DNA from: Bacillota bacterium | GTDB taxonomy: Bacteria > Bacillota > Dethiobacteria > DTU022 | DNA length: 64,000 nt | Assembly: GCA_029552125.1 (NCBI GenBank) | Contig: JAKPEE010000091.1 | Span: 259 to 64,258 of the forward strand | Direction of reading: 5' to 3' | Notes under the pieces: model-generated | The model's input: only the letters and a program-made list of their open reading frames with translations | Told to the model about the DNA's origin: nothing | Database searches by the model: none | Position numbers and translations under genes: made by a program | Shown here: positions 1 through 64,000 of the stretch, one piece after another | How positions within the stretch are numbered: the stretch's first letter is position 1 | Layout: each line of letters begins with the position of its first letter

Positions 1-980
1 GGGGCTACGGCATCAGCGGTGCCATTCACGCCAACGGCAGCGTGGTCGCTCATAAGGATTTTCGCGGCGCCGCCGCCGTGATTCGCCTGGAGGAAGACGG
101 CAAGTTTACCCTCTTTACGGGCGAGCAGGATTACGGCCAGGGCACCCATACCGTCTTTGCCCAAATTGCCGCCCGGGTCTTAAATATCTCGCCGCAGGAT
201 ATAACCGTTTATTCCAAGGATACTGCGGTAATCCCTTACTCCCAGGGCGCTTTCGCCATGCGCCAGACGACGATCGGCGGCCATGCCGTGCGCCTGGCGG
301 CGGAAGATTTAAAACAGAAGATGGCCGGCCTGGCCGCAGAGTTGCTGGGCGCGGAAGCAGAGCTGTCAGGAGCTGTTTTCAGGACCCCTGGCGGTGCAGA
401 GCTGTCTCTGTCTGAAATCGCCTACCAGTGGCGCTGCCGCCACAACGGCCTGGCCATGACGGGCGAAGGCAACTACAATCCGCCCGGCTCCGCTTATGAC
501 AGCAGCGGCTACGGTAATATTGCCGTAACCTACTCTTTTGCCGCCCACGCCGCCGAGGTGGAGGTGGACCCGCAGACCGGCGCCCTGACCATTCACAAGA
601 TCGTGGCGGTGCACGATTCGGGAAAAATTATCAACTATACCACTGCCCTGGGCCAGGTTTTCGGGGGCGTAACCCAGGGCCTGGGCTATAGCTGCTTTGA
701 AGGATATCTCTTTGACGGCGGGCGGGTGCTCAACCCCGATTTCGCCACCTACCAGCTACCGACCGCCCTGGATGTGCCTCCGATCGAGCCCCTATTTATC
801 GACAGCGAAGATCCGGAAGGACCTTTCGGCGCCAAAGGCCTGGGTGAAATCGTCCAGGTGCCCCTTTTGGGAGCCCTCTCCTGCGCCGTGGCCGACGCCA
901 TCGGAACCCCGGTAACTTCGCTGCCCATGACGGCTGAAAAAATTTACCGGGCCGCCGCCGGAAAGGAGTGCTTGGAGTGA
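1..980 (+). CDS. Molybdopterin-binding large subunit of a xanthine dehydrogenase/aldehyde oxidoreductase-family enzyme. Only the C-terminal part is present; the 5' end lies outside the window.
   Basis: The frame is open from base 3 to TGA 978-980. C-terminal segments (AAHAAEVEVDPQTG, VHDSGKIIN, GPFGAKGLGE) look like Mo-hydroxylase large subunits. FAD and 2Fe-2S subunit genes follow with overlapping stop/start codons. Confidence 0.8.
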   Translation, partial: GYGISGAIHANGSVVAHKDFRGAAAVIRLEEDGKFTLFTGEQDYGQGTHTVFAQIAARVLNISPQDITVYSKDTAVIPYSQGAFAMRQTTIGGHAVRLAAEDLKQKMAGLAAELLGAEAELSGAVFRTPGGAELSLSEIAYQWRCRHNGLAMTGEGNYNPPGSAYDSSGYGNIAVTYSFAAHAAEVEVDPQTGALTIHKIVAVHDSGKIINYTTALGQVFGGVTQGLGYSCFEGYLFDGGRVLNPDFATYQLPTALDVPPIEPLFIDSEDPEGPFGAKGLGEIVQVPLLGALSCAVADAIGTPVTSLPMTAEKIYRAAAGKECLE

Positions 981-1846
981 GCTACCGCATCGCCAGAGAT
1001 CTGGAAGAGGCCCTGCAACTGCTGCGGGAGGGCCGCGGATCAGCCCGCATCATTGCCGGGGGGACCGACCTGTTTCTACAGGATCTGCCGGAGGCGCTGG
1101 TGGACCTGTCCGGCACCCCTGAAACACTCGGCATATGCGCAGAGGAAGAAATGTTGATTATCGGCGCCTGCGTGACCCATGCCGAAGCCGCCGCATCACC
1201 CCTGCTGCAGGAGGGCGCCACCGTCCTGGCCGAAGCCTGCGGGCAGGTGGGCTCTCCCCAGGTGCGCCACGCCGGCACCCTGGGCGGCAACGTGGTCAAC
1301 GCCGCCCCGGCGGCCGACGCCGCGGTAGGCCTGGTGGCCATGGGGGCCAGGGCGGTTATCGTGGACACCGCGGATGCCAGGCGGCAAGAGGCGGTGGAGA
1401 ATCTTTATGCAGACTATAACCGCTCCCGGGTGGACAGCAGCAGGGAGATTTTGCTGCACTTTGCCATGAGAAAGCACGGCCCCGGGGAGGGCTCCGCCTT
1501 TAAACGCTTTGCCTCTCGCAAATCCCTCTCCCTGCCCATGTTCAGCGTGGCCGCAGTGGTCCGCCTGGAGCAAGGGCTTTTACAGGAAGTGCGGCTGGTG
1601 GCCGCCCCGGTGAAGCCGGCTCCGACCCGCCTGCCGCAGGTGGAGCAGCGGCTGCAGGGCCTGCCTGCCTCCGGCGATACCTGGCGGCTGGCCGGCGAGC
1701 TGGTGCGGGAAGCGGTTACCGTGCGCGGCAGCACCCTGCGCTGCACGGCCGAGTATCGCCGCCACCTGGCGGGGGTGCTGGCGGAGCGGGCGCTGCAAGA
1801 AGCAGCCCGCCGCGCCGCAGGCTTGAAGGCAGGTGAAAGCAAGTGA
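977..1846 (+). CDS. FAD-binding (medium) subunit of the molybdopterin dehydrogenase (CoxM/XdhB-like)
   Basis: IAGGTDLF and GTLGGN motifs. GTG 977 overlaps the upstream TGA (GTGA), and an AAAGGAG RBS lies 8 nt upstream. An alternative in-frame GTG is at 968. Confidence 0.8.
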   Translation: MSYRIARDLEEALQLLREGRGSARIIAGGTDLFLQDLPEALVDLSGTPETLGICAEEEMLIIGACVTHAEAAASPLLQEGATVLAEACGQVGSPQVRHAGTLGGNVVNAAPAADAAVGLVAMGARAVIVDTADARRQEAVENLYADYNRSRVDSSREILLHFAMRKHGPGEGSAFKRFASRKSLSLPMFSVAAVVRLEQGLLQEVRLVAAPVKPAPTRLPQVEQRLQGLPASGDTWRLAGELVREAVTVRGSTLRCTAEYRRHLAGVLAERALQEAARRAAGLKAGESK

Positions 1847-2340
1847 AAAAACAGATCATCCGTTTCAGGTTAAATGATGAACCGGTGGAGCTGCTGGCTG
1901 ATCCGGCCCAAAGCCTGCTGCACCTGCTGCGCGAAGAGCTGGAGCTTACCGGAACCAAGGAAGGCTGCGGCCGGGGCGAATGCGGCGCCTGCACGGTGCT
2001 GCTGGACGGGCGGCCGGTAAACTCCTGCCTGGTTCCCGCCGGCAAGGTTGAAGGTAAACAAGTGATCACCATTGAGGGCTTGACCCGCTCCGGGGAGGCG
2101 CGCCCGCTGCAGGAAGCTTTCGTGGCTGCAGGGGCAGTGCAGTGCGGTTTCTGCACTCCGGGGATGATCATCTCAGCCTACGCTTTGTTGAAAGCCAACC
2201 CCAATCCTACCGCGGCAGAGATCAGGAGCGCCATTTCCGGGAACCTGTGCCGCTGCACCGGTTACAAACAGATTGAGCAGGCCGTGGCCATGGCGGCACA
2301 GCAGGGCCGCGGCAGCAGCACCACCACAAAGGAGAACTGA
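1843..2340 (+). CDS. [2Fe-2S]-binding small subunit of the molybdopterin dehydrogenase
   Basis: Two cysteine clusters are present: GCGRGECGACTV (plant-ferredoxin type) and CGFCTPG...CRCTGY. GTG 1843 overlaps the upstream stop. Confidence 0.9.
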   Translation: MKKQIIRFRLNDEPVELLADPAQSLLHLLREELELTGTKEGCGRGECGACTVLLDGRPVNSCLVPAGKVEGKQVITIEGLTRSGEARPLQEAFVAAGAVQCGFCTPGMIISAYALLKANPNPTAAEIRSAISGNLCRCTGYKQIEQAVAMAAQQGRGSSTTTKEN

Positions 2341-2342
2341 AG

Positions 2343-3779
2343 ATGCACGTAAACCAACGCTTCCAAAACACCCTGGGCTTGAATTTCTTCACGGAAGACC
2401 AGCTTGATCAGCTTCATTTTGCCACCCTCGATGTGCTGGAGCGGGTCGGGGTGCGGGTCCATGAGCCCGAATCACTGGAGCTGCTTCACGGCGGCGGGGC
2501 CAGCATAGACGGCAACCTGGTTAAAATACCGGCCTGGATGGTTCAGCAGGCTTTATCCACCGCGCCGGCAAAAGTCTCCCTGGCCACCAGGGACGGCCGG
2601 CGGGCCTTGGCCCTGGAAAAGGGCAACATTTATTACGGCACCGGCTCGGATACACCGTTTACCATTGATCTTGACACCGGTCAAAGAAGGCCGGCGGTCA
2701 AGCAGGACGTGGCCAACGCCGCGCTTCTTTCCGACGCCCTGGAGCATGTGGATTTTATCATGTCCCTGGGGCTGGCTTCAGATGTGCCGGCCGTCAACTC
2801 TGACGTTCACCAGTTTGAAGCGATGACTTTAAATACGGTCAAGCCGGTCTGTTTTACGGCCCACGGCCGTGAAGGGCTGCTGGAGATCATCGAAATCGCC
2901 AGCATCGCCGCCGGGGGGAAGGAGACCCTGGTGGAAAAGCCCTACCTGGTTCTCTACGCCGAGCCCACTTCGCCGCTGCAGCATACCCGGGAAGCCCTGG
3001 AAAAACTGTTGACCTGCGCTGCGGAGCGGCTGCCGGTAATCTATGCTCCCGCCGTGATGAGCGGCGCCACCGGGCCGGTCACCCTGGCCGGTGGCATAGT
3101 GGTGGCCAACGCAGAGATTCTCTCAGGGCTGGTGATCCACCAGCTTAAAGCGCCGGGCGCGCCCTTTATTTGCGGGGGAGGGGTGCCGCCCATGCACATG
3201 GCCCACTCCATCTGCTCTTACGGCGCCCCCGAGCGGGACCTGGGCTGCATCTCCCTGGTCCGGCTGGCCCAGTATTACCGCCTGCCCGTATTTACCACCG
3301 CCGGCTGCAGCGATGCCCATGTTTTCGACCAGCAGGCGGGCATGGAGGTTGGATTCAACCTGCTCATCTCCGGGCTGGCGGGGGGCAACCTGATCCACGA
3401 CCTCGGCTATATCGGGGTGGGCATGACCTCTTGCCTGGAGCACCTGCTTTTGTGCAATGAAACGGTCGGTGCGGTGAAGCACCTGCTGCGCGGTGTAGCC
3501 ATAACCCCCGAAACCCTGGCCCTGGACCTGATCGAAAAGGTCGGCCCCGGGGGACATTTTTTAAGTGAAGAGCATACGGCCAGGCACTTTCGCCGGGAGA
3601 TGTATTTCCCGAAAGTATTGAACCGGAATAATTATGACGGCTGGCTGGCTGAAGGCGGTAAAAGCTTCGGCGAAAGGGCCAACGAGGTAGTCAAAGAAAT
3701 CCTGGCCCATCATAAACCCCCGGCTTTGCCGCCGGAGCGGGAAGCGGAAATCCGCCGCGTGGCTGCCCGCCGGGGTTGA
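2343..3779 (+). CDS. MttB-superfamily (trimethylamine methyltransferase family) methyltransferase, pyrrolysine-free type
   Basis: 478 aa, with an AAGGAGA RBS. The length and C-terminal block (GHFLSEEHTARHFRREMYFPKVLNR..YDGW) are typical of the MttB family. The frame is uninterrupted, with no in-frame TAG. Confidence 0.8.
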   Translation: MHVNQRFQNTLGLNFFTEDQLDQLHFATLDVLERVGVRVHEPESLELLHGGGASIDGNLVKIPAWMVQQALSTAPAKVSLATRDGRRALALEKGNIYYGTGSDTPFTIDLDTGQRRPAVKQDVANAALLSDALEHVDFIMSLGLASDVPAVNSDVHQFEAMTLNTVKPVCFTAHGREGLLEIIEIASIAAGGKETLVEKPYLVLYAEPTSPLQHTREALEKLLTCAAERLPVIYAPAVMSGATGPVTLAGGIVVANAEILSGLVIHQLKAPGAPFICGGGVPPMHMAHSICSYGAPERDLGCISLVRLAQYYRLPVFTTAGCSDAHVFDQQAGMEVGFNLLISGLAGGNLIHDLGYIGVGMTSCLEHLLLCNETVGAVKHLLRGVAITPETLALDLIEKVGPGGHFLSEEHTARHFRREMYFPKVLNRNNYDGWLAEGGKSFGERANEVVKEILAHHKPPALPPEREAEIRRVAARRG

Positions 3780-4125
3780 TAAATTAAAACCGGGGTTGGC
3801 GGCAGGGCCTGTAATTTTTCGGGTAAAAAAACAATCGCCAAACACATACTAACTACAGCGAACCAGGCCAGTAATGGCCATGGCGGGCGAGCTTGCGCAA
3901 TGCGGCACTCTCCCATGGGCGTATGGTTAATTGAGACGGCCTCGCCTGCCATTAACAGCGATCTTTCCTTTCACTGCGGTACAAATTATCTCCGGATCTG
4001 TGGCCGCAGCAGGGATGACGCCGCCCCTTGGAGAATAATACCTCCATTGCCCGTTAGCGGAAGGGGCAGCGCTTGGTGGCGGTTGGCTAAAGCGCGAAAA
4101 ATAATATTTACAGGAGTGATCAGAG

Positions 4126-4929
4126 ATGCTCATCGTCGGAGAAAAAATCAATACCAGCCGAAAAGAAGCCAGGGAAGCCGTAGAAAAAAGGGATGCCGCA
4201 TTTATCCGCAGCCTGGCCCGGCGCCAGGCCGAAGCGGGTGCCCATTACATCGACGTTAACTGCGGTACTTTCCTCAAAGAAGAACCGGAGCTCTTGAGCT
4301 GGTTGGTGCAGGAAGTGCAGCAGGAGCTGGATAACGCCCCCCTCTGCATCGACAGCCCCAACCCTGTTGCCGTGGAAGCGGCGCTAAAAGTCCATCAGGG
4401 TAAAGCCATGCTTAATTCCATTAGCGGGGAGAAGGAACGCTACGAAGCCCTTCTGCCGCTGGTGGTGCAGTACGGCTGCAAAGTGGTAGTGCTGTGCATG
4501 GATGACCAGGCCGGCATCCCGCCGGACGCGGCCACCCGTTTCAAGATCGCTTCCCGGATCATTGACGGGCTCACAGCCAAAGGAGTCAAGGTGGAAGACA
4601 TTTACGTGGACCCGTTGATTCAACCGATCAGTGTTGATACTAAAAACGGCCTTGCCGCCGCTGAAACCATCCGTATGGTCAAAGAAAGCTATCCCGGAGT
4701 GCACGCCATCTGCGGCCTCAGCAACATCTCTTTCGGTTTGCCGGAGCGCAAGCTCTTAAACCAGGCTTACCTGGTCGTCTGCGCCACCTACGGCCTGGAC
4801 GCGGTGATCCTGGACCCGGAAGATAAAAGGATCATGGCCCTGGTGTACGCCTCCGAGGCGCTGCTGAACCGGGATCCCTATTGCGGCGAGTATCTTAAGG
4901 CTTACCGCAAGGGTTTTTTGAAGATGTAG
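4126..4929 (+). CDS. Methyltetrahydrofolate:corrinoid methyltransferase (pterin-binding, MtgA/AcsE/MtrH-like)
   Basis: 267 aa. The N-terminus IVGEKINTSRK....YIDVNCG and the LNSISGE block are typical of pterin-binding methyl-THF methyltransferases. An AGGAG RBS is present. Confidence 0.8.
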   Translation: MLIVGEKINTSRKEAREAVEKRDAAFIRSLARRQAEAGAHYIDVNCGTFLKEEPELLSWLVQEVQQELDNAPLCIDSPNPVAVEAALKVHQGKAMLNSISGEKERYEALLPLVVQYGCKVVVLCMDDQAGIPPDAATRFKIASRIIDGLTAKGVKVEDIYVDPLIQPISVDTKNGLAAAETIRMVKESYPGVHAICGLSNISFGLPERKLLNQAYLVVCATYGLDAVILDPEDKRIMALVYASEALLNRDPYCGEYLKAYRKGFLKM

Positions 4930-4993
4930 GGGGAAGAAGAAGACAGAATACAGGAGACAGGAGAACCGGGTAGCAGGATTTAGACGGTCCAAA

Positions 4994-5018
4994 GAATTGA
5001 TAATCCAGAATTCAGAAG
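4994..5018. repeat. Copy of a short dispersed repeat (gaattNaNaatccagaa core) that also forms the inverted ends of the element at 33381-33564
   Basis: gaattgataatccagaa (4994-5010) matches gaattcagaatccagaa (33386-33402) at 15/17. The neighbouring gtagcagga...caaagaat strings are also shared between the two intergenic regions. Confidence 0.5.
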
Positions 5019-5042
5019 AAAAGGTTAAAACCGCGGTCCATA

Positions 5043-5071
5043 CTCCCCTTCCCCTTCGCGGGGGAGGGGAG
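5043..5071. other. Very stable G/C hairpin in an ORF-free spacer
   Basis: ctccccttcccc (5043-5054) pairs with gggggaggggag (5060-5071): 12 bp including one G:U, with a 5-nt loop. No U-tract follows, so it is not a canonical terminator. Confidence 0.5.
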
Positions 5072-5413
5072 ACTCGGGAATAGGATACAGGAAATAAGAT
5101 AAAAGCGGGAGTCAAAAATTCCTTCTCCCATGTGGAAGAGAGCTGGAGGGGCAGTAGCAGGCAGAGAAAGCAGCCAAGAGAAACGCAAGCTGTCACAATT
5201 GCCCCTTTTTCCCTTAAAGAAAGAACCCGGCGGAAGGTTTCTCATCAGTTTTCTCCTCCCTTTTCCAGGGGGGGCCGGAGAAGAATGTTAAACATGGTGT
5301 GAAGATAGCGCAGGGAGCAGGAGCGGGGCGCAGACCGCGCCTACCGGTACGGGTCGGGGCGCGGCGTGCTGCGCCCGTTGTATTAATACATTTCCAGGCC
5401 AGGTGAGAATCTT

Positions 5414-6037
5414 ATGTTGATCGAGTTAACTGTTAACCGGTTTGTGCAGGAAATTGCCTCCGCTTCTCCGGCGCCGGGAGGGGGCAGCGTTGCCGCCCTG
5501 GCCGGCGCCCAGGCGGCCGCATTAATATCAATGTACTGTAATTTGAGCCTGAACCGGGAGAAATACGGAGACGCGGTGGACAACCTGGAAGAGGCCGGGG
5601 CAAAGGCCCGGGCCCTTGCTGAAAAGTTATTGCAGGCCATAGACGAGGATACCGCCGCCTTCAACCGGGTTATGGAGGCTTACCGCCTGCCCAGGGGAAC
5701 CGCTGCAGAAAAGGCGCGGCGCAGCGAGGCCATCCAGGAGGCTTATATCATGGCGGCAAAAGTTCCTTTACATACGGCGGAGATTTGCCTGCAGCTACTG
5801 GAGCTGGTAAAAGAGGTGGCCGGCCGGGGCAACCCGGCGGCAGTGACCGACCTGGGCGTGGGCAACCTGCAGGCCCTGGCCGGGCTGACCGGTGCCTGTT
5901 ACAACGTGCAGATTAACCTCGGTTCCATCAAAGATACTAAAATCAAGGGACAACTATCGGAGCAGGTCGTCCGCATCCTTGCCTCCGGCCGCGAGATTTT
6001 TGACGGGAACCGTATCTCTATCGAGCAGAGCATTTAA
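5414..6037 (+). CDS. Formimidoyltetrahydrofolate cyclodeaminase (FTCD C-terminal-type, stand-alone)
   Basis: 207 aa. The FVQEIASASPAPGGGSVAALAGAQAAAL signature of the cyclodeaminase domain is present. Confidence 0.85.
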   Translation: MLIELTVNRFVQEIASASPAPGGGSVAALAGAQAAALISMYCNLSLNREKYGDAVDNLEEAGAKARALAEKLLQAIDEDTAAFNRVMEAYRLPRGTAAEKARRSEAIQEAYIMAAKVPLHTAEICLQLLELVKEVAGRGNPAAVTDLGVGNLQALAGLTGACYNVQINLGSIKDTKIKGQLSEQVVRILASGREIFDGNRISIEQSI

Positions 6038-6054
6038 GGCGGGAGGCGGCTGAA

Positions 6055-6948
6055 ATGAAAGAAATCATTGAATGTGTCCCCAACTTCAGCGAAGGGCGCC
6101 GCCGCGAGGTGGTAGAGGCGCTGGTGCAGGAGATTAGGGGCGTAAGCGGTGTTTCTGTCCTGGATTATTCCCTGGATTATGACCACAACCGCTGTGTGAT
6201 CACCTTTGTCGGTGAAGGCGGCGCGGTGCTGGAAGGGGCTTTCCGCGGTGCACGCAAAGCGCTGGAACTGATCGACCTGCGCAAGCATAAAGGCGGCCAC
6301 CCGCGCATGGGCGCCACGGACGTGATCCCCTTCATCCCCATCGAGGGTGCTGACATGGACAGATGTATCGCCCTGGCGCGGCAACTGGGGCGGCGGATTG
6401 CCGAAGAGCTGTCTATACCGGTTTTTCTCTATGAAGAGGCCGCCACCGCGCCGGAGCGGCGCAACCTGGCTGTCCTGCGGGCCGGACAGTTCGAAGGGCT
6501 CCAGGAAGCCATGGATCGCGGCAGAATCCCCGATTTCGGCCCGGCCAGGATCCATCCCACGGCCGGGGCCACGGCGGTGGGCGCGCGCCGCCCCCTGGTG
6601 GCCTTTAATGTCAACCTGACCACGGCGGATGTAAGCGTGGCCAAAAAAATTGCCGCAGCGGTGCGCGAGCGCGGCGGCGGCCTGTGCAACGTCAAAGCCC
6701 TGGGCATCTACCTGGAAGACGAAAAGAAGGCCCAGGTAACCATGAATCTGGTTAACTGCGAGGCCACGCCCATCCACCGCGTCCTGGAGTTAATCAGGGC
6801 CGAAGCGGCCCGCTACGGCGCGGGCATAGCGGAGACTGAGGTGGTGGGCCTGATACCGCGGCAGTATCTCCTTGACGCCGCCCTGCACTACCTGCAACTC
6901 AACCGTTTCTCCCCGGACCAGATTCTCGAAAACCGGATCAACAAGTAG
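6055..6948 (+). CDS. Glutamate formimidoyltransferase
   Basis: 297 aa. The N-terminus IIECVPNFSEGRR and the block GGHPRMGATDVIPFIP are characteristic of the family. Confidence 0.9.
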   Translation: MKEIIECVPNFSEGRRREVVEALVQEIRGVSGVSVLDYSLDYDHNRCVITFVGEGGAVLEGAFRGARKALELIDLRKHKGGHPRMGATDVIPFIPIEGADMDRCIALARQLGRRIAEELSIPVFLYEEAATAPERRNLAVLRAGQFEGLQEAMDRGRIPDFGPARIHPTAGATAVGARRPLVAFNVNLTTADVSVAKKIAAAVRERGGGLCNVKALGIYLEDEKKAQVTMNLVNCEATPIHRVLELIRAEAARYGAGIAETEVVGLIPRQYLLDAALHYLQLNRFSPDQILENRINK

Positions 6949-6991
6949 GGTAAGCTCCGATCTCTTACAAGAACAATGGGAGGATGGATCG

Positions 6992-8248
6992 ATGCTGCAA
7001 GCAGACCTGTTAATAAAAAATGCGGCCCAGCTTTTAACCATGGCCGGGCATAGTAAAGAGCCCAAACGGGGTGCTGAACTGGCCGATCCCGGCATCATCA
7101 CCGGTGGGGCCGTGGCCGCCTTTGACGGCGTAATTGTAGCCGTGGGGCCGACGGAACAGGTAGAAGAGGAAGTAGAACTTTTACCCCATGCCCGGGTTTA
7201 CGACGCCTGGGGCAAGGTGGTGGCGCCCTGCTTTGTTGAGCCCCACACCCATATCGTTTTTGGCGGCAGCCGCCAGAATGAATTTGTGATGCGGCTGCAG
7301 GGGAAGAGCTACCTGGAGATCATGCAGGCCGGCGGGGGGATCGTCAATTCAGTCAAGGCCACCGCCGCCGCTTCCGATGCGGAGTTGCTGGAGACCGCCC
7401 GCCGCCGCCTCGACCACTTTGCCCGGCATGGTGTCGGCACCGTGGAGGTGAAAAGCGGTTACGGCCTTTCCGTGGCCGAAGAGCTGCGCATGCTGCGGGT
7501 GATTCGCAAACTGGACGCCCTACACCCCCTGGACCTGGTGCCCACATTCCTGGGAGCCCACGCTTTCCCGAAAGAATACCGCGGGCGGGAAGAGGAATAT
7601 GTAGATCTGGTAGTCGAAGAAATGATCCCCCGGGTGGCTGAAGAAAAGCTGGCCCGCTTTTGCGATGTTTTTTGCGATGTGGGCGTGTTCACGGTGGAGC
7701 AGTCGCGGCGCATCCTCGAGGCAGGCAAGCGTTACGGGCTGCTGCCGAAATTACATGCCGACGAGCTGGCCTCCTTCGGCGGGGCCGAGCTGGCGGCGGA
7801 AATGGGGGCCGTGTCGGCGGATCACCTGCTCAAGGCTTCACCGGAGGGAATAAAAGCCCTGGCCGAAGCCGGCGTTATCGCCGTGCTGCTGCCCGGTACG
7901 GCTTTCTTTCTTAATGAAGAATACGCACCGGCGCGGCAAATGATCGAGCAGGGCGTGGCCGTGGCCCTCTCCACGGACAGAAATCCCGGCTCTTCGCCCA
8001 CCGAGGCCACCCACCTGATCCTGACCCTGGCCTGCATCAAAATGAAAATGCTGCCGGCGGAAGCCTTATGCGCCGCCACCATTAACGCCGCCCATGCCAT
8101 CGGAATGGCTCACCGGGTCGGCAGCCTCGAAACAGGCAAGCAGGCGGATGTGGTGATTATCGACGCCCCGGACTGCAATTACATTCCCTATCACTTCGGC
8201 ACCAGCCTGGTGGAGGCGGTGTTTAAAAAAGGAAGGAAGATTAAATGA
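6992..8248 (+). CDS. hutI: Imidazolonepropionase
   Basis: ATG 6992 follows a GGGAGG RBS; the ORF-track start at 6872 is probably too long. Amidohydrolase metal motif EPHTHIVFGGSR, and the HADE / SADHL / DRNPGS blocks. The last ~8 codons are AT-rich. Confidence 0.9.
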   Translation: MLQADLLIKNAAQLLTMAGHSKEPKRGAELADPGIITGGAVAAFDGVIVAVGPTEQVEEEVELLPHARVYDAWGKVVAPCFVEPHTHIVFGGSRQNEFVMRLQGKSYLEIMQAGGGIVNSVKATAAASDAELLETARRRLDHFARHGVGTVEVKSGYGLSVAEELRMLRVIRKLDALHPLDLVPTFLGAHAFPKEYRGREEEYVDLVVEEMIPRVAEEKLARFCDVFCDVGVFTVEQSRRILEAGKRYGLLPKLHADELASFGGAELAAEMGAVSADHLLKASPEGIKALAEAGVIAVLLPGTAFFLNEEYAPARQMIEQGVAVALSTDRNPGSSPTEATHLILTLACIKMKMLPAEALCAATINAAHAIGMAHRVGSLETGKQADVVIIDAPDCNYIPYHFGTSLVEAVFKKGRKIK

Positions 8249-8359
8249 GATGATTTAATCCTATATATAACATACGTCCTGAAAAATTTTTACTTTTTAA
8301 TAAAGGAGAATTTTGGAGTTTTATAGAATAAGTTACACAAAGAATAGGAGGTAAAGATT

Positions 8360-8557
8360 ATGTCAAAGGAATATATACCATTAGTTATTAAACTTAATCT
8401 AAAAAATCCTATTCCCTATAATTCTAAAAATGTAGATGAAGTTGTAAGTAGAATTAAAAGCGTATACAATTTTAAAAGTATTGAAATTAGCGAGGATGAA
8501 GTGTCACTTAATGATTGTATTCCAATTATAAATGTTAAAATGGAAAAAAAGAAATAG
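8360..8557 (+). CDS. Hypothetical small protein (65 aa), first gene of the AT-rich cassette
   Basis: ATG is preceded by a perfect AGGAGG RBS with a 7-8 nt spacer. Codon usage matches the cassette. I recognise no motif. Confidence 0.55.
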   Translation: MSKEYIPLVIKLNLKNPIPYNSKNVDEVVSRIKSVYNFKSIEISEDEVSLNDCIPIINVKMEKKK

Positions 8558-8571
8558 AAGTAGTAGTTTTC

Positions 8572-9012
8572 ATGTCAGAACGTCAAAATTACATGGAGAA
8601 AATTACTAATATTTTAGAATTAATTGATGAATCAATATGGGAAAAAAGCAACGTAATTCAAAATATGGAAATTATAAGTATGATAAGCGGGCTAGAAAAT
8701 ACAGATATTCTGGAATTTTTTTTAGATACTAGAGATTATTCACAATTTGGTAATATTATCAAATCTACTTTGCGCTTTGAAGTTGAGATTGATAAGAAAG
8801 TGTTATCATTTTTATTTAATTATACTAATGAAACCTCCGCATTAACAAATATTGGCATAAATTATGACTCATTTTTTCATAATAAGGAAGAATTTTGCAA
8901 ACAAACGAACGAACTGAGGCAATATCTAGAAGATAAGATGAGATTATATTTAACTACAGTATGCAAAGGAAACTATCAATTTATAAATCTCGATGAGATA
9001 AAAATAAAATAA
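8572..9012 (+). CDS. Hypothetical acidic protein (146 aa), second gene of the AT-rich cassette
   Basis: It starts 14 nt after the gene A stop, on the same strand and with the same composition. No recognisable motif, and the RBS is weak. Confidence 0.55.
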   Translation: MSERQNYMEKITNILELIDESIWEKSNVIQNMEIISMISGLENTDILEFFLDTRDYSQFGNIIKSTLRFEVEIDKKVLSFLFNYTNETSALTNIGINYDSFFHNKEEFCKQTNELRQYLEDKMRLYLTTVCKGNYQFINLDEIKIK

Positions 9013-9025
9013 AGGGAGATTTGAC

Positions 9026-9847
9026 GTGAATAACGCTAAATCTACGTATCTTAATTGGAATCTGATAGATATGACATTAGATCGGGCTTTAATGAATAAT
9101 CAGATGCCCGATTGTTCGGATATTCAAAGAATTGAACGATCAATCCAAAAAATTAACATGTTAACTACAAGTTTGTACTTTAATGTACAAGCTGTCCAAA
9201 AAGAAATAAATGTTGACGTTGATTCTTTAAAAGCCTTAGGAATCAGTTGTGAATATTTACCTGAAATCGTAAAAATGCTTCAAGATAAACAAAATAGATG
9301 TAAAGTAAATGTCATAGAGCAGCCAAATCATAATAGAATATATAAATATATAAAAGCAGGTTTTACAATTATGGCTGGATATTATTCAAATTCACCTTTG
9401 GTTCAAATAAATGATGTTAAACATGCATGGAATAATTTTATTGAAACTTCAACCTTAAAATTATTTATTATATTTTTTATGTCTTTACTTTCATTAATAT
9501 TTGGGGGCCTTACTGCTGTTAATTGGGCATTAATAGTAACGACAATTGTACATTTTATAACACGATGTATTGCAAATAAGTATAGAAATAGAGATGATTA
9601 TATTCATATTTCAAGAAACATACAATTGCTAATTTTCCCATATTTATTACTTGCCATTGCTAATTGTTTAAATCCTTTTGTTTCTCTTGAAGGCCTGCCA
9701 GACAATACACTTGTAACTATAATAACGATTGGAATAATATATTCAGAAATTAAAGGAATTGTAGAAAATGCAAAAATAGCTAATTTACCAGTACCAACAA
9801 TATTAGAATGGCTTGTTGGAATAACAAAGAAAAATGAAAATCTCTAA
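9026..9847 (+). CDS. Membrane protein with an unknown ~140-aa N-terminal soluble domain fused to a TcdE/phage-holin (Phage_holin_4_1-like) 4-TM domain
   Basis: GTG 9026 lies 8 nt after an AGGGAG RBS and 13 nt after the gene B stop. There are four hydrophobic helices (about aa 145-247). The C-terminal IYSEIKGIVENAKIANLPVPTILEWL resembles the Y-E-x-x-S-I-L-x-N...GLPVP signature I recall from TcdE and related holins. Confidence 0.65.
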   Translation: MNNAKSTYLNWNLIDMTLDRALMNNQMPDCSDIQRIERSIQKINMLTTSLYFNVQAVQKEINVDVDSLKALGISCEYLPEIVKMLQDKQNRCKVNVIEQPNHNRIYKYIKAGFTIMAGYYSNSPLVQINDVKHAWNNFIETSTLKLFIIFFMSLLSLIFGGLTAVNWALIVTTIVHFITRCIANKYRNRDDYIHISRNIQLLIFPYLLLAIANCLNPFVSLEGLPDNTLVTIITIGIIYSEIKGIVENAKIANLPVPTILEWLVGITKKNENL

Positions 9848-10410
9848 GCATTTGAGTGTAATGTCTCCTCCAGGTGGCGTTTGATCTGTTGCAGCAGAAC
9901 GTTAAATTCCCGGTTTAGGGCATTCTTTGCTTGAAGCCATTGTGTGGTTCGTTCAAGATTAATCGCGGCGACGGCGCTGCCGCTGATGCCGCTATCTTTT
10001 AACAGGGCCTCGCTGCCTGCCTGTTCCAGCCGGGCCCGTTCTTTTTCCAGTTGCTCCCGGTATGCCCGGCATACTTCCTGCAGGGCTGCGCCGGCTTCTC
10101 CGCTTAGCAGTTCAGAGGCAAGTTTTTGATACGCTGCCAGCACCTGCTCGCAGGTATCGGGGTTCAATCCGGCGGTGATTCCTTGTAAAAGCGACTTTTT
10201 CGCGGCCGGGAGCGCGGCGGCAGGATAGTTGCCGATGCTTTCCGCCAGCCGCCCCAGCGTTAATTTATTATCCAGGTACGAAGCGGCCAGCAGCGCCGCC
10301 GCTCTGGTGTACTGGGCAAAAGCGAAGTCCTCCGGGTTGCTGTCAACGCTGCCTGCCAGTTTGTCTGCCCGCTCCAGGGCCAGCTCCCTGGCCGATTTTA
10401 TTTTTCCCAT
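9844..10410 (-). CDS. Conserved hypothetical protein (188 aa, alpha-helical)
   Basis: ATG 10410 (MGKIKSARELALERAD...) has a GAGGTGA RBS. The longer track ORF (to 10503) lacks an RBS. Its stop codon overlaps the stop codon of the convergent 9026-9847 gene. Confidence 0.7.
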   Translation of the reverse strand: MGKIKSARELALERADKLAGSVDSNPEDFAFAQYTRAAALLAASYLDNKLTLGRLAESIGNYPAAALPAAKKSLLQGITAGLNPDTCEQVLAAYQKLASELLSGEAGAALQEVCRAYREQLEKERARLEQAGSEALLKDSGISGSAVAAINLERTTQWLQAKNALNREFNVLLQQIKRHLEETLHSNA

Positions 10411-10492
10411 AATTTGCTCACCTCGCTTGTATCCTGCTATAATCATAACATAAAAAACGGCAGTAATGCTTAAATATAGAGGAGGCTGCAGC

Positions 10493-11188
10493 ATGCGCAT
10501 CACCGAAAAAATCTACGCCTATCCCTGGCGGGGGCGGGGCAACAACTGCAACAGTTACCTGTTTAAAGGGGAAATGACGGTCCTTTTTGATCCCGGGCAT
10601 ATTTACAATGAATTCGGGGAAAGTGGTTTTGAACTGCTGGTGCGGCAACTGGCTGCCGACGGTTTTGCGCTGGAAGACGTGGACCTGATCCTGTGCACCC
10701 ACGGCCATCCCGACCACATGGAAGCGGCGGGCCTGGCCCGGGAAAAAAGCGGGGCCCGTTTTGCCCTGCACCGGCAGGACGAGTTTATCCTGGAGGCGCT
10801 GGGACAGCGTTATGCCGCCGCGGCAGGCCAGGAACTGCCCGACCTGAAGCCCGATTTTTATCTGCAGGAGGGGGATCTGGAACTGGGCAAGGGAAAAACG
10901 GATTTAATCCGTGTCATCCATACGCCCGGCCATACGCCCGGATCAGTCTGTTTTTACCTGCCGGATCAAAAAGCCCTGATCAGTGGCGACACTGTTTTCG
11001 AAAACAGCATCGGCCGCTCCGACCTGCCCGGCGGCAATCTGGAGGAGCTGGAGCAAAGTGTGGCCAGGCTGGCCGCCATGGAAGCGGTGGAGCTTTTATT
11101 GCCCGGGCATATGGGTTTTGTTTCGGGATCGGACCATGTCCGCCGCAATTTTGCCCGCATCCGGAGGGTTTTTTTCGGTGCGATCTAA
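10493..11188 (+). CDS. MBL-fold metallo-hydrolase
   Basis: HGHPDH metal motif plus the HTPGHTPGS block. ATG 10493 follows a GAGGAGG RBS. Confidence 0.85.
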   Translation: MRITEKIYAYPWRGRGNNCNSYLFKGEMTVLFDPGHIYNEFGESGFELLVRQLAADGFALEDVDLILCTHGHPDHMEAAGLAREKSGARFALHRQDEFILEALGQRYAAAAGQELPDLKPDFYLQEGDLELGKGKTDLIRVIHTPGHTPGSVCFYLPDQKALISGDTVFENSIGRSDLPGGNLEELEQSVARLAAMEAVELLLPGHMGFVSGSDHVRRNFARIRRVFFGAI

Positions 11189-11350
11189 GTTCTCTTCACC
11201 CTCTGTGCCAGACCTGGCCGGCCAGGGCGGGCGGTGCAGCGGCGCTGCCGTTATGGACGGGAAATCAGGAGACAAAGCCGGAATGATCTGGCCTGTGGCT
11301 CGCCATGGCGCATGATGAGAGGTTATCTTAATAAAAAGCGAGGTGCCGGT

Positions 11351-12220
11351 ATGCATAAAAAAGAAGTTCTGTTATTGTGCCTGCTGCTGGTGGTTGTACT
11401 TGTAATCGGGTCCGGATGTGATTTTTTGGGCGCTGGCGAAATTAACAATGGGGATCACGGGGACGGCGCTGCCGGCGGTGATAACGGAGACAGCGAAAAA
11501 GCCGATAACCTGGTTAAAGTGGCTAATTCCGCCGGGGACGGCTATTTTTATCGCCTGGTGGAGCTGCCGGAAGCAGTGCAGCAGTGGGTGGACAACGCCG
11601 CCGAAAACCTGTCCCTGGGCCATAGCCGGGTTTTCGGCGAGTATCTTTACCTCCTGGTAACCTACGGCCTCCAGCCCACCGGCGGGTATGCCGTGGAAAT
11701 TACCGATGTACAGGTGAGCGAGGACGCGGTAAAGGTGCAGGTTGCCTTTAGCGCGCCCGGACCTGATGATCTGGTTACCCAGGGCTTTACTTACCCCTAC
11801 GACCTGGCCCTTATTCCCGCGGTAGACCTTCCTGTTGTCTTCAGCGCCGGCGGTGCCCAGGAGTATATCATGACGCTCCACGGGATCGACGACCTGGAAC
11901 CGGTTGTCGCCGCCTCGCCCGGGATTAAACTTTTCGCCCCGGCCGAGGGTGACGCGGCGGCCGGAAGGCTGCACTTCCGCGGCGTGGCCTCGGTTTTTGA
12001 GGGGCTGGTCTCTTATCGTTTAACCGGGGTTAACGGGCCGGTGCTGGCCGAAGGATATACCATGGCCGGCATGGGGGACTGGTATTACTTTGAAGAGGCC
12101 ATTGACCTGTCCGGGCTGATCCTTGAGGAGACCGCCGCCACCCTTGAACTATATACGATCAGCCCGAAAGACGGCTCCGAACAGGACCAGGTTAAGGTTT
12201 CCCTGACCCTGTCGCCTTAA
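11351..12220 (+). CDS. Lipoprotein with PrcB-C-like and Gmad2/Ig-like domains
   Basis: Signal peptide with a lipobox (VIGSGC). The blocks YLYLLVTYGLQPTGGYAVEITDV and FRGVASVFEGLVSYRL resemble the PrcB_C and Gmad2 families. Confidence 0.65.
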   Translation: MHKKEVLLLCLLLVVVLVIGSGCDFLGAGEINNGDHGDGAAGGDNGDSEKADNLVKVANSAGDGYFYRLVELPEAVQQWVDNAAENLSLGHSRVFGEYLYLLVTYGLQPTGGYAVEITDVQVSEDAVKVQVAFSAPGPDDLVTQGFTYPYDLALIPAVDLPVVFSAGGAQEYIMTLHGIDDLEPVVAASPGIKLFAPAEGDAAAGRLHFRGVASVFEGLVSYRLTGVNGPVLAEGYTMAGMGDWYYFEEAIDLSGLILEETAATLELYTISPKDGSEQDQVKVSLTLSP

Positions 12221-12351
12221 AGGCCTCCCGGAGCACCATCGTGCACTTAACGCTTTATCGCATGGGTTTGCCTTTAGCTTCCTTCCTGCCGGATAAGATC
12301 TTCCCTGTTGTTTAAAATATGGTTATAGCACTTTGACAGGGAGGATGATCA

Positions 12352-14145
12352 ATGCGCTACCATGATCTGTATTGGGGCTTAATCGCTGGCCTGGCCGGCG
12401 CCCTGGCGGGTTCTGCCATCTTGTGGGGTTCCTGGCTGCTTCCCGCCCTGGGCCTGCTGCTGACCCGGGCCGGCTTGATTTACGGTTTTTTGGCCATGCT
12501 GATTCTCGGCGCCCTGGGGGGAGTGCTCTACGCGGCGCTGCTGCGGCGGCGCCGGATGAGGCTGCATAGCACCATCCTGGCAGGAGTCGCTTTGGGCTTT
12601 ATCCTCTGGGTCATCGGGCCCCTGCTCCTGGTGCCGGTGATCCTGGGTTTCCCGCCGCAGTGGGAAAGTCCGCTGGATCACTGGACGCCGCTGCTCGCCT
12701 TTGTTCTATACGGCACGGTTACCGGGCTGCTCTACAGCCGCTGGGGCCTGGGCCAGTCGCGGGCGAGGACCTATTATGCCCTGGGCATCCTGGCGGCAGC
12801 GGCCTTGCTGACGCCGTTTATGCTGCGGGCGGCGACCAGCACCGACCCGGAGGCACTGCAGCTTCCCCCCGGCTACCGGGCGGAAGTGGTGGCCAAAGGC
12901 TTTACCTACCCCACCGCGCTGGCCCTGGATGATCACGGCAATATTTATGTGGCTGAGTCCGGTTTTGCTTACGGTCCTAAAACTACCGCGGCCCGCATAC
13001 TCAAGGTCAGGCCCGACGGCCGCATCGGTGAAGTGGCAGGCGATTTCGAGGGGCCCCTCAACGGTATCGCCCTGCGCAGCGATCGCCTCTTTGTTTCACA
13101 CCGCGGCAAGATTACTGTCTTTGACCTGGAAAGCCGGGAGCGGGAAGACCTGGTTACAAACCTGCCCTCCCTGGGCGATCACCAGAACAACGACCTGGTT
13201 TTCGGCAAAGACGGTGCGCTGTACTTTGGGCAGGGCACAGCCACCAACGCCGGTGTGGTCGGCTCCGACAACTTTGTTTACGCCTGGGCGGACCGCCACC
13301 CTGATGTTCACGACATCCCTTCGCGCCGCTTTACCCTTACCGGTGAAAACTATGAGTCTTTAGACCTGGGGACAGCCGACCCGGCCGATACCAGGAAGAC
13401 CGGCGCCTTTGCTCCCTTCGGCCAAACCCGGGAAAGCGGCGAGCAGGTTGAGCCGGCGGTGCCGGCCAGCGGTGCGGTGCACCGCCTCGACCTGGAAACG
13501 GGAGAGCTGTCCCTTTTTGCCGACGGGCTGCGCAATCCTTACGGCCTGGCGGTGGATGCGGAAGGGAACATTTACGCCACCAACCTGGGCTACGACGACC
13601 GGGGCGTCCGGGCGGTGAAAGGTTGCCCTGACTGGCTGGTACGCCTGCGCGAAGGGGCCTGGTACGGCTGGCCCGACTTTGCTGGGACAGTGGCCTTGAC
13701 GGAACCGCTCTTTGCTTCAGAGCGGGGAGTGAACCGGAAGCCGCTCCTGGTGGATCCGCCGCCGGTAGAGGCGCCCCTGGCTACTTTTCCGCCCCATTAT
13801 TCGCCCATGAAACTGGCCGTGGCCCCGGAAGAATTCCCGCATGACGGCATCTTTGTCGCTGTTTTCGGGGACGGCCAGCCCCTGACCGAAAACCTGGAGG
13901 AGCAGGTGCCAACAGGGGTGCTGCTGGTGGATCCGGCTACCGGCCGCTTCGACTGGTTCATTAAAAACAAGGAGCAGCCCCGGGCCGGGCGCATGGGAAA
14001 CGGCCTTAAACGGGTTGTGGACGTGAAGTTCAGCCCTGACGGGCAATCCATGTACCTGCTTGATTTCGGAGTGATGGAATTTACGGACATGGCGCCCAAC
14101 GCTATCCCCCAAAGCGGTGTTCTCTGGAAAATTACGGCTAATTAG
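12352..14145 (+). CDS. Membrane-anchored beta-propeller protein (glucose/sorbosone dehydrogenase-like or NHL-like)
   Basis: 597 aa. The N-terminal ~150 aa holds 4-5 TM helices. Repeated NIYVAE / NPYGLAVDAEGNIYATN / DGALYFGQG blocks are typical of 6-bladed propellers. A GGGAGG RBS is present. Confidence 0.65.
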   Translation: MRYHDLYWGLIAGLAGALAGSAILWGSWLLPALGLLLTRAGLIYGFLAMLILGALGGVLYAALLRRRRMRLHSTILAGVALGFILWVIGPLLLVPVILGFPPQWESPLDHWTPLLAFVLYGTVTGLLYSRWGLGQSRARTYYALGILAAAALLTPFMLRAATSTDPEALQLPPGYRAEVVAKGFTYPTALALDDHGNIYVAESGFAYGPKTTAARILKVRPDGRIGEVAGDFEGPLNGIALRSDRLFVSHRGKITVFDLESREREDLVTNLPSLGDHQNNDLVFGKDGALYFGQGTATNAGVVGSDNFVYAWADRHPDVHDIPSRRFTLTGENYESLDLGTADPADTRKTGAFAPFGQTRESGEQVEPAVPASGAVHRLDLETGELSLFADGLRNPYGLAVDAEGNIYATNLGYDDRGVRAVKGCPDWLVRLREGAWYGWPDFAGTVALTEPLFASERGVNRKPLLVDPPPVEAPLATFPPHYSPMKLAVAPEEFPHDGIFVAVFGDGQPLTENLEEQVPTGVLLVDPATGRFDWFIKNKEQPRAGRMGNGLKRVVDVKFSPDGQSMYLLDFGVMEFTDMAPNAIPQSGVLWKITAN

Positions 14146-14243
14146 GGGGCGAAGCAGGCATCAACCGCTGCCGTTAGTTAAAAGATCATCCTGCGTGCAG
14201 AAAATGTGCGGCCTGCCCGGGAAGGGAAAAGCAAACAGGCGGA

Positions 14244-14292
14244 GGCGTCCGGCTTGCGCAGAAGCGCTGCCGGACGCCCTTTCCTTTTCTAA
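14244..14292 (+). terminator. Rho-independent terminator
   Basis: Perfect 10-bp stem ggcgtccggc (14244-14253) / gccggacgcc (14269-14278) with a 15-nt loop, followed by the T-rich ctttccttttct. Confidence 0.65.
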
Positions 14293-14363
14293 AAGGAATG
14301 AATCACCGGGTGTAGAATATTTTAGAAAAGCTCCGTCTTAATACATAAATTTCTACCCCGGGA

Positions 14364-17300
14364 GTGATGCTAGTGTATGCAGTCATTTTGGCCGGCGGCA
14401 GCTGCAGCCGGCTCTGGCCGTTGAGCCGGGAGCAGCACCCCAAGCAATACCTGACGCTGCACGAACACGGGGAGAGCCTGTTTCAGCAAACAGTGGCCAG
14501 GGTATATCCGCTCCTTCCTGCGGAGAAGATCATTGTGGTCACGCACAGGGATCAGGAGGCGGAAATACGGCGGCAGCTCGCGGCCATCTCCCTGGAAGGG
14601 GTGGCCGTGCTTAAGGAGCCCGAAGGGCGCAATACCGCGCCGGCCATCGGCCTGGCGGCCTGGCATCTGGCCAAAAATTGCGGATCGCAGACAATCATGG
14701 CGGTGCTGCCTGCGGACCACCTGATTTCTGATCACGATCAATTTGCTTCGCTGCTGGCCCGTGGTGAGAAGGCGGCAAAACAGTGGGGGCTGGTGATATT
14801 TGGCATCAGGCCGGATTACCCGGAAACCGGGTATGGCTATATCCGCCGCGGCGCCGCCCTTCCCGGGGGGTGCTACCGGGTCGAACAATTCGTGGAAAAA
14901 CCCGGCCTTGAGCAGGCGCGGCAATTTTGCCAGGATGGCCGCTACTTCTGGAACAGCGGTATGCTTGTGTTTCAGGTAGGCGCTTTGCAAGAACAGTACC
15001 GCCGCTTTTTACCGGAGAGCGCCGCCATCCTGGACCGGCTGCTGGAGCAAAATTGCTCCTCCCTCGAGCAGTTGTACCCAAAACTGGAGGCAGTTTCCAT
15101 TGATTACGGGATCATGGAAAAGGCTGCAGGGGTAGTGGTTATCCCGGCCGAGCTGGCCTGGAGCGATTTAGGGAGCTGGGAGGCTTATTACCAGCTTTCG
15201 CCACGGGACGCGGCAGGCAACTGCCTGCAGGGACGGGTCCTGGCCGTTGATACCAGCGGCAGCCTCATCCTCTCCCGGTCCCGCCTTGTGGGCGTCGTCG
15301 GCGTGGAAAACCTGGCCATCGTCGATACGGACGATGCCCTGCTGGTTTGCCGCCGGGATCGCTCCCAGGCGGTTAGGCAGCTCTACGAAGAGTTGAAGCG
15401 GCGCGGCGATCCGGAATACAGGGAGCATCGCACCGTTAATCGGCCCTGGGGCAGCTATACCGTCCTGGAACAGGGAGAAACTTACCAGGTTAAACGGATT
15501 AGCGTTAATCCCGGCGCGCGCCTGAGCCTGCAGAGCCACCGCCACCGCTCGGAACACTGGGTGGTGGTCGCCGGTACGGCCCTGGTGACCGTAGATGAGC
15601 ATGAACGGCAACTGGCCAAAGGGGAAAATGTATTTATCCCGGCGCAGGCGAAACATCGCCTGCAAAATATCGGCAAAGATATGCTGGAGGTGATTGAAGT
15701 CCAAAACGGCAGCTATCTTGGCGAAGATGACATCCAGCGCTATGAAGATGATTACGGGCGCCTGGGGCAGGATGAAGCGGTGCAATGTTATTATCAATGG
15801 CTGGGGCATCCGGACCTGGACGAGGCGACCCGTGGCGAGCTTGAGAAGATGAAGGACGCCCCGGACCTTATCCGGGACCATTTTGGGGGTGAGCTGGTTT
15901 TCGGCACCGGCGGCATGCGCGGCATCATCGGTCCCGGCATAAACCGGATTAACCGCTATATCGTCCGCCGCGCCACCCAGGGCCTGGCCAACTATATCAA
16001 CTCGCTCGAGCCGGCGCCGGCGCACAAGCGGGTAGCCATTGCCTACGATACGCGGCAATTATCCCGGGAATTTGCCCGGGAGGCGGCGCTGGTCCTGGCG
16101 GCCAACGGCATTGAAGCGGTCTTGTTCAGCGAAGTCCGGCCTACCCCGGAGCTATCCTATGCCATTCGCAGGCTGGAATGCGCGGCGGGGATTGTGATCA
16201 CCGCCAGCCACAACCCGCCTGAATATAACGGCTACAAAGTCTACGGGCCCGATGGAGGGCAGGCCGTATCGCCTTTGATTGACCGGCTGGTGGAAGCCAT
16301 CGTGGCAGTGGACCTGTTCCGGGATGTGGTGACCATGGAATACGAGGCGGCGCTGGCCGCCGGCCTGATACGGGAGATTGGCCCGGAAATGGACCGGGAT
16401 TACCTGGAGGCGGTGCGCAGCCAGTCCCAGAGCAGGCCCCGCAGCCGTTTAAAGGTGGTCTACACGCCCCTGCACGGCACCGGAGGGACCCTCATCCCGG
16501 ATTTGCTAAGGCAGACGGGTTATGTTGATCTGGCCGTGGTGGAGGAGCAGATGACCGCAGATCCTTTCTTCAGCACGGTAAAGGTGCCCAACCCGGAGGA
16601 TCCGGCTTCCTTTGAGCTGGCCCTAAAGCTGGCGGAAGAGATTGAAGCTGACCTGGTTATGGCCACCGACCCCGACTGCGATCGGATGGGTTGTGCTGTG
16701 CGCGAAGCCGGCGGCGGTTACCGCCACTTTACGGGGAACCAGATCGGAGCCCTGATGATCGAATATATCCTCAGCCGGCTGGCTGCGGCAAAGCGCCTCC
16801 CTGAAAACGGGGTGATCGTTAAAACGATCGTCACCGGGGATCTGGGCCGGAAAGTGGCCGCCTCCTACGGCGTGGATACCGAGGAAACGCTGACCGGATT
16901 TAAGTTTATCGGTGAAAAGATTAAAGAATATGAAGAAAGCGGCCGTAAAACATTTCTTTTCGGTTACGAAGAAAGCTATGGCTATCTGGCCGGAACCTAC
17001 ACGCGGGATAAGGATGGCGTGGTGGCTTCTCTCCTGACGGCTGAAATGGCAGCATACTATCGTGATCAAGGGCAGACTTTATCCGCAGTCCTGGAGTCCC
17101 TGCAGCAGCGGCACGGCTATTTCCGGGAAGATCTGGTTTCCCTGGAGTTGAAAAATATGGCTGAAGCGGATGTTTTTTTAAGCGCCTTTAACGCCGTGCC
17201 GCCACAGTTAAACGGCGTTACCGTTGTCGAAAAACGAGACTACAACCTCCGCAAAGCCTGGAATTTACTTGACGGGACCGAGCGCGGCCTGACGCTGCCC

Positions 17301-17483
17301 CGCTCGCCGGTGCTTTACTACAGGTTGCAGGACGGCTCCTGGTTCTGTGTCCGCCCATCCGGGACAGAGCCCAAAATTAAAATCTACTTTTCGGTCTGCG
17401 CCCGGGAAAGCGGGGCAGCAGCGGAGCAGAAAATGGCCCGTTTCAAGGAAGCGGTGCTGGCCATCCCCAATCTCAAGGTTTAA
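14364..17483 (+). CDS. Fusion protein: mannose-1-phosphate guanylyltransferase (ManC type with cupin domain) plus alpha-D-phosphohexomutase (PgcA/ManB-like)
   Basis: Single 1039-aa ORF. The N-terminus has ILAGGSCSRLWPLSR and the cupin block NRPWGSYTVLEQG...SLQSHRHRSEHWVVV. From about aa 480 it has GTGGMRG, the active-site TASHNPPEYNGYKV and GEESYG of phosphohexomutases. Confidence 0.85.
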   Translation: MMLVYAVILAGGSCSRLWPLSREQHPKQYLTLHEHGESLFQQTVARVYPLLPAEKIIVVTHRDQEAEIRRQLAAISLEGVAVLKEPEGRNTAPAIGLAAWHLAKNCGSQTIMAVLPADHLISDHDQFASLLARGEKAAKQWGLVIFGIRPDYPETGYGYIRRGAALPGGCYRVEQFVEKPGLEQARQFCQDGRYFWNSGMLVFQVGALQEQYRRFLPESAAILDRLLEQNCSSLEQLYPKLEAVSIDYGIMEKAAGVVVIPAELAWSDLGSWEAYYQLSPRDAAGNCLQGRVLAVDTSGSLILSRSRLVGVVGVENLAIVDTDDALLVCRRDRSQAVRQLYEELKRRGDPEYREHRTVNRPWGSYTVLEQGETYQVKRISVNPGARLSLQSHRHRSEHWVVVAGTALVTVDEHERQLAKGENVFIPAQAKHRLQNIGKDMLEVIEVQNGSYLGEDDIQRYEDDYGRLGQDEAVQCYYQWLGHPDLDEATRGELEKMKDAPDLIRDHFGGELVFGTGGMRGIIGPGINRINRYIVRRATQGLANYINSLEPAPAHKRVAIAYDTRQLSREFAREAALVLAANGIEAVLFSEVRPTPELSYAIRRLECAAGIVITASHNPPEYNGYKVYGPDGGQAVSPLIDRLVEAIVAVDLFRDVVTMEYEAALAAGLIREIGPEMDRDYLEAVRSQSQSRPRSRLKVVYTPLHGTGGTLIPDLLRQTGYVDLAVVEEQMTADPFFSTVKVPNPEDPASFELALKLAEEIEADLVMATDPDCDRMGCAVREAGGGYRHFTGNQIGALMIEYILSRLAAAKRLPENGVIVKTIVTGDLGRKVAASYGVDTEETLTGFKFIGEKIKEYEESGRKTFLFGYEESYGYLAGTYTRDKDGVVASLLTAEMAAYYRDQGQTLSAVLESLQQRHGYFREDLVSLELKNMAEADVFLSAFNAVPPQLNGVTVVEKRDYNLRKAWNLLDGTERGLTLPRSPVLYYRLQDGSWFCVRPSGTEPKIKIYFSVCARESGAAAEQKMARFKEAVLAIPNLKV

Positions 17484-17502
17484 CCGGCCGGCCAAAGGGG
17501 GT

Positions 17503-18489
17503 ATTCACATTAAGCTGAGAGTATGGGCTGAATTTATTACCCCGGAAGAACTGTGCAAACCGGCGGTGCTCTCCCTTCTTGCCCGCTACCGGGTCCAGCC
17601 CTGCCTCGCTGTGCCCTATGGGCGCCTCGGGGCCGGTTACGCCCGCTACCTGTACCGTTACGGCGAAGCGGGATTGGAGCCGGCCCTGTGGCCGACACTG
17701 CCCGACAGCCTTGGCTACTGGCCCCATGAAGGGAATGCGCCGGAATTTTCAGACTATGTGCGTGAAATTTTTCAATGGGCCCGGAATGAAAAGGTAGAGG
17801 TGCCGTGGCTGGCCGTTGACCTGGAAACACCCTATTATCAATGGCAGGATATCAACCGCGCCCATGGGGCTAAAAAAGTTTCCCTTACTTTACGGCACTA
17901 CTGGAATAACCGCAACCGGCTCCGTTTCGCCGAAGCGGCGAAAACTTACAGCGCCCTGCAGCAGTTTCTCCGGGAACAGGGCTGCCGCACCCTGGTCCCG
18001 GTGCTGCCCCTTTTGGAACTGGACCTGCTCAAGGGAGGCGTCAAACTGCAGGACTACCTGGAAACCCCGGTGACGCCGGTGCCTTGGGATGTGATTTCGG
18101 TGATGCAATACAATTCCATGTTCATCGGTTATTCCCGGGGGCTGATCAAGCCGGCGGACGCCCGCTGGCATCTCTACATGCTCTGCCTCAATGCCCGCCG
18201 GGTTCTGGGCGAGCGGGCTTCCATTTCTCTCGGGACTACCTCCACCGGCAAACTGGGCAATGAGCCTTACTACGCCAGCCCCGCCGAGATGCTCCCTGAC
18301 GTGGAAGCGGCTCTGGCCGCAGGGATTACCGATATTGCTGTTTTTTGCCTGGAAGGGATCCTCAAGGCGCCGCAGCCTGAAGCCTGGTTTGAGATGATTT
18401 GCAGCGCCTCTCCGGTCGTGCCGCGCCGTTCCCGAAAGATGGACCTGGCCCGCGCCGCGGCCCGCCTGGGTTATTTTTTGCTGCCTTAA
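17503..18489 (+). CDS. Hypothetical protein (about 328 aa); start codon uncertain
   Basis: The open frame continues from inside the upstream gene. There is no in-frame ATG/GTG/TTG between the upstream stop (17483) and aa ~250. An AAAGGGGG RBS at 17495-17502 suggests an ATT (17503/17509) or CTG (17515) start. Confidence 0.45.
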   Translation: MHIKLRVWAEFITPEELCKPAVLSLLARYRVQPCLAVPYGRLGAGYARYLYRYGEAGLEPALWPTLPDSLGYWPHEGNAPEFSDYVREIFQWARNEKVEVPWLAVDLETPYYQWQDINRAHGAKKVSLTLRHYWNNRNRLRFAEAAKTYSALQQFLREQGCRTLVPVLPLLELDLLKGGVKLQDYLETPVTPVPWDVISVMQYNSMFIGYSRGLIKPADARWHLYMLCLNARRVLGERASISLGTTSTGKLGNEPYYASPAEMLPDVEAALAAGITDIAVFCLEGILKAPQPEAWFEMICSASPVVPRRSRKMDLARAAARLGYFLLP

Positions 18490-18493
18490 AAAT

Positions 18494-18620
18494 TCAAGCT
18501 AGGGACGGTTCTTGACTTGAATTATATTTTACATCCCTGATGGCATGATCGCGGCCCGGCCCGGTATGTTTAACCAAAGGTTGTGTTTAACAGTCAAGTC
18601 AAGAACCGTCCCTAGCTTGA
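18494..18620. repeat. Palindromic ~125-bp element, copy 1 (27-bp perfect inverted arms, 73-nt loop)
   Basis: tcaagctagggacggttcttgacttga (18494-18520) is the exact reverse complement of 18594-18620. The element fills the intergenic gap and ends 3 nt before the RBS of the next gene. Confidence 0.9.
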
Positions 18621-18639
18621 CTGAGGAGGAACGTTTATA

Positions 18640-19776
18640 TTGTACGCCGATATTGTCATTATCGGGGCCGGCGTGGTGGGCCTGGCCGTGGCGGCGGAGC
18701 TGGTCCAAAAGGGCAAAAAATGCTCTATAGTGGTTATGGAGCGCCATGAGCGTTTCGGCCGCGAGACTTCCAGCCGCAATAGCGAGGTCATCCACGCCGG
18801 GATTTACTATCCCGAAGACAGCCTCAAGGCTGCGCTCTGCGTGGAAGGCAACCGGCTGCTCTACCAGTACGCCAGGCAGTGGGAGATCCCGCACCGCCGC
18901 CTGGGCAAGCTGATCGTGGCCTACAACGATAGCGGTGTGGGCGCGCTGCTCCGCCTCCGGGAGCAGGCCCGGCGGAATGGGGTTGCGGGCCTCGAACTGC
19001 TGGATGAAAAGCAAATCTCCCGCCTGGAACCCCATGTCCGGGCGCAGGCGGCGCTGTGGTCTCCCACTTCAGGGATCATTGATTCCCACCGCCTCATGGC
19101 CTGCCTGGAGCGCCAGGCTATTGCGGCCGGCGCCCTCATCGCTTACCAGCATACTGTAACCGGGCTGGATTACAGCGGCGGCGGCTACCGGGTTTACTTC
19201 ACCAACCCGGACGGGAGCACGGACAACCTGGCTTGCGCCCGGGTGATCAACTGCGCCGGCCTCCAGGCAGAACATATCGCTGCCCTGGCCGGGATTGATA
19301 CGGCAGCAGCCGGATACCGGATCTACATGTGCAAGGGCGAATATTTCAGCCTGCCGGGGGCCAAGGGCAAGCTGGTCAGCCGGTTAATCTATCCGCCCCC
19401 GCTGGATGAACTGGAGGGCCTGGGTGTACACCTGACTTTATCCCTGGACGGCCGGGCGCGGCTCGGCCCCAACACTATTTATGTCTCACAGGAGGATTAC
19501 AGCGTGGACGCTGTCCATGCCCGCCAGTTTTACCACGCTGCCAGGGAATTTTTGCCCTTCCTGGCGCCGGAGGACCTGGAACCGGAGATGGCCGGCATTC
19601 GACCCAAGCTGCAGGGCCCCGGCGAGCCGTTCCGCGACTTCATCATCCGGGAGGAGTCAGATCGCGGCCTCCCGGGGCTAGTCAACCTCATTGGCATTGA
19701 ATCTCCCGGTTTAACCTGCTGCCTCAGCATTGCCCGCATGGTGCGCCGGCTAGGGACGGTTCTTGACTTGAATTAG
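18640..19776 (+). CDS. FAD-dependent oxidoreductase, L-2-hydroxyglutarate oxidase/dehydrogenase (LhgO)-like
   Basis: TTG start 9 nt after a GAGGAGGA RBS. The dinucleotide fold IVIIGAGVVGLAVA and the block NSEVIHAGIYYP are typical of the LhgO/YgaF family. The last 9 codons are encoded by repeat copy 2. Confidence 0.75.
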   Translation: MYADIVIIGAGVVGLAVAAELVQKGKKCSIVVMERHERFGRETSSRNSEVIHAGIYYPEDSLKAALCVEGNRLLYQYARQWEIPHRRLGKLIVAYNDSGVGALLRLREQARRNGVAGLELLDEKQISRLEPHVRAQAALWSPTSGIIDSHRLMACLERQAIAAGALIAYQHTVTGLDYSGGGYRVYFTNPDGSTDNLACARVINCAGLQAEHIAALAGIDTAAAGYRIYMCKGEYFSLPGAKGKLVSRLIYPPPLDELEGLGVHLTLSLDGRARLGPNTIYVSQEDYSVDAVHARQFYHAAREFLPFLAPEDLEPEMAGIRPKLQGPGEPFRDFIIREESDRGLPGLVNLIGIESPGLTCCLSIARMVRRLGTVLDLN

Positions 19777-19870
19777 AATTTACATTCCCCGTGGCATGAT
19801 CGCGGCCCGGCCCGGTATGTTTAACCAAAGATTGTGTTTAACAATCAAGTCAAGAACCGTCCCCACTTGA
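19749..19870. repeat. Palindromic ~125-bp element, copy 2 (direct repeat of 18494-18620)
   Basis: It is colinear with copy 1, including the loop (ggcatgatcgcggcccggcccggtatgtttaaccaaag identical), with scattered substitutions. The outer end of the right arm is degenerate (ccccac versus ccctag). Confidence 0.9.
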
Positions 19871-19962
19871 ATCGTTTATAGCATAACTCTCATGGTTATA
19901 GAGAAAATAAAATGAAACCTTCTTTTCGGTTACAACAAGGTTACTTGAAAGGGGTTTTAACT

Positions 19963-21948
19963 ATGAGTGTTATGCCCACCGTAGAAAAAGAGAAGCGCAC
20001 GGCAGCAGGCACAGCCAAACGTTTTAAGCACCTGCTTTCCCCGGGTAAGATTGGAAACATGGAGATACGCAACCGCATGGTTATGCCGCCCATGGGCACC
20101 AATTACGCCGACGACGAAGGCTTTGTCACCGAGCGCCTGGCCCGCTACTATGAGGCCAGATCAGAAGGGGGCGCCGGCCTGATTATTGTCGAGGTGGCCG
20201 CCGTAGCTCCCGAAGGAAAGGCCATTATCAACCAGATCGGCATCTGGGCGGACAAATTTATTCCCGGTCTCCGCTACCTGGCCGGTAAGATTAAAAAACA
20301 CGGGGCCCGGGCGGCGATCCAGTTGCACCATGCCGGGCGCCAGACCACCTGGCGCAATACCGGCTACCAGCCCGTGGCGCCGTCGGCGCTGCCCTGCCCG
20401 GTCTGCCAGGACGCGCCCCGGGAGCTTTCCGTGGATGAGATCAAAGGAATTGTTGAAGCCTTTGGACATGCCGCCCGCCGGGCCCGCGAAGCCGGATTCG
20501 ATGCGGTGGAGCTGCACGGCACCCACGGCTACCTGATTAACCAGTTCCTCTCGCCGTACAGCAACAAGCGCACCGACGAGTACGGCGGCGACCGGGAAAG
20601 GCGGATGCGTTTCCCCCTGGAGGTGCTGCGGGCGGTGCGCCGGGCTGTGGGTGAAGATTTCCCGGTAATCTTCCGCATCAATGCCAATGAATACGTTGAA
20701 GGCGGCATTACCCCGGAAGAAGGAAAGGATTTTGCCCTGCGCCTGGAGCGAGAGGGAGTGGAAGCGCTGCATGTTTCCGCCGGCGTCTACGGGTCGCCGG
20801 CACCCATGGTGGCCACCATGTCCACCCCGGATACTCCCCTGGCGGATTACGCCGCGGCGATCAAAGAAGTAACCTCTATCCCGGTGATCGCCGTGGGCAA
20901 ATTCCACGATCCCGAGCAGGGAGAGGCGGCCCTGGAGAGCGGCATGGCCGATTTTATCGCCATCGGCCGCGGCATGATTACTGACTCCCACTTTGCCAAA
21001 AAGGTGGAATTAGGGCAGATTGAGAACATCCGCAAGTGCATTCAATGCAACCAGAAATGCATTGACCCTCTGTTGGCTTACGGTAAGCCGGTGAGCTGTA
21101 TCTATAATGCCAGGGTGGGGAAAGAAGTTGACTTTCCCTTTGAAAAGGCGGCGCGCAGCAAAAAGGTTGTTGTCGTCGGCGCCGGCCCGGCAGGCCTGGA
21201 GGCAGCCCGGGTGGCCCGGGAAAGAGGGCACCGCGTCATCCTCTTCGAGCAGGCCGGGGAGACGGGCGGCCAGGGCCGGCTGGCCATGGCGGCGCCGAAA
21301 AAAGACCGTTTCGGTGAAATCCTGCGCTACCTGCGGCAACGTACTGAAGCGCTGGGCGTGGAGTTAAGGTTGAACAGCACTGCCGATGCTGAAACGGTGC
21401 TTAAAGAAAAGCCCGATGCCGTGATCCTGGCCACCGGCGCCCGCCCGCTGATCCCGGAGATACCCGTGATCAAGGGGCAAAACATTCCCACCGCCTGGGA
21501 GGTGCTGGAGGGTAAAGTGAAACCCGGCAAACGGGTGGCCATTATCGGGGGAGGGCTGACCGGATGTGAAACGGCGGAATTCCTGGCGGAAAAGGGCCAC
21601 CAGGTGACTGTCCTGGAAATGGCCGATGAGCCGGCCCGCGACCAGAGCTTCACCATGCGTAATGAGCTGCTTTCGCGCCTGGAGCGGAATCCGGCCGTGG
21701 AGATTAAAACCGGGGCCACGGTGACCTCTGTAAACGGCCGCACGGTCAATTTCCGCAGCGGGGAAGGCGAGCAATCGCTGCAGGATGTGGACACGGTTAT
21801 TCTGGCCGCCGGTTCCGTAGCCTACAATCCCCTGGAGGGAGAGTTAAAGAAGCACCTGGAAGAGGTCTATGCCGTAGGCGACTGCGACCGTCCCCGCAAC
21901 GCCGGCGAGGCCATTCACGAAGCGTTCATCGTGGCCTACCGGATTTAG
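19963..21948 (+). CDS. Old-Yellow-Enzyme-family NADH:flavin oxidoreductase fused to an FAD/NAD(P)-binding domain (2,4-dienoyl-CoA reductase-like)
   Basis: OYE N-terminus (RNRMVMPPMGT, HGTHGYLINQFLSP). Cys cluster CIQCNQKC...C. C-terminal Rossmann motifs VVVVGAGPAG and IIGGGLTGCE. ATG 19963 follows a GAAAGGGG RBS. Confidence 0.85.
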   Translation: MSVMPTVEKEKRTAAGTAKRFKHLLSPGKIGNMEIRNRMVMPPMGTNYADDEGFVTERLARYYEARSEGGAGLIIVEVAAVAPEGKAIINQIGIWADKFIPGLRYLAGKIKKHGARAAIQLHHAGRQTTWRNTGYQPVAPSALPCPVCQDAPRELSVDEIKGIVEAFGHAARRAREAGFDAVELHGTHGYLINQFLSPYSNKRTDEYGGDRERRMRFPLEVLRAVRRAVGEDFPVIFRINANEYVEGGITPEEGKDFALRLEREGVEALHVSAGVYGSPAPMVATMSTPDTPLADYAAAIKEVTSIPVIAVGKFHDPEQGEAALESGMADFIAIGRGMITDSHFAKKVELGQIENIRKCIQCNQKCIDPLLAYGKPVSCIYNARVGKEVDFPFEKAARSKKVVVVGAGPAGLEAARVARERGHRVILFEQAGETGGQGRLAMAAPKKDRFGEILRYLRQRTEALGVELRLNSTADAETVLKEKPDAVILATGARPLIPEIPVIKGQNIPTAWEVLEGKVKPGKRVAIIGGGLTGCETAEFLAEKGHQVTVLEMADEPARDQSFTMRNELLSRLERNPAVEIKTGATVTSVNGRTVNFRSGEGEQSLQDVDTVILAAGSVAYNPLEGELKKHLEEVYAVGDCDRPRNAGEAIHEAFIVAYRI

Positions 21949-22222
21949 AAAAGTGGCGGTGCCTTGCTCCGGGGTTATTGGTGCGGCAAGCACAGGTTTG
22001 GCTTAAAAATGGGGGTAGTCCTGCCAGCGCAGGGCTGCCCCCTGTCTTTTCCCCGTAAGGGCTCAGGCTGCTTTTTGGCCCGGCCGGATAAGCAAACTCG
22101 TATCCCGGCCCGGCCTGGTTCTTCTTACGGCGTGGCCGGGGGGCCGGCCTGATCATCAGAGCCGGCGCCAAATTGGGCGTTCCGTTTCAGGCTTGCCCGC
22201 CGGGAGCCGCAGCCGGCGCCTT

Positions 22223-22251
22223 TTGACGAAAAAAGGGGCGGGCAGTATAAT
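22223..22251 (+). promoter_or_regulatory. Sigma-70/SigA-type promoter
   Basis: TTGACG (22223-22228), a 17-nt spacer, then TATAAT (22246-22251), about 30-40 nt upstream of the ABC-F gene. Confidence 0.7.
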
Positions 22252-22290
22252 GTTTAAGTGGAAGACCGGAGAAAGAGAGTGTCCCCGGAT

Positions 22291-24231
22291 ATGTCCCAGT
22301 TAAGCTTAGACAGAGTGAGCGTTTCTTTCGGAGGCCAGCCCGTTTTAACGAACCTTTCCCTGCAACTGCAACGGGGAGAAAAGGCGGGCTTAATCGGGCC
22401 CAACGGATCGGGCAAGACGACACTTTTGCGCATTATCTCCGGCGAACTGGAACCGGACAGCGGCACTGTCTCCCTGGCCCGGGGCACCACCGTAGGCTAC
22501 CTGCCCCAGGAGCTAAACTGGCATGCCGGGGGCACTTTGCGCGCCTACCTGGAGCAGGCCCTGCGCGACCTGTTTTGGTTAAAAGAAGAAATGACCCGGC
22601 TGGAACATGTTATTGCCGCTGCTGCCGGGAAGGCGGAGGCGGAGGAGTTGGAAGCCCTCCTGCAAAAATACGGGCAGGCGGCGGCCCAATTTGAAACCGC
22701 AGAAGGCTACAGTGCCGCCAGCAGGATCCAATCGGTGGCGCTGGGGCTTGGTTTTAAAGAATCCGATCTGGAGCGGGATCTGCTTAAGTTCAGCGGCGGG
22801 GAGAAAACCAGGGCGCGGCTGGCGGCGCTGCTGCTGCAGCAGCCGGAACTGCTGCTGCTGGACGAGCCCACCAATTTTCTCGATATGGAGGGAGTGGAAT
22901 GGCTGGAGCGCTATTTGCGCGATTCAACCGGCTCCCTGGTGGTAGTCTCCCATGATCGCTACTTTATCGACAAGGTTGCCGGGCGCATCTTTTCTTTGCA
23001 GGAGGGCTCCGTAAAAAGCTACCGGGGCAATTACAGCGCCTACCTGGTGCAGCGCGAGCAGGAGCAGGAAGCAGCGGAAAGGGCTTACCGGAAGAGACAG
23101 GCTCTCCTTGAACGGGAAGAGAGGCTGATCCGGGAAGCAAAGATCGACGAGCGCTCCAAGCGGCAAGCCCGCAGCCGGCAGAAGCGCCTGGAGAAGCTGG
23201 AAGCGGTGGAGCGTCCCGTAGAAAACCGGAGCTTCACCCCGGGCTTCGATTTCAGCGGCCGCGGCAGCCGCCGCGTCATCCGCTTTGAAGGCGTCAGTAA
23301 AGCATACGGCCACAGGGTGCTGTTTAGTGATCTTTCCTTTGAAATAAACTGGGGCGACCGGGTTGCCCTGGTGGGACCGAACGGCGCCGGCAAATCAACC
23401 CTGCTCAAGCTCATTGCCGCGGTGGAGAAGCCGGACAGTGGCCGGATCAGCCTGGGCCCGTCCGTCAATGTAACTTACTTTTCCCAGGAGCAGGAGCAGC
23501 TTCACCCGGAGCGCACGCTCCTTGATGAGATCATTTCTTCTTCGGATCTGGATATCAGGCAGGCCCGCAACCACCTCGGGGCTTACCTCTTTCGGGGTGA
23601 TGCCGTCTTTAAAAAAGTTAAAGACTTAAGCGGCGGGGAAAAGTGCCGCCTGGCCCTGGCCCGCCTGGCTCTAAGCGAAGGCAATTGCCTGCTCATGGAT
23701 GAGCCCACCAGCCACCTTGATCTCCCCGCCATAGAGGAGCTGGAGAAGGCCCTGCAAAACTACCCGGGCACGTTGATCATCGTCTCCCATGACCGCTTTT
23801 TTCTGCAGAATCTGGTCAACCGGGTCATGGAGTTGAGCCAAAGCGGTCTTCGAATTTTTAATGGCAGCTTCCAATATTACCAGGAGCAGCGGGAGAACAG
23901 CGGCACATCGCCGGGACTCTCCGGAAAGGTGGAAGAGGCCAGGGATGAGCTGAAGCAAAAACGGCGCGAAGAGTACCGGCGGCGCCTGGAACGGCAGCGC
24001 CGGGAGAGGCGCCTGCAAGAGGAGCAGGCCCGGCTGGAAGATAGCATTACCGCCGTGGAAAGAAATATCGCCCGGCTGGAGAAGACCCTGGCCAGCCCTG
24101 AGCATTATGGGGATTACAGCAGTTTGCTTGAACTGAACAGCCGCCTGGAAGAAGAGAAGGAAAGGCTGGCCGCCTACCTCGCCCGCTGGGAAGAAATCAG
24201 CCTGCAGTTGGAACAGATTGCCCCGGAGTAA
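22291..24231 (+). CDS. ABC-F family ATPase (two ABC domains, no TMD, C-terminal coiled coil)
   Basis: Two Walker A motifs (GPNGSGKTT, GPNGAGKST), two signature motifs (FSGGEKTR, LSGGEKCR) and an Arg/Glu-rich inter-domain linker. The start is ATG 22291 or GTG 22279. Confidence 0.85.
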   Translation: MSQLSLDRVSVSFGGQPVLTNLSLQLQRGEKAGLIGPNGSGKTTLLRIISGELEPDSGTVSLARGTTVGYLPQELNWHAGGTLRAYLEQALRDLFWLKEEMTRLEHVIAAAAGKAEAEELEALLQKYGQAAAQFETAEGYSAASRIQSVALGLGFKESDLERDLLKFSGGEKTRARLAALLLQQPELLLLDEPTNFLDMEGVEWLERYLRDSTGSLVVVSHDRYFIDKVAGRIFSLQEGSVKSYRGNYSAYLVQREQEQEAAERAYRKRQALLEREERLIREAKIDERSKRQARSRQKRLEKLEAVERPVENRSFTPGFDFSGRGSRRVIRFEGVSKAYGHRVLFSDLSFEINWGDRVALVGPNGAGKSTLLKLIAAVEKPDSGRISLGPSVNVTYFSQEQEQLHPERTLLDEIISSSDLDIRQARNHLGAYLFRGDAVFKKVKDLSGGEKCRLALARLALSEGNCLLMDEPTSHLDLPAIEELEKALQNYPGTLIIVSHDRFFLQNLVNRVMELSQSGLRIFNGSFQYYQEQRENSGTSPGLSGKVEEARDELKQKRREEYRRRLERQRRERRLQEEQARLEDSITAVERNIARLEKTLASPEHYGDYSSLLELNSRLEEEKERLAAYLARWEEISLQLEQIAPE

Positions 24232-24455
24232 CCAGCTCACTGCCCCATCACGGCTATTCGCCGTGCCCTGGCCCCGGCCGCCTAACCGCAGAAGCCGCTG
24301 CTGCGGCCGGAGTAAACCGCGCCTGCCGGCACCGTGCCCACAAATCTTCCAACCACCTTCTCAATCTACATTTAAGTGGAAAACTTTTCTGGTTACCGCT
24401 TATTTTTACAGGTCTTTTTCCATTACTGCCCAAAAATGGATGAAATAAAATAGCG

Positions 24456-24484
24456 TTGACAAAAATTTGTTAAAAATATACAAT
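24456..24484 (+). promoter_or_regulatory. Sigma-70/SigA-type promoter
   Basis: TTGACA (24456-24461), a 17-nt spacer, then TACAAT (24479-24484). It is followed by a GAGGTGA RBS and ATG 24523. Confidence 0.7.
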
Positions 24485-24522
24485 CAATTTAGACAATTTA
24501 ACGTTGAGCGAGGTGAAGCTGT

Positions 24523-25953
24523 ATGGGTATCTGTAGCGCCGGCGAATACAAGGAGCGCATGTACCGGATGAGAAAAAACATATACATGGGAGGCGAACTG
24601 CTGGGGAGAGACGATCCCCGCCTAAAGCCCGGCCTGGATTTGATTGCCGATACCTTTGAAAGGGTAAACGATCCCGCTTTAAAAGGGCTAATCACCGCCA
24701 CTTCTCACCTGACCGGTGAAGAGATCCACCGCCTCAATCATATTCACCAGAACCCAGATGATCTTTTAAAGAAACAGGAATGCACCCGGGTGATGTGCCA
24801 GAAAGTGGGAGGGTGCATCCAGCGCTGCATGGGCATCGATGCTTTGAATGCCCTATCCGTGGTCACTAAAGACTGCGATGATGCTTTTGGCACCGAATAT
24901 TATCCCCGCTTTGTCGAGTTCATGAAAAATTTCCAGAAGAACGATCTGGTGGGCAATTGCGCCCAGTCGGACGTCAAGGGCGATCGCGCCAGGCGGCCTT
25001 TTGAGCAAAGCGACCCCGATCTATACCTGCGGGTCATTGAAAAAAAGAAAGACGGGATCGTGGTCCGCGGCTGTAAAGCCCATAACTCCAACGCGCCATT
25101 CTGCGACGAGATTGTGGTGGTGCCGACCCGGCTGATGACGGATAAGGACGCAGACTGGTCCGTGGCTTTCGCCATCCCTGCCGACACTCCCGGGGTAAAG
25201 CAGGTAGTCCGGCTGACCACTACCCGGCCGCGCAAGTACCTTCACAGCCGCTACTTTTTTGGGCTGGCCGACTCCATGACTATCTTCGATGACGTTTTTG
25301 TTCCCTGGGAGCGGGTTTTTCTTTGCGGCGAGTACTATTTCGCCAGCATTCTGGCCATGCTTTTCGCCACCTATCACCGCCACAGTTACACCGGCTGCAA
25401 GCCGGCTATTACCGACCTGATTCTGGGCGCATCGGCCCTGGTGGCCGAATACAACGGGGTCGGCGACGCCTCGCACGTCAAGGATAAACTGGCTGATCTT
25501 ATCGCCGTGGGAGAACTTGTTTACGCCGCAGGGATCGCCGCCTCGGTTAAATCGACCCCGGCCAATTCGGGAACCTATATTCCCAATATTATTTACACCA
25601 ACGTGGGGCGGTACCATGCCGGGGTTAAGCTCTACCACGAATTCGAGACCCTGGCCGACCTGGCGGGCGGCCTGCCGGCTACACTGCCCTATGAAGAAGA
25701 TTTCTTTAACCCGGAGATAAAAGACCTCCTGGAGAAATATATGATGCGCAAAGACGGTATCTCTGCGGAGAATCAGCACCGCCTTTTCCGCAGCTTATCC
25801 GACATGCTCTGTTCGGCTACGGCGGGCGTGGCTCTGGTGGGTGGGCTGCACGGCGGAGGATCGCCGATAATGGAGAAGATTGCCATTCGCAATACTTACG
25901 ATATTGACGCCAGAAAGCGTATGGTCAAGAGGCTGTGCGCTATCGAAGACTGA
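24523..25953 (+). CDS. 4-hydroxybutyryl-CoA dehydratase/vinylacetyl-CoA isomerase (AbfD)-like, HpaB-fold family
   Basis: 476 aa. It is colinear by eye with my recollection of Clostridium aminobutyricum AbfD (DPDLYLRVIEKKKDGIVVRGCKAHNS; VFVPWERVFLC). Candidate [4Fe-4S] ligands are conserved (GGCIQRCMG; YHRHSYTGCK). Confidence 0.8.
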   Translation: MGICSAGEYKERMYRMRKNIYMGGELLGRDDPRLKPGLDLIADTFERVNDPALKGLITATSHLTGEEIHRLNHIHQNPDDLLKKQECTRVMCQKVGGCIQRCMGIDALNALSVVTKDCDDAFGTEYYPRFVEFMKNFQKNDLVGNCAQSDVKGDRARRPFEQSDPDLYLRVIEKKKDGIVVRGCKAHNSNAPFCDEIVVVPTRLMTDKDADWSVAFAIPADTPGVKQVVRLTTTRPRKYLHSRYFFGLADSMTIFDDVFVPWERVFLCGEYYFASILAMLFATYHRHSYTGCKPAITDLILGASALVAEYNGVGDASHVKDKLADLIAVGELVYAAGIAASVKSTPANSGTYIPNIIYTNVGRYHAGVKLYHEFETLADLAGGLPATLPYEEDFFNPEIKDLLEKYMMRKDGISAENQHRLFRSLSDMLCSATAGVALVGGLHGGGSPIMEKIAIRNTYDIDARKRMVKRLCAIED

Positions 25954-25985
25954 CCTCTTAACCATTTTCACGTACCACCAGCAAG

Positions 25986-26020
25986 ACGGCAGGGGTGAGG
26001 CTTTCATTTCCTGCCGTTTG
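25986..26020 (+). terminator. Possible terminator hairpin
   Basis: 8-bp stem acggcagg (25986-25993) / cctgccgt (26010-26017) with a 16-nt loop. Only a short TTTG follows. Confidence 0.35.
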
Positions 26021-26208
26021 CCCTGCCAGGGGCCGCGTGGCTGATCCGCTACATGAGTGTATAATTTTTCACTCTGCAAATTTACCACGGCAAATAAAAG
26101 TTCAATCCTCTTTGCAGTATTAAGCCGTATCACTCAGGCATATATTTTCTGAACGAAGAATAATACTGTACAAAATATGGATTCATAAAAGGGGAGGTTT
26201 TGCCAGTG

Positions 26209-26682
26209 ATGAAAAGAATAAGGGTCTTGCTTCTGTTAATGTATGCCCTGCCGGCGGCGGTTTTCGGAATTATCTCTACCGGCTGCAGCCAGGAAAAAGA
26301 TGTAAAGGCAATTGTTAAGATCCAGGAAGAGCCGGCCCCTGCCGTTGCGGAGAGCGAAGCCATAGCAGAAGCCCTGGAGGAAATGAGTAAAGAAGAGTTA
26401 ATCGAAGAGATGAATCGGCTGGAATCCATGGTGCAGGTACAGAAAAATGATTTTGGCCACGTATTGCAAAATTTGGAAGGTGTGGTTGCCGATAATGTTT
26501 ATCAAAGTCTCTCTTCCGAACACGACCGGTATCAAAGCGAGCTCTCCACGATCTGGCAAAAATGGTCCGATCATATGGAGAAAGAGGAAGCAGAATACCT
26601 GGCCGGTTTTGTTATCGCCTACCGCCTTCTGGTAGAGGAGTACGCCGATTTTATTGCCGAAGCCAGGTCTTTAGTCCCTTGA
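26209..26682 (+). CDS. Lipoprotein, hypothetical
   Basis: Signal peptide with a lipobox (IISTGC). An AAAGGGGAGG RBS is present. The start is ATG 26209 or GTG 26206. Confidence 0.6.
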   Translation: MKRIRVLLLLMYALPAAVFGIISTGCSQEKDVKAIVKIQEEPAPAVAESEAIAEALEEMSKEELIEEMNRLESMVQVQKNDFGHVLQNLEGVVADNVYQSLSSEHDRYQSELSTIWQKWSDHMEKEEAEYLAGFVIAYRLLVEEYADFIAEARSLVP

Positions 26683-26708
26683 AGCAGCGATGCGTCCGGC
26701 AACAGCCC

Positions 26709-29700
26709 CTATTCTGCCGTTTCAGGGGTTTGCGCCGGTATAGTATCACTGCGGCGGTTGATGACCAGGTAGAGGGCGGGTATAAACACCAGCAGCAGCA
26801 GGGTGCCGCTGGTCATGCCTCCGATAAGGGCGATGGCCATCGGCGCCTGCAGTTGGCTGCCCTGGCCCAGGCCCAGCGAAAGCGGCACCAGGCCCAGGAT
26901 GGTGGTGAGCGTGGTCATCAGGATGGGACGCAGGCGGGTGGTTGCGCCGGTGATAATCGCCTCCTCCAGGGGCTTGCCGTGAATGCGGCGTAGCTGGTTG
27001 ATAAAGTCAACCATGATAATCCCGCTGTTGACCAGGACCCCTCCCAGGACTACTCCTCCGATCAGCGCCGGTATGCTCAGGCTGCGCCCGGTAATGAAAA
27101 GGGCGATTACTGAACCCGCAAGACCCAGCGGCAGGCTGCAGATGATAATAAAGGGATGCAGGAAAGATTCAAACTGGGCCGCCATGACCAGGTAGACCAG
27201 GAAGATGGAGACAATAAGCACCAGGTAGAGTTCGTCGTAAACCTCGCTCATCTGTTCAGAGGTAGCCTCCTTGATCCGGTAGCCCGGCGGCATCTCCAGA
27301 TCTTTAATCGCCTCCTGGATCGCCCTGTTGGCTTCGCTCAGGCTAATCCCCGATAACTGTGCCTGGATTCTGCCGATAACCTGCCGATTCTCACGGGCGA
27401 TATTTAGCGGGCCATAGGTGACTTCAATATTGGCAATATCCCCCAGGCTAACGTATGAACCGGTAGACGTATAGAAGCCCAGGTTCTCCAGATCTTCCAG
27501 GGTCTTTAAGTCTCCTTTCCGGTAGCCGAGGATGAGCTCGAAGATGCCGTCACCTGTCTCCAGCCGGGCTACGGAGGTGCCATCGATGGCCTCGTAGAGC
27601 ATCATCCCCACCTGGTAGGCCGTAGTTCCCTTGCGCAGGGCTTTAAACTGGTCCACTTTCACATGCACTTCCGGGATGGCCTCTTCAGTGGCGCTTTGCA
27701 CACCGGTGAGACCCGGCAAATCCTTTATTCTATCCAGGATCTCCTCTGAAAGCTGCTCCACCTTCTCCTGCTCCGGTCCCTGGACAAGGATCTCCAGCCC
27801 CATGTTGAACCCGGTTGTATCCATGATCGTTTCCCGCCTGAAGCTGAGTGCCGCCTCTGCGGGCAGGAGAGGCTCTGCCTTCTCTTTTACCCTGGCAATC
27901 ATCTGCTCTATTTCCGAGGTATGCTCCGGATCTACCTGCACCCTGATTTGGGAACTGTTGGCTATACCCGATTCAATGGCAATGCCAAAAAGCTGCTGCT
28001 CTCCGACCCGGGTTGTATAATAATCGATCCCTTCCAACTCGCCGATGATCTTCTCCAGTTTTGCCGTGTAGTTGTCGGTCGTCTCCAGGGGCGTTCCCGG
28101 AGGGAGAGTCAGTTCAACGGAAAAAGCCGATTCCTCAGGCATGGGGAAGAGGTCGGATCCAAGAAAGGGAACAATAATCGCGCCGAGGATCACCACTGCC
28201 AACCCGATGCCCAGTGTGGCCCAGGGATGCCGCAAAACCCACTCTAGCAAAGCGCGGTAGCGGGAGGGCCCCGTCACTGCCGGCAGCCTTCCTTTGCCCC
28301 GCTGCAGGAAGCGAGAGGCAAGCATGGGAATCACTGTTATGGCTACGATCAGCGAAGCGAAGAGGGCACAGGTCACAGTAATGGAGAAATCGCGGAAAAG
28401 TTCGCCGGCCAGGCCGCTCAGAAAAACCACGGGGAAGAAGACGCAGACCGTGGTCAGGGTTGAGGCCCATATGGCCCCACCGACCTCGTTGCTCCCATTA
28501 ATCGCCGCTTCGAAAGAGTGGGAGCCCAGTTGGAGGTGGCGGTAAATATTTTCGCTGACCACGATGGAGTTATCCACCAGCATCCCGGCGGCCAGGGCCA
28601 GGGCCCCTAGAGTCATCAGGTTTATGGAAAGACCGGAGAAATAGAGCAGGGCAAATGCCGCGATCACGGCTACCGGTATGGTCAGCCCGATTACCAGGAT
28701 CATGCGCCAGTCTCTTAAAAAGAACAGCAGCACCGCCACGGCAAGAAGGGAGCCCTGCAGGAGGGAGACGGCCAGGTCCACCAGGGCATTTTCGATCTCC
28801 TTGGCCTGATCGTAGGTAAAGGTAAAGCTTAAATCGTAGCCCAGCTCGTTGAACTCGGCGGCAAGTTCGTCAAGGGCCCGGCGCACCTGGCGAGAAACCG
28901 CTACCGTGTTGGCTTCTCCTTCCTTCTGCAGGTAGAAGCCGATGCTCGGCTGCCGGTTAATCCGGTTTATGGAGGAGGCCTCGTGAAAATCCAAGTTCAC
29001 TTCGGCGATATCCTGCAGCCGGATGGGTATGAGGGGAAATTCATCTTCGGGTATGGCCAGTGCGTTCCCGGAGCCTGCCGAGGCGAGGATCATGGCCATG
29101 GACATGTCTACAATAGCTTCCTCCAACTGCTGCGATGCCTTATCCAGTTCACCCTTGGCCTTGCTTTCCAACTTCTTGAGCTGCTTCTTCCAGGCGTCAA
29201 AGTCGGGGATACTGACCAGGTAAATATTACCAATTTCCTCCAACTCCGCGCTCACGTCCGGAGGCAGGGGGACGATAATCTTGCCCTTTTCAATGTCTAC
29301 AGGCCACTCTTCGGGCAGCGCCCCGGCAATCTGATCCAGGTCGAGGCCGTATTTTTTCAGCAGTTCCGGATCGGGCTCGATGATCAGCCGGCCCTCTTCG
29401 TCTATTTCTACGCGCGGCGCGAGATCCTTGAGGTATACTTCACGCATGGGTATCTCCAGGCTGTCGTCGAGCGGCAGCGCCTGCGAGAGCATTTGGTTGA
29501 TATCGATATCCACCGAGCGCCCGATGAGCTTTCTTAACTCCTCTTCGTCAAGATTAAAGCCCACAACCAGGTTGCCGAGATCTTCAAGGTCCGGTAAGCG
29601 CCCGACCAGGCGGATGCGCATCTCGCGCTCGTCCAGCTCCACTTTTCCGCCCGGGATATTGAGCAAACTGGCCCGCAGTATGTTTGCTACCTGCTCGAAA

Positions 29701-30287
29701 GAGACTTCAAAGTCCTGGACGCGATTGGGAAAAAGCCGGATAAAAAGATCTCTCTTCACCCCGCCCTCAACCATCAGGCTGGCCACGCCGGGAATGGATT
29801 CCAGGCGCGGCCTGGCGTTTTTCTCCAGCCATTCCGTCAGCTCGGCAGGTTCAAGGCTGCTGCCGACATCCACCTGCATTATCGGCAGCAGCGTGGGGTC
29901 AAATTCGAGAATGATTGGTCTCTCAACCCCATCCGGGAGGCTCATCAGGTCCAGGCGTGTCCCCACCTCGTCGCGCTTCTGCTTCAAATTTGCTCCCCAG
30001 TTGAATTCCAGGGCCACCAGGGAGACATGCTCCTGGGAGAGGGAGATGATATTTTTTACTCCGCTGATGGGGGAGACGGCACTTTCAATGGGCTCGGTGA
30101 CCAGTTCTAAATTTTCCTGGGGAGAGCTGCCCGGGAAAACGGTAATTATGGCCAGGTATGGCGGCTTGATATCGGGCAGCAGGTTAAGGGGGGTCTGCAG
30201 CAGGGATACTGTGCCGATAACAAGAACGATTAATAGGATGGTAATTGTAGCCACGGGACGCTGCACAGAGAACTTCGGTAAATTCAT
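26709..30287 (-). CDS. RND-superfamily efflux permease (AcrB/HAE family), 1192 aa
   Basis: The N-terminus MNLPKFSVQRPVAT is typical of AcrB. The topology is 12 TM in a 2x(1+5) arrangement with two large loops. No membrane-fusion or outer-membrane partner gene is adjacent. Confidence 0.9.
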   Translation of the reverse strand: MNLPKFSVQRPVATITILLIVLVIGTVSLLQTPLNLLPDIKPPYLAIITVFPGSSPQENLELVTEPIESAVSPISGVKNIISLSQEHVSLVALEFNWGANLKQKRDEVGTRLDLMSLPDGVERPIILEFDPTLLPIMQVDVGSSLEPAELTEWLEKNARPRLESIPGVASLMVEGGVKRDLFIRLFPNRVQDFEVSFEQVANILRASLLNIPGGKVELDEREMRIRLVGRLPDLEDLGNLVVGFNLDEEELRKLIGRSVDIDINQMLSQALPLDDSLEIPMREVYLKDLAPRVEIDEEGRLIIEPDPELLKKYGLDLDQIAGALPEEWPVDIEKGKIIVPLPPDVSAELEEIGNIYLVSIPDFDAWKKQLKKLESKAKGELDKASQQLEEAIVDMSMAMILASAGSGNALAIPEDEFPLIPIRLQDIAEVNLDFHEASSINRINRQPSIGFYLQKEGEANTVAVSRQVRRALDELAAEFNELGYDLSFTFTYDQAKEIENALVDLAVSLLQGSLLAVAVLLFFLRDWRMILVIGLTIPVAVIAAFALLYFSGLSINLMTLGALALAAGMLVDNSIVVSENIYRHLQLGSHSFEAAINGSNEVGGAIWASTLTTVCVFFPVVFLSGLAGELFRDFSITVTCALFASLIVAITVIPMLASRFLQRGKGRLPAVTGPSRYRALLEWVLRHPWATLGIGLAVVILGAIIVPFLGSDLFPMPEESAFSVELTLPPGTPLETTDNYTAKLEKIIGELEGIDYYTTRVGEQQLFGIAIESGIANSSQIRVQVDPEHTSEIEQMIARVKEKAEPLLPAEAALSFRRETIMDTTGFNMGLEILVQGPEQEKVEQLSEEILDRIKDLPGLTGVQSATEEAIPEVHVKVDQFKALRKGTTAYQVGMMLYEAIDGTSVARLETGDGIFELILGYRKGDLKTLEDLENLGFYTSTGSYVSLGDIANIEVTYGPLNIARENRQVIGRIQAQLSGISLSEANRAIQEAIKDLEMPPGYRIKEATSEQMSEVYDELYLVLIVSIFLVYLVMAAQFESFLHPFIIICSLPLGLAGSVIALFITGRSLSIPALIGGVVLGGVLVNSGIIMVDFINQLRRIHGKPLEEAIITGATTRLRPILMTTLTTILGLVPLSLGLGQGSQLQAPMAIALIGGMTSGTLLLLVFIPALYLVINRRSDTIPAQTPETAE

Positions 30288-30467
30288 CTTTCTTTTCGCC
30301 TCACCGGTTCATGATATTTTGGAGCTGCCACTTCCAGCACATTTAATATGATTATGTACCCTTTTTGGCATTAATGCTTATATTATAACAGATTAAAGAT
30401 ACGGGATCATGCAAATTAATCCACCCTCCCATAAAATTTTGCCCGCAGCTTCCGCGTGGATCTCAAT

Positions 30468-30496
30468 TTGCTTTTTAATCGGGGCAAAGCTATAAT
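30468..30496 (+). promoter_or_regulatory. Sigma-70/SigA-type promoter of the tsaE operon
   Basis: TTGCTT (30468-30473), a 17-nt spacer, then TATAAT (30491-30496). Confidence 0.6.
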
Positions 30497-30510
30497 TAAG
30501 CCAGGAAAAT

Positions 30511-31092
30511 ATGGAAAAGCAGGGGACTATGCGTCAAGGGGAAGCTTTTTTAACCACAAGAGCAACCGAAGAAACGGAATATATCGGCGCCGTCCTGGGA
30601 AAAGCCATGCGGCCGCCCCTGGTGGTGGCTCTCTATGGAGATCTGGGAACAGGGAAAACCGTCCTGGTGCGCGGTGCAGCCCGGGCTATGGGAATTGAAG
30701 AGGAAATCAGCAGCCCTAGCTTTGTCCTGTTAAAGATTTACCAGGGCCGGTTTCCTCTCTACCATTATGATTTCTACCGGCTTAATCAAGCGGAGGAGCT
30801 GGAGGAACTGGGTATTGATGAATATCTGCCCGGGGAGGGTGTGGCCTTTGTGGAGTGGGCCGGGCGCTTTCCCGAATATTTACCGCAGGAGCTGCTGGAT
30901 GTAACCATAACCCGCTTTTTTGATTACAGCGGCGAAGGAAGGCGTATCCACTTTGTCCCCCATGGTCCCCAGGCTTCGCAGGTTGTGGAAAAATTGATTG
31001 AGACTATAACCTGGCGGGTGGATGGCACTTTAAACAGGCTCCCCCTGACAGAGGAAATAAACGGTGCCAGTTCGTTCAGGGAGGGAGAATAG
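30511..31092 (+). CDS. tsaE: tRNA t6A37 threonylcarbamoyltransferase complex ATPase subunit TsaE
   Basis: P-loop LYGDLGTGKTVLVRG plus SPSF.L...Y and HYDFYRL blocks. The C-terminus is about 35 aa longer than I would expect. An alternative start is ATG 30529. Confidence 0.85.
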   Translation: MEKQGTMRQGEAFLTTRATEETEYIGAVLGKAMRPPLVVALYGDLGTGKTVLVRGAARAMGIEEEISSPSFVLLKIYQGRFPLYHYDFYRLNQAEELEELGIDEYLPGEGVAFVEWAGRFPEYLPQELLDVTITRFFDYSGEGRRIHFVPHGPQASQVVEKLIETITWRVDGTLNRLPLTEEINGASSFREGE

Positions 31093-31095
31093 AAC

Positions 31096-31830
31096 CTGAT
31101 TATTCTCGGACTTGATACGGCAACCATGGCCTGCAGCGTGGCGCTGTTGCAGGATGACTTGCTGCTTGGTGAATATACTCTGAACACGCGGAAGACGCAT
31201 TCCGAAAGGTTAATGCCGCTTATCGATTCACTCTTGCGGGAATGTGCCGTGGAGAGAGAGCAGCTCGGTGCGGTGGCCGCCGCCGCAGGACCGGGATCCT
31301 TTACCGGAATTCGTATCGGCCTGGCCACGGCCCGCGGCCTGGCCCAGGGGCTGGGCATACCCGCTGCCGGCGTATCCACCCTGGAAGCGGCGGCCGAGGC
31401 GGTGATGGTCCCGGGGGCCTTGATTTGCCCCATCCTGGACGCCCGGCGCAGCCAGGTCTATGCCGCCCTCTACCGCCGGGAGCCTGCACCGGAGCTGGAC
31501 CTGGAAACGCTGATTCCACCCGCTGCCGGAGCGCTCTCTTCCCTGGTGGAAAAGTTAAAGACCTACCGGGAACCTGTTGTCTTTACCGGGGAAGGTCTAT
31601 CCAGCTACGGCAGCTATCTCGAGGAGTCCCTTGGCTCCCGGGCCATACTGGCCGTGCCGCCTTCACGCTTCAACAGGGCCGGACTGGTGGCCTGGCGCGG
31701 GCGCATGCTGTTAAAGGCAAACCCGGGCCTGTCCTACCGCGAACTGCTGCCGATCTATTTGCGGCGGCCTGAAGCGGAGCGCCGGGCCGGGGAGGAGAAG
31801 GGAGGAGAAGTTTTTGGCGGTAATCATTGA
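31096..31830 (+). CDS. tsaB: tRNA t6A37 threonylcarbamoyltransferase complex dimerization subunit TsaB
   Basis: The conserved N-terminal IILGLDTAT precedes the first ATG (31126), so the start is probably CTG 31096 or ATT 31099/31102, after the GGGAGGGAG RBS. GPGSFTGIRIG motif. Confidence 0.8.
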   Translation: MIILGLDTATMACSVALLQDDLLLGEYTLNTRKTHSERLMPLIDSLLRECAVEREQLGAVAAAAGPGSFTGIRIGLATARGLAQGLGIPAAGVSTLEAAAEAVMVPGALICPILDARRSQVYAALYRREPAPELDLETLIPPAAGALSSLVEKLKTYREPVVFTGEGLSSYGSYLEESLGSRAILAVPPSRFNRAGLVAWRGRMLLKANPGLSYRELLPIYLRRPEAERRAGEEKGGEVFGGNH

Positions 31831-32287
31831 GCCGATGCTTTTTGAAGACCTTCCCGCCGTTGTAGCCATTGAAAAGGACTCCTTTACCTCTCCCTGGTCG
31901 CTCAAATCCTTTCGCTACGAGCTGTCCTGCAACCGCCGGGCCACTTACCTGGTGGCCCGGGTGGATGGCACCGTAGTCGGCTACGGCGGCGTGTGGATTA
32001 TCCTCGACGAAGCGCATATAACCACTCTGGCGGTGGATCGCCGCTTCCGGCGCTGCGGTATCGCTACCCGCCTGCTGGCCGCCCTCATCGACATATCTTG
32101 TCAAAAGGGCGCTGAGCGGATCACCCTGGAAGTGCGCCCCAGCAACCACCCGGCCCGCCGCCTCTACGAAAAATTCGGCTTTACCGTTAAAGGCGTGCGT
32201 AAAAAATACTATATTAATGAAGACGGGCTGATCATGTTTAAAGAGGATTTGCCGCGCGTGGGGGACAACCGTGAACCGGCATCGTAA
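31814..32287 (+). CDS. rimI: Ribosomal-protein-alanine N-acetyltransferase
   Basis: GNAT fold (RRFRRCGIATRLL; ITLEVRPSN..A..LYEKFGF). Its position between tsaB and tsaD is the standard arrangement. TTG start after a GGAGGAGAAG RBS. Confidence 0.85.
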   Translation: MAVIIEPMLFEDLPAVVAIEKDSFTSPWSLKSFRYELSCNRRATYLVARVDGTVVGYGGVWIILDEAHITTLAVDRRFRRCGIATRLLAALIDISCQKGAERITLEVRPSNHPARRLYEKFGFTVKGVRKKYYINEDGLIMFKEDLPRVGDNREPAS

Positions 32288-33311
32288 AGGTATTTTAATC
32301 CTCGGTCTTGAAACCTCCTGCGATGAAACCGCCGCTGCAGTGGTAGAGGACGGCAGCCGGATTATCTGCAGCCTGATTGCTTCCCAGGTGGAGATCCATA
32401 GCCGTTTCGGCGGGGTGGTCCCGGAGATCGCTTCCCGGCGCCACCTGGAAACGATTAATGAGCTTGTGGACAGGGCCTTAACGGAAGCTTCCATCAACCT
32501 GCAGGATCTGGATGCCGTCGCCGTTTCCAACGGCCCCGGGCTGGTAGGGCCCCTTTTGGTTGGCGTCGCCACGGCCAAAGCGCTGGCCTATGCCGCCCGC
32601 CTGCCCCTGGTGGCGGTAAATCACCTGGAGGCGCATCTTTATGCCAACTTTCTTACCGGCCATGCCATCGACTACCCCCTGGTTGCCCTGATCGCCTCCG
32701 GCGGCCATACCGAGCTGCTGCACCTGCCTGCTCCGGGAAAACCGGTTGTCCTGGGGCGGACGCGGGACGACGCCGCCGGTGAAGTATTTGACAAGGTTTC
32801 CCGGGCCATGGGCCTGGGATACCCCGGAGGCCCGGTCATTGACCGGCTTGGCGCTGAAGGCGACCCGGAGCGGATTACTTTCCCCCGGGCTTATCTTGAT
32901 GATAACGGCCGCTTTGATTTCAGTTTCAGCGGCTTGAAGTCAGCGGTGATCAACTATTTGCACCACAGCAGGCAGCGGGGCGAGGAAGTAAATGCGGCGG
33001 ATCTGGCCGCTTCCTTTCAGTCAGCCGTAGTAGAAGTCCTGGTCGATAAGACCGTGGACGCGGCCCGGGAATGCCGGGTTAAATCTGTCCTGTTAGCCGG
33101 CGGAGTGGCCGCCAACAGCCGGCTGCGGCGCTGCATGCGTGAACGGTTGGCCCGGAATTTACCCGGGATATCGCTGCATATTCCTCCTCTCGAACTCTGT
33201 ACCGACAACGCGGCCATGATCGCCGCCGCCGCCTTTCCGCCCTACCGGGAAGGCCGCTTTGCGCCCCTGCATCTTAATGCCGTCCCGGGACTGCGCAGCG
33301 GCTGTTCCTGA
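32271..33311 (+). CDS. tsaD: tRNA N6-adenosine threonylcarbamoyltransferase TsaD
   Basis: ILGLETSCDETAAAVV, NHLEAHLYA, SGGHTEL and GGVAANS motifs. Confidence 0.95.
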   Translation: MNRHRKGILILGLETSCDETAAAVVEDGSRIICSLIASQVEIHSRFGGVVPEIASRRHLETINELVDRALTEASINLQDLDAVAVSNGPGLVGPLLVGVATAKALAYAARLPLVAVNHLEAHLYANFLTGHAIDYPLVALIASGGHTELLHLPAPGKPVVLGRTRDDAAGEVFDKVSRAMGLGYPGGPVIDRLGAEGDPERITFPRAYLDDNGRFDFSFSGLKSAVINYLHHSRQRGEEVNAADLAASFQSAVVEVLVDKTVDAARECRVKSVLLAGGVAANSRLRRCMRERLARNLPGISLHIPPLELCTDNAAMIAAAAFPPYREGRFAPLHLNAVPGLRSGCS

Positions 33312-33380
33312 CCGCAGACGGTAGCTAGCAGCCAGGAATCGGCAGCCGGCCGCTGGACGGTGATCCCGGGGTTTTCTTCT

Positions 33381-33564
33381 GGAAGGAATTCAGAATCCAG
33401 AAGTCAGTAGTCAGCAGGAAAGATCAAAGAATGAATGTCTGTTGCCCCCCACTTTTGCGCCTATGCCTGCCGTTACTGGACAGTAGCCAGAATAAACTTC
33501 CGCTTCCCAATACCACGCCTTCTTTCTCCGTGATTTCTATTTCTGGATTTTGAATTCTGCTTCC
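33381..33564. repeat. MITE-like element: ~22-bp imperfect terminal inverted repeats around a 138-bp core
   Basis: gaattcagaatccagaa (33386-33402) versus the reverse complement of ttctggattttgaattc (33541-33557) matches at 16/17. The flanking ggaag/cttcc extends the pairing. A related copy lies at 4994-5018. Confidence 0.6.
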
Positions 33565-33679
33565 CCTTAAAAAGAAAAACCAGCGTAAACCCCTGTCTCT
33601 TAACAACAATTCCTTTCCTGTTGCTTTTTGCTCTGGCGGTTTACGGTATAGAACGGCTCAAAAAATTATGTCAACCACT

Positions 33680-33760
33680 TGTTGATAATGTGCATAACTG
33701 CCGCAAAAGGGCGCTGTTAAGACCCTATCTTGTGGATAACCCTGTGGAATATGTGGATTA
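33680..33760. promoter_or_regulatory. Cluster of five co-oriented DnaA boxes
   Basis: Read as the complement of TTATCCACA: TGTtGATAA 33680-88 (1 mismatch), TGTGcATAA 33689-97 (1 mismatch), TGTGGATAA 33731-39 (perfect), TGTGGAatA 33743-51 (2 mismatches), TGTGGATtA 33752-60 (1 mismatch). Confidence 0.7.
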
Positions 33761-33872
33761 CTTTAAATGGAATTGCCGGCAAACTATATTATATGCAAGC
33801 GTTTATGCTCTTAGAACATCTTTTTCCAGGGAACATAACTTGTTTACCTAATATGGCTGCCGGCGGCGGCAA

Positions 33873-33901
33873 TTGTTTGCCTGGCATGCTTTTGATATAA
33901 T
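33873..33901 (+). promoter_or_regulatory. Extended -10 promoter upstream of murC
   Basis: TTGTTT (33873-78), a 17-nt spacer ending in TGa, then TATAAT (33896-33901). It overlaps a perfect 14-bp palindrome aattacatgtaatt (33899-33912). Confidence 0.5.
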
Positions 33902-33978
33902 TACATGTAATTGCAGACAGGAATTGGATAAGAACTGCATATGATTATTACCAGGGTAGAAAGGCGGGGAAGATCAGC

Positions 33979-35385
33979 TTGAAGCTTCCTGCGGTTGATC
34001 AGATACACTTTATCGGCATCGGAGGTTACGGTATGAGCGCCCTGGCCCAGGTTATGCTCAAACTTGGCTACAGGGTTTCCGGCTCAGATCTCAAAGAGTC
34101 GGCCTTGACCAGGCACCTGGCCAGCCAGGGAGCGCTGATTAAACTTGGCCACCACCGGGACAATGTGGGCCAAAGCGGGCTGGTAGTCTATTCTACCGCC
34201 ATCCCGGCCCATAACCCGGAGATGGTGGAAGCCCGGGAGCGTAACCTGCCGCTGTGGCACCGCTCCGAACTTTTGGCCAGCCTGCTTAATAGCCATTACG
34301 GTATTGCTGTCGCCGGAACGCACGGCAAAACTACCACCACCGCCATGATCGCCCTGCTTCTGGAACAGGGCGGGCTGGATCCCACGGCGATTATCGGGGG
34401 GGTGGTCTCAGCTTTTAGCGGCAACGCCCGGGTCGGCAAAAGCCGCTACCTGGTGGCGGAAGCCTGTGAAAGCGATCACTCGTTTTTACGTTATTATCCC
34501 CGGATCGCTCTAATTACCAATATTGAACCGGATCACCTGGAACACTACAGCGGGGATTTTAACCGCCTGCGCGAGGCTTATCTTGATTTCTTGAAAAACC
34601 TTCACCCTGAAGGCTGTGCGGTTATATGTACGGATGATCCGCAGCTTGGCAAACTAAAAAAAATGATCAACCGGGAAACGATAACTTATGGCCTTGAGGG
34701 CGGCGGCCGCGAGGGAAGTGCCCATTTTAGCGGCCGTCAGATCACCACTTCCGGAAAGGGCTCCACTTTTGTCCTTTACCGGGGCGACAGGCCCGTTACC
34801 GGGGAAATAGTGCTTAAAGTGCCCGGGCGGCATAATATCAGCAATGCCGTAGGCGCGCTGGCGGTGGCGTCCCGGCTGGGCCTGGATCCGGCTAAATGCG
34901 CCGTCGCGCTGAGCGAATTTCATGGCGCCGGCCGCCGTTTTGAAATTGTCGCTGAAATTAACGGCATTATGGTGGTAGACGATTATGCCCATCATCCCAC
35001 TGAAGTGCGGGTTACCCTGGAGGCGGCCCGGAGCTTTGGCCGGCGTATAATCTGTATCTTCCAGCCGCACCGCTATACCAGGACGGCTTACTTTATTGAT
35101 GATTTTGCCCGCGCTTTTGATGGAGCCGACCTGGTACTGCTGCACCGTATTTATTCCGCCGGGGAGGAGCCCATAAGCGGTATCAGCTCTACCGCCCTGG
35201 CTGAACGGATCCGGAAGGAGAAAGGCGGCCCCGTATTGGTCAGTGATCAGATGTTAGATCTGGAGAATATGGTCCTTGAAATAGTTAAACCGGGAGACAT
35301 TGTTCTGGTTATGGGCGCCGGTGACATCAGCCGGCTGGCCCATAGCCTGGCGGAACGGATCCGGGAGGGCAACCGGGCCGGGTAA
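33979..35385 (+). CDS. murC: UDP-N-acetylmuramate--L-alanine ligase
   Basis: HFIGIGGYGMSALA, GTHGKTTTT and DDYAHHPTE motifs. TTG start. Confidence 0.95.
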   Translation: MKLPAVDQIHFIGIGGYGMSALAQVMLKLGYRVSGSDLKESALTRHLASQGALIKLGHHRDNVGQSGLVVYSTAIPAHNPEMVEARERNLPLWHRSELLASLLNSHYGIAVAGTHGKTTTTAMIALLLEQGGLDPTAIIGGVVSAFSGNARVGKSRYLVAEACESDHSFLRYYPRIALITNIEPDHLEHYSGDFNRLREAYLDFLKNLHPEGCAVICTDDPQLGKLKKMINRETITYGLEGGGREGSAHFSGRQITTSGKGSTFVLYRGDRPVTGEIVLKVPGRHNISNAVGALAVASRLGLDPAKCAVALSEFHGAGRRFEIVAEINGIMVVDDYAHHPTEVRVTLEAARSFGRRIICIFQPHRYTRTAYFIDDFARAFDGADLVLLHRIYSAGEEPISGISSTALAERIRKEKGGPVLVSDQMLDLENMVLEIVKPGDIVLVMGAGDISRLAHSLAERIREGNRAG

Positions 35386-35479
35386 GCCCCTGCGGCTTTA
35401 TTTGCAGAACCAGCGGTAGCTAAGGAATGTTTTAGTGAATTGGGCTTAACACCAGATGTAGCAGGGGAGAATATTGATT

Positions 35480-36124
35480 ATGAATATTTTAATGCTGCAG
35501 CAGCATCTTGATCTGGAGGGAAAGGAACGGCCCGGCTGTATGATCCAGGCGGGGCGAGAACTGGCTTCCCGGGGCCATTGTGTCTATGTCATCTCCGGCA
35601 ATAGCACCCCGGCTCAACTCCTGGGGGATAAAAAGATCGGCCTGCTGCAAAAAGAAGGGCTGGCTATTATTGTAATGAATATCCCCTACGGCAGCGACAT
35701 GAAGCCACTGGATAAAGGCCGGTACCTGGTCGCTTACGCCAGGAAGGCCCTGCTGCAGGGGCGCCGGCTACCGAGGCCGGATTTAATCATCGCTTCTTCA
35801 CCGCCGCTCACTGCGGTGGCACCGGCCATTTCTTTGAGCCGGCGTTTTGGTGCGCCTTTAATCCTGGAAATACGGGAGCCGTGGCCGGAAGCGCTGATCC
35901 GGCGTGGCGCCCTTAAGCATAAAACCTTAATTAAGCTGTTCCGCCGGCTGGAGCAGAAAGCCTATGCCGCTGCGGCAGCCATTGTGGCCTTATCTCCTGC
36001 TGTCGCCGGGTCTCTAAAAAAGGAAACGGCGTGCCGGGGTAAAATACATATTATTGACGAGAACCAACCGGAAAGCGAACGGGCTTGCCGTTTAATCCGG
36101 GTGGTAGAGGAACTGAACCACTGA
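35480..36124 (+). CDS. GT4-type glycosyltransferase, N-terminal domain only (truncated gene or stand-alone domain)
   Basis: 214 aa. It starts MNILMLQQH... like the GT-B N-terminal (Glyco_trans_4) halves. The C-terminal nucleotide-sugar-binding half (EX7E) is absent. Confidence 0.5.
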   Translation: MNILMLQQHLDLEGKERPGCMIQAGRELASRGHCVYVISGNSTPAQLLGDKKIGLLQKEGLAIIVMNIPYGSDMKPLDKGRYLVAYARKALLQGRRLPRPDLIIASSPPLTAVAPAISLSRRFGAPLILEIREPWPEALIRRGALKHKTLIKLFRRLEQKAYAAAAAIVALSPAVAGSLKKETACRGKIHIIDENQPESERACRLIRVVEELNH

Positions 36125-36197
36125 AGAAATGAAGAATCGAAGAAATAGGCTATTCCAGGCCGCCCGCTGCGGCCACAAACAAAAACGGAAAGGGTGA

Positions 36198-36863
36198 ATG
36201 AGCTTGTCCGTTTCTGAAGAAAAAGAGGGTAAGGGGTTTTGGAGCGATAAAAATAAAGTCTGGCGTATTGCCGGCGCGGTGTTGATGGCAGCCGGGTTGA
36301 TCGTGCTGGGCTATGTCGGCTATCAAAAAGCGCTGGTTGCCTACCACCAGTACCAGCTAAGAAAAAACTACGCGGAGACGGAGGAAGAAGTAGAATTACC
36401 GGAAACAACAGAAGAAATCTTTGAGCATGTGGTGATTACGGAATGGCAGCCCATGCGCATCATTATCCCCAAAATTGATGTAGACCTGGTAGTGCAACAG
36501 GGCGATGTCTTCGACATGGCGCTGCACGACAAGGGGCCGGTTCATTTTGGCATGAGCGACCTGCCCAGTACTGAAGGGGGCAATACAGCCATCGCCGGGC
36601 ACCGCGGTACTCGCTGGGGCTTTTTCACCGATTTAGACTTTCTCGAAGAGGGGGACGAAATTTACCTGGATGTCGGCGGATACCGCTTTATCTACCTGGT
36701 GGAATGGATTAAAATAGTCGATCCATACGACTGGAGCGTTATAGACAGCACCGATTACCCCGCCATAACCCTCCAGACCTGTGAACCGAAATATGCTCCC
36801 GCCACCCATCGCTTGATCGTCCGGGGTGCGCTGGACAGGGTAACGGCCGCTCCCCGCTCTTAA
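36198..36863 (+). CDS. Sortase-family transpeptidase (class D/E-like) with an N-terminal membrane anchor
   Basis: Catalytic triad context: IAGHRG (His), TLQTCEP (Cys), RLIVRG (Arg). One N-terminal TM helix. Confidence 0.8.
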   Translation: MSLSVSEEKEGKGFWSDKNKVWRIAGAVLMAAGLIVLGYVGYQKALVAYHQYQLRKNYAETEEEVELPETTEEIFEHVVITEWQPMRIIIPKIDVDLVVQQGDVFDMALHDKGPVHFGMSDLPSTEGGNTAIAGHRGTRWGFFTDLDFLEEGDEIYLDVGGYRFIYLVEWIKIVDPYDWSVIDSTDYPAITLQTCEPKYAPATHRLIVRGALDRVTAAPRS

Positions 36864-36934
36864 GCGGACTGGCTGCCCTGCCAGGAGGGGGTTGCCCGTA
36901 AGGCCAGCAGGACGATTCCATAGCAAAAATTGGA

Positions 36935-36971
36935 AAGAGGGGCTGCCCTTTTAGGACAGCCCCTCTTTTGG
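36935..36971. terminator. Rho-independent terminator
   Basis: aagaggggctg (36935-45) / cagcccctctt (36957-67): an 11-bp stem with an 11-nt loop, followed by TTTG. Confidence 0.65.
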
Positions 36972-37521
36972 GGTAAGCATTTTTTAATGTTTTGCAGGAT
37001 AACCACGCCGAGAACAGAATTAATATCAACGGCAATCCAGTACATAATACCGCCGGCGCAAGGAAGGGTAGCCAGCGGATCAGGAAGCGAGGCTGCCGCA
37101 AAGCGGCACCTTACTCTTGCCTGGCGGGTGGGACAGGCTCCGCCTTTTAAACGGGAAAGCGGTAGCCGCACGGCGCAGCCTGCTGCAGAAGGAACTTCTA
37201 AAACCAGGGAAAGAAGAACAGGCGGCCAATCCGCTGTCCCCTTTTGCCATTGCCAACTGCCCTGCGCAAAACTGGCCCGCTGCCAGGCCCGGATGGATCA
37301 CCGGGAAGGAGCAGCCTTGCATATTTTAATCTGTTCGGGCCTGATCAAGGCCCGGCTGCAGATTAGCCAGGGGTCATTTCCAGGTTTCTTGAACGCATGA
37401 TCGCCGCCGCGTAATATGCCTGGCCGAGAGGCTTGCGGCGGCCGGCCTGGTGGGAGTGTTAGAAGTAAACCCTGCCGCCCAGCGGAAGATGAAGTAGGAT
37501 GAATAGCACGCGGGAGAGAAG

Positions 37522-38502
37522 GTGTTCAACTTGACAATGCAAAAGCCGGATGTTTCCGTGGTCATCCCGGCCTTCAACGAGGCGGAGTGCATCGCCCAGT
37601 TGCACGCGGAAGTGGTGGCCGTCTGTGAGAGAGAAGGGTATGATTATGAAATTATAATCGTCGACGACGGCTCTACCGACGGTACCGCCGCCATCGTGCA
37701 GCAGCTTTCGCCGGTGATCTTCATCCGCCTGCGGCGCAACTTCGGGCAGACGGCAGCCATTGACTGCGGCATCAAAAGGGCGCGCGGCCGGCTCATCGTG
37801 ACCATGGACGGCGACCGGCAGAATGACCCGGCGGATATACCGATGCTGATACGCTATCTTGAAGAAAACGATCTGGACGTGGTTTCCGGATGGCGTAAAG
37901 ACAGAAAAGATCCGTTTATGAAAAGGCTCTCTTCCCGGGCGGCCAACCTGGTGCGCACCCTGATGATCAAAGACGGCCTGCATGACTCGGGGTGTTCTCT
38001 GAAGGTGTACCGGGCCGAATGCTTCAACGGGATCAGCCTTTACGGGGAGATGCACCGCTTTATTCCCGCGGTGTTGAAAATTAAAGGCTTCCGTATCGGC
38101 GAGTGCGTGGTCAATCACCGTCCCCGGCTCACCGGGCACACCAAGTACGGCTGGAAACGCGGGGTGAAGGGATTAATCGATATGGTCAGCGTCTGGTTCT
38201 GGCACAAGTTTGCCGTGCGGCCGCTGCACCTGCTGGGCGGGCTGGGAGTGGCTTTTTTTGTTGCCGGAAGCTTGTGTGCCTTGATCGGTATTGCATTTTA
38301 TCTGGCCGGAATCGAACTTTTTAAGTATTTCCTACCAATATTATCCTCTTTTTTACTTATTTCCGGTATTCAATTTTTCCTCTTTGGATTAATCGCTGAT
38401 ATGCTTTCTAAAAACTATTTTGAAACAACACAGGATCAGCCATACAGTATTCTCGAGGTCAAGGTTCAAAAAAAGTCACCGGTTAAGAATTCTATCTCCT
38501 AG
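37522..38502 (+). CDS. GT2 polyprenyl-phosphate glycosyltransferase (GtrB/DPM1/ArnC-like) with two C-terminal TM helices
   Basis: VSVVIPAFNE, IVDDGSTDGT and MDGDRQNDP motifs. The start is uncertain (GTG 37522, TTG 37531 or ATG 37537). G+C drops from about 67% to about 30% inside the gene at about 38.25-38.32 kb. Confidence 0.85.
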   Translation: MFNLTMQKPDVSVVIPAFNEAECIAQLHAEVVAVCEREGYDYEIIIVDDGSTDGTAAIVQQLSPVIFIRLRRNFGQTAAIDCGIKRARGRLIVTMDGDRQNDPADIPMLIRYLEENDLDVVSGWRKDRKDPFMKRLSSRAANLVRTLMIKDGLHDSGCSLKVYRAECFNGISLYGEMHRFIPAVLKIKGFRIGECVVNHRPRLTGHTKYGWKRGVKGLIDMVSVWFWHKFAVRPLHLLGGLGVAFFVAGSLCALIGIAFYLAGIELFKYFLPILSSFLLISGIQFFLFGLIADMLSKNYFETTQDQPYSILEVKVQKKSPVKNSIS

Positions 38503-38546
38503 CTAAATATCGCTGTCGCCAGGGAGACATGGCCTTTGGGAGGGAA

Positions 38547-40826
38547 ATGATGAAACTTGCAGTAATTAAAGAACAACTGATCAAAAATAGCAGCTTTATT
38601 ATTTTCTTTTTTCTTTTATGTATTATTTATTTTTTCTCCCTGCAATTTGTGCCTGCTACTATTACTATTGAAATGAGAACCGGTGCAGATGATACCGGCC
38701 AGCTTTTTTTTGATCGGGGATTAGGTTATCGGGAACCAGACAGTATTATCTTTTCCGTGAAAGGGTCGGACGAATTTGAAAAATATAGTATCAGGCTTCC
38801 TGGAGTAAAAATAAAATCTATTCGTATTGACCCGATCACACAGCCGGGAACCTTTGAACTTCGTTCAATTTCTATTGAAGCCGTTGGCCGGCAAATATAC
38901 CTGGAAAAAGAAGATCTACAAAAAACCTTAACCCCGCTAAACCAGGTCACACTAGTGGGCGATGATGACGTTATCCACGGGGTTTCTCATGGCATAGATC
39001 CATTTTTTAGATTTGATGGCCTTCAAAATGCCAATAGTTTTCCTCTCTTTATCAGTGTGCCTGTCTTGCTAATATTACTTTTATTTGTATGCGGCGCAAG
39101 GTATTTGTTCTATGATCAAAAGTGGGAGTTTTATTTTGCTCTCTTTTTGCTTATATTTGCACTCCCGACCATGATGCCGCTTTTATTGACCCTGGTTCTA
39201 TCTTTTATCGCCTTACTTTTATTTTTATTTCTCCTTTATAAAAATGCCAGAGCGCCACAGGAGCTGGCATTAGGAAAAAAGCAGTTCATCTTACCTGTAT
39301 TTTGGCAAAATGAAAATTTGAGATACAATATCTGCTTATTACTAATACTGGTACTTGCTTTTTTGCTTCGCTTTATCAACCTTACTATTCTTGATCCCTA
39401 CACTGATGAATACAGCCATCTCGTAGCGGCAAAAGAATATATTGATACCGGGTTTCTCAGGTATACCAGGGCTCCCTTTGTCACTTATATATCAGCCTGG
39501 TTTTGTCGTTTGGGCAACCCTTCTTCATTTTACGATTATGTTTTTTGGAGTAGACTGCCCGGTGTTATTTTCAGTACCCTTACTGTTATCCCCCTCTACC
39601 TGGCCACACGTCGAATCTCTAAACCTGTAGCCCTGATCTCTGCCCTCCTTTGGGCCACTTCACCCTGGGCCATCGGCGTGGCCAAAACGATCCGGGAATA
39701 TGCCTATTACCCCTTTTTTATCATGCTGGCAGTCTTGCTTTTGATCGAGTTTTTTGAATTACTTTTCGAATTTAAATGGAAGCATGGGCCTGTGCTGTTG
39801 CTTTTAATCTTACCGGTTATTGCCCTGGCGCTTTATGCTTTTCGCTATGATACTGCATCAACCTTGCGGATTTGCATGGTGGTCTTCGCCGGAGTTGCCG
39901 CATTTTATTTCTTAACCTATATCATCAGATTTAAAAAGCTTTCCCGAGGTCCTAAAATTTTAACTGGGGCTGTCTATGCCCTGTCAATATTTGTTGTTGC
40001 CTGGATGATTTTATATGCCAACAAATCCGGCCATACGAATATTGACAATTTCCAATTTGTTGATTACTGGCTGCGTGTGTTTTTTGTTCCGGGAAACCCG
40101 GGGGCACCGCTGCACTGGTGGGGGGAATATCCTTTTCTTTCAATAGCATTATTTATTTCCGGCCTTGGTTTTCTTTATGCTGTAATCCGTAAACATTACT
40201 ATTATTATATGCATTTCATTGTTTTTACACTTTTACTCATTTTCTATGTATTTATTTTTGACCGGTATGATCGGCCCCGCTACATTTTTTACGCCTTACC
40301 GTTCTTTTCCTCTCTCATTGCCATGTCTATTTATGCCCTAATCGATTTTGCTAAAAAACTGAAGCCCCGGTCGCTTAAAATCGCCGGCGTAGCAGCGGTT
40401 TTTCTATTTATCTTCCAGACATTTGATTACCAGAGCATACTCTATCCTGTTTTATCAGACGAACATGGTTATGTGAAAACAACCAATGAGCACCATGATT
40501 ATCTAAAAAGTACAATTAAATTGCTGGAAAAAGAGATTAGCCCCGATGATGTCTTTATCACTACCATTGCCAGGAGTGCCATCGAGCTAGGTTTTAATAT
40601 CGATAGCGACAGAATATACAATTATTCGTTTAAAGAAAAAAAACGTTTTGAAAAAGTCGAGAAAATTATTTCTGAAAACCCTCAGGGTTTCATGATCCTG
40701 GACTGGCGGCGGAACGGCTATTATGCTGAAGGGTTTCCCAAAGAAGGAAAGTTCATGATCGGTGATACCGAGGTCGAAGTAATCTTTAACCAGGACGGAA
40801 TGCAGGTGTACCGGTGGAAAAGATAA
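38547..40826 (+). CDS. GT-C fold (PMT/ArnT, GT39/GT83-like) polyprenyl-phosphate-sugar-dependent glycosyltransferase with an extra N-terminal domain
   Basis: About 759 aa with more than 10 TM helices. The first-loop motif LDPYTDEYSH follows a TM helix, as in PMT/ArnT enzymes. An N-terminal TM plus a ~150-aa soluble segment (IRIDPITQPGTFELRSI) precedes the GT-C core. Confidence 0.65.
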   Translation: MMKLAVIKEQLIKNSSFIIFFFLLCIIYFFSLQFVPATITIEMRTGADDTGQLFFDRGLGYREPDSIIFSVKGSDEFEKYSIRLPGVKIKSIRIDPITQPGTFELRSISIEAVGRQIYLEKEDLQKTLTPLNQVTLVGDDDVIHGVSHGIDPFFRFDGLQNANSFPLFISVPVLLILLLFVCGARYLFYDQKWEFYFALFLLIFALPTMMPLLLTLVLSFIALLLFLFLLYKNARAPQELALGKKQFILPVFWQNENLRYNICLLLILVLAFLLRFINLTILDPYTDEYSHLVAAKEYIDTGFLRYTRAPFVTYISAWFCRLGNPSSFYDYVFWSRLPGVIFSTLTVIPLYLATRRISKPVALISALLWATSPWAIGVAKTIREYAYYPFFIMLAVLLLIEFFELLFEFKWKHGPVLLLLILPVIALALYAFRYDTASTLRICMVVFAGVAAFYFLTYIIRFKKLSRGPKILTGAVYALSIFVVAWMILYANKSGHTNIDNFQFVDYWLRVFFVPGNPGAPLHWWGEYPFLSIALFISGLGFLYAVIRKHYYYYMHFIVFTLLLIFYVFIFDRYDRPRYIFYALPFFSSLIAMSIYALIDFAKKLKPRSLKIAGVAAVFLFIFQTFDYQSILYPVLSDEHGYVKTTNEHHDYLKSTIKLLEKEISPDDVFITTIARSAIELGFNIDSDRIYNYSFKEKKRFEKVEKIISENPQGFMILDWRRNGYYAEGFPKEGKFMIGDTEVEVIFNQDGMQVYRWKR

Positions 40827-41953
40827 ATATTTTAATGCTTAATTATGAATTCCCCCCCCTGGGCGGGGGAGCCGGCAACGCCAATTATTATCTCCTGAAA
40901 GAATTTTCCCGCTACCCGGAACTAGAAATAGATCTGGTTACTTCATCCAGCGGCGCTTACCAGGTGAAACGGTTCTCTGATAATACTACTATTCATTATC
41001 TGGATATTTATAAAAAAAACCGGAACATGCATTACCAGTCCAATCAGAATCTGGTTATTTTTTCCTTAAAGGCACTTTATTATACCCGGAAACTGATCAG
41101 GCAGAAAAAATTCGATTTATGCCACGCCTTTTTTGGTATCCCATGCGGCTACCTGGCCATGAAATTAAATCTTCCGTACATCGTAAGTTTAAGGGGTAGT
41201 GATGTTCCTTTTTATAACCACCGGTTTTACTGGCTGGATAAACTTTTGTTTAGACGGTTAAGCTGCAAGATCTGGCAAAGGGCTCAAGAAGTTATTGCCA
41301 ACTCCGCCGGTCTTAAAGCTCTGGCTACGGCAGCCTGCCCCGGGCAGAATATATCGATTATTGGTAACGGCGTGGATATAGAGGAATTTTACCCGCATAC
41401 CACGAATATAAAAAAATCGCATCAGAAGCTGGTTTTGATTTCCACCGGTAGACTCATAGAAAGAAAAGGTTACCAGTATTTAATTAAAGCCATGCACGGG
41501 CTCGGTAATGTGGAGCTCCGATTGATTGGTGAAGGAAATTTAAAGAACAATCTTGAAGGGCTGGCTGCCAGTTGTAATGTAAAGGTCAATTTTTTGGGGA
41601 AAGTAAGCCATCATTGCCTTCCGGAATATTTAAGAAACGCTGATATATTTGTCCTTCCTTCCTTAAACGAAGGAATGTCGAATGCAATTTTAGAAGCAAT
41701 GGCTTGCGGGCTCCCCATTATCACAACCGACACCGGCGGAAGCAAAGAGTTGATCAAAGACAACGGGTTTATCGTTAAAAAAGCTGATATAAATGAGCTT
41801 AAGCAAGCGATAAAATTGTTTATCCAAAACCCGGAGTTAGTTGTCCAGATGGGCAAAGCATCCCGTAGACTGGCTGAAGGGATGAGTTGGGTTAAGGTCA
41901 GCGCTGCCTACCGGGAAGCATATTACCGTTGCAAGTATTCTAATGTACACTAA
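40814..41953 (+). CDS. GT4 glycosyltransferase
   Basis: INILMLNYEFPPLGGGAGNA N-terminus and EGMSNAILEAMACGLPIITTD (EX7E). GTG 40814 overlaps the upstream gene end. Confidence 0.85.
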   Translation: MEKINILMLNYEFPPLGGGAGNANYYLLKEFSRYPELEIDLVTSSSGAYQVKRFSDNTTIHYLDIYKKNRNMHYQSNQNLVIFSLKALYYTRKLIRQKKFDLCHAFFGIPCGYLAMKLNLPYIVSLRGSDVPFYNHRFYWLDKLLFRRLSCKIWQRAQEVIANSAGLKALATAACPGQNISIIGNGVDIEEFYPHTTNIKKSHQKLVLISTGRLIERKGYQYLIKAMHGLGNVELRLIGEGNLKNNLEGLAASCNVKVNFLGKVSHHCLPEYLRNADIFVLPSLNEGMSNAILEAMACGLPIITTDTGGSKELIKDNGFIVKKADINELKQAIKLFIQNPELVVQMGKASRRLAEGMSWVKVSAAYREAYYRCKYSNVH

Positions 41954-41971
41954 ATCATAAAGGGGATTAAT

Positions 41972-42835
41972 ATGGAGAGTAAACCGGTAGTAATTGCAGA
42001 AATTGGTTGCAACCATAAAGGTGAAATGGAAATTGCGCATGAAATGATTAAAGTCGCTTCGATTTTTTGCAAGGTAGATGTGGTGAAATTTCAAAAGCGC
42101 AATCCCAGGGAGTTGCTAACCGATGAAGAATATAATGCCCCTCACCCTGACCCTCCCAACAGTTATGGAAAAACATACGGAGAACATAGAGAATACCTGG
42201 AATTTGACCTCGATCAGCATAGAAAGCTAAAATCCTGGTGTGAAGAATATGGCCTTATTTATAGTACTTCTGTCTGGGATCTTACTTCAGCCAGAGAAAT
42301 TATTTCTTTGAATCCGAAAATGATTAAAGTACCTTCCGCCTGCAACTTGAGATTTGACATGCTGGAACTGCTCTGCCGGGAATATCAAGGGGAAATTCAT
42401 TTATCACTCGGCATGACCACGCGAGAAGAAGAGAAAAAAATTGTTGAATTTTTTGTGGATATGAAGAGAAACCCTGACCTGGTGTTGTATGCCTGTACAT
42501 CCGGGTATCCTGTGGCTTTCGAAGACATCTGTCTTTATGAAATCGTTCGCCTGAAAGAGCAGTACGGCCAGATAGTAAAAGGGGTCGGCTTTTCGGGCCA
42601 CCACCTCGGCATAGCGGCGGATATTGCGGCCATGACCCTGGGGGCGATGTGGATCGAAAGGCATTATACACTTGACCGGACCTGGAAAGGTACAGACCAT
42701 GCCGCCAGTATTGAGCCCGACGGGTTAAGAAGGCTGAGCCGTGATTTGCGGAATGTATACAAAGCCCTGTCCTACAAGCCCCAGGATATTCTTGATGTAG
42801 AAATGGTGCAAAGAAAAAAATTGAAGAGGTTATAA
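41972..42835 (+). CDS. Nonulosonic acid (sialic acid/Kdn) 9-phosphate synthase-like NeuB-family enzyme without a SAF/AFP domain
   Basis: 287 aa. VIAEIGCNHKGEMEIA (NeuB TIM barrel). The blocks GKTYGEHREYLEF and TLDRTWKGTDHAASIEP resemble my recollection of animal NANS rather than bacterial NeuB. It ends before a SAF domain would begin. Confidence 0.75.
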   Translation: MESKPVVIAEIGCNHKGEMEIAHEMIKVASIFCKVDVVKFQKRNPRELLTDEEYNAPHPDPPNSYGKTYGEHREYLEFDLDQHRKLKSWCEEYGLIYSTSVWDLTSAREIISLNPKMIKVPSACNLRFDMLELLCREYQGEIHLSLGMTTREEEKKIVEFFVDMKRNPDLVLYACTSGYPVAFEDICLYEIVRLKEQYGQIVKGVGFSGHHLGIAADIAAMTLGAMWIERHYTLDRTWKGTDHAASIEPDGLRRLSRDLRNVYKALSYKPQDILDVEMVQRKKLKRL

Positions 42836-42836
42836 T

Positions 42837-44021
42837 ATGGAAATTTTGGCCCTGGTCCCTCTGCGTGGCGGATCAAAAAGCATTCCCCACAAAAATATAA
42901 AAGAGATTGCCGGTAAGCCACTTTGCGCCTGGGCTCTGGAAGCTGCAGTGAATGCGCAAATTTTTGATCGAATCGTGGTCTCTACCGATAGTGAAGAAAT
43001 TTCCGCTGTGGTTCGCAGCTTGAATCTCGGGGTTGAAATTTTGCCCCGGCCGTCTTTTTTAGCCACCGATGAGACACCGACAGAAGCGGTGATGCTGCAC
43101 GCGGCGGAACATTATCGATTTGATGTGCTGACCACCATCCAGGCGACTTCGCCCCTGGTTACCGCTAAAGATTTCTCTATGGCCTGGCAGCAATTTCAAA
43201 GGGAGGGGCTGAACTCTCTCCTGACCGGGGTTAGGGTTAAACGTTTCTTTTGGACAGAAGAGGGGCCGTTGAATTACGACCCTCAAAAACGTCCCAGGCG
43301 CCAGGAGTTCAAGGGCGTGTTTGTTGAAAACGGCGCTTTCTATATGACAGAGCGGAAGATCCTTGAACAATATCGCTGCCGTTTGGGGGGGAAGATTGGT
43401 ATTTACGAAATGCCCGCCGATACGATCGTGGAGATTGATGAACCCCGTGACTGGGAAACGGTAGAAACACTTTTGCGGGCCAAAGCAGCTATAAACATAA
43501 GCGAGATACTAAAGGACGTCAGGCTTCTCGCTTTCGACTGCGACGGGGTGCTAACCGACGGCGGCATGTATTACGGCGAAAACGGGGAAGAGTTGAAGAA
43601 ATTCAACACCCGGGACGGCCAGGGGCTGGAGTTGATTCGCAGCCTCGGCATTAAGAGCGCCTTAATCACCCGTGAAAACAGTGAAGCAGCACGGAAAAGA
43701 GCAGAGAAGCTAAAAATTGACGAACTGTTCCTGGCGGTTTTGGACAAAGAGAAGCCGCTGCGGATACTTCTGGATAAATACCGGCTTCAACCCGGGCAAA
43801 TTGCTTATATCGGAGATGATATCGGCGATATCCCGGCGATGGAAATGGCAGGTATTTCTTTTGCCGTGGCCGATGCGGTAGACTTAGTTAAAAGAAAAGC
43901 GCGTTTCGTCCTTAATAAAAAGGGTGGAGAGGGCGCGGTAAGGGAAGTATGCGATTACATTATACGGGGAATCGCTAGACCACCCGATCATTCCCGGGAC
44001 AGCATGCCGGCCGATTTGTAA
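42837..44021 (+). CDS. Fusion protein: CMP-N-acylneuraminate/Kdn cytidylyltransferase (NeuA-like) plus KdsC-type HAD phosphatase
   Basis: The N-terminus has ALVPLRGGSKSIPHKNI and IQATSPL. From about aa 225 it has FDCDGVLTDG...NTRDG...GDDIGD, the KdsC / Kdn-9-P phosphatase HAD signature. Confidence 0.85.
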   Translation: MEILALVPLRGGSKSIPHKNIKEIAGKPLCAWALEAAVNAQIFDRIVVSTDSEEISAVVRSLNLGVEILPRPSFLATDETPTEAVMLHAAEHYRFDVLTTIQATSPLVTAKDFSMAWQQFQREGLNSLLTGVRVKRFFWTEEGPLNYDPQKRPRRQEFKGVFVENGAFYMTERKILEQYRCRLGGKIGIYEMPADTIVEIDEPRDWETVETLLRAKAAINISEILKDVRLLAFDCDGVLTDGGMYYGENGEELKKFNTRDGQGLELIRSLGIKSALITRENSEAARKRAEKLKIDELFLAVLDKEKPLRILLDKYRLQPGQIAYIGDDIGDIPAMEMAGISFAVADAVDLVKRKARFVLNKKGGEGAVREVCDYIIRGIARPPDHSRDSMPADL

Positions 44022-44035
44022 GGGAGGAAGCATCC

Positions 44036-45424
44036 ATGGAAAAAGTTGAAATAGGAAAACGGCGCTGGTTGTTTTTGCCCGTAGAAACGATAGCCCGGGA
44101 ACTCACCGCCAAAACCCTGCTGGCCTGTGCCATTGCCGAGAGAGGCTGGGGGGTTATTGTCGGAGAAAAAAAAGTAGTCCGCGGCAAACAGGAAAAACTG
44201 CCCCGCGGCACTTTTATTGAAAAGAGCATCTCCCCGGGAAGGATCGCCGATATTGAAAAAGCGCATGCCGCCGGCAACAGGGTATCAGCCTGGTGTGAAG
44301 AAGGTCTGGTTTATATCAACCGGGACGAATACGGACAGAGGCGGTTGGAACCGCAGTCATTCCAGGCCATTGATTATTTTTTTGCCTGGGGACGGCAGCA
44401 GGCGGAAGACATTACCGCTATACTGGGGCCCAGCGACAAAATAATCCTTTCCGGGAATCCCCGGTTCGACTTGCTGCGGCCGGAGCTGCGGAACATTTTT
44501 GCCCCGTCGGCCCAAAAGATTAAAGAGAAATTCGGTAAGATTATCCTGATCAACACCAAGTTTTCTGATGTCAACAACAATCGCGACATTCCCGATTTTG
44601 ACTTTGTTTCTTACCTATGTTCCGCGGGAAAAATCAGGACAAAAGAAGTAGAAAGCCTGATGCGCCGCTATATAGGTTTTAACAGGAAAATATTTCAGCT
44701 TTTTCAGGAGCTGGTACCTGTTCTGTCCCGGAAATATAGTGAGCATACTATAATTGTCCGACCCCATCCCTCCGAGAGCCATGCTCCCTGGCTGGAGCTG
44801 AGCCGCGATTTGCCAAATGTCCAGGTTATATTTGAAGGAAATGTAAACGAGTGGCTTATGGCCGCGGACATTATGATCCATAATAACTGCACCACGGGGA
44901 TTGAAGCTTTCTTGCTCGACCGGCCGTCGATATCGTATCGTCCGCTCCAGGATCCCGTTGTAGAGCACGAGCTGCCCAACGAAGTGAGCCTGCAGGCTTT
45001 TTCCCTGGAGGAGTTGCTGGCGCTGGTCAGCCGCTTTGCCGAGGAAGGGGATAGTATATTACCGGAAGAGCGGGAGAAACAGAAGCGGTATGCCCAACAA
45101 TACATTGCCAATATTGACGGCAATCTGGCCTGCGATACCATTGGCGATTATCTGGACAGACTTGACCTGCCGGAGGCTGCCGCCGTCTATCCACTGGATA
45201 AAGAAAATGCCGTAACCTTTAAAGACCTTAAAAGAAAAATGAAGCGACTGCTGGGAATTTCCCGAAAAAGTGATACAAGTCGCTACTATAAACAAAAGTT
45301 TCCCGGCATAACCCTGGAAGAGATGCAATCTCTCAAGGATAAATTAAGCGAAGCCTCGGGCCGCTTTGCGGATATTCGCATTGCCCCGGTGGAAGATAAT
45401 ACTTTCTGCTTTTATCGCCCGTAA
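44036..45424 (+). CDS. Putative surface-carbohydrate biosynthesis protein, possibly a CMP-ulosonic-acid transferase of the KpsC/KpsS/TagF-like GT-B type
   Basis: 462 aa. The N-terminal LFLPVETIARELTAK... and mid-protein IIVRPHPSE motifs are reminiscent of the Capsule_synth and TagF families. It sits directly after the CMP-sugar synthetase gene. Confidence 0.45.
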   Translation: MEKVEIGKRRWLFLPVETIARELTAKTLLACAIAERGWGVIVGEKKVVRGKQEKLPRGTFIEKSISPGRIADIEKAHAAGNRVSAWCEEGLVYINRDEYGQRRLEPQSFQAIDYFFAWGRQQAEDITAILGPSDKIILSGNPRFDLLRPELRNIFAPSAQKIKEKFGKIILINTKFSDVNNNRDIPDFDFVSYLCSAGKIRTKEVESLMRRYIGFNRKIFQLFQELVPVLSRKYSEHTIIVRPHPSESHAPWLELSRDLPNVQVIFEGNVNEWLMAADIMIHNNCTTGIEAFLLDRPSISYRPLQDPVVEHELPNEVSLQAFSLEELLALVSRFAEEGDSILPEEREKQKRYAQQYIANIDGNLACDTIGDYLDRLDLPEAAAVYPLDKENAVTFKDLKRKMKRLLGISRKSDTSRYYKQKFPGITLEEMQSLKDKLSEASGRFADIRIAPVEDNTFCFYRP

Positions 45425-45460
45425 ACGAGCAGGGCGCCGGGGTAAGGAACTGGCTGAAAG

Positions 45461-46273
45461 ATGCAAAGAGATAAAAAGAGAGGGTGTTTGAAAAGGATCA
45501 GCAGCAAGCTTTTCCGGTATGTGTCAACCCTGCCGGCGGAAATCTTTGTTTTGATCAAGCAGGCTGTTCACTATATGGTTTATCGGGCAGTTGCCTGGCA
45601 GGCGACGGAGCGCAGTGCCGATTTTATTACCCAGGACCTGCCGATTAAGAAAATTATTTATATCAAACCTGACCAGTTGAGCAGTTATTTGACCCGGGCC
45701 AAAGACTCCGAAGAACCCCTCTACGGCAAAGAGTTGTTTGCGGACCGGTTTGTCGTCAGCGGAGATTGGGATTTAAATTATCGTCCGATCATGCCTCATT
45801 ACTACAATCAGAATCACAAGCGGGCGATTACTTTTCGTTCCACTTTCCAGGTGTTTAGAGATGGGGTGCCATATTGGGAATGTGATGAATATAAAAAAAA
45901 GATACAAGGTGATTGCGGCTATCTCCGGATGTCTGAAATAGAGCTCGAGGAAAAATATAAAAACCTGCGCCGGCTGTTCGAGGAAATTAAGGCCGGCGGT
46001 TATAAAAGCCAAAAAGAGCTCAAAAAAAAACGCAAGCACTGGGATGATGAGATCAGGGTGGCCATCGGCAGGGATGGACAGCTTTATAAAATAGCAGAAA
46101 GCGGCAATCACAGGCTGGCCATGGCCCTGATCCTGAACATTGACCGGGTGCCCGTTTATGTGCAGGGAGTGCACCGCCAGTGGGCTTTAAAATGCCAGCA
46201 GAAACACGGCCGCCACTTGTTAGAGGCGATGAACCGGGAACTGGAGCGGATCAGCCTCAAAAAAACACCGTAA
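45461..46273 (+). CDS. Hypothetical protein with a possible ParB/sulfiredoxin-like motif
   Basis: 270 aa. The C-terminal segment IRVAIGRDGQLYKIAESGNHRLAMALILNIDRVPVYV resembles the GxHR...(I/V)PV core of ParB/Srx-fold domains. I recognise nothing else. Confidence 0.45.
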   Translation: MQRDKKRGCLKRISSKLFRYVSTLPAEIFVLIKQAVHYMVYRAVAWQATERSADFITQDLPIKKIIYIKPDQLSSYLTRAKDSEEPLYGKELFADRFVVSGDWDLNYRPIMPHYYNQNHKRAITFRSTFQVFRDGVPYWECDEYKKKIQGDCGYLRMSEIELEEKYKNLRRLFEEIKAGGYKSQKELKKKRKHWDDEIRVAIGRDGQLYKIAESGNHRLAMALILNIDRVPVYVQGVHRQWALKCQQKHGRHLLEAMNRELERISLKKTP

Positions 46274-46329
46274 AACAGGATGGCTTGAGAAAGTTCATTA
46301 TTATTGATATAAGATGATGGAGGAGTATA

Positions 46330-47067
46330 ATGTTTAAGAAAATCGCGGCTCTGGCAGGCAAAATTAAGAAACGTTCTATGAAAACCGGCGACACTTATTA
46401 CGGGGATAAGGCCAGGGAGTATCATAAAAAGAGGATCGGTTTAAAAAAGTGGCAAATCGAGCAATCAGTCGTGCAAGAGTATCTGGCGGAGGTGCCAGAC
46501 GGTTCGTCAGTGCTGGATCTACCCTTCGGTACCGGCCGGTTCGTCCCCTTTTATCTGGAAAAAGGTATGACCATCTATGGCATGGACATCAGTAACGATA
46601 TGATCGACGCCGCCAGAGAAGTCCTGGGTGATGCTTTTAACAAATGCCATATTACCGTGGGCGATGCCACGGCAGCTTTACCGTTCAGCGATAACTTTTT
46701 TGATGTTGCAGTCTGCTGGCGTTTTTTAAAGTTTTTCTCTTATAATACAGCAGCGCATATTCTTAAAGAGCTGCACCGGGTCACCAGATCCACAATCATA
46801 TTACGCATGATCGTCCGTAAAGAGGAAGCGCCTCCTGTGGGCCCGCCCAGGCGTTTAAAGAAATTAGGAGGCAACATTTATGAAAAAGATTTCCTGGAGT
46901 TGCTAAATCAGACCGGTTTTACAGTAATACAAAGAAAAAAGATCTATGATGGAGCAGAAGAAGAGTCTTACGGTTTTGAAAGTGAGAAGCAAAAAGAGAT
47001 TAAAAAAGCGAACTTAATCTTTGCTTATATGCTGAAAAAAAGATCGGATGAGCTGGATAATCAATGA
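46330..47067 (+). CDS. Class I SAM-dependent methyltransferase
   Basis: Motif I VLDLPFGTGRF and motif II/III YGMDIS..M, FDVAVCW. Confidence 0.8.
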   Translation: MFKKIAALAGKIKKRSMKTGDTYYGDKAREYHKKRIGLKKWQIEQSVVQEYLAEVPDGSSVLDLPFGTGRFVPFYLEKGMTIYGMDISNDMIDAAREVLGDAFNKCHITVGDATAALPFSDNFFDVAVCWRFLKFFSYNTAAHILKELHRVTRSTIILRMIVRKEEAPPVGPPRRLKKLGGNIYEKDFLELLNQTGFTVIQRKKIYDGAEEESYGFESEKQKEIKKANLIFAYMLKKRSDELDNQ

Positions 47068-47852
47068 AACGAATCGACTTTATCGGGTCTCCCGGAGTAG
47101 GCAAGACCACTCTTTATAACTTGTTCATGGCCCGGCGAAAGCGCCATGAGCAATGGCTCACGCCGGTGGAGGCCAAGATTAATATCGCTAAAGAGTATCT
47201 CCGTCAATGTAGTTGCTTTTCGAAGGATATGGTCCGGCTGGTTTTAATTCAGCTTATCCAGGTTAGATCGGTACAAAATAAGCTCAGCGAGAGCATATAT
47301 AATTCCCTGGCCAGCAAAGCTTTAAAAGAAAGGGTAAACTCGTGGATGCCTTTTATCGAATTGTGTAGCGAGAGCCTTGGCGATCAGGAGAAGCCTCCTT
47401 TTTATCGCTTCCAGTTGGCGAAGTGGTTCTTAAATGATTTACAGGATACAGCCCTGGTGGATTCCGCTAGAATAAATAAAACTGTTGTTTTTGACGAATC
47501 GCTATCACAAAGAGCTACAGGGCTTTTACCATGGAATATAAAGTTCATAGGGCAGCAAAGCAGGAAATATTTTAAGCTTATGCCGCCACCGGACGGGCTC
47601 ATTGTTTTGCAGGCTGAACCGGAAATAATTGTGCAAAGGATTATGGCCAGACGCCCGCAAAAAGTTAATGCGCAGCATGAAGGGCTTGTTGAAGAGGAGT
47701 TATGGGAAAGAATCAAGATTTACGCGGAGATTGTTGGCATTGGGTCAGCGGTACTCCGGGAACGGGGTGTCCAGGTGCTGGCCCTGGATGCTGAGCTGCC
47801 GGTTGAGGTCATGCTAAGCAAGTTAAACCATTTCATGCGGAATGGGCAATAA
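47064..47852 (+). CDS. P-loop NTPase/kinase-like protein, function unknown
   Basis: Walker A IGSPGVGKTTLYN at the N-terminus and a possible Walker B VVFDES. The start overlaps the upstream stop (ATGA). Confidence 0.55.
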   Translation: MKRIDFIGSPGVGKTTLYNLFMARRKRHEQWLTPVEAKINIAKEYLRQCSCFSKDMVRLVLIQLIQVRSVQNKLSESIYNSLASKALKERVNSWMPFIELCSESLGDQEKPPFYRFQLAKWFLNDLQDTALVDSARINKTVVFDESLSQRATGLLPWNIKFIGQQSRKYFKLMPPPDGLIVLQAEPEIIVQRIMARRPQKVNAQHEGLVEEELWERIKIYAEIVGIGSAVLRERGVQVLALDAELPVEVMLSKLNHFMRNGQ

Positions 47853-47917
47853 GTTTTCCTGCGATAAACAGGTCAAATTAATGAAAAACCAGTATTGCCG
47901 GAAATGAAGGAGAAATC

Positions 47918-49732
47918 ATGAGAAGTACGATTAATAAATTAAATCATATTTTAACCAGAAAAGAGAAAAGGCAACTTTTGGTTTTATTCCTGGGTATTGT
48001 GGTTAATGCATTTGTACAGGCCCTTGGTGTTGCCTCGGTTATGCCCTTTATCACCTTGATCCTGGATCCAAATCTGATTTTTAAAGAAGGATACGAATGG
48101 TTAGGAACTGCTTATAACGCTTTTAATTTTCCCAATATCCAATATTTTACTATTGCTGTCGGTGTAGCCATGTTATCGGTTATCATTTTGTCTAATGCCT
48201 TGTCAGCGATGGTCCAGTGGATGAGGATTCGCTTTGCCTGGATGAATAACCATCGATTGTCCTTGCGTCTCCTGGAGAAATACCTCTCCATGCCTTACCC
48301 CTATTTTCTTAACCGCAACAGCGCCGATTTGAGTAAAAATGTTTTGGGCGAAGTCAAACACCTTACCAACAGTTTTATGCTTCCCCTGCTCATGCTCATT
48401 ACCAGGGCTATTATGATTATCTTCATCCTGGCACTGCTGCTCTGGGTCGATATTATCATGTCGCTTTTAGCCTTAACCCTTTTAGGCGGCGCTTATGCGG
48501 CCATATATCTTAGCATCAACAAGAAGCTTAAAAAAAGAGGGGCTTTAAGACTACGGGCCAATAAGATGCGCTACAAGTCAGTCAGCGAGGCTTTTGGTGG
48601 AATTAAAGAGCTTAAAGTAATGCACCGGGAACCCTATTTTTTAAAGATGTTTTCCAAGGCGTCGAAAGAAACAGTACGCCATCTTTCCTGGAATGCCGTT
48701 GTCGGCGAGATACCCTCCTTTGCTCTTGAAGCGATTGCCTTTGGAGGGGTAACCCTTTTTCTTCTAATTCTTTTAATCACGCGGCAAGAGGTGCAACAAG
48801 TTGTCCCTTTAGTAGCCCTGTTTACGATGGCCGGTTACAAGCTAATGCCGGCTTTTCAACAGATTTTTCATTCGATTGCTCAGATGCAGTTTAACCAGGC
48901 TGTTTTAACACGCATATATCATGATATTTGTAATGCAAAAAAGCCGGACAGCGATATTCCCGTTTTCGAAAAAGTGCAGGTGCAGCGCCTGCCATTTAAA
49001 GAAGAGATCCGCCTCAATAAGGTTACCTATTATTACCCTGGCACCAGCACCCCGGTCATTCCTGATCTTGACCTGGTGATCAAACGCAACACTTCAGTAG
49101 CCCTGGTCGGTGCAACTGGAGCGGGAAAAACCACCATAGCTGATATTATTTTGGGGCTCTTAACGCCTCAGAAGGGGACTCTTACTATTGACGGGGTGCC
49201 GGTGAACGAGGCTAATTTGCATAGCTGGCAATTAAACTTGGGGTATGTGCCCCAGTTTATCTACCTCAGAGATGACACCGTGGCCAGCAATATTGCTTTC
49301 GGTTTGTCGGAAAAAGAAATAGATTGGGATACTCTGGTTTATGTGTCAAAAATAGCCAACCTCTATGATTTTATTGTTAACGAGCTGCCGAAAGGTTTTG
49401 ATACCGTGATTGGAGAACGGGGTATCCGTCTGAGCGGTGGTCAACGCCAGCGTATCGGTATCGCCCGGGCCCTCTACCACAACCCCGAGGTGATTGTCTT
49501 TGACGAAGCCACCAGCGCCCTTGACGGGATTACAGAGGATGCTGTGTTAAAGGCCATGGATAATGCCGCACGCTTAAAAACCCTCATCATTATTGCTCAC
49601 CGCCTGACCACGGTAAAAAACTGTGATGTTATCTATCTACTGGAAAAGGGTAGGATTATTGCCAGTGGCACTTACGATTATTTGCTTCAAACTAACAAGC
49701 TGTTTCGCTCAATGGCGAAAATAAATGCCTGA
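47918..49732 (+). CDS. ABC exporter, fused TMD-NBD (MsbA/PglK-like)
   Basis: A 6-TM N-terminal half, then GATGAGKTT, LSGGQRQRIGIARAL and VIVFDEATSALD. Confidence 0.9.
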   Translation: MRSTINKLNHILTRKEKRQLLVLFLGIVVNAFVQALGVASVMPFITLILDPNLIFKEGYEWLGTAYNAFNFPNIQYFTIAVGVAMLSVIILSNALSAMVQWMRIRFAWMNNHRLSLRLLEKYLSMPYPYFLNRNSADLSKNVLGEVKHLTNSFMLPLLMLITRAIMIIFILALLLWVDIIMSLLALTLLGGAYAAIYLSINKKLKKRGALRLRANKMRYKSVSEAFGGIKELKVMHREPYFLKMFSKASKETVRHLSWNAVVGEIPSFALEAIAFGGVTLFLLILLITRQEVQQVVPLVALFTMAGYKLMPAFQQIFHSIAQMQFNQAVLTRIYHDICNAKKPDSDIPVFEKVQVQRLPFKEEIRLNKVTYYYPGTSTPVIPDLDLVIKRNTSVALVGATGAGKTTIADIILGLLTPQKGTLTIDGVPVNEANLHSWQLNLGYVPQFIYLRDDTVASNIAFGLSEKEIDWDTLVYVSKIANLYDFIVNELPKGFDTVIGERGIRLSGGQRQRIGIARALYHNPEVIVFDEATSALDGITEDAVLKAMDNAARLKTLIIIAHRLTTVKNCDVIYLLEKGRIIASGTYDYLLQTNKLFRSMAKINA

Positions 49733-49785
49733 CCTAAAAACTGTATAATCAAACAGTAGGATGAATAACTCTCAGGGGGTTTAGC

Positions 49786-51597
49786 ATGAATGCCTGGATC
49801 GCAAAACTGGGTGCCGGCGGCTTTTCAAATGATGATCTAGACAAGCTTAAGCGTTCAGTGATTAGTTATCACGCCTTAAATCAGAGTATTTTTTTTGAAT
49901 ACCGCTCGCCATGTATACATTATGTATCGATCAGCACAAGCCCATCGTTTGGCGGCAAAAATTATAACCACCGGGATGAGCAAAACAAATCACTCCTGTC
50001 TTTCAGCGGGCTGCTGGTCGGCAAAGGGCTTAAGGACATCGATTATCGCTCGGCGAGAACGATAAATGAGAATTATATAAACATTGTTGATATAACAGCG
50101 CATGTAGTTGGCCAGTATGCTTTAATAAAAGCAGATGAAAATTGTTTTGAATGCCTGGTCGACTGCCTCGGGGCGCATAAAGTTTTTTACTACTCCTGTC
50201 CGGAAGATGGGACAATTATTGTTTCAAACCGCATGCCCTTCATGAAGTTGTTTAAGCCGGCTAACCCGAATATTAGCTTTCTGGTGGAAAGAATTTGCCT
50301 TAATAACACTTATGGATACACCAGTAGCGAGAAGGACGTATTAACGCTTCCAGAGTCGGGTCTCTTAACCTGGTCAAGGGCAAAGGGACTACAAATTGGG
50401 ACATATGCCAGTTTTTCCCGTTTCTTTACCCGGGAAAACAATACGGGCGATGCTCTGAGTGAAATTGTATCTGAATTCAAAGGTGCAGTAAATTATCTGA
50501 CGAGATACCATGACTGCGTGCTGCCGCTATCCGGGGGATTTGATTCACGTTTAATTCTGGATATGTTCTGGGGTGCCAATAAACAACTAAAAACTTTTAC
50601 GTATCCGGATAGTATTTATGATGTCAAAGTAGCCAGGTCTGTTGCCTCTGCGCATGGGGTTGAGCACCAGGTGCTGGTACCGGCCCCCTTGCCTTCCCTG
50701 GATGAGTTGCATGACTATGCCAGAGTGGAATATGATTTCATTAAAGGCTACAATGTTGTTTTTCAATACATTTTTTCAAATCAGATCAAGCAAGATTATT
50801 TAAACGATAATCTAAAAGTAATGATGTATGGGCATGGTGGTGATACCAGCATTAAAAAAATCTTTGATGGTAATCTTAAGGGTGAGATGCTAATCATACG
50901 TTTTGTTGAAGCCCTATTAAGCAGCGATCATATATTTACCGCTGAAGGATATGAAGAACTTAAATCAAGCTTAAGCCATTATTTTAAAGAAAAATACCTG
51001 CCCTATTTAGATGTTCCCGAACCCTATTACCGCATGTATATGATCCATTTTCAATTTGAGCACGTCCGGCCTCACGGCTGTTATGTTGTTTCTCATCATG
51101 ACCTCATGTATAGCGATGTCTATCTTCCTTTTGTCAGTGAGCTCTATATCAATACGATTTTTACTCATCCTGTTGCGCTGATGTTCCGCCAGCGCAGGCA
51201 TAGCAGATATCACCAGCTGGAGCAAAGATTGACCAACGGTAAAGCGCCGGCAATCCATTTTACCGACTCAGGCTACTGGCAACCTTCTTTTTTTGGAAAG
51301 GCCGGCCTGGTATGGCGCAAATATCGTGATCGTACATTAAAGAATCTTTATAAAGCCGCCGGTTCAAAATACGGCATCAAGTTCTCCCGGCAGGTAAGAA
51401 CGCAGTTTTTTAATCAAAACAGGAAACAATTTGAGGAAATTATATATGGCGCCTCTAGTTCCGGAATATGGGATTATATTGATCGAAATAAAATAATGAA
51501 ATTATTGGCCGGAAATAAAGAGATTGCTTACAGCCATATCACCATGCTTCTTCGACTGTTACCCGTGTTAAAAAGCGAAATGGATCGTGATCAATGA
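49786..51597 (+). CDS. Asparagine-synthetase-like PP-loop amidoligase lacking the N-terminal catalytic Cys
   Basis: 603 aa. The PP-loop VLPLSGGFDSRLI is present. The N-terminus is MNAWIAKLG rather than MCG, so there is no Ntn glutaminase nucleophile. Confidence 0.7.
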   Translation: MNAWIAKLGAGGFSNDDLDKLKRSVISYHALNQSIFFEYRSPCIHYVSISTSPSFGGKNYNHRDEQNKSLLSFSGLLVGKGLKDIDYRSARTINENYINIVDITAHVVGQYALIKADENCFECLVDCLGAHKVFYYSCPEDGTIIVSNRMPFMKLFKPANPNISFLVERICLNNTYGYTSSEKDVLTLPESGLLTWSRAKGLQIGTYASFSRFFTRENNTGDALSEIVSEFKGAVNYLTRYHDCVLPLSGGFDSRLILDMFWGANKQLKTFTYPDSIYDVKVARSVASAHGVEHQVLVPAPLPSLDELHDYARVEYDFIKGYNVVFQYIFSNQIKQDYLNDNLKVMMYGHGGDTSIKKIFDGNLKGEMLIIRFVEALLSSDHIFTAEGYEELKSSLSHYFKEKYLPYLDVPEPYYRMYMIHFQFEHVRPHGCYVVSHHDLMYSDVYLPFVSELYINTIFTHPVALMFRQRRHSRYHQLEQRLTNGKAPAIHFTDSGYWQPSFFGKAGLVWRKYRDRTLKNLYKAAGSKYGIKFSRQVRTQFFNQNRKQFEEIIYGASSSGIWDYIDRNKIMKLLAGNKEIAYSHITMLLRLLPVLKSEMDRDQ

Positions 51598-52796
51598 ACT
51601 ATGCCCATAAAGTAAATCGCAAAGAAAAGATGACGATCATACTCATTTCTGTTTACTCTGCTTACCTGGAAGACCCCGTTGGTGGAGCAGAAATTTCAAT
51701 GCGCTTACTGGCGGAACATTTAGCGGCCAGGGGCCACAAAGTGGTGTATGTCAGTAAAGATCATAAAGGCGGTTTTATTCCACGGGTAAGGCGGAAGGCA
51801 GTTAATGGGGTCACGGTATACCTTTTGCGTCTATTTCGCGGTGAGCACTTAATCCGGCCCATAAAAACTATAAATGATTATCTTTTTATGCTTTTAGTCA
51901 AGAGAATAATACGCAAATACAATGCGCAGATTGCTTACTCTACTTATGACCTGGACATGCCCACCCTTTTACTTAAACTTCGCCACCAGGTTTGCTCTTA
52001 TAAAATTGTCCTTCGCATGGCCGGAATGTACTGGAGCGAAGCCTGTGTAAAAAACCCGCTTGCACGACAGGCCTATGAAAAAATATTTAACGAAATCGAT
52101 GCGATCAACTATGTTTCTCCGGGACTGGCGGATATGGTTGAGCAAAAAATAAAAGAACTGGGCATGAAGGTCAACTTTAAACACTCTTTTACCGCGGACA
52201 TCGGCACTGTCCTGCCTCCCGGGCGGAGCCGTTCCTATATCGATCTGAATAACGATAACTTTACCATGGTTATGGCTGCCCGGTTTTCGCGGTACCAGAA
52301 AAGACAGGATTTGCTTGTTCGGGCGGTTTCGCTGATTGACCCTACTCTTCCTGTACACCTCTACCTGGTTGGTGATGGAAAAAACCGCCAGGATATTCAA
52401 CAACTAATTCAGCAGTTGAATCTGGTTGACCGGATCAGCATTATTCCGTTTATGAAACAGAACGACCTATGGCAGTTAATGCTCCGCGCCGATTTACTGT
52501 GCCATGCCTGTGATTACGAGGGTACGTCAAAAATTATACTGGAAAGCATGGCTTTGGGGTTGCCGATGCTGGTTTCCAATGTGGCCCCTGTTAGCGACTA
52601 CGTCAAAAACGGTGTCACCGGATTTCTGGTTGCCAATGAGCCGGAGGCCTGGGCCGAAAAAATTAAATGGTTGATCACCGCTAAAGCTGCCCGTGCCAGT
52701 GTTTCGCAGAATGCCATGGAGTATATAGCGGCAAATTTTAATCCGGTTGTCAACGCCGCCGTGTATGAGCAACATTTCGCCAGCCTGATCGATTAA
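51594..52796 (+). CDS. GT4 glycosyltransferase
   Basis: GGAEISMRLLAEHLAARGHKV N-terminal domain and EGTSKIILESMALGLPMLVSN (EX7E). The start overlaps the upstream stop. An alternative start is ATG 51630. Confidence 0.8.
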   Translation: MNYAHKVNRKEKMTIILISVYSAYLEDPVGGAEISMRLLAEHLAARGHKVVYVSKDHKGGFIPRVRRKAVNGVTVYLLRLFRGEHLIRPIKTINDYLFMLLVKRIIRKYNAQIAYSTYDLDMPTLLLKLRHQVCSYKIVLRMAGMYWSEACVKNPLARQAYEKIFNEIDAINYVSPGLADMVEQKIKELGMKVNFKHSFTADIGTVLPPGRSRSYIDLNNDNFTMVMAARFSRYQKRQDLLVRAVSLIDPTLPVHLYLVGDGKNRQDIQQLIQQLNLVDRISIIPFMKQNDLWQLMLRADLLCHACDYEGTSKIILESMALGLPMLVSNVAPVSDYVKNGVTGFLVANEPEAWAEKIKWLITAKAARASVSQNAMEYIAANFNPVVNAAVYEQHFASLID

Positions 52797-52871
52797 TTGG
52801 CAAAGGCGCTTTGCCGCTGCAACCCTGCCGCGCGGTAAGATTTATGGATTAAACCGGAGAGAGGATGGGCC

Positions 52872-54119
52872 ATGTCGTCACAGAAAAAAAATATAGTACT
52901 GCTTCTCAAAAATATATCCAGGGAAAGCGGGGGCATGTCTTCCTCCCTGGATCTTGCCGAAACGCTACACCACCTGGGCCATAATGTCGTCATCGGTTTA
53001 ACCAGCAGCAGTATTATCTACAGGGCAACCGGAGCACGGAAGTGCAAAACGGTAATACCGGCAAAAAATATCTATACAGTACCGGCCATTTTCAAAAGGG
53101 CAATCCGTAAACGTAATTATAGTTCCGCTGCAGTGAGGGTTACTAAAAATATAAAAGCGGCCATCCAAAACTTTTTAATAACTTTAAGCGGCAAAAAAAA
53201 TTTTATTAAGTTGCTCTCTAACGCCGACATCATTATCGATGCCGCCAATTTTTCGGGCCAGGGGATCGCTTTAATTAAGGAACACACAAATGGACTAATA
53301 GTCAAAAATCATGCCGGCTCACCCAAAGCCTTTGAAGATTTCTGGCTCACGGACGAGCACCTGCTTGAGCCGGCTGATTCAAACAGATCCCGCTACGTAG
53401 CATATTGCCAACAGTATGACGCTCTTCTCTTTCAAGCCCCTGACCAGTTAGAGGAATGCGTTATAAGGGAGCCCCTGCTAAAACCGCGCTGCTTTGTTTT
53501 GCCTCCTACCTGCCAGGAGCAGCAAGTATTGGCGTCCAGGCAACAGGAAAGCCCTTATCAGCCTGGCCGAAAAGCGATTGTTTGTGTGGGATCAATACAG
53601 CCGCGCAAAGCACAGCATCTGGCCATGGAAGCATTTTCCCTGATTGCGGCCAGTAACCCTGACGCGGATCTCCATTTTGTCGGAGGCGGGCTGAATTCAG
53701 ATTACGGCATGGGCCTGGTCAAGGAAGCCGCCCAGGCCTTTCCGCAAGGCCGCATTTACTTCCATGGACACCGTCAAGACTATTTGCGTTTTATGGCTCA
53801 TGCAGAGCTAGTTATTCAAACATCGCAGGAGGAGGGAGTATCGCGTATTTTGCGTGAAGCCATGCTCCTGAAGCGCCCGCTAATCAGTTTTGCCATTTCC
53901 GGAACAACATCTTTACTGGAATCGGGAAAAGAGGCGGTGTTGGTCCAGCCCGGCGACACGGCTGCCCTGGCCGAGGCCATTGCTGATTGCTTGAACCATC
54001 CATCATACGCAAAAGAGCTTGCCCTGGCAGCATATAAACGTTATCTGCTGAACAATTCCTGGGCGGCCTACGCCTCAAAGATAATCGAATTAGTTGATCA
54101 TTTGGGCAGCATGAAATAA
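52872..54119 (+). CDS. GT-B (GT4-like) glycosyltransferase
   Basis: C-terminal EGVSRILREAMLLKRPLISFAISG block (EX7E-like) within a GT-B-sized protein of 415 aa. Confidence 0.7.
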   Translation: MSSQKKNIVLLLKNISRESGGMSSSLDLAETLHHLGHNVVIGLTSSSIIYRATGARKCKTVIPAKNIYTVPAIFKRAIRKRNYSSAAVRVTKNIKAAIQNFLITLSGKKNFIKLLSNADIIIDAANFSGQGIALIKEHTNGLIVKNHAGSPKAFEDFWLTDEHLLEPADSNRSRYVAYCQQYDALLFQAPDQLEECVIREPLLKPRCFVLPPTCQEQQVLASRQQESPYQPGRKAIVCVGSIQPRKAQHLAMEAFSLIAASNPDADLHFVGGGLNSDYGMGLVKEAAQAFPQGRIYFHGHRQDYLRFMAHAELVIQTSQEEGVSRILREAMLLKRPLISFAISGTTSLLESGKEAVLVQPGDTAALAEAIADCLNHPSYAKELALAAYKRYLLNNSWAAYASKIIELVDHLGSMK

Positions 54120-54167
54120 TATTGAAATAATCGAAGGTCAAGCAAAACAGATTTGCGGAGGCTAATG

Positions 54168-55172
54168 ATGCAAGGGAAAAAAATACTGGTTACCGGAGCC
54201 GGTGGATTTATCGGCTCACATTTAACCGAAGAGTTAATCCGCCGGGGTCATCATGTTCGTGCCTTTGTTCTATATAACTCCCAAAATTCCTGGGAGTGGC
54301 TCGATCATTCCCCGCGGGATATTAAAGAGAGTGTCGAAATATTTTTAGGCGATATCCGTGATCCATACGGTGTTAAAAAGGCCATGAAGGGCTGTGATCT
54401 GGTCTTTCATCTCGCCGCATTAATTGCCATTCCATACTCCTATTACTCTCCGGATACATACGTTGATACCAATATTAAAGGCACCCTGAATGTTCTTCAG
54501 GCGGCCCGGGAGCTCGAAGTGGAAAAGGTGATTCACACTTCAACCAGTGAAGTATACGGCACCGCCCAGTTCGTGCCCATAACTGAAAAACATCCTCTGC
54601 AGGGCCAGTCGCCTTATGCGGCTACTAAAATCGCTGCAGATCAGCTGGCCATGTCTTTTTACTTTTCATTTAATACACCGGTGTCGATCATCAGGCCATT
54701 CAACACCTACGGCCCCCGCCAGTCAGCCAGGGCGGTGATCCCCGCGATTATCATTCAGATCGCCGCCGGTTTACACGAGATCAAGCTTGGAGCGCTTCAC
54801 CCGACCAGGGATTTTAATTATATCAAAGATACGGTCGCAGGCTTTATCGCCGCTGCCCGTTCTCCAAAGGCCATTGGAGAAATTATTAACCTGGGCAGCA
54901 ATTACGAAATCTCCATCGGTGATACGGTCAACCTTATTGCTGAAATAATGGGCAGAAAAATTAACATCATCAGCGATAAACCCCGTTTCCGTCCTGAGAA
55001 AAGTGAAGTGGAGAGACTGAGGGCCGACAACTCGAAAGCCAGGGAGCTTCTTGGCTGGCAGCCTGCCTACGGCGGGCTTGCAGGATTTAAACGGGGGCTT
55101 ATGGAAACAATAGACTGGTTTAGCAATCCGGATCATTTAGCCTGGTATAAGGAAGGTATCTATAACATTTGA
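54168..55172 (+). CDS. NAD-dependent nucleotide-sugar 4,6-dehydratase (LegB-like SDR)
   Basis: ILVTGAGGFIGSH, the STSEVYG and YAATK catalytic motifs. It is the first gene of a legionaminic-acid-type block. Confidence 0.8.
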   Translation: MQGKKILVTGAGGFIGSHLTEELIRRGHHVRAFVLYNSQNSWEWLDHSPRDIKESVEIFLGDIRDPYGVKKAMKGCDLVFHLAALIAIPYSYYSPDTYVDTNIKGTLNVLQAARELEVEKVIHTSTSEVYGTAQFVPITEKHPLQGQSPYAATKIAADQLAMSFYFSFNTPVSIIRPFNTYGPRQSARAVIPAIIIQIAAGLHEIKLGALHPTRDFNYIKDTVAGFIAAARSPKAIGEIINLGSNYEISIGDTVNLIAEIMGRKINIISDKPRFRPEKSEVERLRADNSKARELLGWQPAYGGLAGFKRGLMETIDWFSNPDHLAWYKEGIYNI

Positions 55173-56338
55173 AAAAAGATCTTGAGATTCCCGCAATCAT
55201 TAACGCGATTAAAAGAAGCCTGTCTCCTGGTCTGAAGTATCCGGTAGGGCTTCATGAACCCAATATTTCAGGAAACGAATGGAACTATGTTAAAGATTGC
55301 CTTGATTCAACGTGGGTTTCATCTGTGGGCAAATATGTAGACAAGTTTGAAGAGATGATCGCGGCTTTCACCGGGGTTAAATGCGCTGTGGCCGTAGTCA
55401 ATGGTACCGCCGCTCTGCATATTTGTTTGCGGCTGGCAGGGGTGGAACCGGGCGATGAGGTGCTTGTGCCCGCTCTGACTTTTGTCGCCACGGCCAATGC
55501 CGTTAGTTATTGTGGGGCCGTCCCTCATTTTGTCGATATTGAAGAATATACCCTGGGCCTGGACCCTCGCAAGCTGGAGGACCATCTCCAACAGGTGGCT
55601 GTAATCCGGGACGGCTGCTGTATCAACAGGTACACCGGCAGGAAAATGAAAGCGGTTGTAGCGATGCATGCCTTCGGGCATCCTGTTGATCTTGATCCCC
55701 TGGTGGAAACCTGCCGCCGTTTTCATTTAGAACTTATCGAAGATGCGGCGGAATCTCTGGGCTCTTTTTATAAAGAACGCCACACAGGCAACTGGGGTGT
55801 GCTTTCCGCCCTGAGCTTCAATGGCAACAAAATAGTGACAACCGGTGGGGGCGGGGCTATTCTTACCAATAATCCGGAGTTGGCCAAAAAGGCCAAACAC
55901 CTGACTACAACAGCAAAAGTTTTTCACCGCTGGGCTTATTATCATGATCAGGTAGGTTACAATTACCGCCTGCCCAATATTAATGCCGCTTTGGGTTGCG
56001 CTCAGATGGAACAACTGCCGAAATTTCTTGAACAAAAAAGAGCCCTCGCCGAACGTTACCGGCAGTCCTTTAGCGGGATTCGCGGCATAAAATTTTTTAA
56101 TGAACCTGCTTTCGCCCGCAGCAACTACTGGTTAAATGTTTTGCTCTTAGAAGATGATTACGCGGATAGGCGGGATGCGCTGCTGGAAGCGACCCACGAG
56201 GCAGGTATTGCCACGCGACCGGCCTGGGAAGCTATGCACCGGTTGCCCATGTTCAAAGATTGTCCGAGGATGGATCTGTCCACGGTAGAAAACATTACTT
56301 CCCGCTTGATCAATTTGCCAAGCAGCTCTTTTCTTTAA
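55169..56338 (+). CDS. DegT/DnrJ/EryC1-family PLP aminotransferase (LegC-like)
   Basis: AVVNGTAALH and SFNGNKIVTTGGGGAI (PLP lysine context). The TTG start overlaps the upstream stop. Confidence 0.9.
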   Translation: MKKDLEIPAIINAIKRSLSPGLKYPVGLHEPNISGNEWNYVKDCLDSTWVSSVGKYVDKFEEMIAAFTGVKCAVAVVNGTAALHICLRLAGVEPGDEVLVPALTFVATANAVSYCGAVPHFVDIEEYTLGLDPRKLEDHLQQVAVIRDGCCINRYTGRKMKAVVAMHAFGHPVDLDPLVETCRRFHLELIEDAAESLGSFYKERHTGNWGVLSALSFNGNKIVTTGGGGAILTNNPELAKKAKHLTTTAKVFHRWAYYHDQVGYNYRLPNINAALGCAQMEQLPKFLEQKRALAERYRQSFSGIRGIKFFNEPAFARSNYWLNVLLLEDDYADRRDALLEATHEAGIATRPAWEAMHRLPMFKDCPRMDLSTVENITSRLINLPSSSFL

Positions 56339-56473
56339 GCATGCTGTCACGCGATTAATGGCCGGTCACATAATATGGGCTAAAATAGTGGTAACAGCTT
56401 TTCATCTTCTCACAGAGCCCCCGTTTAGTGGGACCTGGGGTCTTTTTTCAAAATAATATGAAAGCGATGGCTC

Positions 56474-57706
56474 ATGGATCGAAAGCGTAAAATTTGTGTG
56501 GTTACCGGGACACGAGCTGAATATGGGCTTTTATTCTGGCTGCTCAAAGAAATGAAGGATGACCCGGCGATCGAGCTGCAATTAGCAGTTACGGGGATGC
56601 ATTTATCACCGGAGTTCGGGTTGACCGCCAGAACTGTTGAGGAAGACGGATTCTCTATTGATGCAAAGGTGGAGATGCTTCTTTCCAGCGATACATCTGT
56701 CGGTATTGCCAAATCGATCGGTCTTGGTGTCATCGGCTTTGCTGACGCATTAGAACGCCTGAAGCCGGATTTAATGGTCGTTTTGGGTGATCGTTTTGAA
56801 ACTTTTGCCGCCGCTCAGGCTTCCATGATGGCCAGAATACCGGTAGCCCATCTACATGGCGGAGAGGTGACAGAAGGGGCGGTTGATGAAGCCATACGGC
56901 ATGCCCTTACCAAAATGTCTCATTTACATTTTGCGGCTACAGAAACCTACCGCCGCCGGATTATCCAGATGGGAGAAGCACCGGAGCGCGTCTTTGCTGT
57001 TGGCACTATCGGATTGGACAACATTCATCGCTTGCGGCTGCTCGACCGGGATGAATTTTTTAAAGCCCTGGGCTTTTCACCGGGTAAAAACAATTTTCTG
57101 GTCACTTATCACCCTGAAACTTTGAGCAGAGAAGGAGTTGGAAAGGCAGCGGCAGAATTACTATCGGCCCTGGATTATTTCCCGGAGGCGAACATTATTT
57201 TTACCAGGCCCAATGCCGATCATGAAGGAAGAGAAATTATCCGGCTTATCGACGCCTACGTGTCGAACAATCCTCATCGGGCCAGGGTGTACACCAGCCT
57301 GGGGCAGGTTCGCTACCTGAGCGCAATCAAGCATGTTGATGTGGTAATCGGCAATTCATCCAGCGGCATTCTCGAAGCGCCGGCTTTAGCTACACCCTCG
57401 GTAAATATTGGGAATCGCCAGCGCGGCCGCTTGCTGGCAGCCAGCGTGATCAACTGCGCCGCTGAAACTACGGCTATTGTCGAAGCAATCAAAAAAGCTC
57501 TTTCACCACAGATGAAACCGATCCTGGAAAAGATGGAAACACCTTATTATTCAGATGGGCAGGTTTCAGTAAAAATTAAAGAAATCCTGAAAAAATATCC
57601 TCTAGACCATATCCTGGTGAAAAGTTTTTATGATTTAAACATGGATGGATATACGTTTTCGGAGGGCCAGTACTGCTGTAAGAATGACATCACCGGAAAG
57701 GATTAA
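56474..57706 (+). CDS. Hydrolysing nucleotide-sugar 2-epimerase (NeuC/LegG-like)
   Basis: ICVVTGTRAEYGLL..L, LGDRFE and HLHGGE motifs of NeuC-type epimerases. Confidence 0.9.
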   Translation: MDRKRKICVVTGTRAEYGLLFWLLKEMKDDPAIELQLAVTGMHLSPEFGLTARTVEEDGFSIDAKVEMLLSSDTSVGIAKSIGLGVIGFADALERLKPDLMVVLGDRFETFAAAQASMMARIPVAHLHGGEVTEGAVDEAIRHALTKMSHLHFAATETYRRRIIQMGEAPERVFAVGTIGLDNIHRLRLLDRDEFFKALGFSPGKNNFLVTYHPETLSREGVGKAAAELLSALDYFPEANIIFTRPNADHEGREIIRLIDAYVSNNPHRARVYTSLGQVRYLSAIKHVDVVIGNSSSGILEAPALATPSVNIGNRQRGRLLAASVINCAAETTAIVEAIKKALSPQMKPILEKMETPYYSDGQVSVKIKEILKKYPLDHILVKSFYDLNMDGYTFSEGQYCCKNDITGKD

Positions 57707-57710
57707 ACCA

Positions 57711-58796
57711 GTGTTGCAGAATAAAGGAACTTTTATTATCGCTGAAGCGGGTGTCAACCATAACGGCTCTCTGGATCTGGCCAGGCAATTAGTTGAAGCG
57801 GCGGCAGCAGCGGGCGCCGATGCCGTAAAATTCCAGACTTTTGTTGCCAGGCAGGTTGTTTCTAACCGGGCACCAAAAGCCAGGTATCAGCAGAAGACAA
57901 CAGGCAACTCTACCGGCCAGCTCGAGATGCTACGAAAGCTGGAACTGGATCAGGCGGCTCATCTCCAACTTGTTCAACACTGCCAGGCTAACCGGATTAA
58001 ATTTATCTCCACGCCGTTTGATTACCCTAGCCTGCAACTGCTGGTTAATATAATCGGTGTTGACCTGTTAAAAATTTCATCGGGCGAAATTACCAATGCT
58101 CCATTTCTGCTGCAAATAGCCCGGACCCAAAAACCTGTACTTTTGTCCACCGGAATGAGTACGCTGGGTGAAATAGAGACAGCGCTAAGCATTCTTGCTT
58201 TTGGTTATATCAGTAGCGGACAAAAATGTTCTCCCGCTGAATGGCGTGAAGCATACTGCTCCAGAGAAGGCCGGCAGGCACTGCAGGAAAAGGTAACTCT
58301 ATTACATTGTACCACCGAGTACCCCGCTCCTTACGGTGAGGTAAACCTGAGGGCGATGGAGACTATGAGACAGGCATTCCAACTGCCGGTAGGCCTTTCA
58401 GATCACACCGCGGGTATTACGGTAGCTATCGCTGCCGCAGCGCGCGAAGCCTGTGTTATTGAAAAACATTTTACCCTGGATCGAAACTTGCCCGGGCCGG
58501 ATCATAAAGCTTCCCTGGAACCGTCAGAGCTGGCGCAACTGGTAAAGGCTGTCCGCCAGGTTGAACTGGCGCTGGGTTCTCCGGTCAAAGCTCCGGCACC
58601 ATGCGAAATGGATAATCTTTGTGTCGTGCGCAAAAGCATTGTCGCCGCCCGGCCGATTAAAAAAGGTGAAGTCTTTACGGAGGAAAACTTGTCGATAAAG
58701 AGAGCGGGTGGAGGCCTGCCGCCGCTTATGTTTTGGGGATTGTTGGGAAAAAAGGCGTTAAAGGATTATGAAGCTGATGAGAGAATTATTTATTAA
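57711..58796 (+). CDS. Nonulosonic acid synthase with C-terminal SAF domain (NeuB/LegI-like)
   Basis: IIAEAGVNHNGSLDLA, KFQTF and DHKASLEP, plus a SAF-type tail (VAARPIKKGEVFTEENL). GTG 57711 follows an AAAGGA RBS. The track start at 57645 overlaps neuC and is less likely. Confidence 0.9.
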   Translation: MLQNKGTFIIAEAGVNHNGSLDLARQLVEAAAAAGADAVKFQTFVARQVVSNRAPKARYQQKTTGNSTGQLEMLRKLELDQAAHLQLVQHCQANRIKFISTPFDYPSLQLLVNIIGVDLLKISSGEITNAPFLLQIARTQKPVLLSTGMSTLGEIETALSILAFGYISSGQKCSPAEWREAYCSREGRQALQEKVTLLHCTTEYPAPYGEVNLRAMETMRQAFQLPVGLSDHTAGITVAIAAAAREACVIEKHFTLDRNLPGPDHKASLEPSELAQLVKAVRQVELALGSPVKAPAPCEMDNLCVVRKSIVAARPIKKGEVFTEENLSIKRAGGGLPPLMFWGLLGKKALKDYEADERIIY

Positions 58797-58814
58797 CTTC
58801 TTTGAGGAACAAGA

Positions 58815-59465
58815 GTGACTGTGGAGATGAAACCTTTATTGATACTGGGCGGCGGAGGCCATGCCAGGGTATTGATTGATGCCCTCAGGCAGAGCAAATG
58901 CGATAATATTATTGGCATTATTGATGTCGATCGAACTAAACAGGATTCACTTATAGACGGTGTGCCTGTAATTGGCGATGAAAGCATACTGACTGGTTAT
59001 GATGCCAGGCATATTATGCTGGTTAATGCGCTGGGTTCAATAAAAACAACGGAAAAGCGTCGATTGTTATTTGAAAAATATAAGCAAAAGGGTTATTGCT
59101 TTGCCCGGGTTATTCACCCTGCGGCAATAATCGCGCCCGGTGTGATTTTGGGTGAAGGGACCCAGGTTATGGCCGGAGCCGTGATTCAGCCGGGATGCCA
59201 CATCGGCGATAACTCGATTATTAATACCAGGGTATCGGTAGATCACGGCTGCAGGATTGGCCGAAGCGTTCACCTTGCCCCCGGTGTTACCGTCTCCGGT
59301 GAAGTAATCATTGATGATAATGTGCATGTTGGTTGCGGCGCTACAGTGATCCAGGGGATACACATTGGCCAAGGCAGCCTGGTCGGGGCTGCTTCCCTGG
59401 TGATCAGGCATATTCCTCCAGACACTACTGTTATAGGGGTTCCGGCAAAGGTGGTTTGTTCATGA
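58815..59465 (+). CDS. Left-handed beta-helix N-acetyltransferase (PglD/NeuD/LegH-like)
   Basis: N-terminal Rossmann-like LLILGGGGHARVLIDAL, followed by hexapeptide repeats. Confidence 0.85.
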   Translation: MTVEMKPLLILGGGGHARVLIDALRQSKCDNIIGIIDVDRTKQDSLIDGVPVIGDESILTGYDARHIMLVNALGSIKTTEKRRLLFEKYKQKGYCFARVIHPAAIIAPGVILGEGTQVMAGAVIQPGCHIGDNSIINTRVSVDHGCRIGRSVHLAPGVTVSGEVIIDDNVHVGCGATVIQGIHIGQGSLVGAASLVIRHIPPDTTVIGVPAKVVCS

Positions 59466-60532
59466 AAGATTGGGAAAAAACTCTGGTATCACCCTCCAGT
59501 TCTATTGTGGATACCCTAAAAATCATTGATTCCGGCGCCATGCAGATAGCCCTGGTTGTTGATGAGGACAACCGTCTTTTAGGTACTGTTACAGACGGTG
59601 ATGTTCGCCGCTGTATTTTAAAGGGTATTTCTCTTGAAAGCCCGGTAACGGAAATAATGAAGAAAACACCTGTTGTCGCCACAGTGGGGCAAACACGGGA
59701 AGATATTTTAAAAATGATGAGAAATAAAGGGAAGAAACAAATACCGGTAGTTGATCAGAATGGTTGTGTGGTGGGGCTGGAGCTTCTGGATGAACTACTG
59801 CAAACCGGGGCCATGGAGAACTGGGTAGTAATTATGGCAGGAGGCCTGGGTACTCGCCTCAAGCCGCTAACCGATCATTGCCCTAAACCAATGGTTAAGA
59901 TTGGAAGCAAGCCCCTGTTGGAAACAATCTTAAACAGCTTTATTGACCAGGGGTTTAGCAAATTTTTTATTGCGGTGAACTATATGGCCGAAATAATTAA
60001 GAAGCATTTTGGCGACGGTTCACAGTGGGGAGTAGAAATCAACTATCTAACCGAGGAGAAAAAGATGGGGACAGCCGGTGCCCTGGGACTGTTGCCGGAA
60101 AAACCGGATAAACCTCTCCTGGTTATGAATGGCGATTTACTAACTAAAGTTAACTACAAGCAGTTGCTGGATTACCATAGTGAAAGCAGGGCTGTCGCCA
60201 CCATGTGTGTTCGTGAATATAGCTTTCAGTTGCCTTATGGGGTCATTAAAATTGAAAATGGCCGCCGCATCCGGGAAATAGAGGAAAAACCGGTCCACCA
60301 TTTCTTTGTTAATGCCGGGATCTACGTATTGGAGCCGCAGGTGCTGCAATACTTGCCCGCTGATACCTGTATCGATATGACCACGTTGTTTGAACGAATC
60401 ATTGAACAAAAACTGGAAACCTCTGTTTTTCCAATCAGGGAGTACTGGATAGACATCGGCTATCACGAAGAACTGGAAAGAGCAAATGCAGAATTTGACA
60501 GCATTTTTGAAAGCACCGGAGGAGAATGGTGA
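59462..60532 (+). CDS. CBS-domain nucleotidyltransferase (PtmE-like sugar-1-phosphate guanylyl/nucleotidyltransferase)
   Basis: ATG 59462 overlaps the upstream TGA (ATGA). There is a tandem CBS pair, then MAGGLGTRLKPLTDHCPKPMV. Confidence 0.85.
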   Translation: MKDWEKTLVSPSSSIVDTLKIIDSGAMQIALVVDEDNRLLGTVTDGDVRRCILKGISLESPVTEIMKKTPVVATVGQTREDILKMMRNKGKKQIPVVDQNGCVVGLELLDELLQTGAMENWVVIMAGGLGTRLKPLTDHCPKPMVKIGSKPLLETILNSFIDQGFSKFFIAVNYMAEIIKKHFGDGSQWGVEINYLTEEKKMGTAGALGLLPEKPDKPLLVMNGDLLTKVNYKQLLDYHSESRAVATMCVREYSFQLPYGVIKIENGRRIREIEEKPVHHFFVNAGIYVLEPQVLQYLPADTCIDMTTLFERIIEQKLETSVFPIREYWIDIGYHEELERANAEFDSIFESTGGEW

Positions 60533-61461
60533 AAGTAATTTTTTTCGGCATGGGTTCCATAGGCTGGCGGCACTATCGGATCATGCAAAAATTATATCCT
60601 GATTTTCATTATTATGCCTACAAAAGGGAAAGATATGAAAATTCACCACTGGCGAGTATTTATAGCTGGGACGAAGTTGAATCTATTAATGCCGACCTGG
60701 CTTTTATCTGCAATCCAACGGACAAACATCTTGATTTTGCCCTGGAATGCGCAAAAAGAAAAATAAATCTTTTTATCGAAAAGCCGCTCTCAAATTCCCT
60801 GGAAAAAGTTAAGGAGCTGATGTATTATGTTAACCTCAATCGTTTACATGTACTGGTAGGCTATAATTTGCGCTTTCACCCCATTATTGAAAAGATTAAA
60901 GGGTACATCGACTCTACAAACGATCACGTGATCCGCTTTTCCGCCTACTGCGGCTCTTATCTGCCTGATTGGAGAAATAATGATTATAAAAACAGCTACA
61001 GCGCTAAAAGAGCACAGGGGGGCGGTGTTGTTCTGGATCTGTCCCATGAAATTGACTATTGCCGGTGGATTTGGGGGAATCCTGAAAAAGTAATCGGTTG
61101 TTACGGAAAATACTCGGAGCTGGAGATCGAGACTGAAGATAACCTGGAGGTAATCTTACAATACCGGGGAAAAGTTGGCGTTATTCACCTGGACTATTAT
61201 CGCCTCTATCCCCGGCGTGAAGTTGAAGTTTTAACTGATCAAGCTGTTTTATTTGGCGATCTTATTAACGGCATTTTTTCTATAAAAACCCGTCAAAGCG
61301 ATACTACTGAGCATGTAAGGATTTATCCTGATTTAACCTATGAAAAGCAGCTTACCCACCTGGTTGGCTTGCTGGAAGGTAATAGCGAACCCAGATGCAG
61401 CCTGGAAGATTCTGTCGAGACGATGCAATTACTGATGAAAATAAAAGGTGATCTATTGTGA
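60526..61461 (+). CDS. Gfo/Idh/MocA-family oxidoreductase (PtmF-like)
   Basis: N-terminal Rossmann IFFGMGSIGWRH and the EKPL motif (FIEKPLS). Confidence 0.75.
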   Translation: MVKVIFFGMGSIGWRHYRIMQKLYPDFHYYAYKRERYENSPLASIYSWDEVESINADLAFICNPTDKHLDFALECAKRKINLFIEKPLSNSLEKVKELMYYVNLNRLHVLVGYNLRFHPIIEKIKGYIDSTNDHVIRFSAYCGSYLPDWRNNDYKNSYSAKRAQGGGVVLDLSHEIDYCRWIWGNPEKVIGCYGKYSELEIETEDNLEVILQYRGKVGVIHLDYYRLYPRREVEVLTDQAVLFGDLINGIFSIKTRQSDTTEHVRIYPDLTYEKQLTHLVGLLEGNSEPRCSLEDSVETMQLLMKIKGDLL

Positions 61462-62933
61462 AAATACTGTGTACGATATGCGCCCGCGGGGCCTCCAAAG
61501 GGGTGCCGCAAAAAAATATAAGGAATCTTGCCGGGAAACCCCTGCTGGCTTACACCATCGAGCAGGCGCGGCAATGGGGCAGGGCTGATCGCGTCATTGT
61601 TTCAACAGACAGCCCGGAGATCGCCGCTATTGCTGAAAAATATGGCGCCGAAGTTCCTTTTATGAGACCGGATTACCTGGCTACTGATAGCGCGGCCAAA
61701 CTACCGGTGATTCAGCACGCGGTTAGCTGTGTTGAACAAATGAGCGGTGTGCAATTTGATTACGTAGTTGATCTGGATCCTACTTCGCCGCTGCGCAGCG
61801 TTGAAGACATTGAAGCGGCTTTTAACAAACTGTTAAGCGACCCTGACGCCTGTAATATCTATTCGGTTACCCGGGCCTCCAAATCGCCCTACTTCAATAT
61901 GGTCGAAGTTGATCAAAACGGCTACGCCTGTTTAAGCAAACAAACATCCAGACCGATTGTCAGGCGGCAAGATGCCCCGGTCGTTTACGAAATGAATGCC
62001 TCCATCTATATTTTTAGAAGAGATGCCTTGATGTCGGCGGATAGTGTCCATACTAATCGAACCCTGCTTTACGAGATGCCGGAAGAGAGATCTGTGGATA
62101 TTGATACAGAACTGGATTTCAAGATTGTAGAAATGTTGCTGCTCAATAAAAGGCAAAAGGATCAAGGCTCTGGACGAGACCTGTTCAATTTGCAGCATAA
62201 GATTGCAGTAGTCACCGGTGCTGCCGGACTGCTGGGCCGCGAAATGGTAAGGGGCCTGGCGGCCCACGGAGCCACTGTTATTGCCGCCGACATTTGCTAC
62301 GATAAAGGACTCAAACTGGCGGGCCTTTCAGAGCAGGGCGTGTATCCGGTCCATCTGGATATTACGGACAGGGAATCTATTGATGGACTGATCCGGCAGT
62401 TAGATCAGGTAGACATCTGGATCAATAACGCTTACCCCAGGACAGACGACTGGATGGATAAGTTTGAGGAGGTTTCCTTTGCATCGTTTCAAAAGAATAT
62501 TGACATGCATTTAAATAGCTACTTTTTATGTTGCCAGGCCGTTTCAGCCATAATGAAAACCCGCCGTAAAGGAACCATTATTAATATGGGCTCAATATAC
62601 GGGCTAATTGGTCCATCTTTTGATCTCTACGAGGGAACAGATTTAACTACGCCGGTGGCTTATGCGGCCATTAAAGGAGGCATTATTAATCTAACGAGAT
62701 ACCTTGCCGCCTACCTGGGCCAGTACAATATCCGTGTCAATGCCCTGGCGCCTGGAGGCGTGGAAAATCACCAGCCCGAATCTTTTATTAAAGCCTATGA
62801 AAAGAAGACACCCTTAAAGCGCATGGCCAGAGCAGAAGATGTGGTGGGGCCGCTTTTATTCTTGGCTTCAGATGCTTCTGCATATATCACCGGGCAGGTG
62901 ATTGTAGTTGATGGTGGATTTACTATCGTTTAA
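61458..62933 (+). CDS. Fusion protein: acylneuraminate cytidylyltransferase (LegF/PtmB-like) plus short-chain dehydrogenase (PtmA-like)
   Basis: The N-terminus has CARGASKGVPQKNI and DLDPTSPLR. From about aa 245 it has VVTGAAGLLG ... YAAIKGG ... RVNALAPGG, which are classical SDR motifs. It is a single 491-aa ORF. Confidence 0.85.
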   Translation: MKILCTICARGASKGVPQKNIRNLAGKPLLAYTIEQARQWGRADRVIVSTDSPEIAAIAEKYGAEVPFMRPDYLATDSAAKLPVIQHAVSCVEQMSGVQFDYVVDLDPTSPLRSVEDIEAAFNKLLSDPDACNIYSVTRASKSPYFNMVEVDQNGYACLSKQTSRPIVRRQDAPVVYEMNASIYIFRRDALMSADSVHTNRTLLYEMPEERSVDIDTELDFKIVEMLLLNKRQKDQGSGRDLFNLQHKIAVVTGAAGLLGREMVRGLAAHGATVIAADICYDKGLKLAGLSEQGVYPVHLDITDRESIDGLIRQLDQVDIWINNAYPRTDDWMDKFEEVSFASFQKNIDMHLNSYFLCCQAVSAIMKTRRKGTIINMGSIYGLIGPSFDLYEGTDLTTPVAYAAIKGGIINLTRYLAAYLGQYNIRVNALAPGGVENHQPESFIKAYEKKTPLKRMARAEDVVGPLLFLASDASAYITGQVIVVDGGFTIV

Positions 62934-63001
62934 TGAGGCTGGGGGCAGCCTTGCGGCCGGGAGTAATGATGATAGAGCAATCATGTGAATCGGGTGATTG
63001 A

Positions 63002-63937
63002 ATGAGTATCGAGAAGTGTACTTTTCCAGGAAAGAATAACCTTTACTTTCCTGTTACAATAATAACCGGGGTTTGTCGCTCGGGAAAGACGCTTCTTGGC
63101 AATCTACTGGCTACTTGCACTGATGTGGAGTATGCTGATGAGCCTTATACAGGCATGCTTCTGCCCATGGTGGCCCATACCGGTAAACTGGACCAGCAGT
63201 TTGCCGGGGAATGGCTTGCCACTTATTTTTGCGAGCTGTTTAATGATTTGCTGCTGCTCCGGCGGGCTAACTTTCGGCCGGAGGATCTTAGTTCCATATG
63301 GACGAAAAAACAGCCGCAGGAAATTTTTTGGCGGTTAACCAGGCTAAATACACGTCACGATGTTGAGCAGTATGCCCGGGAAAATTGCTCCAAGTTAATT
63401 GTAACCCTTTCGCAATGCCTTCCCTTTATCAAATTTATTATGCAGTCTTTACCGGGAGCAAAAACAGTGCATGTGGTCAGAAAAGGTTATGATGTTGCGG
63501 GTGATGTTGAGGCGAAAAAGTGGTTTTCTGATGAACAACTATTAAGGCCTAAAAATGCGCAACTTTACAGGAAGTACGAATATGCGGGTTCAACCTGGCA
63601 CCTCCCCTGGTGGGTGGATGAGGGCGAGGAAAAATATTTTCTCAGCCTTTCAGATTTTGAACGGGGCCTTTATTATTGGTGGGCTTTAATGAAAAAGGGG
63701 TCGGATGCTCTGCGGGAATGCGACTGTAATGAAATTCTTGTCCATTATGAGGATCTGCTGGATCATCCTGAAGAAGTTTTTAAGCGTGTCTGCCGGGACC
63801 TGGAATTAACCCCGGGGCCTTTATCCGGTATGAAGTTAGCCGAAATCAGGGCTAACAGTAGTATAAACCCGCCCGCCATAGAGCCCAGGCTAAAAAAAAG
63901 GGTACAAGATATATATCTTGAAGTCGGTTATCTTTAA
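63002..63937 (+). CDS. Sulfotransferase-family protein
   Basis: 5'-PSB-like ITGVCRSGKTLLGNLL, the VHVVRKGYDV block, and the C-terminal HYEDLLDHPEEVFKRVCRDLEL typical of PAPS-dependent sulfotransferases. Confidence 0.65.
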   Translation: MSIEKCTFPGKNNLYFPVTIITGVCRSGKTLLGNLLATCTDVEYADEPYTGMLLPMVAHTGKLDQQFAGEWLATYFCELFNDLLLLRRANFRPEDLSSIWTKKQPQEIFWRLTRLNTRHDVEQYARENCSKLIVTLSQCLPFIKFIMQSLPGAKTVHVVRKGYDVAGDVEAKKWFSDEQLLRPKNAQLYRKYEYAGSTWHLPWWVDEGEEKYFLSLSDFERGLYYWWALMKKGSDALRECDCNEILVHYEDLLDHPEEVFKRVCRDLELTPGPLSGMKLAEIRANSSINPPAIEPRLKKRVQDIYLEVGYL

Positions 63938-64000
63938 TATTATTTCGATTAGAAAAAGATAAGGACAGATCAAATGTTCGCCGGTATTTATAAAAAAATA

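What the first reader, a model, noticed from the sequence alone, without database searches (positions are those of the whole stretch)
8222..9866. AT-rich three-gene cassette wedged between two convergent GC-rich genes: candidate undescribed membrane-effector (toxin or abortive-infection-like) system
G+C falls from about 60% (36/60 in the line starting 8101) to about 23% (14/60 in the line starting 8401) at the 3' end of hutI. It recovers within about 20 nt after 9847.

The cassette holds three co-directional, tightly packed ORFs of 65, 146 and 273 aa. The gaps are 14 and 13 nt, and AGGAGG and AGGGAG RBSs are present. I can place neither of the first two proteins in any family.

The third protein joins an unknown ~140-aa soluble domain to a TcdE/phage-holin-like 4-TM domain. 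No endolysin, other phage gene, integrase, transposase or tRNA is nearby.

A small cassette combining unknown soluble proteins with a membrane-permeabilising effector is the general architecture of many abortive-infection, toxin-antitoxin and anti-phage modules. Such a strong compositional contrast argues for recent horizontal acquisition from a low-GC Firmicute or phage.
Basis: partly seen in the sequence, partly recalled or inferred. Interest (0 to 1): 0.9.

Follow-up and report, generated by a model that had tools for sequence, protein, structure and literature searches.

The report
Orphan prophage holin-like two-gene cassette
A 1.6-kb stretch of very AT-rich foreign DNA between two native genes carries a partly broken copy of a rare, uncharacterised two-gene prophage accessory module (a soluble partner plus a holin-like membrane protein with a long cytoplasmic extension), which may be a phage-exclusion device but is untested.

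Summary
G+C falls from about 60% to about 25% across roughly 8249-9858, and three further metagenome assemblies contain both junctions. A sister genome has the empty site.

The cassette has two genes, not three. ORFs A and B are halves of one roughly 215-aa gene, split by a -1 frameshift at an A7G run (8544-8551). Seven homologues are uninterrupted there, and B has no ribosome-binding site.

ORF C is intact. It has a roughly 140-aa cytoplasmic N-domain followed by a divergent four-helix Phage_holin_4_1 domain.

An exhaustive search found only 39 representative relatives of C, all named ones from Bacillota. In each of the ten distinct other contexts where the upstream gene could be read, a soluble partner gene lies directly upstream. 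The partner family co-varies with C's N-domain type.

In prophages the module is a separate unit. It lies downstream of a complete canonical holin-endolysin pair, or once between the repressor and ImmA/integrase.

There are no matches in PADLOC, PHROGs, PDB, deposited phages or plasmids.

My best reading is a relic of a partner-gated, Rex-like membrane effector. The anatomy is firm; the function is inferred.

The parts
8249..9858 (+). Inserted AT-rich foreign segment (about 1.6 kb). It takes the place of the intergenic spacer seen in the sister genome.
   Evidence: DNA homology to the empty-site locus L005 stops at 8232 and resumes at 9936. At protein level hutI is native up to its stop at 8248 (KKGRKIK here, KRGRRIV in L005). 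The convergent gene is native up to about 9859. G+C profile. No terminal direct or inverted repeats.
8346..8351 (+). AGGAGG ribosome-binding site of the partner gene, 8 nt before the ATG at 8360.
   Evidence: Read directly from the sequence.
8360..8557 (+). ORF A (65 aa). It is the conserved N-terminal part of the partner gene, read in the zero frame to TAG.
   Evidence: It aligns with residues 1-63 of the uninterrupted 202-215-aa partners of seven homologous modules. The same N-terminal motif is fused to the holin domain in P0012.
8545..8551 (+). A_AAA_AAG heptamer inside the A7G run 8544-8551. This is the site of the -1 frameshift that separates A from B.
   Evidence: The B frame is open only from 8539 and the A frame stops at 8557, so the shift must lie within 8539-8557. 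An A8 run would restore one ORF. The run is identical in L001-L003.
8539..9012 (+). Continuation of the partner gene in the -1 frame. The annotated ORF B (8572-9012, 146 aa) begins at an internal Met and has no Shine-Dalgarno sequence.
   Evidence: A joined to B by a -1 shift (217 aa) aligns colinearly with the 214-aa ORF of L004 (E 6e-15, one gap). This includes the residues EIEVVVF, which are encoded upstream of B's ATG.
9013..9018 (+). AGGGAG ribosome-binding site of C, 7 nt before the GTG at 9026.
   Evidence: Read directly from the sequence. The GTG start and the MNN... N-terminus are shared with the L004 homologue.
9026..9847 (+). ORF C (273 aa, intact): an N-terminally extended holin-like membrane protein.
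   Evidence: Exhaustive HMMER search found 39 representatives at E<=1e-3 and 24 at E<=1e-30, mostly 255-300 aa. Of 27 aligned members, 26 hit PF05105.
9026..9445 (+). Predicted cytoplasmic, mostly helical N-domain of C (residues 1 to about 140). Residues 1 to about 95 form the class I variable region; residues 95 to about 143 form the conserved juxtamembrane segment.
   Evidence: No hydrophobic segment and no signal peptide. It matches an N-domain profile built from ten other members at E 2.9e-5. Helices come from a low-confidence model.
9485..9823 (+). Phage_holin_4_1-like membrane domain (residues 154-266). Four hydrophobic helices lie at about 145-165, 167-182, 199-219 and 229-246.
   Evidence: Pfam hit. 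Hydropathy of C and of the family, a basic loop at 183-198 and an acidic loop at 220-228 fit an N-in/C-in topology.
6992..8248 (+). hutI (imidazolonepropionase), the native left flank.
   Evidence: Amidohydro_1/3 hits. 95% identical to L005.
9844..10410 (-). Native convergent 188-aa gene of unknown function. Its stop (9844-9846) overlaps C's stop (9845-9847), and its last four codons (HSNA) are absent from the L005 orthologue.

Best explanation
**What is shown**
- The segment from about 8249 to about 9858 is foreign DNA from a low-GC Bacillota bacterium or its phage. It was captured between hutI and a convergent gene.
- It carries one copy of a conserved two-gene module.
- Gene 1 encodes a soluble alpha/beta partner of about 215 aa. 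Here it is split into ORFs A and B by loss of one A in a homopolymer run.
- Gene 2 is ORF C. It has a cytoplasmic N-domain, a conserved juxtamembrane segment and a four-helix holin-like domain.
- Elsewhere the module is an accessory cassette of temperate phages and integrative elements, separate from the phage's own holin-endolysin pair.

**What is inferred**
- The partner binds the N-domain of the membrane protein and gates pore formation.
- A lysogen would then collapse its membrane potential, or lyse early, when another phage infects. This is Rex-like abortive infection or exclusion.
- In this genome the module is an orphan relic. The partner is broken (at most a few per cent could be restored by slippage on A_AAA_AAG), the terminator is lost and the codon usage is foreign. 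It is probably crippled or silent.
For: **Foreign origin and reality**
- G+C and GC3 contrast.
- Empty site in L005.
- Three further assemblies span both junctions.

**Two genes, not three**
- A joined to B by a -1 shift aligns end to end with the single ORF of L004 (E 6e-15).
- A partner profile finds the upstream ORFs of L093, L098, L104, L102 and L086/87 at E between 1e-78 and 3e-5, against 2334 background ORFs.
- All seven other partners are uninterrupted across the junction.
- B lacks a Shine-Dalgarno sequence.

**A conserved module**
- The partner lies directly upstream, 3-27 nt away or overlapping by 8 nt, in L004, L085, L086/87, L093, L095, L096, L098, L102, L104 and L105.

**Co-variation**
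- All 8 members with a class I N-domain have an AB-family partner.
- None of the 3 members with other N-domains does. Their partners are 142, 135 and 208 aa.

**Accessory rather than lysis role**
- L096, L098, L104 and L105 each carry their own short PF05105 holin and an endolysin upstream.
- Terminator-like sites follow the endolysin gene and the module in L104. In L098 a promoter-like site precedes the module and a terminator-like site follows it.
- In a Bacillus cereus prophage the module lies between the cI-like repressor and ImmA plus the serine integrase, in the same orientation.

**Orphan copies decay**
- The window has a frameshifted partner.
- L004 has an in-frame TAA at codon 41 of the C homologue, inside a conserved motif.
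- Every copy borne on a phage or integrative element is intact.

**Precedents**
- RexAB-like Sbash gp30/31 pairs a soluble protein with a four-helix membrane protein (PMC6426596).
- Epona is a defence protein with a holin domain (bioRxiv 10.1101/2024.07.02.601686).
Against: - There is no experimental evidence for any member.
- Neither protein matches any of the 5027 PADLOC models, any PHROG, or RexA/RexB-type domains.
- Four contexts lie immediately after a lysis cassette, which fits a lysis-timing role equally well.
- The structure models were useless (pLDDT 38 and 45), so the partner/N-domain contact is inferred only from co-variation among related sequences.
- Only about a dozen contexts could be read.
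- A canonical sigma-70 promoter was not found upstream of A, so expression here is unknown.
Confidence: 0.45

Rival explanations
1. Lysis-timing accessory. The extended holin paralogue, with its partner, acts as an antiholin or holin modulator. It co-assembles with the phage's own PF05105 holin to delay or trigger lysis. It would be inert in this host.
For: - The module lies directly downstream of a holin-endolysin pair or an endolysin fragment in L096, L098, L104 and L105.
- All four of those phages use a PF05105-type canonical holin, the same family as C's membrane domain.
Against: - Terminator-like sites follow the endolysin gene in L104. A promoter-like site precedes the module in L098.
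- The B. cereus copy sits in the lysogeny module, co-oriented with the repressor and integrase.
- The L102 and L093 contexts show no lysis genes nearby.
- The variable sensor-like N-domain and partner are not expected of an antiholin.
Confidence: 0.2
2. Non-lytic export, as with TcdE. The holin-like protein releases the signal-peptide-less partner protein, a lysogenic-conversion factor or bacteriocin, from the cell.
For: - PF05105 includes TcdE and TcsE, which export large clostridial toxins that lack signal peptides (PMC8878733).
- The partner has no signal peptide and always lies next to C.
- The position at the end of the prophage is typical of conversion genes.
Against: - C does not reach NCBIfam TIGR01593 holin_tox_secr. 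Only 2 of 27 members gave weak hits.
- Co-variation of the partner with a cytoplasmic N-domain points to an intracellular interaction rather than cargo.
- The partner shows no toxin or enzyme domain.
Confidence: 0.1
3. Recoded functional system. The A_AAA_AAG site is a programmed -1 frameshift, or a phase-variable A-run. The cell would then make both the 65-aa A and the 217-aa A-B fusion, and the cassette would be active here.
For: - A canonical X_XXY_YYZ heptamer lies in the correct register.
- The zero-frame stop lies two codons downstream.
- B has no ribosome-binding site of its own.
- A downstream hairpin is predicted (-14.5 kcal/mol, z = -2.1).
- The run is identical in four assemblies.
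Against: - None of seven homologues has a frameshift or an A-run requirement at this position.
- There is no Shine-Dalgarno-like stimulator upstream, and the hairpin is weak and AU-rich.
- Deleting one A from an A8 run produces exactly this register automatically.
- The only other orphan copy also carries a disabling mutation.
Confidence: 0.1
4. Classical toxin-antitoxin pair. C is a constitutively toxic pore and the partner is its antitoxin.
For: - The two genes are compact and sometimes overlap by 8 nt (L093, L105), and they sit on mobile elements.
- The L004 copy lies beside a HepT-like toxin fragment.
Against: - Here the putative antitoxin is broken while the putative toxin is intact. This genotype is fixed in at least three samples. 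That would be lethal unless C is silent.
- No TA-family domains were found.
Confidence: 0.07
5. Assembly chimera or contaminating read-through that joins DNA of two organisms.
For: An extreme composition change over about 20 nt at both ends.
Against: - L001 (11 kb), L002 and L003 come from three samples and two assemblers. They contain both junctions with at most one mismatch.
- The reading frames of hutI and of the convergent gene run cleanly to stop codons at the junctions.
Confidence: 0.01

Closest known systems
Phage_holin_4_1 holins (Pfam PF05105; TcdE/TcsE and class I-like holins of Firmicutes phages)
   Same: - The C-terminal 115 residues of C pass the Pfam gathering score, as do 26 of 27 relatives.
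- The domain is multi-helix and hydrophobic, with a charged C-terminal tail.
- NCBI already names the relatives 'phage holin family protein'.
   Different: - C is twice the usual length, with an N-terminal cytoplasmic extension of about 140 aa.
- The membrane domain is divergent. A family profile finds only a handful of short canonical holins, at about 37 bits, among 1.84 billion proteins.
- There is no endolysin partner here. In relatives the phage has a separate canonical holin.
- A soluble partner gene always lies upstream.
Lambda RexA/RexB and the Rex-like Sbash gp30/gp31 prophage defence (PMC6426596, PMC11077077)
   Same: - A two-gene unit: a soluble protein followed by a four-helix membrane protein with N- and C-termini inside.
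- It is carried by temperate phages.
- One relative (B. cereus) sits next to the repressor gene, as rexAB does.
   Different: - No sequence relationship. The partner lacks DUF4747 and C does not match RexB.
- The membrane protein is holin-derived and carries a large cytoplasmic domain.
- Most copies lie after the lysis cassette rather than beside the repressor.
- No phenotype is known.
Epona (Vibrio integron cassette defence protein: Mrr_cat nuclease fused to a holin domain; bioRxiv 10.1101/2024.07.02.601686)
   Same: A holin-type membrane domain fused to an additional N-terminal domain, in a protein with an anti-phage role.
   Different: - Epona is a single protein with a nuclease domain and two helices.
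- Here there is no nuclease, there are four helices and there is a separate partner.
- Not homologous as far as tested (PADLOC and Pfam).
IS3/dnaX-type -1 programmed frameshift sites (A_AAA_AAG)
   Same: - An identical slippery heptamer in the correct register.
- The upstream ORF stops just after it.
- The downstream ORF has no initiation signals.
   Different: - No upstream Shine-Dalgarno-like stimulator.
- Only a weak hairpin.
- The frameshift is not conserved in any homologue.

Membership tests
Phage_holin_4_1 (PF05105) | Sequence match above Pfam's gathering score | tested here: met
   C residues 154-266 score 31.8 bits against a cut-off of 22.2 (E 1.7e-7). Of 27 relatives, 26 match.
Phage_holin_4_1 (PF05105) | Small protein (about 115-165 aa) that is essentially only the membrane domain | tested here: not met
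   C is 273 aa with a soluble N-terminal region of about 140 aa. Relatives are 255-380 aa.
Phage_holin_4_1 (PF05105) | Encoded beside an endolysin as the lysis holin of a phage | tested here: not met
   No endolysin lies near the window's cassette. In L096, L098, L104 and L105 a separate short PF05105 holin pairs with the endolysin.
Phage_holin_4_1 (PF05105) | Forms lethal membrane lesions when triggered | not testable with these tools
   Needs expression and membrane-integrity assays.
TcdE-type toxin-secretion holin (NCBIfam TIGR01593) | Match to the holin_tox_secr model | tested here: not met
   No hit for C. Two of 27 relatives hit weakly, best E 0.0019.
RexAB-type exclusion system | RexA-like soluble component with DUF4747 | tested here: not met
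   No Pfam hit for A, B, P0003 or the L085/L087 partners.
RexAB-type exclusion system | Soluble gene followed by a four-helix membrane protein gene, carried by a temperate phage | tested here: met
   Architecture in ten other contexts. Four hydrophobic helices.
RexAB-type exclusion system | Expressed in the lysogen and excludes superinfecting phage by depolarisation | not testable with these tools
   Position is only suggestive: it lies between the repressor and ImmA/integrase in L095.
Known or candidate anti-phage systems (PADLOC-DB v2) | Match to any of the 5027 models | tested here: not met
   No hit for A, B or C. Among 27 relatives there were only two isolated chance-level hits.
Programmed -1 ribosomal frameshift | X_XXY_YYZ heptamer in the zero-frame register inside the overlap of the two frames | tested here: met
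   A_AAA_AAG at 8545-8551; the frames overlap across 8539-8557.
Programmed -1 ribosomal frameshift | Stimulatory elements: an upstream SD-like sequence and a stable downstream structure | tested here: inconclusive
   No SD-like sequence upstream. The downstream AU-rich hairpin is -14.5 kcal/mol with z = -2.1, and 7 of 200 shuffles fold as well.
Programmed -1 ribosomal frameshift | The frameshift is conserved among homologues | tested here: not met
   All seven homologous partner genes are single ORFs at this position.
Prophage 'moron' (autonomous accessory cassette) | Own promoter and terminator, located at a prophage end or in the lysogeny region, absent from related genomes | tested here: met
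   For relatives, terminator-like and promoter-like sites bracket the module in L104 and L098, and positions are given. For the window the result is inconclusive: no terminator-like site was found, no promoter-like site lies between 8249 and 8359, and there is no prophage.

The most novel reading that the evidence does not exclude
The cassette represents an undescribed family of modular prophage-borne defence systems of Bacillota. A holin-derived pore has been turned into a regulated suicide or exclusion effector. It gained an exchangeable cytoplasmic sensor domain and a matching soluble partner. The family would be a 'sensor-gated holin', analogous to RexAB but of independent origin.
Probability: 0.35. 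Interest if true: 0.7.

Novelty: new variant of a known kind. Interest (0 to 1): 0.5.

Why it matters
- **A possible new defence type.** If the module is a partner-gated holin, it would show a phage lysis protein recruited as a regulated abortive-infection effector. The sensor parts would be interchangeable. That would add a Firmicutes counterpart to RexAB, and a new effector class that current defence-finder tools miss.
- **A caution for annotation.** 'Phage holin family protein' labels hide a distinct two-gene module.
- **A clean case of gene capture.** The locus shows very recent uptake of a 1.6-kb foreign fragment into a high-GC genome, followed by early decay.
- **This copy.** It is probably not functional.

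Tried and rejected
- **Structure prediction.** I submitted C and the A-B fusion with two-sequence alignments before the family was known. Both gave unusable models (pLDDT 38.4 and 45.3), and both prediction jobs are now spent.
- **Fold search.** Foldseek of the A-B model against PDB gave no hit with E<=0.001. The top hits were IS200-type transposases at TM 0.31-0.34 and 4-6% identity. I discard these as a generic alpha/beta resemblance from a poor model.
- **Profile searches against PDB.** Both family alignments found nothing.
- **Family libraries.** PADLOC, PHROGs and NCBIfam gave nothing for the three ORFs or the family.
- **Rfam.** No match in 7500-10800.
- **Mobile-element ends.** No terminal direct or inverted repeats, so no sign of a transposon or att site.
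- **Word-index protein searches.** These found only the window's own protein and one or two relatives. The exhaustive search was needed.
- **Degenerate DNA pattern scan of IMG/VR.** My own pattern gave five hits, none a family member.
- **tblastn.** C, P0007 and P0047 found no match in 50,697 phage records or 72,556 plasmids.
- **Partner homology limits.** The L095, L096 and L105 partners could not be related to the AB family.
- **Literature.** Searches found no description of this module.

Full report
**1. Observation**

In 200-nt windows G+C is 0.60-0.67 through hutI. It falls to 0.225-0.315 from 8200 to 9899 and returns to 0.575 or more from 9900. No other 1-kb block of the 64-kb window is below 0.40. 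Third-position G+C is 0.17-0.23 in the three ORFs, against 0.62-0.71 in the flanking genes.

The ORFs are exactly as listed: A 8360-8557, B 8572-9012 and C 9026-9847. There is no competing ORF of 40 aa or more on the other strand. AGGAGG precedes A and AGGGAG precedes C, but nothing resembling a Shine-Dalgarno sequence precedes B. There are no tRNA genes in the window.

The junctions are real. Three further metagenome assemblies (L001, 11 kb; L002; L003) come from three samples and two assemblers. They span both ends with zero or one mismatch.

**2. Empty site**

A scan of species-representative genomes with hutI found L005, a Bacillota MAG with 95% identical hutI. In L005, hutI is followed by a 267-nt spacer at 46-55% G+C that contains two G+C-rich inverted repeats. 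The convergent 184-aa gene follows directly, and there is no AT-rich DNA.

DNA homology between the window and L005 stops at 8232 and resumes at 9936. At protein level hutI is native up to its stop codon (KKGRKIK against KRGRRIV). The convergent gene is native up to about 9859, and its last four codons (HSNA) and its stop are new. The foreign segment is therefore about 8249-9858, and it replaced the spacer.

There are no terminal repeats. No terminator-like site remains anywhere between 8100 and 10000, and no promoter-like site was found between 8249 and 8359. As an inference, transcription of hutI and of the cassette probably runs on into whatever lies downstream.

**3. Two genes, not three**

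The word-index protein search found only C itself and one relative, P0002 (41% identity), in a 30%-G+C Halanaerobiales MAG (L004). In L004 the gene upstream of the C homologue is a single 214-aa ORF.

A and B lie in frames that differ by -1. The B frame is open only from 8539 and the A frame ends at 8557. The 19-nt overlap contains an A7G run. Joining the two at A_AAA_AAG (8545-8551) gives a 217-aa protein. This protein aligns end to end with the L004 ORF (E 6e-15, one gap). The alignment includes the residues EIEVVVF, which are encoded upstream of B's ATG.

I built a profile from five partner proteins and searched 2334 background ORFs. It recovers the upstream ORFs of further modules at E 5e-6 (L102) and 3e-5 (L086/87). 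All seven homologues are uninterrupted at the junction.

Restoring an A8 run would restore the ORF. The simplest reading is therefore a one-base deletion in a homopolymer. The resulting heptamer is the classic -1 slippery site, so a low level of full-length product is conceivable. However, there is no upstream stimulator, the downstream hairpin is weak (z = -2.1) and the shift is not conserved. The run is the same in all four assemblies.

**4. The membrane protein**

Residues 154-266 of C pass the PF05105 gathering score. Hydropathy of C and of the family shows:
- no signal peptide;
- a hydrophilic region of about 140 aa;
- helices at about 145-165, 167-182, 199-219 and 229-246;
- a basic loop at 183-198 and an acidic loop at 220-228.

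This fits an N-in/C-in four-helix topology with the N-domain in the cytoplasm.

**5. The family**

An exhaustive HMMER search of 1.84 billion representatives found only 39 proteins at E<=1e-3 and 24 at E<=1e-30. Nearly all are 255-300 aa. Ordinary short holins appear only at the bottom of the list, at about 37 bits.

Named members come from Bacillus cereus, Brevibacillus, Paenibacillus, Neobacillus, Amphibacillus, Clostridium and Halanaerobiales. They are labelled only 'phage holin family protein' or hypothetical. Of 27 aligned members, 26 hit PF05105. None hits a PADLOC model meaningfully, and NCBIfam gives two weak hits to TIGR01593. tblastn found no relative in 50,697 deposited phage genomes or 72,556 plasmids.

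**6. Contexts**

In all ten other distinct contexts where the upstream gene could be read, a soluble gene of 135-242 aa lies immediately upstream. It is 3-27 nt away, or overlaps by 8 nt.

- **L104** (Clostridium sp. 'deep sea' prophage): tail genes, a 149-aa PF05105 holin and an Amidase_3 endolysin. Terminator-like sites follow, then the 205-aa and 262-aa module genes, another terminator-like site, and a PIN-domain gene.
- **L098** (Brevibacillus brevis prophage remnant): a 152-aa holin, Amidase_2 and, further on, an Amidase_3 fragment. A promoter-like site precedes the 204-aa and 267-aa genes, and a terminator-like site follows them. Serine-recombinase fragments lie beyond.
- **L096:** a 144-aa holin, a Dam methylase, a GH25 endolysin and a 181-aa gene, then the 208-aa and 300-aa module.
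- **L105:** a holin fragment and an amidase, then the 135-aa and 264-aa module.
- **L102** (Amphibacillus marinus): an element carrying Phage_rep_O. The module is its last gene pair before host ABC-transporter genes.
- **L095** (B. cereus prophage): a cI-like repressor, a 142-aa gene, the 380-aa C homologue, ImmA (Peptidase_M78) and a serine integrase. All are co-oriented and divergent from the cro-like and replication genes.
- **L093:** an integrase-bearing element with a Dam methylase, DUF4417 and Amidoligase_2.
- **L085-L087:** short contigs. L086 and L087 are phage-like, with an HNH endonuclease and a tape-measure fragment.

The module is therefore an accessory cassette of temperate elements. 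It is present in addition to the phage's own holin-endolysin pair.

**7. Co-variation**

I built an N-domain profile from ten members whose context I had not seen. It recognises the N-domains of C, P0002, P0005, P0047, P0019, P0030, P0032 and P0043 (E from 5e-21 to 3e-5). It does not recognise those of P0007, P0008, P0014 or P0012.

All eight recognised members have an AB-family partner. The three non-recognised members with a separate upstream partner gene have partners of 142, 135 and 208 aa that are not detectably related to AB. In P0012 the first 46 residues or so resemble the partner's N-terminus and are fused directly to the juxtamembrane segment.

The constant part of the family is the juxtamembrane segment plus the four helices. 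The N-domain and the partner change together. This suggests, but does not prove, that they contact each other, because the sequences are related by descent.

**8. Mechanism**

The shown parts are the anatomy, the horizontal origin, the conserved pairing, the accessory position and the co-variation.

The inferred part is that the partner gates pore formation by the holin-like domain through the cytoplasmic N-domain, as a lysogen-expressed exclusion or abortive-infection device. This is comparable in layout to lambda RexAB and Sbash gp30/31 (PMC6426596). A holin domain in a defence protein has a precedent in Epona (bioRxiv 10.1101/2024.07.02.601686).

One genotype argument bears on direction. 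Here the partner is broken and C is intact, and this state is fixed in several samples. C alone is therefore not lethal at its expression level. That speaks against a toxin-antitoxin relation and for an activator, sensor or cargo role, unless C is silent.

Both orphan chromosomal copies are damaged. The window has the frameshift, and L004 has an in-frame TAA at codon 41 within the conserved IEN-L/M-K motif. All copies on phages or integrative elements are intact. This fits a function tied to the phage lifestyle.

The rivals are a lysis-timing modulator of PF05105 holins, TcdE-like export of the partner, a recoded active system and a toxin-antitoxin pair. None is excluded.

**9. What failed**

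Both structure predictions were run too early, on two-sequence alignments, and are unusable. The fold search was accordingly meaningless. Profile searches of PDB, PHROGs, PADLOC, NCBIfam and Rfam gave nothing.

**10. Verdict**

The cassette has two genes, with the first one broken. It belongs to a rare, undescribed prophage accessory module built around a divergent holin-family domain.

This particular copy is most likely a decaying relic. I rate the novelty as a new variant of a known kind, and the interest as moderate.

Noticed in passing
window 38529-64000: A long co-directional gene cluster at 40-52% G+C, against about 60% elsewhere in the window. It encodes group-1 glycosyltransferases, two CMP-sugar cytidylyltransferase-type proteins, UDP-GlcNAc 2-epimerase, a sugar nucleotidyltransferase, an asparagine-synthase-like protein and an ABC exporter. 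It looks like a horizontally exchanged surface-glycan or nonulosonic-acid cluster.
   Followed up: partly
L004 4340-5155 (Halanaerobiales MAG, GCA_030627905.1): The closest homologue of C is one reading frame interrupted by an in-frame TAA at codon 41, inside the conserved N-domain motif. An ATG four codons later could give a 227-aa truncated product. Its neighbours include a HepT-like fragment, an AAA_23 fragment and split PAF-AH genes, so the region looks like decaying accessory genes.
   Followed up: partly
L097 2457-3125 (protein P0012): A 222-aa natural fusion seen in two assemblies. About 46 residues resembling the partner's N-terminus are joined directly to the juxtamembrane and holin domain. 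It lies on a chromosome between a secA-like gene and a 334-aa unknown gene, near cysS.
   Followed up: partly
L096 5109-5543, L098 4227-4685, L104 6929-7378, L105 2-487: All four phages in which the module follows a lysis cassette use a canonical holin of the same Pfam family (PF05105) as the module's membrane domain. This could mean the effector arose by duplication of the phage's own holin, or that it interacts with such holins.
   Followed up: no
window 8249-8359 and 9844-9860, compared with L005 7258-7524: The insertion removed the two hairpin-containing terminator-like elements present in the sister genome's spacer. The stop codons of C and of the convergent gene now overlap, and the convergent gene gained four codons. 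Convergent read-through and antisense transcription of both genes is likely.
   Followed up: partly
L086 2411-3346: Directly downstream of the module there is a 311-aa ORF that matches only the C-terminal part of phage tape-measure proteins. An HNH endonuclease gene lies upstream (L087 316-636). The module may sit inside, or beside, a disrupted tail gene.
   Followed up: no
L095 8569-8997 and L105 1464-1871: The short partners (142 and 135 aa) of the non-class-I modules resemble each other weakly (30% over 63 residues, E 0.003). They may form a second partner family.
   Followed up: no
L006 (JAGUZX010000131.1): A MAG labelled Desulfovibrio sp. carries the same hut gene neighbourhood at 72-75% DNA identity to this Bacillota-like window. 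This suggests a mislabelled bin or a misbinned contig.
   Followed up: no

Follow-up and report, generated by a model that had tools for sequence, protein, structure and literature searches.

Holins are usually regarded as minimal lysis proteins that time themselves. Members of the Phage_holin_4_1 family typically comprise about 120-190 aa, nearly all of which is membrane domain. In the 64,000-nt stretch of Bacillota DNA analysed here (the window), a gene that we call B encodes a product of 273 aa, which exceeds this size, and two shorter ORFs lie directly ahead of it (Table 1). The locus therefore raises the question of what purpose a holin domain serves when it is carried by a protein of this length. 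The initial annotation, which was made from the sequence alone, had proposed that B is a regulated pore, in which a sensor or interaction domain gates a holin-like effector, rather than a protein concerned only with the timing of lysis. We considered the domain structure of B, its translation starts, the gene that accompanies it and the genomic locations in which its relatives reside.

Table 1. Positions of the cassette and its component features in the window.
Feature	Positions	Strand	Product or remark	Basis
A+T-rich islet with two-gene cassette	8249..9847	+		composition profile
5' fragment of gene A	8360..8557	+	65 aa; TAG just past poly-A tract	BLASTP, L001 gene A
A_AAA_AAG heptamer in A7 run	8545..8551	+	gene A frame change	reconstruction, three-frame translation
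3' fragment of gene A	8572..9012	+	146-aa ORF	BLASTP; frame open from 8551
Shine-Dalgarno AGGGAG	9013..9018	+	1 nt past gene A stop, 7 nt before gene B GTG	
Gene B, holin-family membrane protein with N-terminal extension	9026..9847	+	273 aa	
N-terminal cytoplasmic extension	9026..9370	+	aa 1-115	AlphaFold2 helices, then start of disordered linker
Candidate internal start: GCAGG Shine-Dalgarno-like motif, 10-nt spacer, ATG of Met116	9356..9373	+	predicted product 158 aa	
Four-helix membrane bundle and cytoplasmic tail	9452..9823	+	bundle aa 143-251	hydropathy, AlphaFold2, PF05105

Architecture of the gene B product

Within the gene B product, the Pfam model PF05105 (Phage_holin_4_1) matched a single region, aa 154-266. 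The hit had E = 1.7e-7 and 31.8 bits, compared with a curated cut-off of 22.2, and took in positions 2-113 of the 116 in the profile. The C-terminal half thus matches a holin family above its cut-off, as the initial annotation had supposed. The NCBIfam model TIGR01593 (toxin secretion/phage lysis holin) reached only E = 0.26 and 11.3 bits, short of its cut-off of 40.2, and none of the PHROG holin families matched. When the predicted structure was compared with viral models by Foldseek, the top matches were phage holins of 119-190 aa, with probabilities up to 1.00, and all of these holin folds aligned to the C-terminal half of B only. Foldseek against the PDB gave nothing with E <= 0.001, a PDB sequence-profile search was empty, and no model in PADLOC-DB v2 matched B or its divergent homologues.

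Hydropathy and AlphaFold2 place four membrane helices at approximately aa 143-159, 164-186, 195-215 and 228-251 (pLDDT 80-97), where the initial annotation had put the bundle at about aa 145-247, and an amphipathic helix (aa 128-140) is modelled ahead of them. Because the loop at aa 180-197 is rich in arginine and lysine, the positive-inside rule implies that both termini of B are cytoplasmic. B thus has the compact helix bundle and charged cytoplasmic C-terminal tail expected of Phage_holin_4_1, but only the hypothetical 158-aa product that would begin at Met116 would have the usual size. The tail singled out in the initial annotation, IYSEIKGIVENAKIANLPVPTILEWL, lies within the region that PF05105 matches. 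A different C-terminal tail, D-x-x-P-P-[FL], is present in most relatives and absent from the window protein.

Ahead of the PF05105 match lie approximately 115-140 residues without a recognisable domain. The long N-terminal extension is thus confirmed, as is its lack of any familiar motif: the N-terminal part gave no match in Pfam, NCBIfam, PHROG or PADLOC. AlphaFold2 predicts helices at aa 6-23, 31-57 and 65-94, the last two forming a hairpin (aa 31-94) with pLDDT of about 77-87, and then a disordered linker (aa 95-125) for which pLDDT is low. Modelling of this region, which had been suggested as a check, therefore yielded a helical hairpin, but Foldseek against the PDB yielded no structural relative of it.

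Gene B begins with GTG, and the AGGGAG element located 7 nt upstream is predicted to pair with the anti-Shine-Dalgarno sequence at -8.6 kcal/mol. Only about 1e-5 of shuffles matched for composition keep the 115 codons 5' of Met116 free of stops, and the other five frames over the same interval contain 4-17 stops. The extension shows weak but colinear homology to the N-terminal regions of the other family members (9.4 bits, with 4 of 1000 shuffles scoring as high); its first residues, MNNAK, resemble VNNSAK of the relative at locus L001, and the N-terminus used alone as a query detects one family member only. These observations support the view that the extension is coding sequence under selection and a family-wide feature. 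It is not an annotation artefact, because a frame this open is expected by chance only about 1e-5 of the time, a ribosome binding site of its own precedes it, and about 30 protein clusters are built alike. As modelled, the extension is a fast-diverging helical hairpin joined to a disordered linker.

These clusters, all from Bacillota, share the same architecture and keep 100-140 codons upstream. An exhaustive search of 1.84 billion representative sequences returned 32 proteins, nearly all of 255-300 aa, while a word-indexed protein search recovered just 2-3 relatives per query. PF05105 is matched by 30 of 31 family members, and many relatives align from query aa 22-35 onwards. Gene callers differ between sources in the start that they choose (giving 258, 229 or 273 aa), and NCBI names the proteins only 'phage holin family protein'. 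A tblastn search with three family members found none in 50,697 phage genomes (INPHARED) or 72,556 plasmids (PLSDB). In IMG/VR a single contig (L007) carries the family, and a further scan of IMG/VR with a different subfamily gave no match. The B family is rare and uncharacterised.

Gene A and the setting of the cassette

The ORFs of 65 and 146 aa that precede gene B had initially been treated as separate proteins, and this part of the annotation requires correction. By BLASTP the 65-aa fragment matches residues 1-57 (E 2e-7), and the 146-aa fragment residues 99-199 (E 2e-5), of the intact 214-aa gene A product of L001. A gene A profile search recovers the 146-aa fragment together with intact proteins of 204 and 214 aa. 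One added A, or a -1 ribosomal slip, at the heptamer within the A7 run restores an ORF of 217 aa. Judged from these alignments, the two ORFs are the halves of one gene A, which encodes about 215 aa elsewhere.

The sequence A_AAA_AAG has the classic form of a -1 slippery site, as in dnaX. We considered programmed frameshifting and rejected it, because the A genes of relatives run without a break and the one hairpin downstream is weak (-7.4 kcal/mol); a homopolymer mutation is the likelier origin. An assembly error in the A7 tract was rejected as well, three independent assemblies being identical there. Because gene A is frameshifted at this site, the cassette in the window is probably impaired, or else dependent on slippage. 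In L001 it is gene B that is interrupted, by an in-frame TAA. An alternative genetic code was discarded as the cause, the stop being TAA and the other L001 genes being normal in table 11. With A frameshifted in the window and B interrupted in L001, both cassettes may be decaying.

Readable DNA upstream of B is available in 10 distinct contexts. In nine of these an ORF of 191-229 aa (incomplete in L013) is located directly 5' of B, abutting or overlapping it; the tenth, L012, carries a 142-aa ORF in its place. Homology of the upstream ORF to gene A is demonstrable in six contexts, and four partners have no detectable homology to it. The gene A alignment contains only three invariant columns and no conserved catalytic signature, and no signal peptide can be read from the sequences. 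Matches to HTH, RHH or AbrB domains are absent, and searches of PADLOC (with the fragments and with intact homologues), NCBIfam and PHROGs returned nothing. The AlphaFold model has a pLDDT of 61; its Foldseek matches are marginal and partial, to AdoMetDC (about 90 residues, E 8e-3) and to IS200-type transposases, and a PDB sequence-profile search was likewise marginal. Of the regulated pore first proposed, the extension is real and upstream partner ORFs are coupled to it, but no result points to the extension as a sensor.

The cassette occupies an islet of 1.6 kb with 27% G+C (about 25-31% along the profile) in surroundings of about 60% (about 57-67%), where two convergent host genes meet at their 3' ends. 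Positions 8360-9847 recur without a mismatch over 1488 nt in three further metagenome assemblies, and their flanks recur there too. On the evidence of its sequence the islet is foreign DNA that was horizontally acquired. Direct or inverted repeats do not flank its ends, no terminator was found within it, and promoter-like sites are no commoner than in shuffled sequence; no Rfam family occurs in or near it and no tRNA occurs in the window. Its neighbours are metabolic genes only. A function solely in lysis timing is unlikely at this locus, as initially argued, because no endolysin or phage gene is present within about 9 kb of B in the window.

Elsewhere the surroundings vary. The Bacillus cereus relative (WP_280147076.1) resides between a cI-like repressor gene and genes for ImmA and a serine integrase, on the repressor strand, and relatives in Halanaerobiales and in Bacillota metagenome-assembled genomes adjoin HepT, AAA_23, amidoligase and TM-SAVED-like genes. 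An Amidase_3 endolysin gene directly precedes the pair in two or more elements of independent origin, among them the viral contig L007 and a Brevibacillus element. On L007, B precedes a gene whose 281-aa product matches nothing in Pfam, NCBIfam or PADLOC but has an R-x4-H motif that we read as HEPN-like; another candidate holin is encoded beside the lysin, a protein of 162 aa whose N-terminal part includes a membrane segment. In Brevibacillus brevis, A and B (GEC93821.1) are intact within a decayed prophage in which the adjacent Amidase_3 gene is split, and a separate canonical 152-aa PF05105 holin and an Amidase_2 lysin are encoded nearby. At L009 the gene after B encodes a protein containing a Cu_amine_oxidN1 domain, and the same domain is a weak match in the Amidase_2 lysin of L014.

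A candidate internal start at Met116

Most family members have methionine at the column of Met116, while the surrounding linker is otherwise unconserved. The ATG equivalent to Met116 has the best anti-Shine-Dalgarno pairing of all in-frame ATGs in each of the 10 loci with DNA (Fisher P 9e-9), and the upstream lysine codon is AAG in seven of nine loci, compared with a baseline of 21.5% (P 5e-4). The short products predicted across loci measure 154-169 aa. The window motif is among the weaker ones: its GCAGG, at a spacing of 10 nt, pairs at -5.6 kcal/mol, and its lysine codon is AAA. We note that the K-[VA]-G-x-x-M motif could instead be kept for protein reasons.

This signal suggests that gene B probably gives two proteins, one of 273 aa and one of 158 aa beginning at Met116, and two isoforms appear likelier than the single gated protein that was first envisaged. 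Translation from an internal codon just before the membrane region had been named as the observation that would speak against an extended holin. Such a start has sequence support at Met116, but the frame upstream of it is also coding.

Proposed function and relation to known systems

We propose, with a probability of roughly 0.4, that B is a Rex-like membrane effector of holin origin, made in part as a long, antiholin-like isoform and working with A as its partner in the cytoplasm. The cassette, A followed by B, would derive from a phage holin that no longer resides in a lysis cassette. B consists of the N-terminal hairpin and flexible linker (aa 1-125), the juxtamembrane amphipathic helix and the four-helix Phage_holin_4_1 bundle. 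The 158-aa short form would be the pore-former, and the 273-aa long form would co-assemble with it through the common membrane domain and restrain the pore. The long form would thereby act as a greatly enlarged antiholin, on the model of TcdE-M1 versus TcdE-M25/M27 and of lambda S107 versus S105. Partner A, in the cytoplasm, would hold or release the extension of B. A trigger, most plausibly phage infection, would lift the restraint, whereupon the membrane would become permeable and infection would be aborted in the manner of RexA/RexB. The settings away from lysis genes speak for this reading, among them the metabolic surroundings in the window, the repressor locus in B. cereus and the decayed prophage of B. 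brevis. Several points run against it: neither A nor B matches a PADLOC model, the position of the pair after Amidase_3 genes also fits lysis, the Met116 motif is weak in the window and may be kept for protein reasons, four upstream partners show no detectable homology to A, the model of A is of low confidence, the cassettes of the window and L001 may be decaying, and the window protein is without the C-terminal tail of most relatives.

Lambda RexA and RexB, like A and B, are a cytoplasmic protein and a multi-pass membrane effector encoded in that order by a two-gene operon. Lambda rexAB is located in the operon of the cI prophage repressor (PMC12894663), and the B. cereus relative is similarly placed in a cI-like repressor operon. 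Loss of the cytoplasmic partner seems to leave the membrane protein harmless, as would be expected were that partner an activator in A-B as in RexA/RexB. At least four assemblies combine a broken A with an intact B, and for this reason A fits an activator like RexA and not an antitoxin (Rex model in PMC12894663). Neither A nor B showed detectable homology to the Rex proteins or to a model in PADLOC. Unlike RexB, B is holin-derived and has a large cytoplasmic domain, and its exclusion role is one that we infer.

TcdE of Clostridioides difficile resembles B in being a Phage_holin_4_1 bundle outside a functional lysis cassette. Its isoforms M1, M25 and M27 are produced from alternative in-frame starts, and the N-terminal extension inhibits lysis (PMC6200909). 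That extension comprises 24 residues, compared with about 115 and a modelled hairpin in B. Unlike TcdE, B has a conserved upstream partner gene and no toxin gene or endolysin remnant nearby; it falls below the TIGR01593 cut-off, and the tblastn search of sequenced phages gave no close relative. A candidate likeness also exists to lambda S105/S107, in which dual in-frame starts yield a pore-former and a longer inhibitor (principle in PMC6200909). The two starts are 115 codons apart in B and 2 in lambda S, the long form of B would carry an additional folded domain where lambda S has one or two extra charged residues, and window B is not beside an endolysin gene. AbiZ of Lactococcus, an anti-phage protein associated with the membrane, has been proposed to act through the holin pathway by bringing about permeabilisation or lysis too early (PMC13064643), which resembles the function proposed here for A-B. 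AbiZ consists of one gene, with a proposed cooperation with the holin of the phage itself, whereas A-B consists of two genes.

Several other explanations must be weighed. B might be an ordinary prophage lysis holin with a long antiholin isoform, A a lysis accessory protein or regulator, and the window copy a stranded, decaying fragment without present function. We judge this unlikely, although the family to which B belongs is a genuine holin family, the pair follows Amidase_3 in two elements, the Cu_amine_oxidN1 domain links L009 weakly to a lysin, dual starts are a classic device of holin timing (PMC6200909), and the window and L001 each have one broken gene. The isolation of the window copy from lysis genes argues the other way, as do the lysogeny-module position of the B. 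cereus copy, the survival of A and B in B. brevis where Amidase_3 is split and another holin-lysin pair is at hand, the second candidate holin on L007, the lack of tblastn matches to three family members in the phage and plasmid collections, and the occurrence of the family on just one IMG/VR contig. It is considerably less probable that only the 158-aa holin is made and that the 115 codons upstream encode no functional domain. The family-wide strength of the internal Shine-Dalgarno and ATG signal, the very poor conservation of the N-terminal region and the disagreement among gene callers would be accommodated by such a reading. The improbable openness of the frame, the good ribosome binding site directly past the gene A stop, the retention of upstream codons in about 30 independent clusters, the colinear homology and the confidently modelled hairpin would not.

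A toxin-antitoxin or addiction module, in which B is a membrane toxin and A a protein antitoxin that together stabilise mobile elements, seems improbable to us. A compact operon whose two ORFs overlap or abut, carried by mobile or foreign DNA, has the right form, and small holin-like membrane toxins are known from such systems (PMC3632139). It is disfavoured because a classical pair should not tolerate a broken antitoxin beside an intact toxin, which is the arrangement found identically in four assemblies; in addition, A lies upstream of B, is not small and is not DNA-binding-like. Slightly less probable again is a non-lytic export holin of the TcdE type, through which B would release cytoplasmic cargo, perhaps A itself. 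B shares its Pfam family with TcdE, a holin that likewise acquired an N-terminal extension once it had left a phage lysis cassette (PMC6200909), and A is always co-encoded and lacks a signal peptide. Yet no toxin-like or enzyme-like cargo gene is nearby, A has no conserved catalytic signature, and the pair occurs in accessory regions of prophages or in defence-like surroundings rather than in virulence loci.

Returning to the Rex-like, holin-derived effector, we also considered whether A-B might constitute an undescribed two-gene class of abortive infection or superinfection exclusion in Bacillota. A domesticated holin would then be made as pore-former and tethered antiholin isoforms, and the hairpin together with A would sense infection and release the pore. 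We hold this proposal to be doubtful.

The immediate importance of the window copy is limited by its broken partner gene. The interest lies in the family, which combines a holin bundle with a conserved extension of 115 residues, a partner gene and probably a second start. Even if B were an ordinary lysis gene, its architecture would be unusual for holin regulation. If the proposed function is correct, a phage lysis protein would have become a regulated suicide or exclusion effector, and the dual-start principle of holin and antiholin seen in lambda S and TcdE would extend to a whole regulatory domain. The family would then represent a candidate membrane-acting defence system that is absent from current catalogues.

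Architecture of a holin-family protein with a long N-terminal region

The initial annotation described gene B as a protein whose holin-like membrane domain is confined to the C-terminal half, behind a long N-terminal region containing no recognizable domain. Both parts of this description proved correct. The Pfam profile PF05105 (Phage_holin_4_1) matches aa 154-266 over nearly its entire length (E 1.7e-7, 31.8 bits; curated cut-off 22.2 bits), and the match to NCBIfam TIGR01593 falls below significance. The hydropathy profile and an AlphaFold2 model that draws on 31 relatives (mean pLDDT 76.5) concur in placing an amphipathic helix (residues 128-140) ahead of four membrane helices (~143-159, 164-186, 195-215 and 228-251). 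In a Foldseek comparison with viral models, phage holins of 119-190 aa aligned solely to the C-terminal half, whereas the PDB yielded no significant match, and no PHROG or PADLOC family matched the protein. Both the HMM match and the fold assign B to PF05105, and the HMM, hydropathy, AlphaFold2 and Foldseek results thus describe a canonical holin bundle with an additional N-terminal region. Because R and K abound in the loop at residues 180-197, the positive-inside rule indicates that both termini should be cytoplasmic.

The N-terminal part is modelled as three helices (6-23, 31-57 and 65-94; pLDDT ~77-87 across residues 31-90) and, after them, a disordered linker (95-125). In shuffles that preserve the composition of this 29% G+C DNA, the 115 codons upstream of Met116 stay open at a frequency of ~1e-5. 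The other five frames contain 4-17 stops. The GTG start is preceded at 7 nt by an AGGGAG motif, which directly follows the stop of the upstream ORF. HMMER, run exhaustively against 1.84 billion representative proteins, recovered 32 relatives, nearly all of 255-300 aa and two of 368-380 aa. Many of these align from query residue 22-35 onwards, and the N-terminus used alone detects just one relative. A profile made from the N-termini of other members nevertheless aligns colinearly with aa 31-112 of B, with a score equalled by 4 of 1000 shuffles. Judged by these comparisons, the extension is real and is diverging fast.

Two members of the family, from Brevibacillus brevis and Bacillus cereus, are named 'phage holin family protein' by NCBI, and we found no characterized member in the literature searched. 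With three family members as queries, tblastn (E 1e-3) detects no relative among 50,697 sequenced phages or 72,556 plasmids, and a single IMG/VR contig carries the family. In alignment A1 of the family, a conserved acidic-x-x-P-P-[FL] tail closes most of the proteins; the window protein lacks it and ends in KKNENL. Five separate stretches of a 2743-aa protein (P0031) match B residues ~98-182 (E 6.5e-7), comprising the juxtamembrane helix and the first two membrane helices; holin-like hairpins may be repeated in this giant protein.

A broken partner gene in an A+T-rich islet

The islet that carries gene B (see table) is embedded in chromosomal DNA of ~57-67% G+C. Two convergent genes face it with their 3′ ends, one encoding an imidazolonepropionase-type amidohydrolase and the other a 219-aa ORF. 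The islet begins just past the stop of the amidohydrolase and ends at that of the convergent gene, whose TAG (9844-9846) overlaps the TAA of B (9845-9847) by 2 nt. As the last codons of the 219-aa ORF lie at the islet edge, the insertion may have remodelled its C-terminus. No flanking repeats were found at the islet ends, and neither a tRNA nor an integrase flanks it. Metabolic genes alone occupy ~9 kb on either side, including those for molybdo-flavoprotein subunits, an MttB-type methyltransferase, formiminotransferase, cyclodeaminase and an MBL hydrolase. Since three other metagenome assemblies carry the islet and its flanks in identical form (0 mismatches over the 1488 nt compared, 8360-9847), we rejected an assembly artefact. 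Elsewhere in the window, positions 38000-64000 have a lower G+C content (~40-50%, versus ~57-62% in the first 37 kb) and may represent another and far larger acquired region.

The 65-aa and 146-aa ORFs preceding B were initially treated as separate proteins, a view that did not survive comparison with relatives, where one gene of ~215 aa takes their place. In L001 and L005, two loci from metagenome-assembled genomes of a Halanaerobiales and a Bacillota bacterium respectively, a single ORF of 214-215 aa (gene A) precedes the B homologue, and the two encoded proteins share homology (E 2e-16). The 65-aa ORF aligns to the N-terminus of intact A (E 2e-7) and the 146-aa ORF to its C-terminal two thirds (E 2e-5). 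The two frames meet at ATG GAA AAA AAG AAA TAG, where one added A, or a -1 slip at A_AAA_AAG, gives a 217-aa ORF that aligns across the junction. This heptamer has exactly the form of the classical -1 slippery site, and the split is the same in all four assemblies. Because the A genes of relatives are uninterrupted and the hairpin downstream of the heptamer is weak, we read the split as a homopolymer frameshift mutation; residual slippage at the heptamer is possible. Gene A has no relative in Pfam, NCBIfam, PADLOC or the PDB, and its model is of low confidence (pLDDT 61), with marginal fold matches only.

Features of the window and of loci carrying relatives of gene B
Locus	Feature	Coordinates	Strand	Remarks
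Window	A+T-rich islet holding gene B	8249-9847		1.6 kb; ~25-31% G+C; sharp compositional boundary
Window	gene A	8360-9012	+	split into 65-aa and 146-aa ORFs in different frames
Window	A_AAA_AAG heptamer	8545-8551	+	frameshift site in gene A
Window	gene B	9026..9847	+	273 aa; GTG start
Window	219-aa ORF	9844-10503	-	no Pfam or NCBIfam match
L001, L005	neighbours of A-B			include HepT-like, AAA_23, amidoligase and TM-SAVED-like genes
L001 (Halanaerobiales MAG, DAOVRZ010000129.1)	gene B	4340-5155		one in-frame TAA, codon 41; A intact
L007 (viral contig, IMG/VR UViG_3300002986_000013)	A-B context			Amidase_3-SPOR endolysin, 162-aa membrane protein, A-B pair, 281-aa protein
L007	281-aa protein	6633-7478		directly downstream of A-B
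L012 (Bacillus cereus, JARXKI010000001.1)	142-aa ORF and B		repressor strand	between cI-like repressor and ImmA-type peptidase plus serine integrase
L012	142-aa ORF	5569-5997		upstream of 380-aa B homologue; unlike gene A
L014-L016 (Brevibacillus brevis)	A-B context			intact A and B in decayed prophage; adjacent Amidase_3 split, recombinase fragmented
L014 (JBHUHH010000009.1)	split Amidase_3 endolysin beside intact A-B	9123-11421		92 + 101 aa
L017	A-B pair			at edge of phage-like element

Genomic contexts of the pair

Context information comes from only ~11 loci. Upstream DNA is readable in 10 distinct contexts, and in nine of them an ORF of 191-229 aa, often overlapping or abutting B, lies immediately before it (the L013 ORF is incomplete); its homology to A is demonstrable in six contexts and not in four. 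The 142-aa ORF of Bacillus cereus has a weak match to DUF6941 (E 1.3e-4, below cut-off), and the N-terminal region of the neighbouring B homologue is longer still. Protein A of Brevibacillus brevis occurs on 15 contigs. L001 presents the reverse of the window, where A is broken and B intact; its HepT-like, AAA_23 and PAF-AH neighbours also appear fragmented. The 281-aa protein of the viral contig L007 matches nothing in Pfam, NCBIfam or PADLOC and contains an R-x4-H motif (RSKSVH) that resembles the HEPN signature, and we read it as HEPN-like. Positions beside a repressor or integrase, and downstream of a lysin, are well-known sites of prophage accessory and exclusion genes. Lambda rexAB is an example of exclusion genes in such a slot (PMC12894663).

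A candidate internal start and possible roles

Within the unconserved, low-confidence linker, one column is Met in most family members (Met116 in the window). At the 10 loci with DNA, no other in-frame ATG of any of the genes shows anti-Shine-Dalgarno pairing as strong as that of this conserved one (-4.4 to -10.8 kcal/mol), with typical motifs such as AAGGTGGG, AAGGAAGG and AAAGGGGGAG located 5-9 nt upstream; a comparison with all other codon positions within these genes gives a combined Fisher P of 9e-9. In 7 of 9 loci AAG is the Lys codon that forms the AAGG core, compared with a 21.5% baseline in these A+T-rich genes (P 5e-4), which points to nucleotide-level selection. Part of the signal could arise from a conserved K-V-G-x-x-M peptide motif, and the window motif is among the weaker ones (GCAGG, 10-nt spacer, Lys codon AAA). 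The predicted short products are 154-169 aa long (158 aa in the window), which is canonical holin size. A precedent for the putative internal start exists in TcdE, of the same Pfam family, which is translated from M1, M25 and M27; its shortest form is lytic, and lysis is inhibited by the 24-residue extension at its N-terminus (PMC6200909). Gene B probably yields a short form that makes the pore and a long form, whose cytoplasmic hairpin would restrain the assembly in the manner of an enlarged antiholin, and the cytoplasmic partner A would act on the extension. Production of the short form alone, against which stand the open frame and colinear profile of the extension, is a minor alternative, as is non-lytic export of the TcdE type.

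The main alternative, less likely though appreciable, is that B is a normal holin/antiholin of a prophage, with A as an accessory protein and the window copy a decaying remnant. Small size and adjacency to a lysin define working lysis holins; full-length B lacks the first, and it lacks the second at the window locus, where no phage or lysis genes occur within ~9 kb on each side. Brevibacillus brevis, moreover, also carries a separate PF05105 holin of canonical type (152 aa), accompanied by an Amidase_2 lysin, 4 kb upstream of A-B. An addiction module would also account for a tight two-gene pairing and is a minor possibility: a population sampled by four assemblies carries an intact B beside a broken A, so A is unlikely to be an antitoxin, and an activator or sensor like RexA fits better.

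The architecture of B is rare and uncharacterized, the evidence is purely computational, and the partner of the window copy is frameshifted. The likeness of B to RexB is one of analogy only, as neither Rex proteins nor any PADLOC model showed homology to it. The best-supported reading is that A-B is a holin-derived two-gene module that has departed from the lysis cassette. Given the intact-B/broken-A state and the genomic contexts, its most likely role would be Rex-like abortive infection or exclusion, to which we assign a probability of roughly 0.4.
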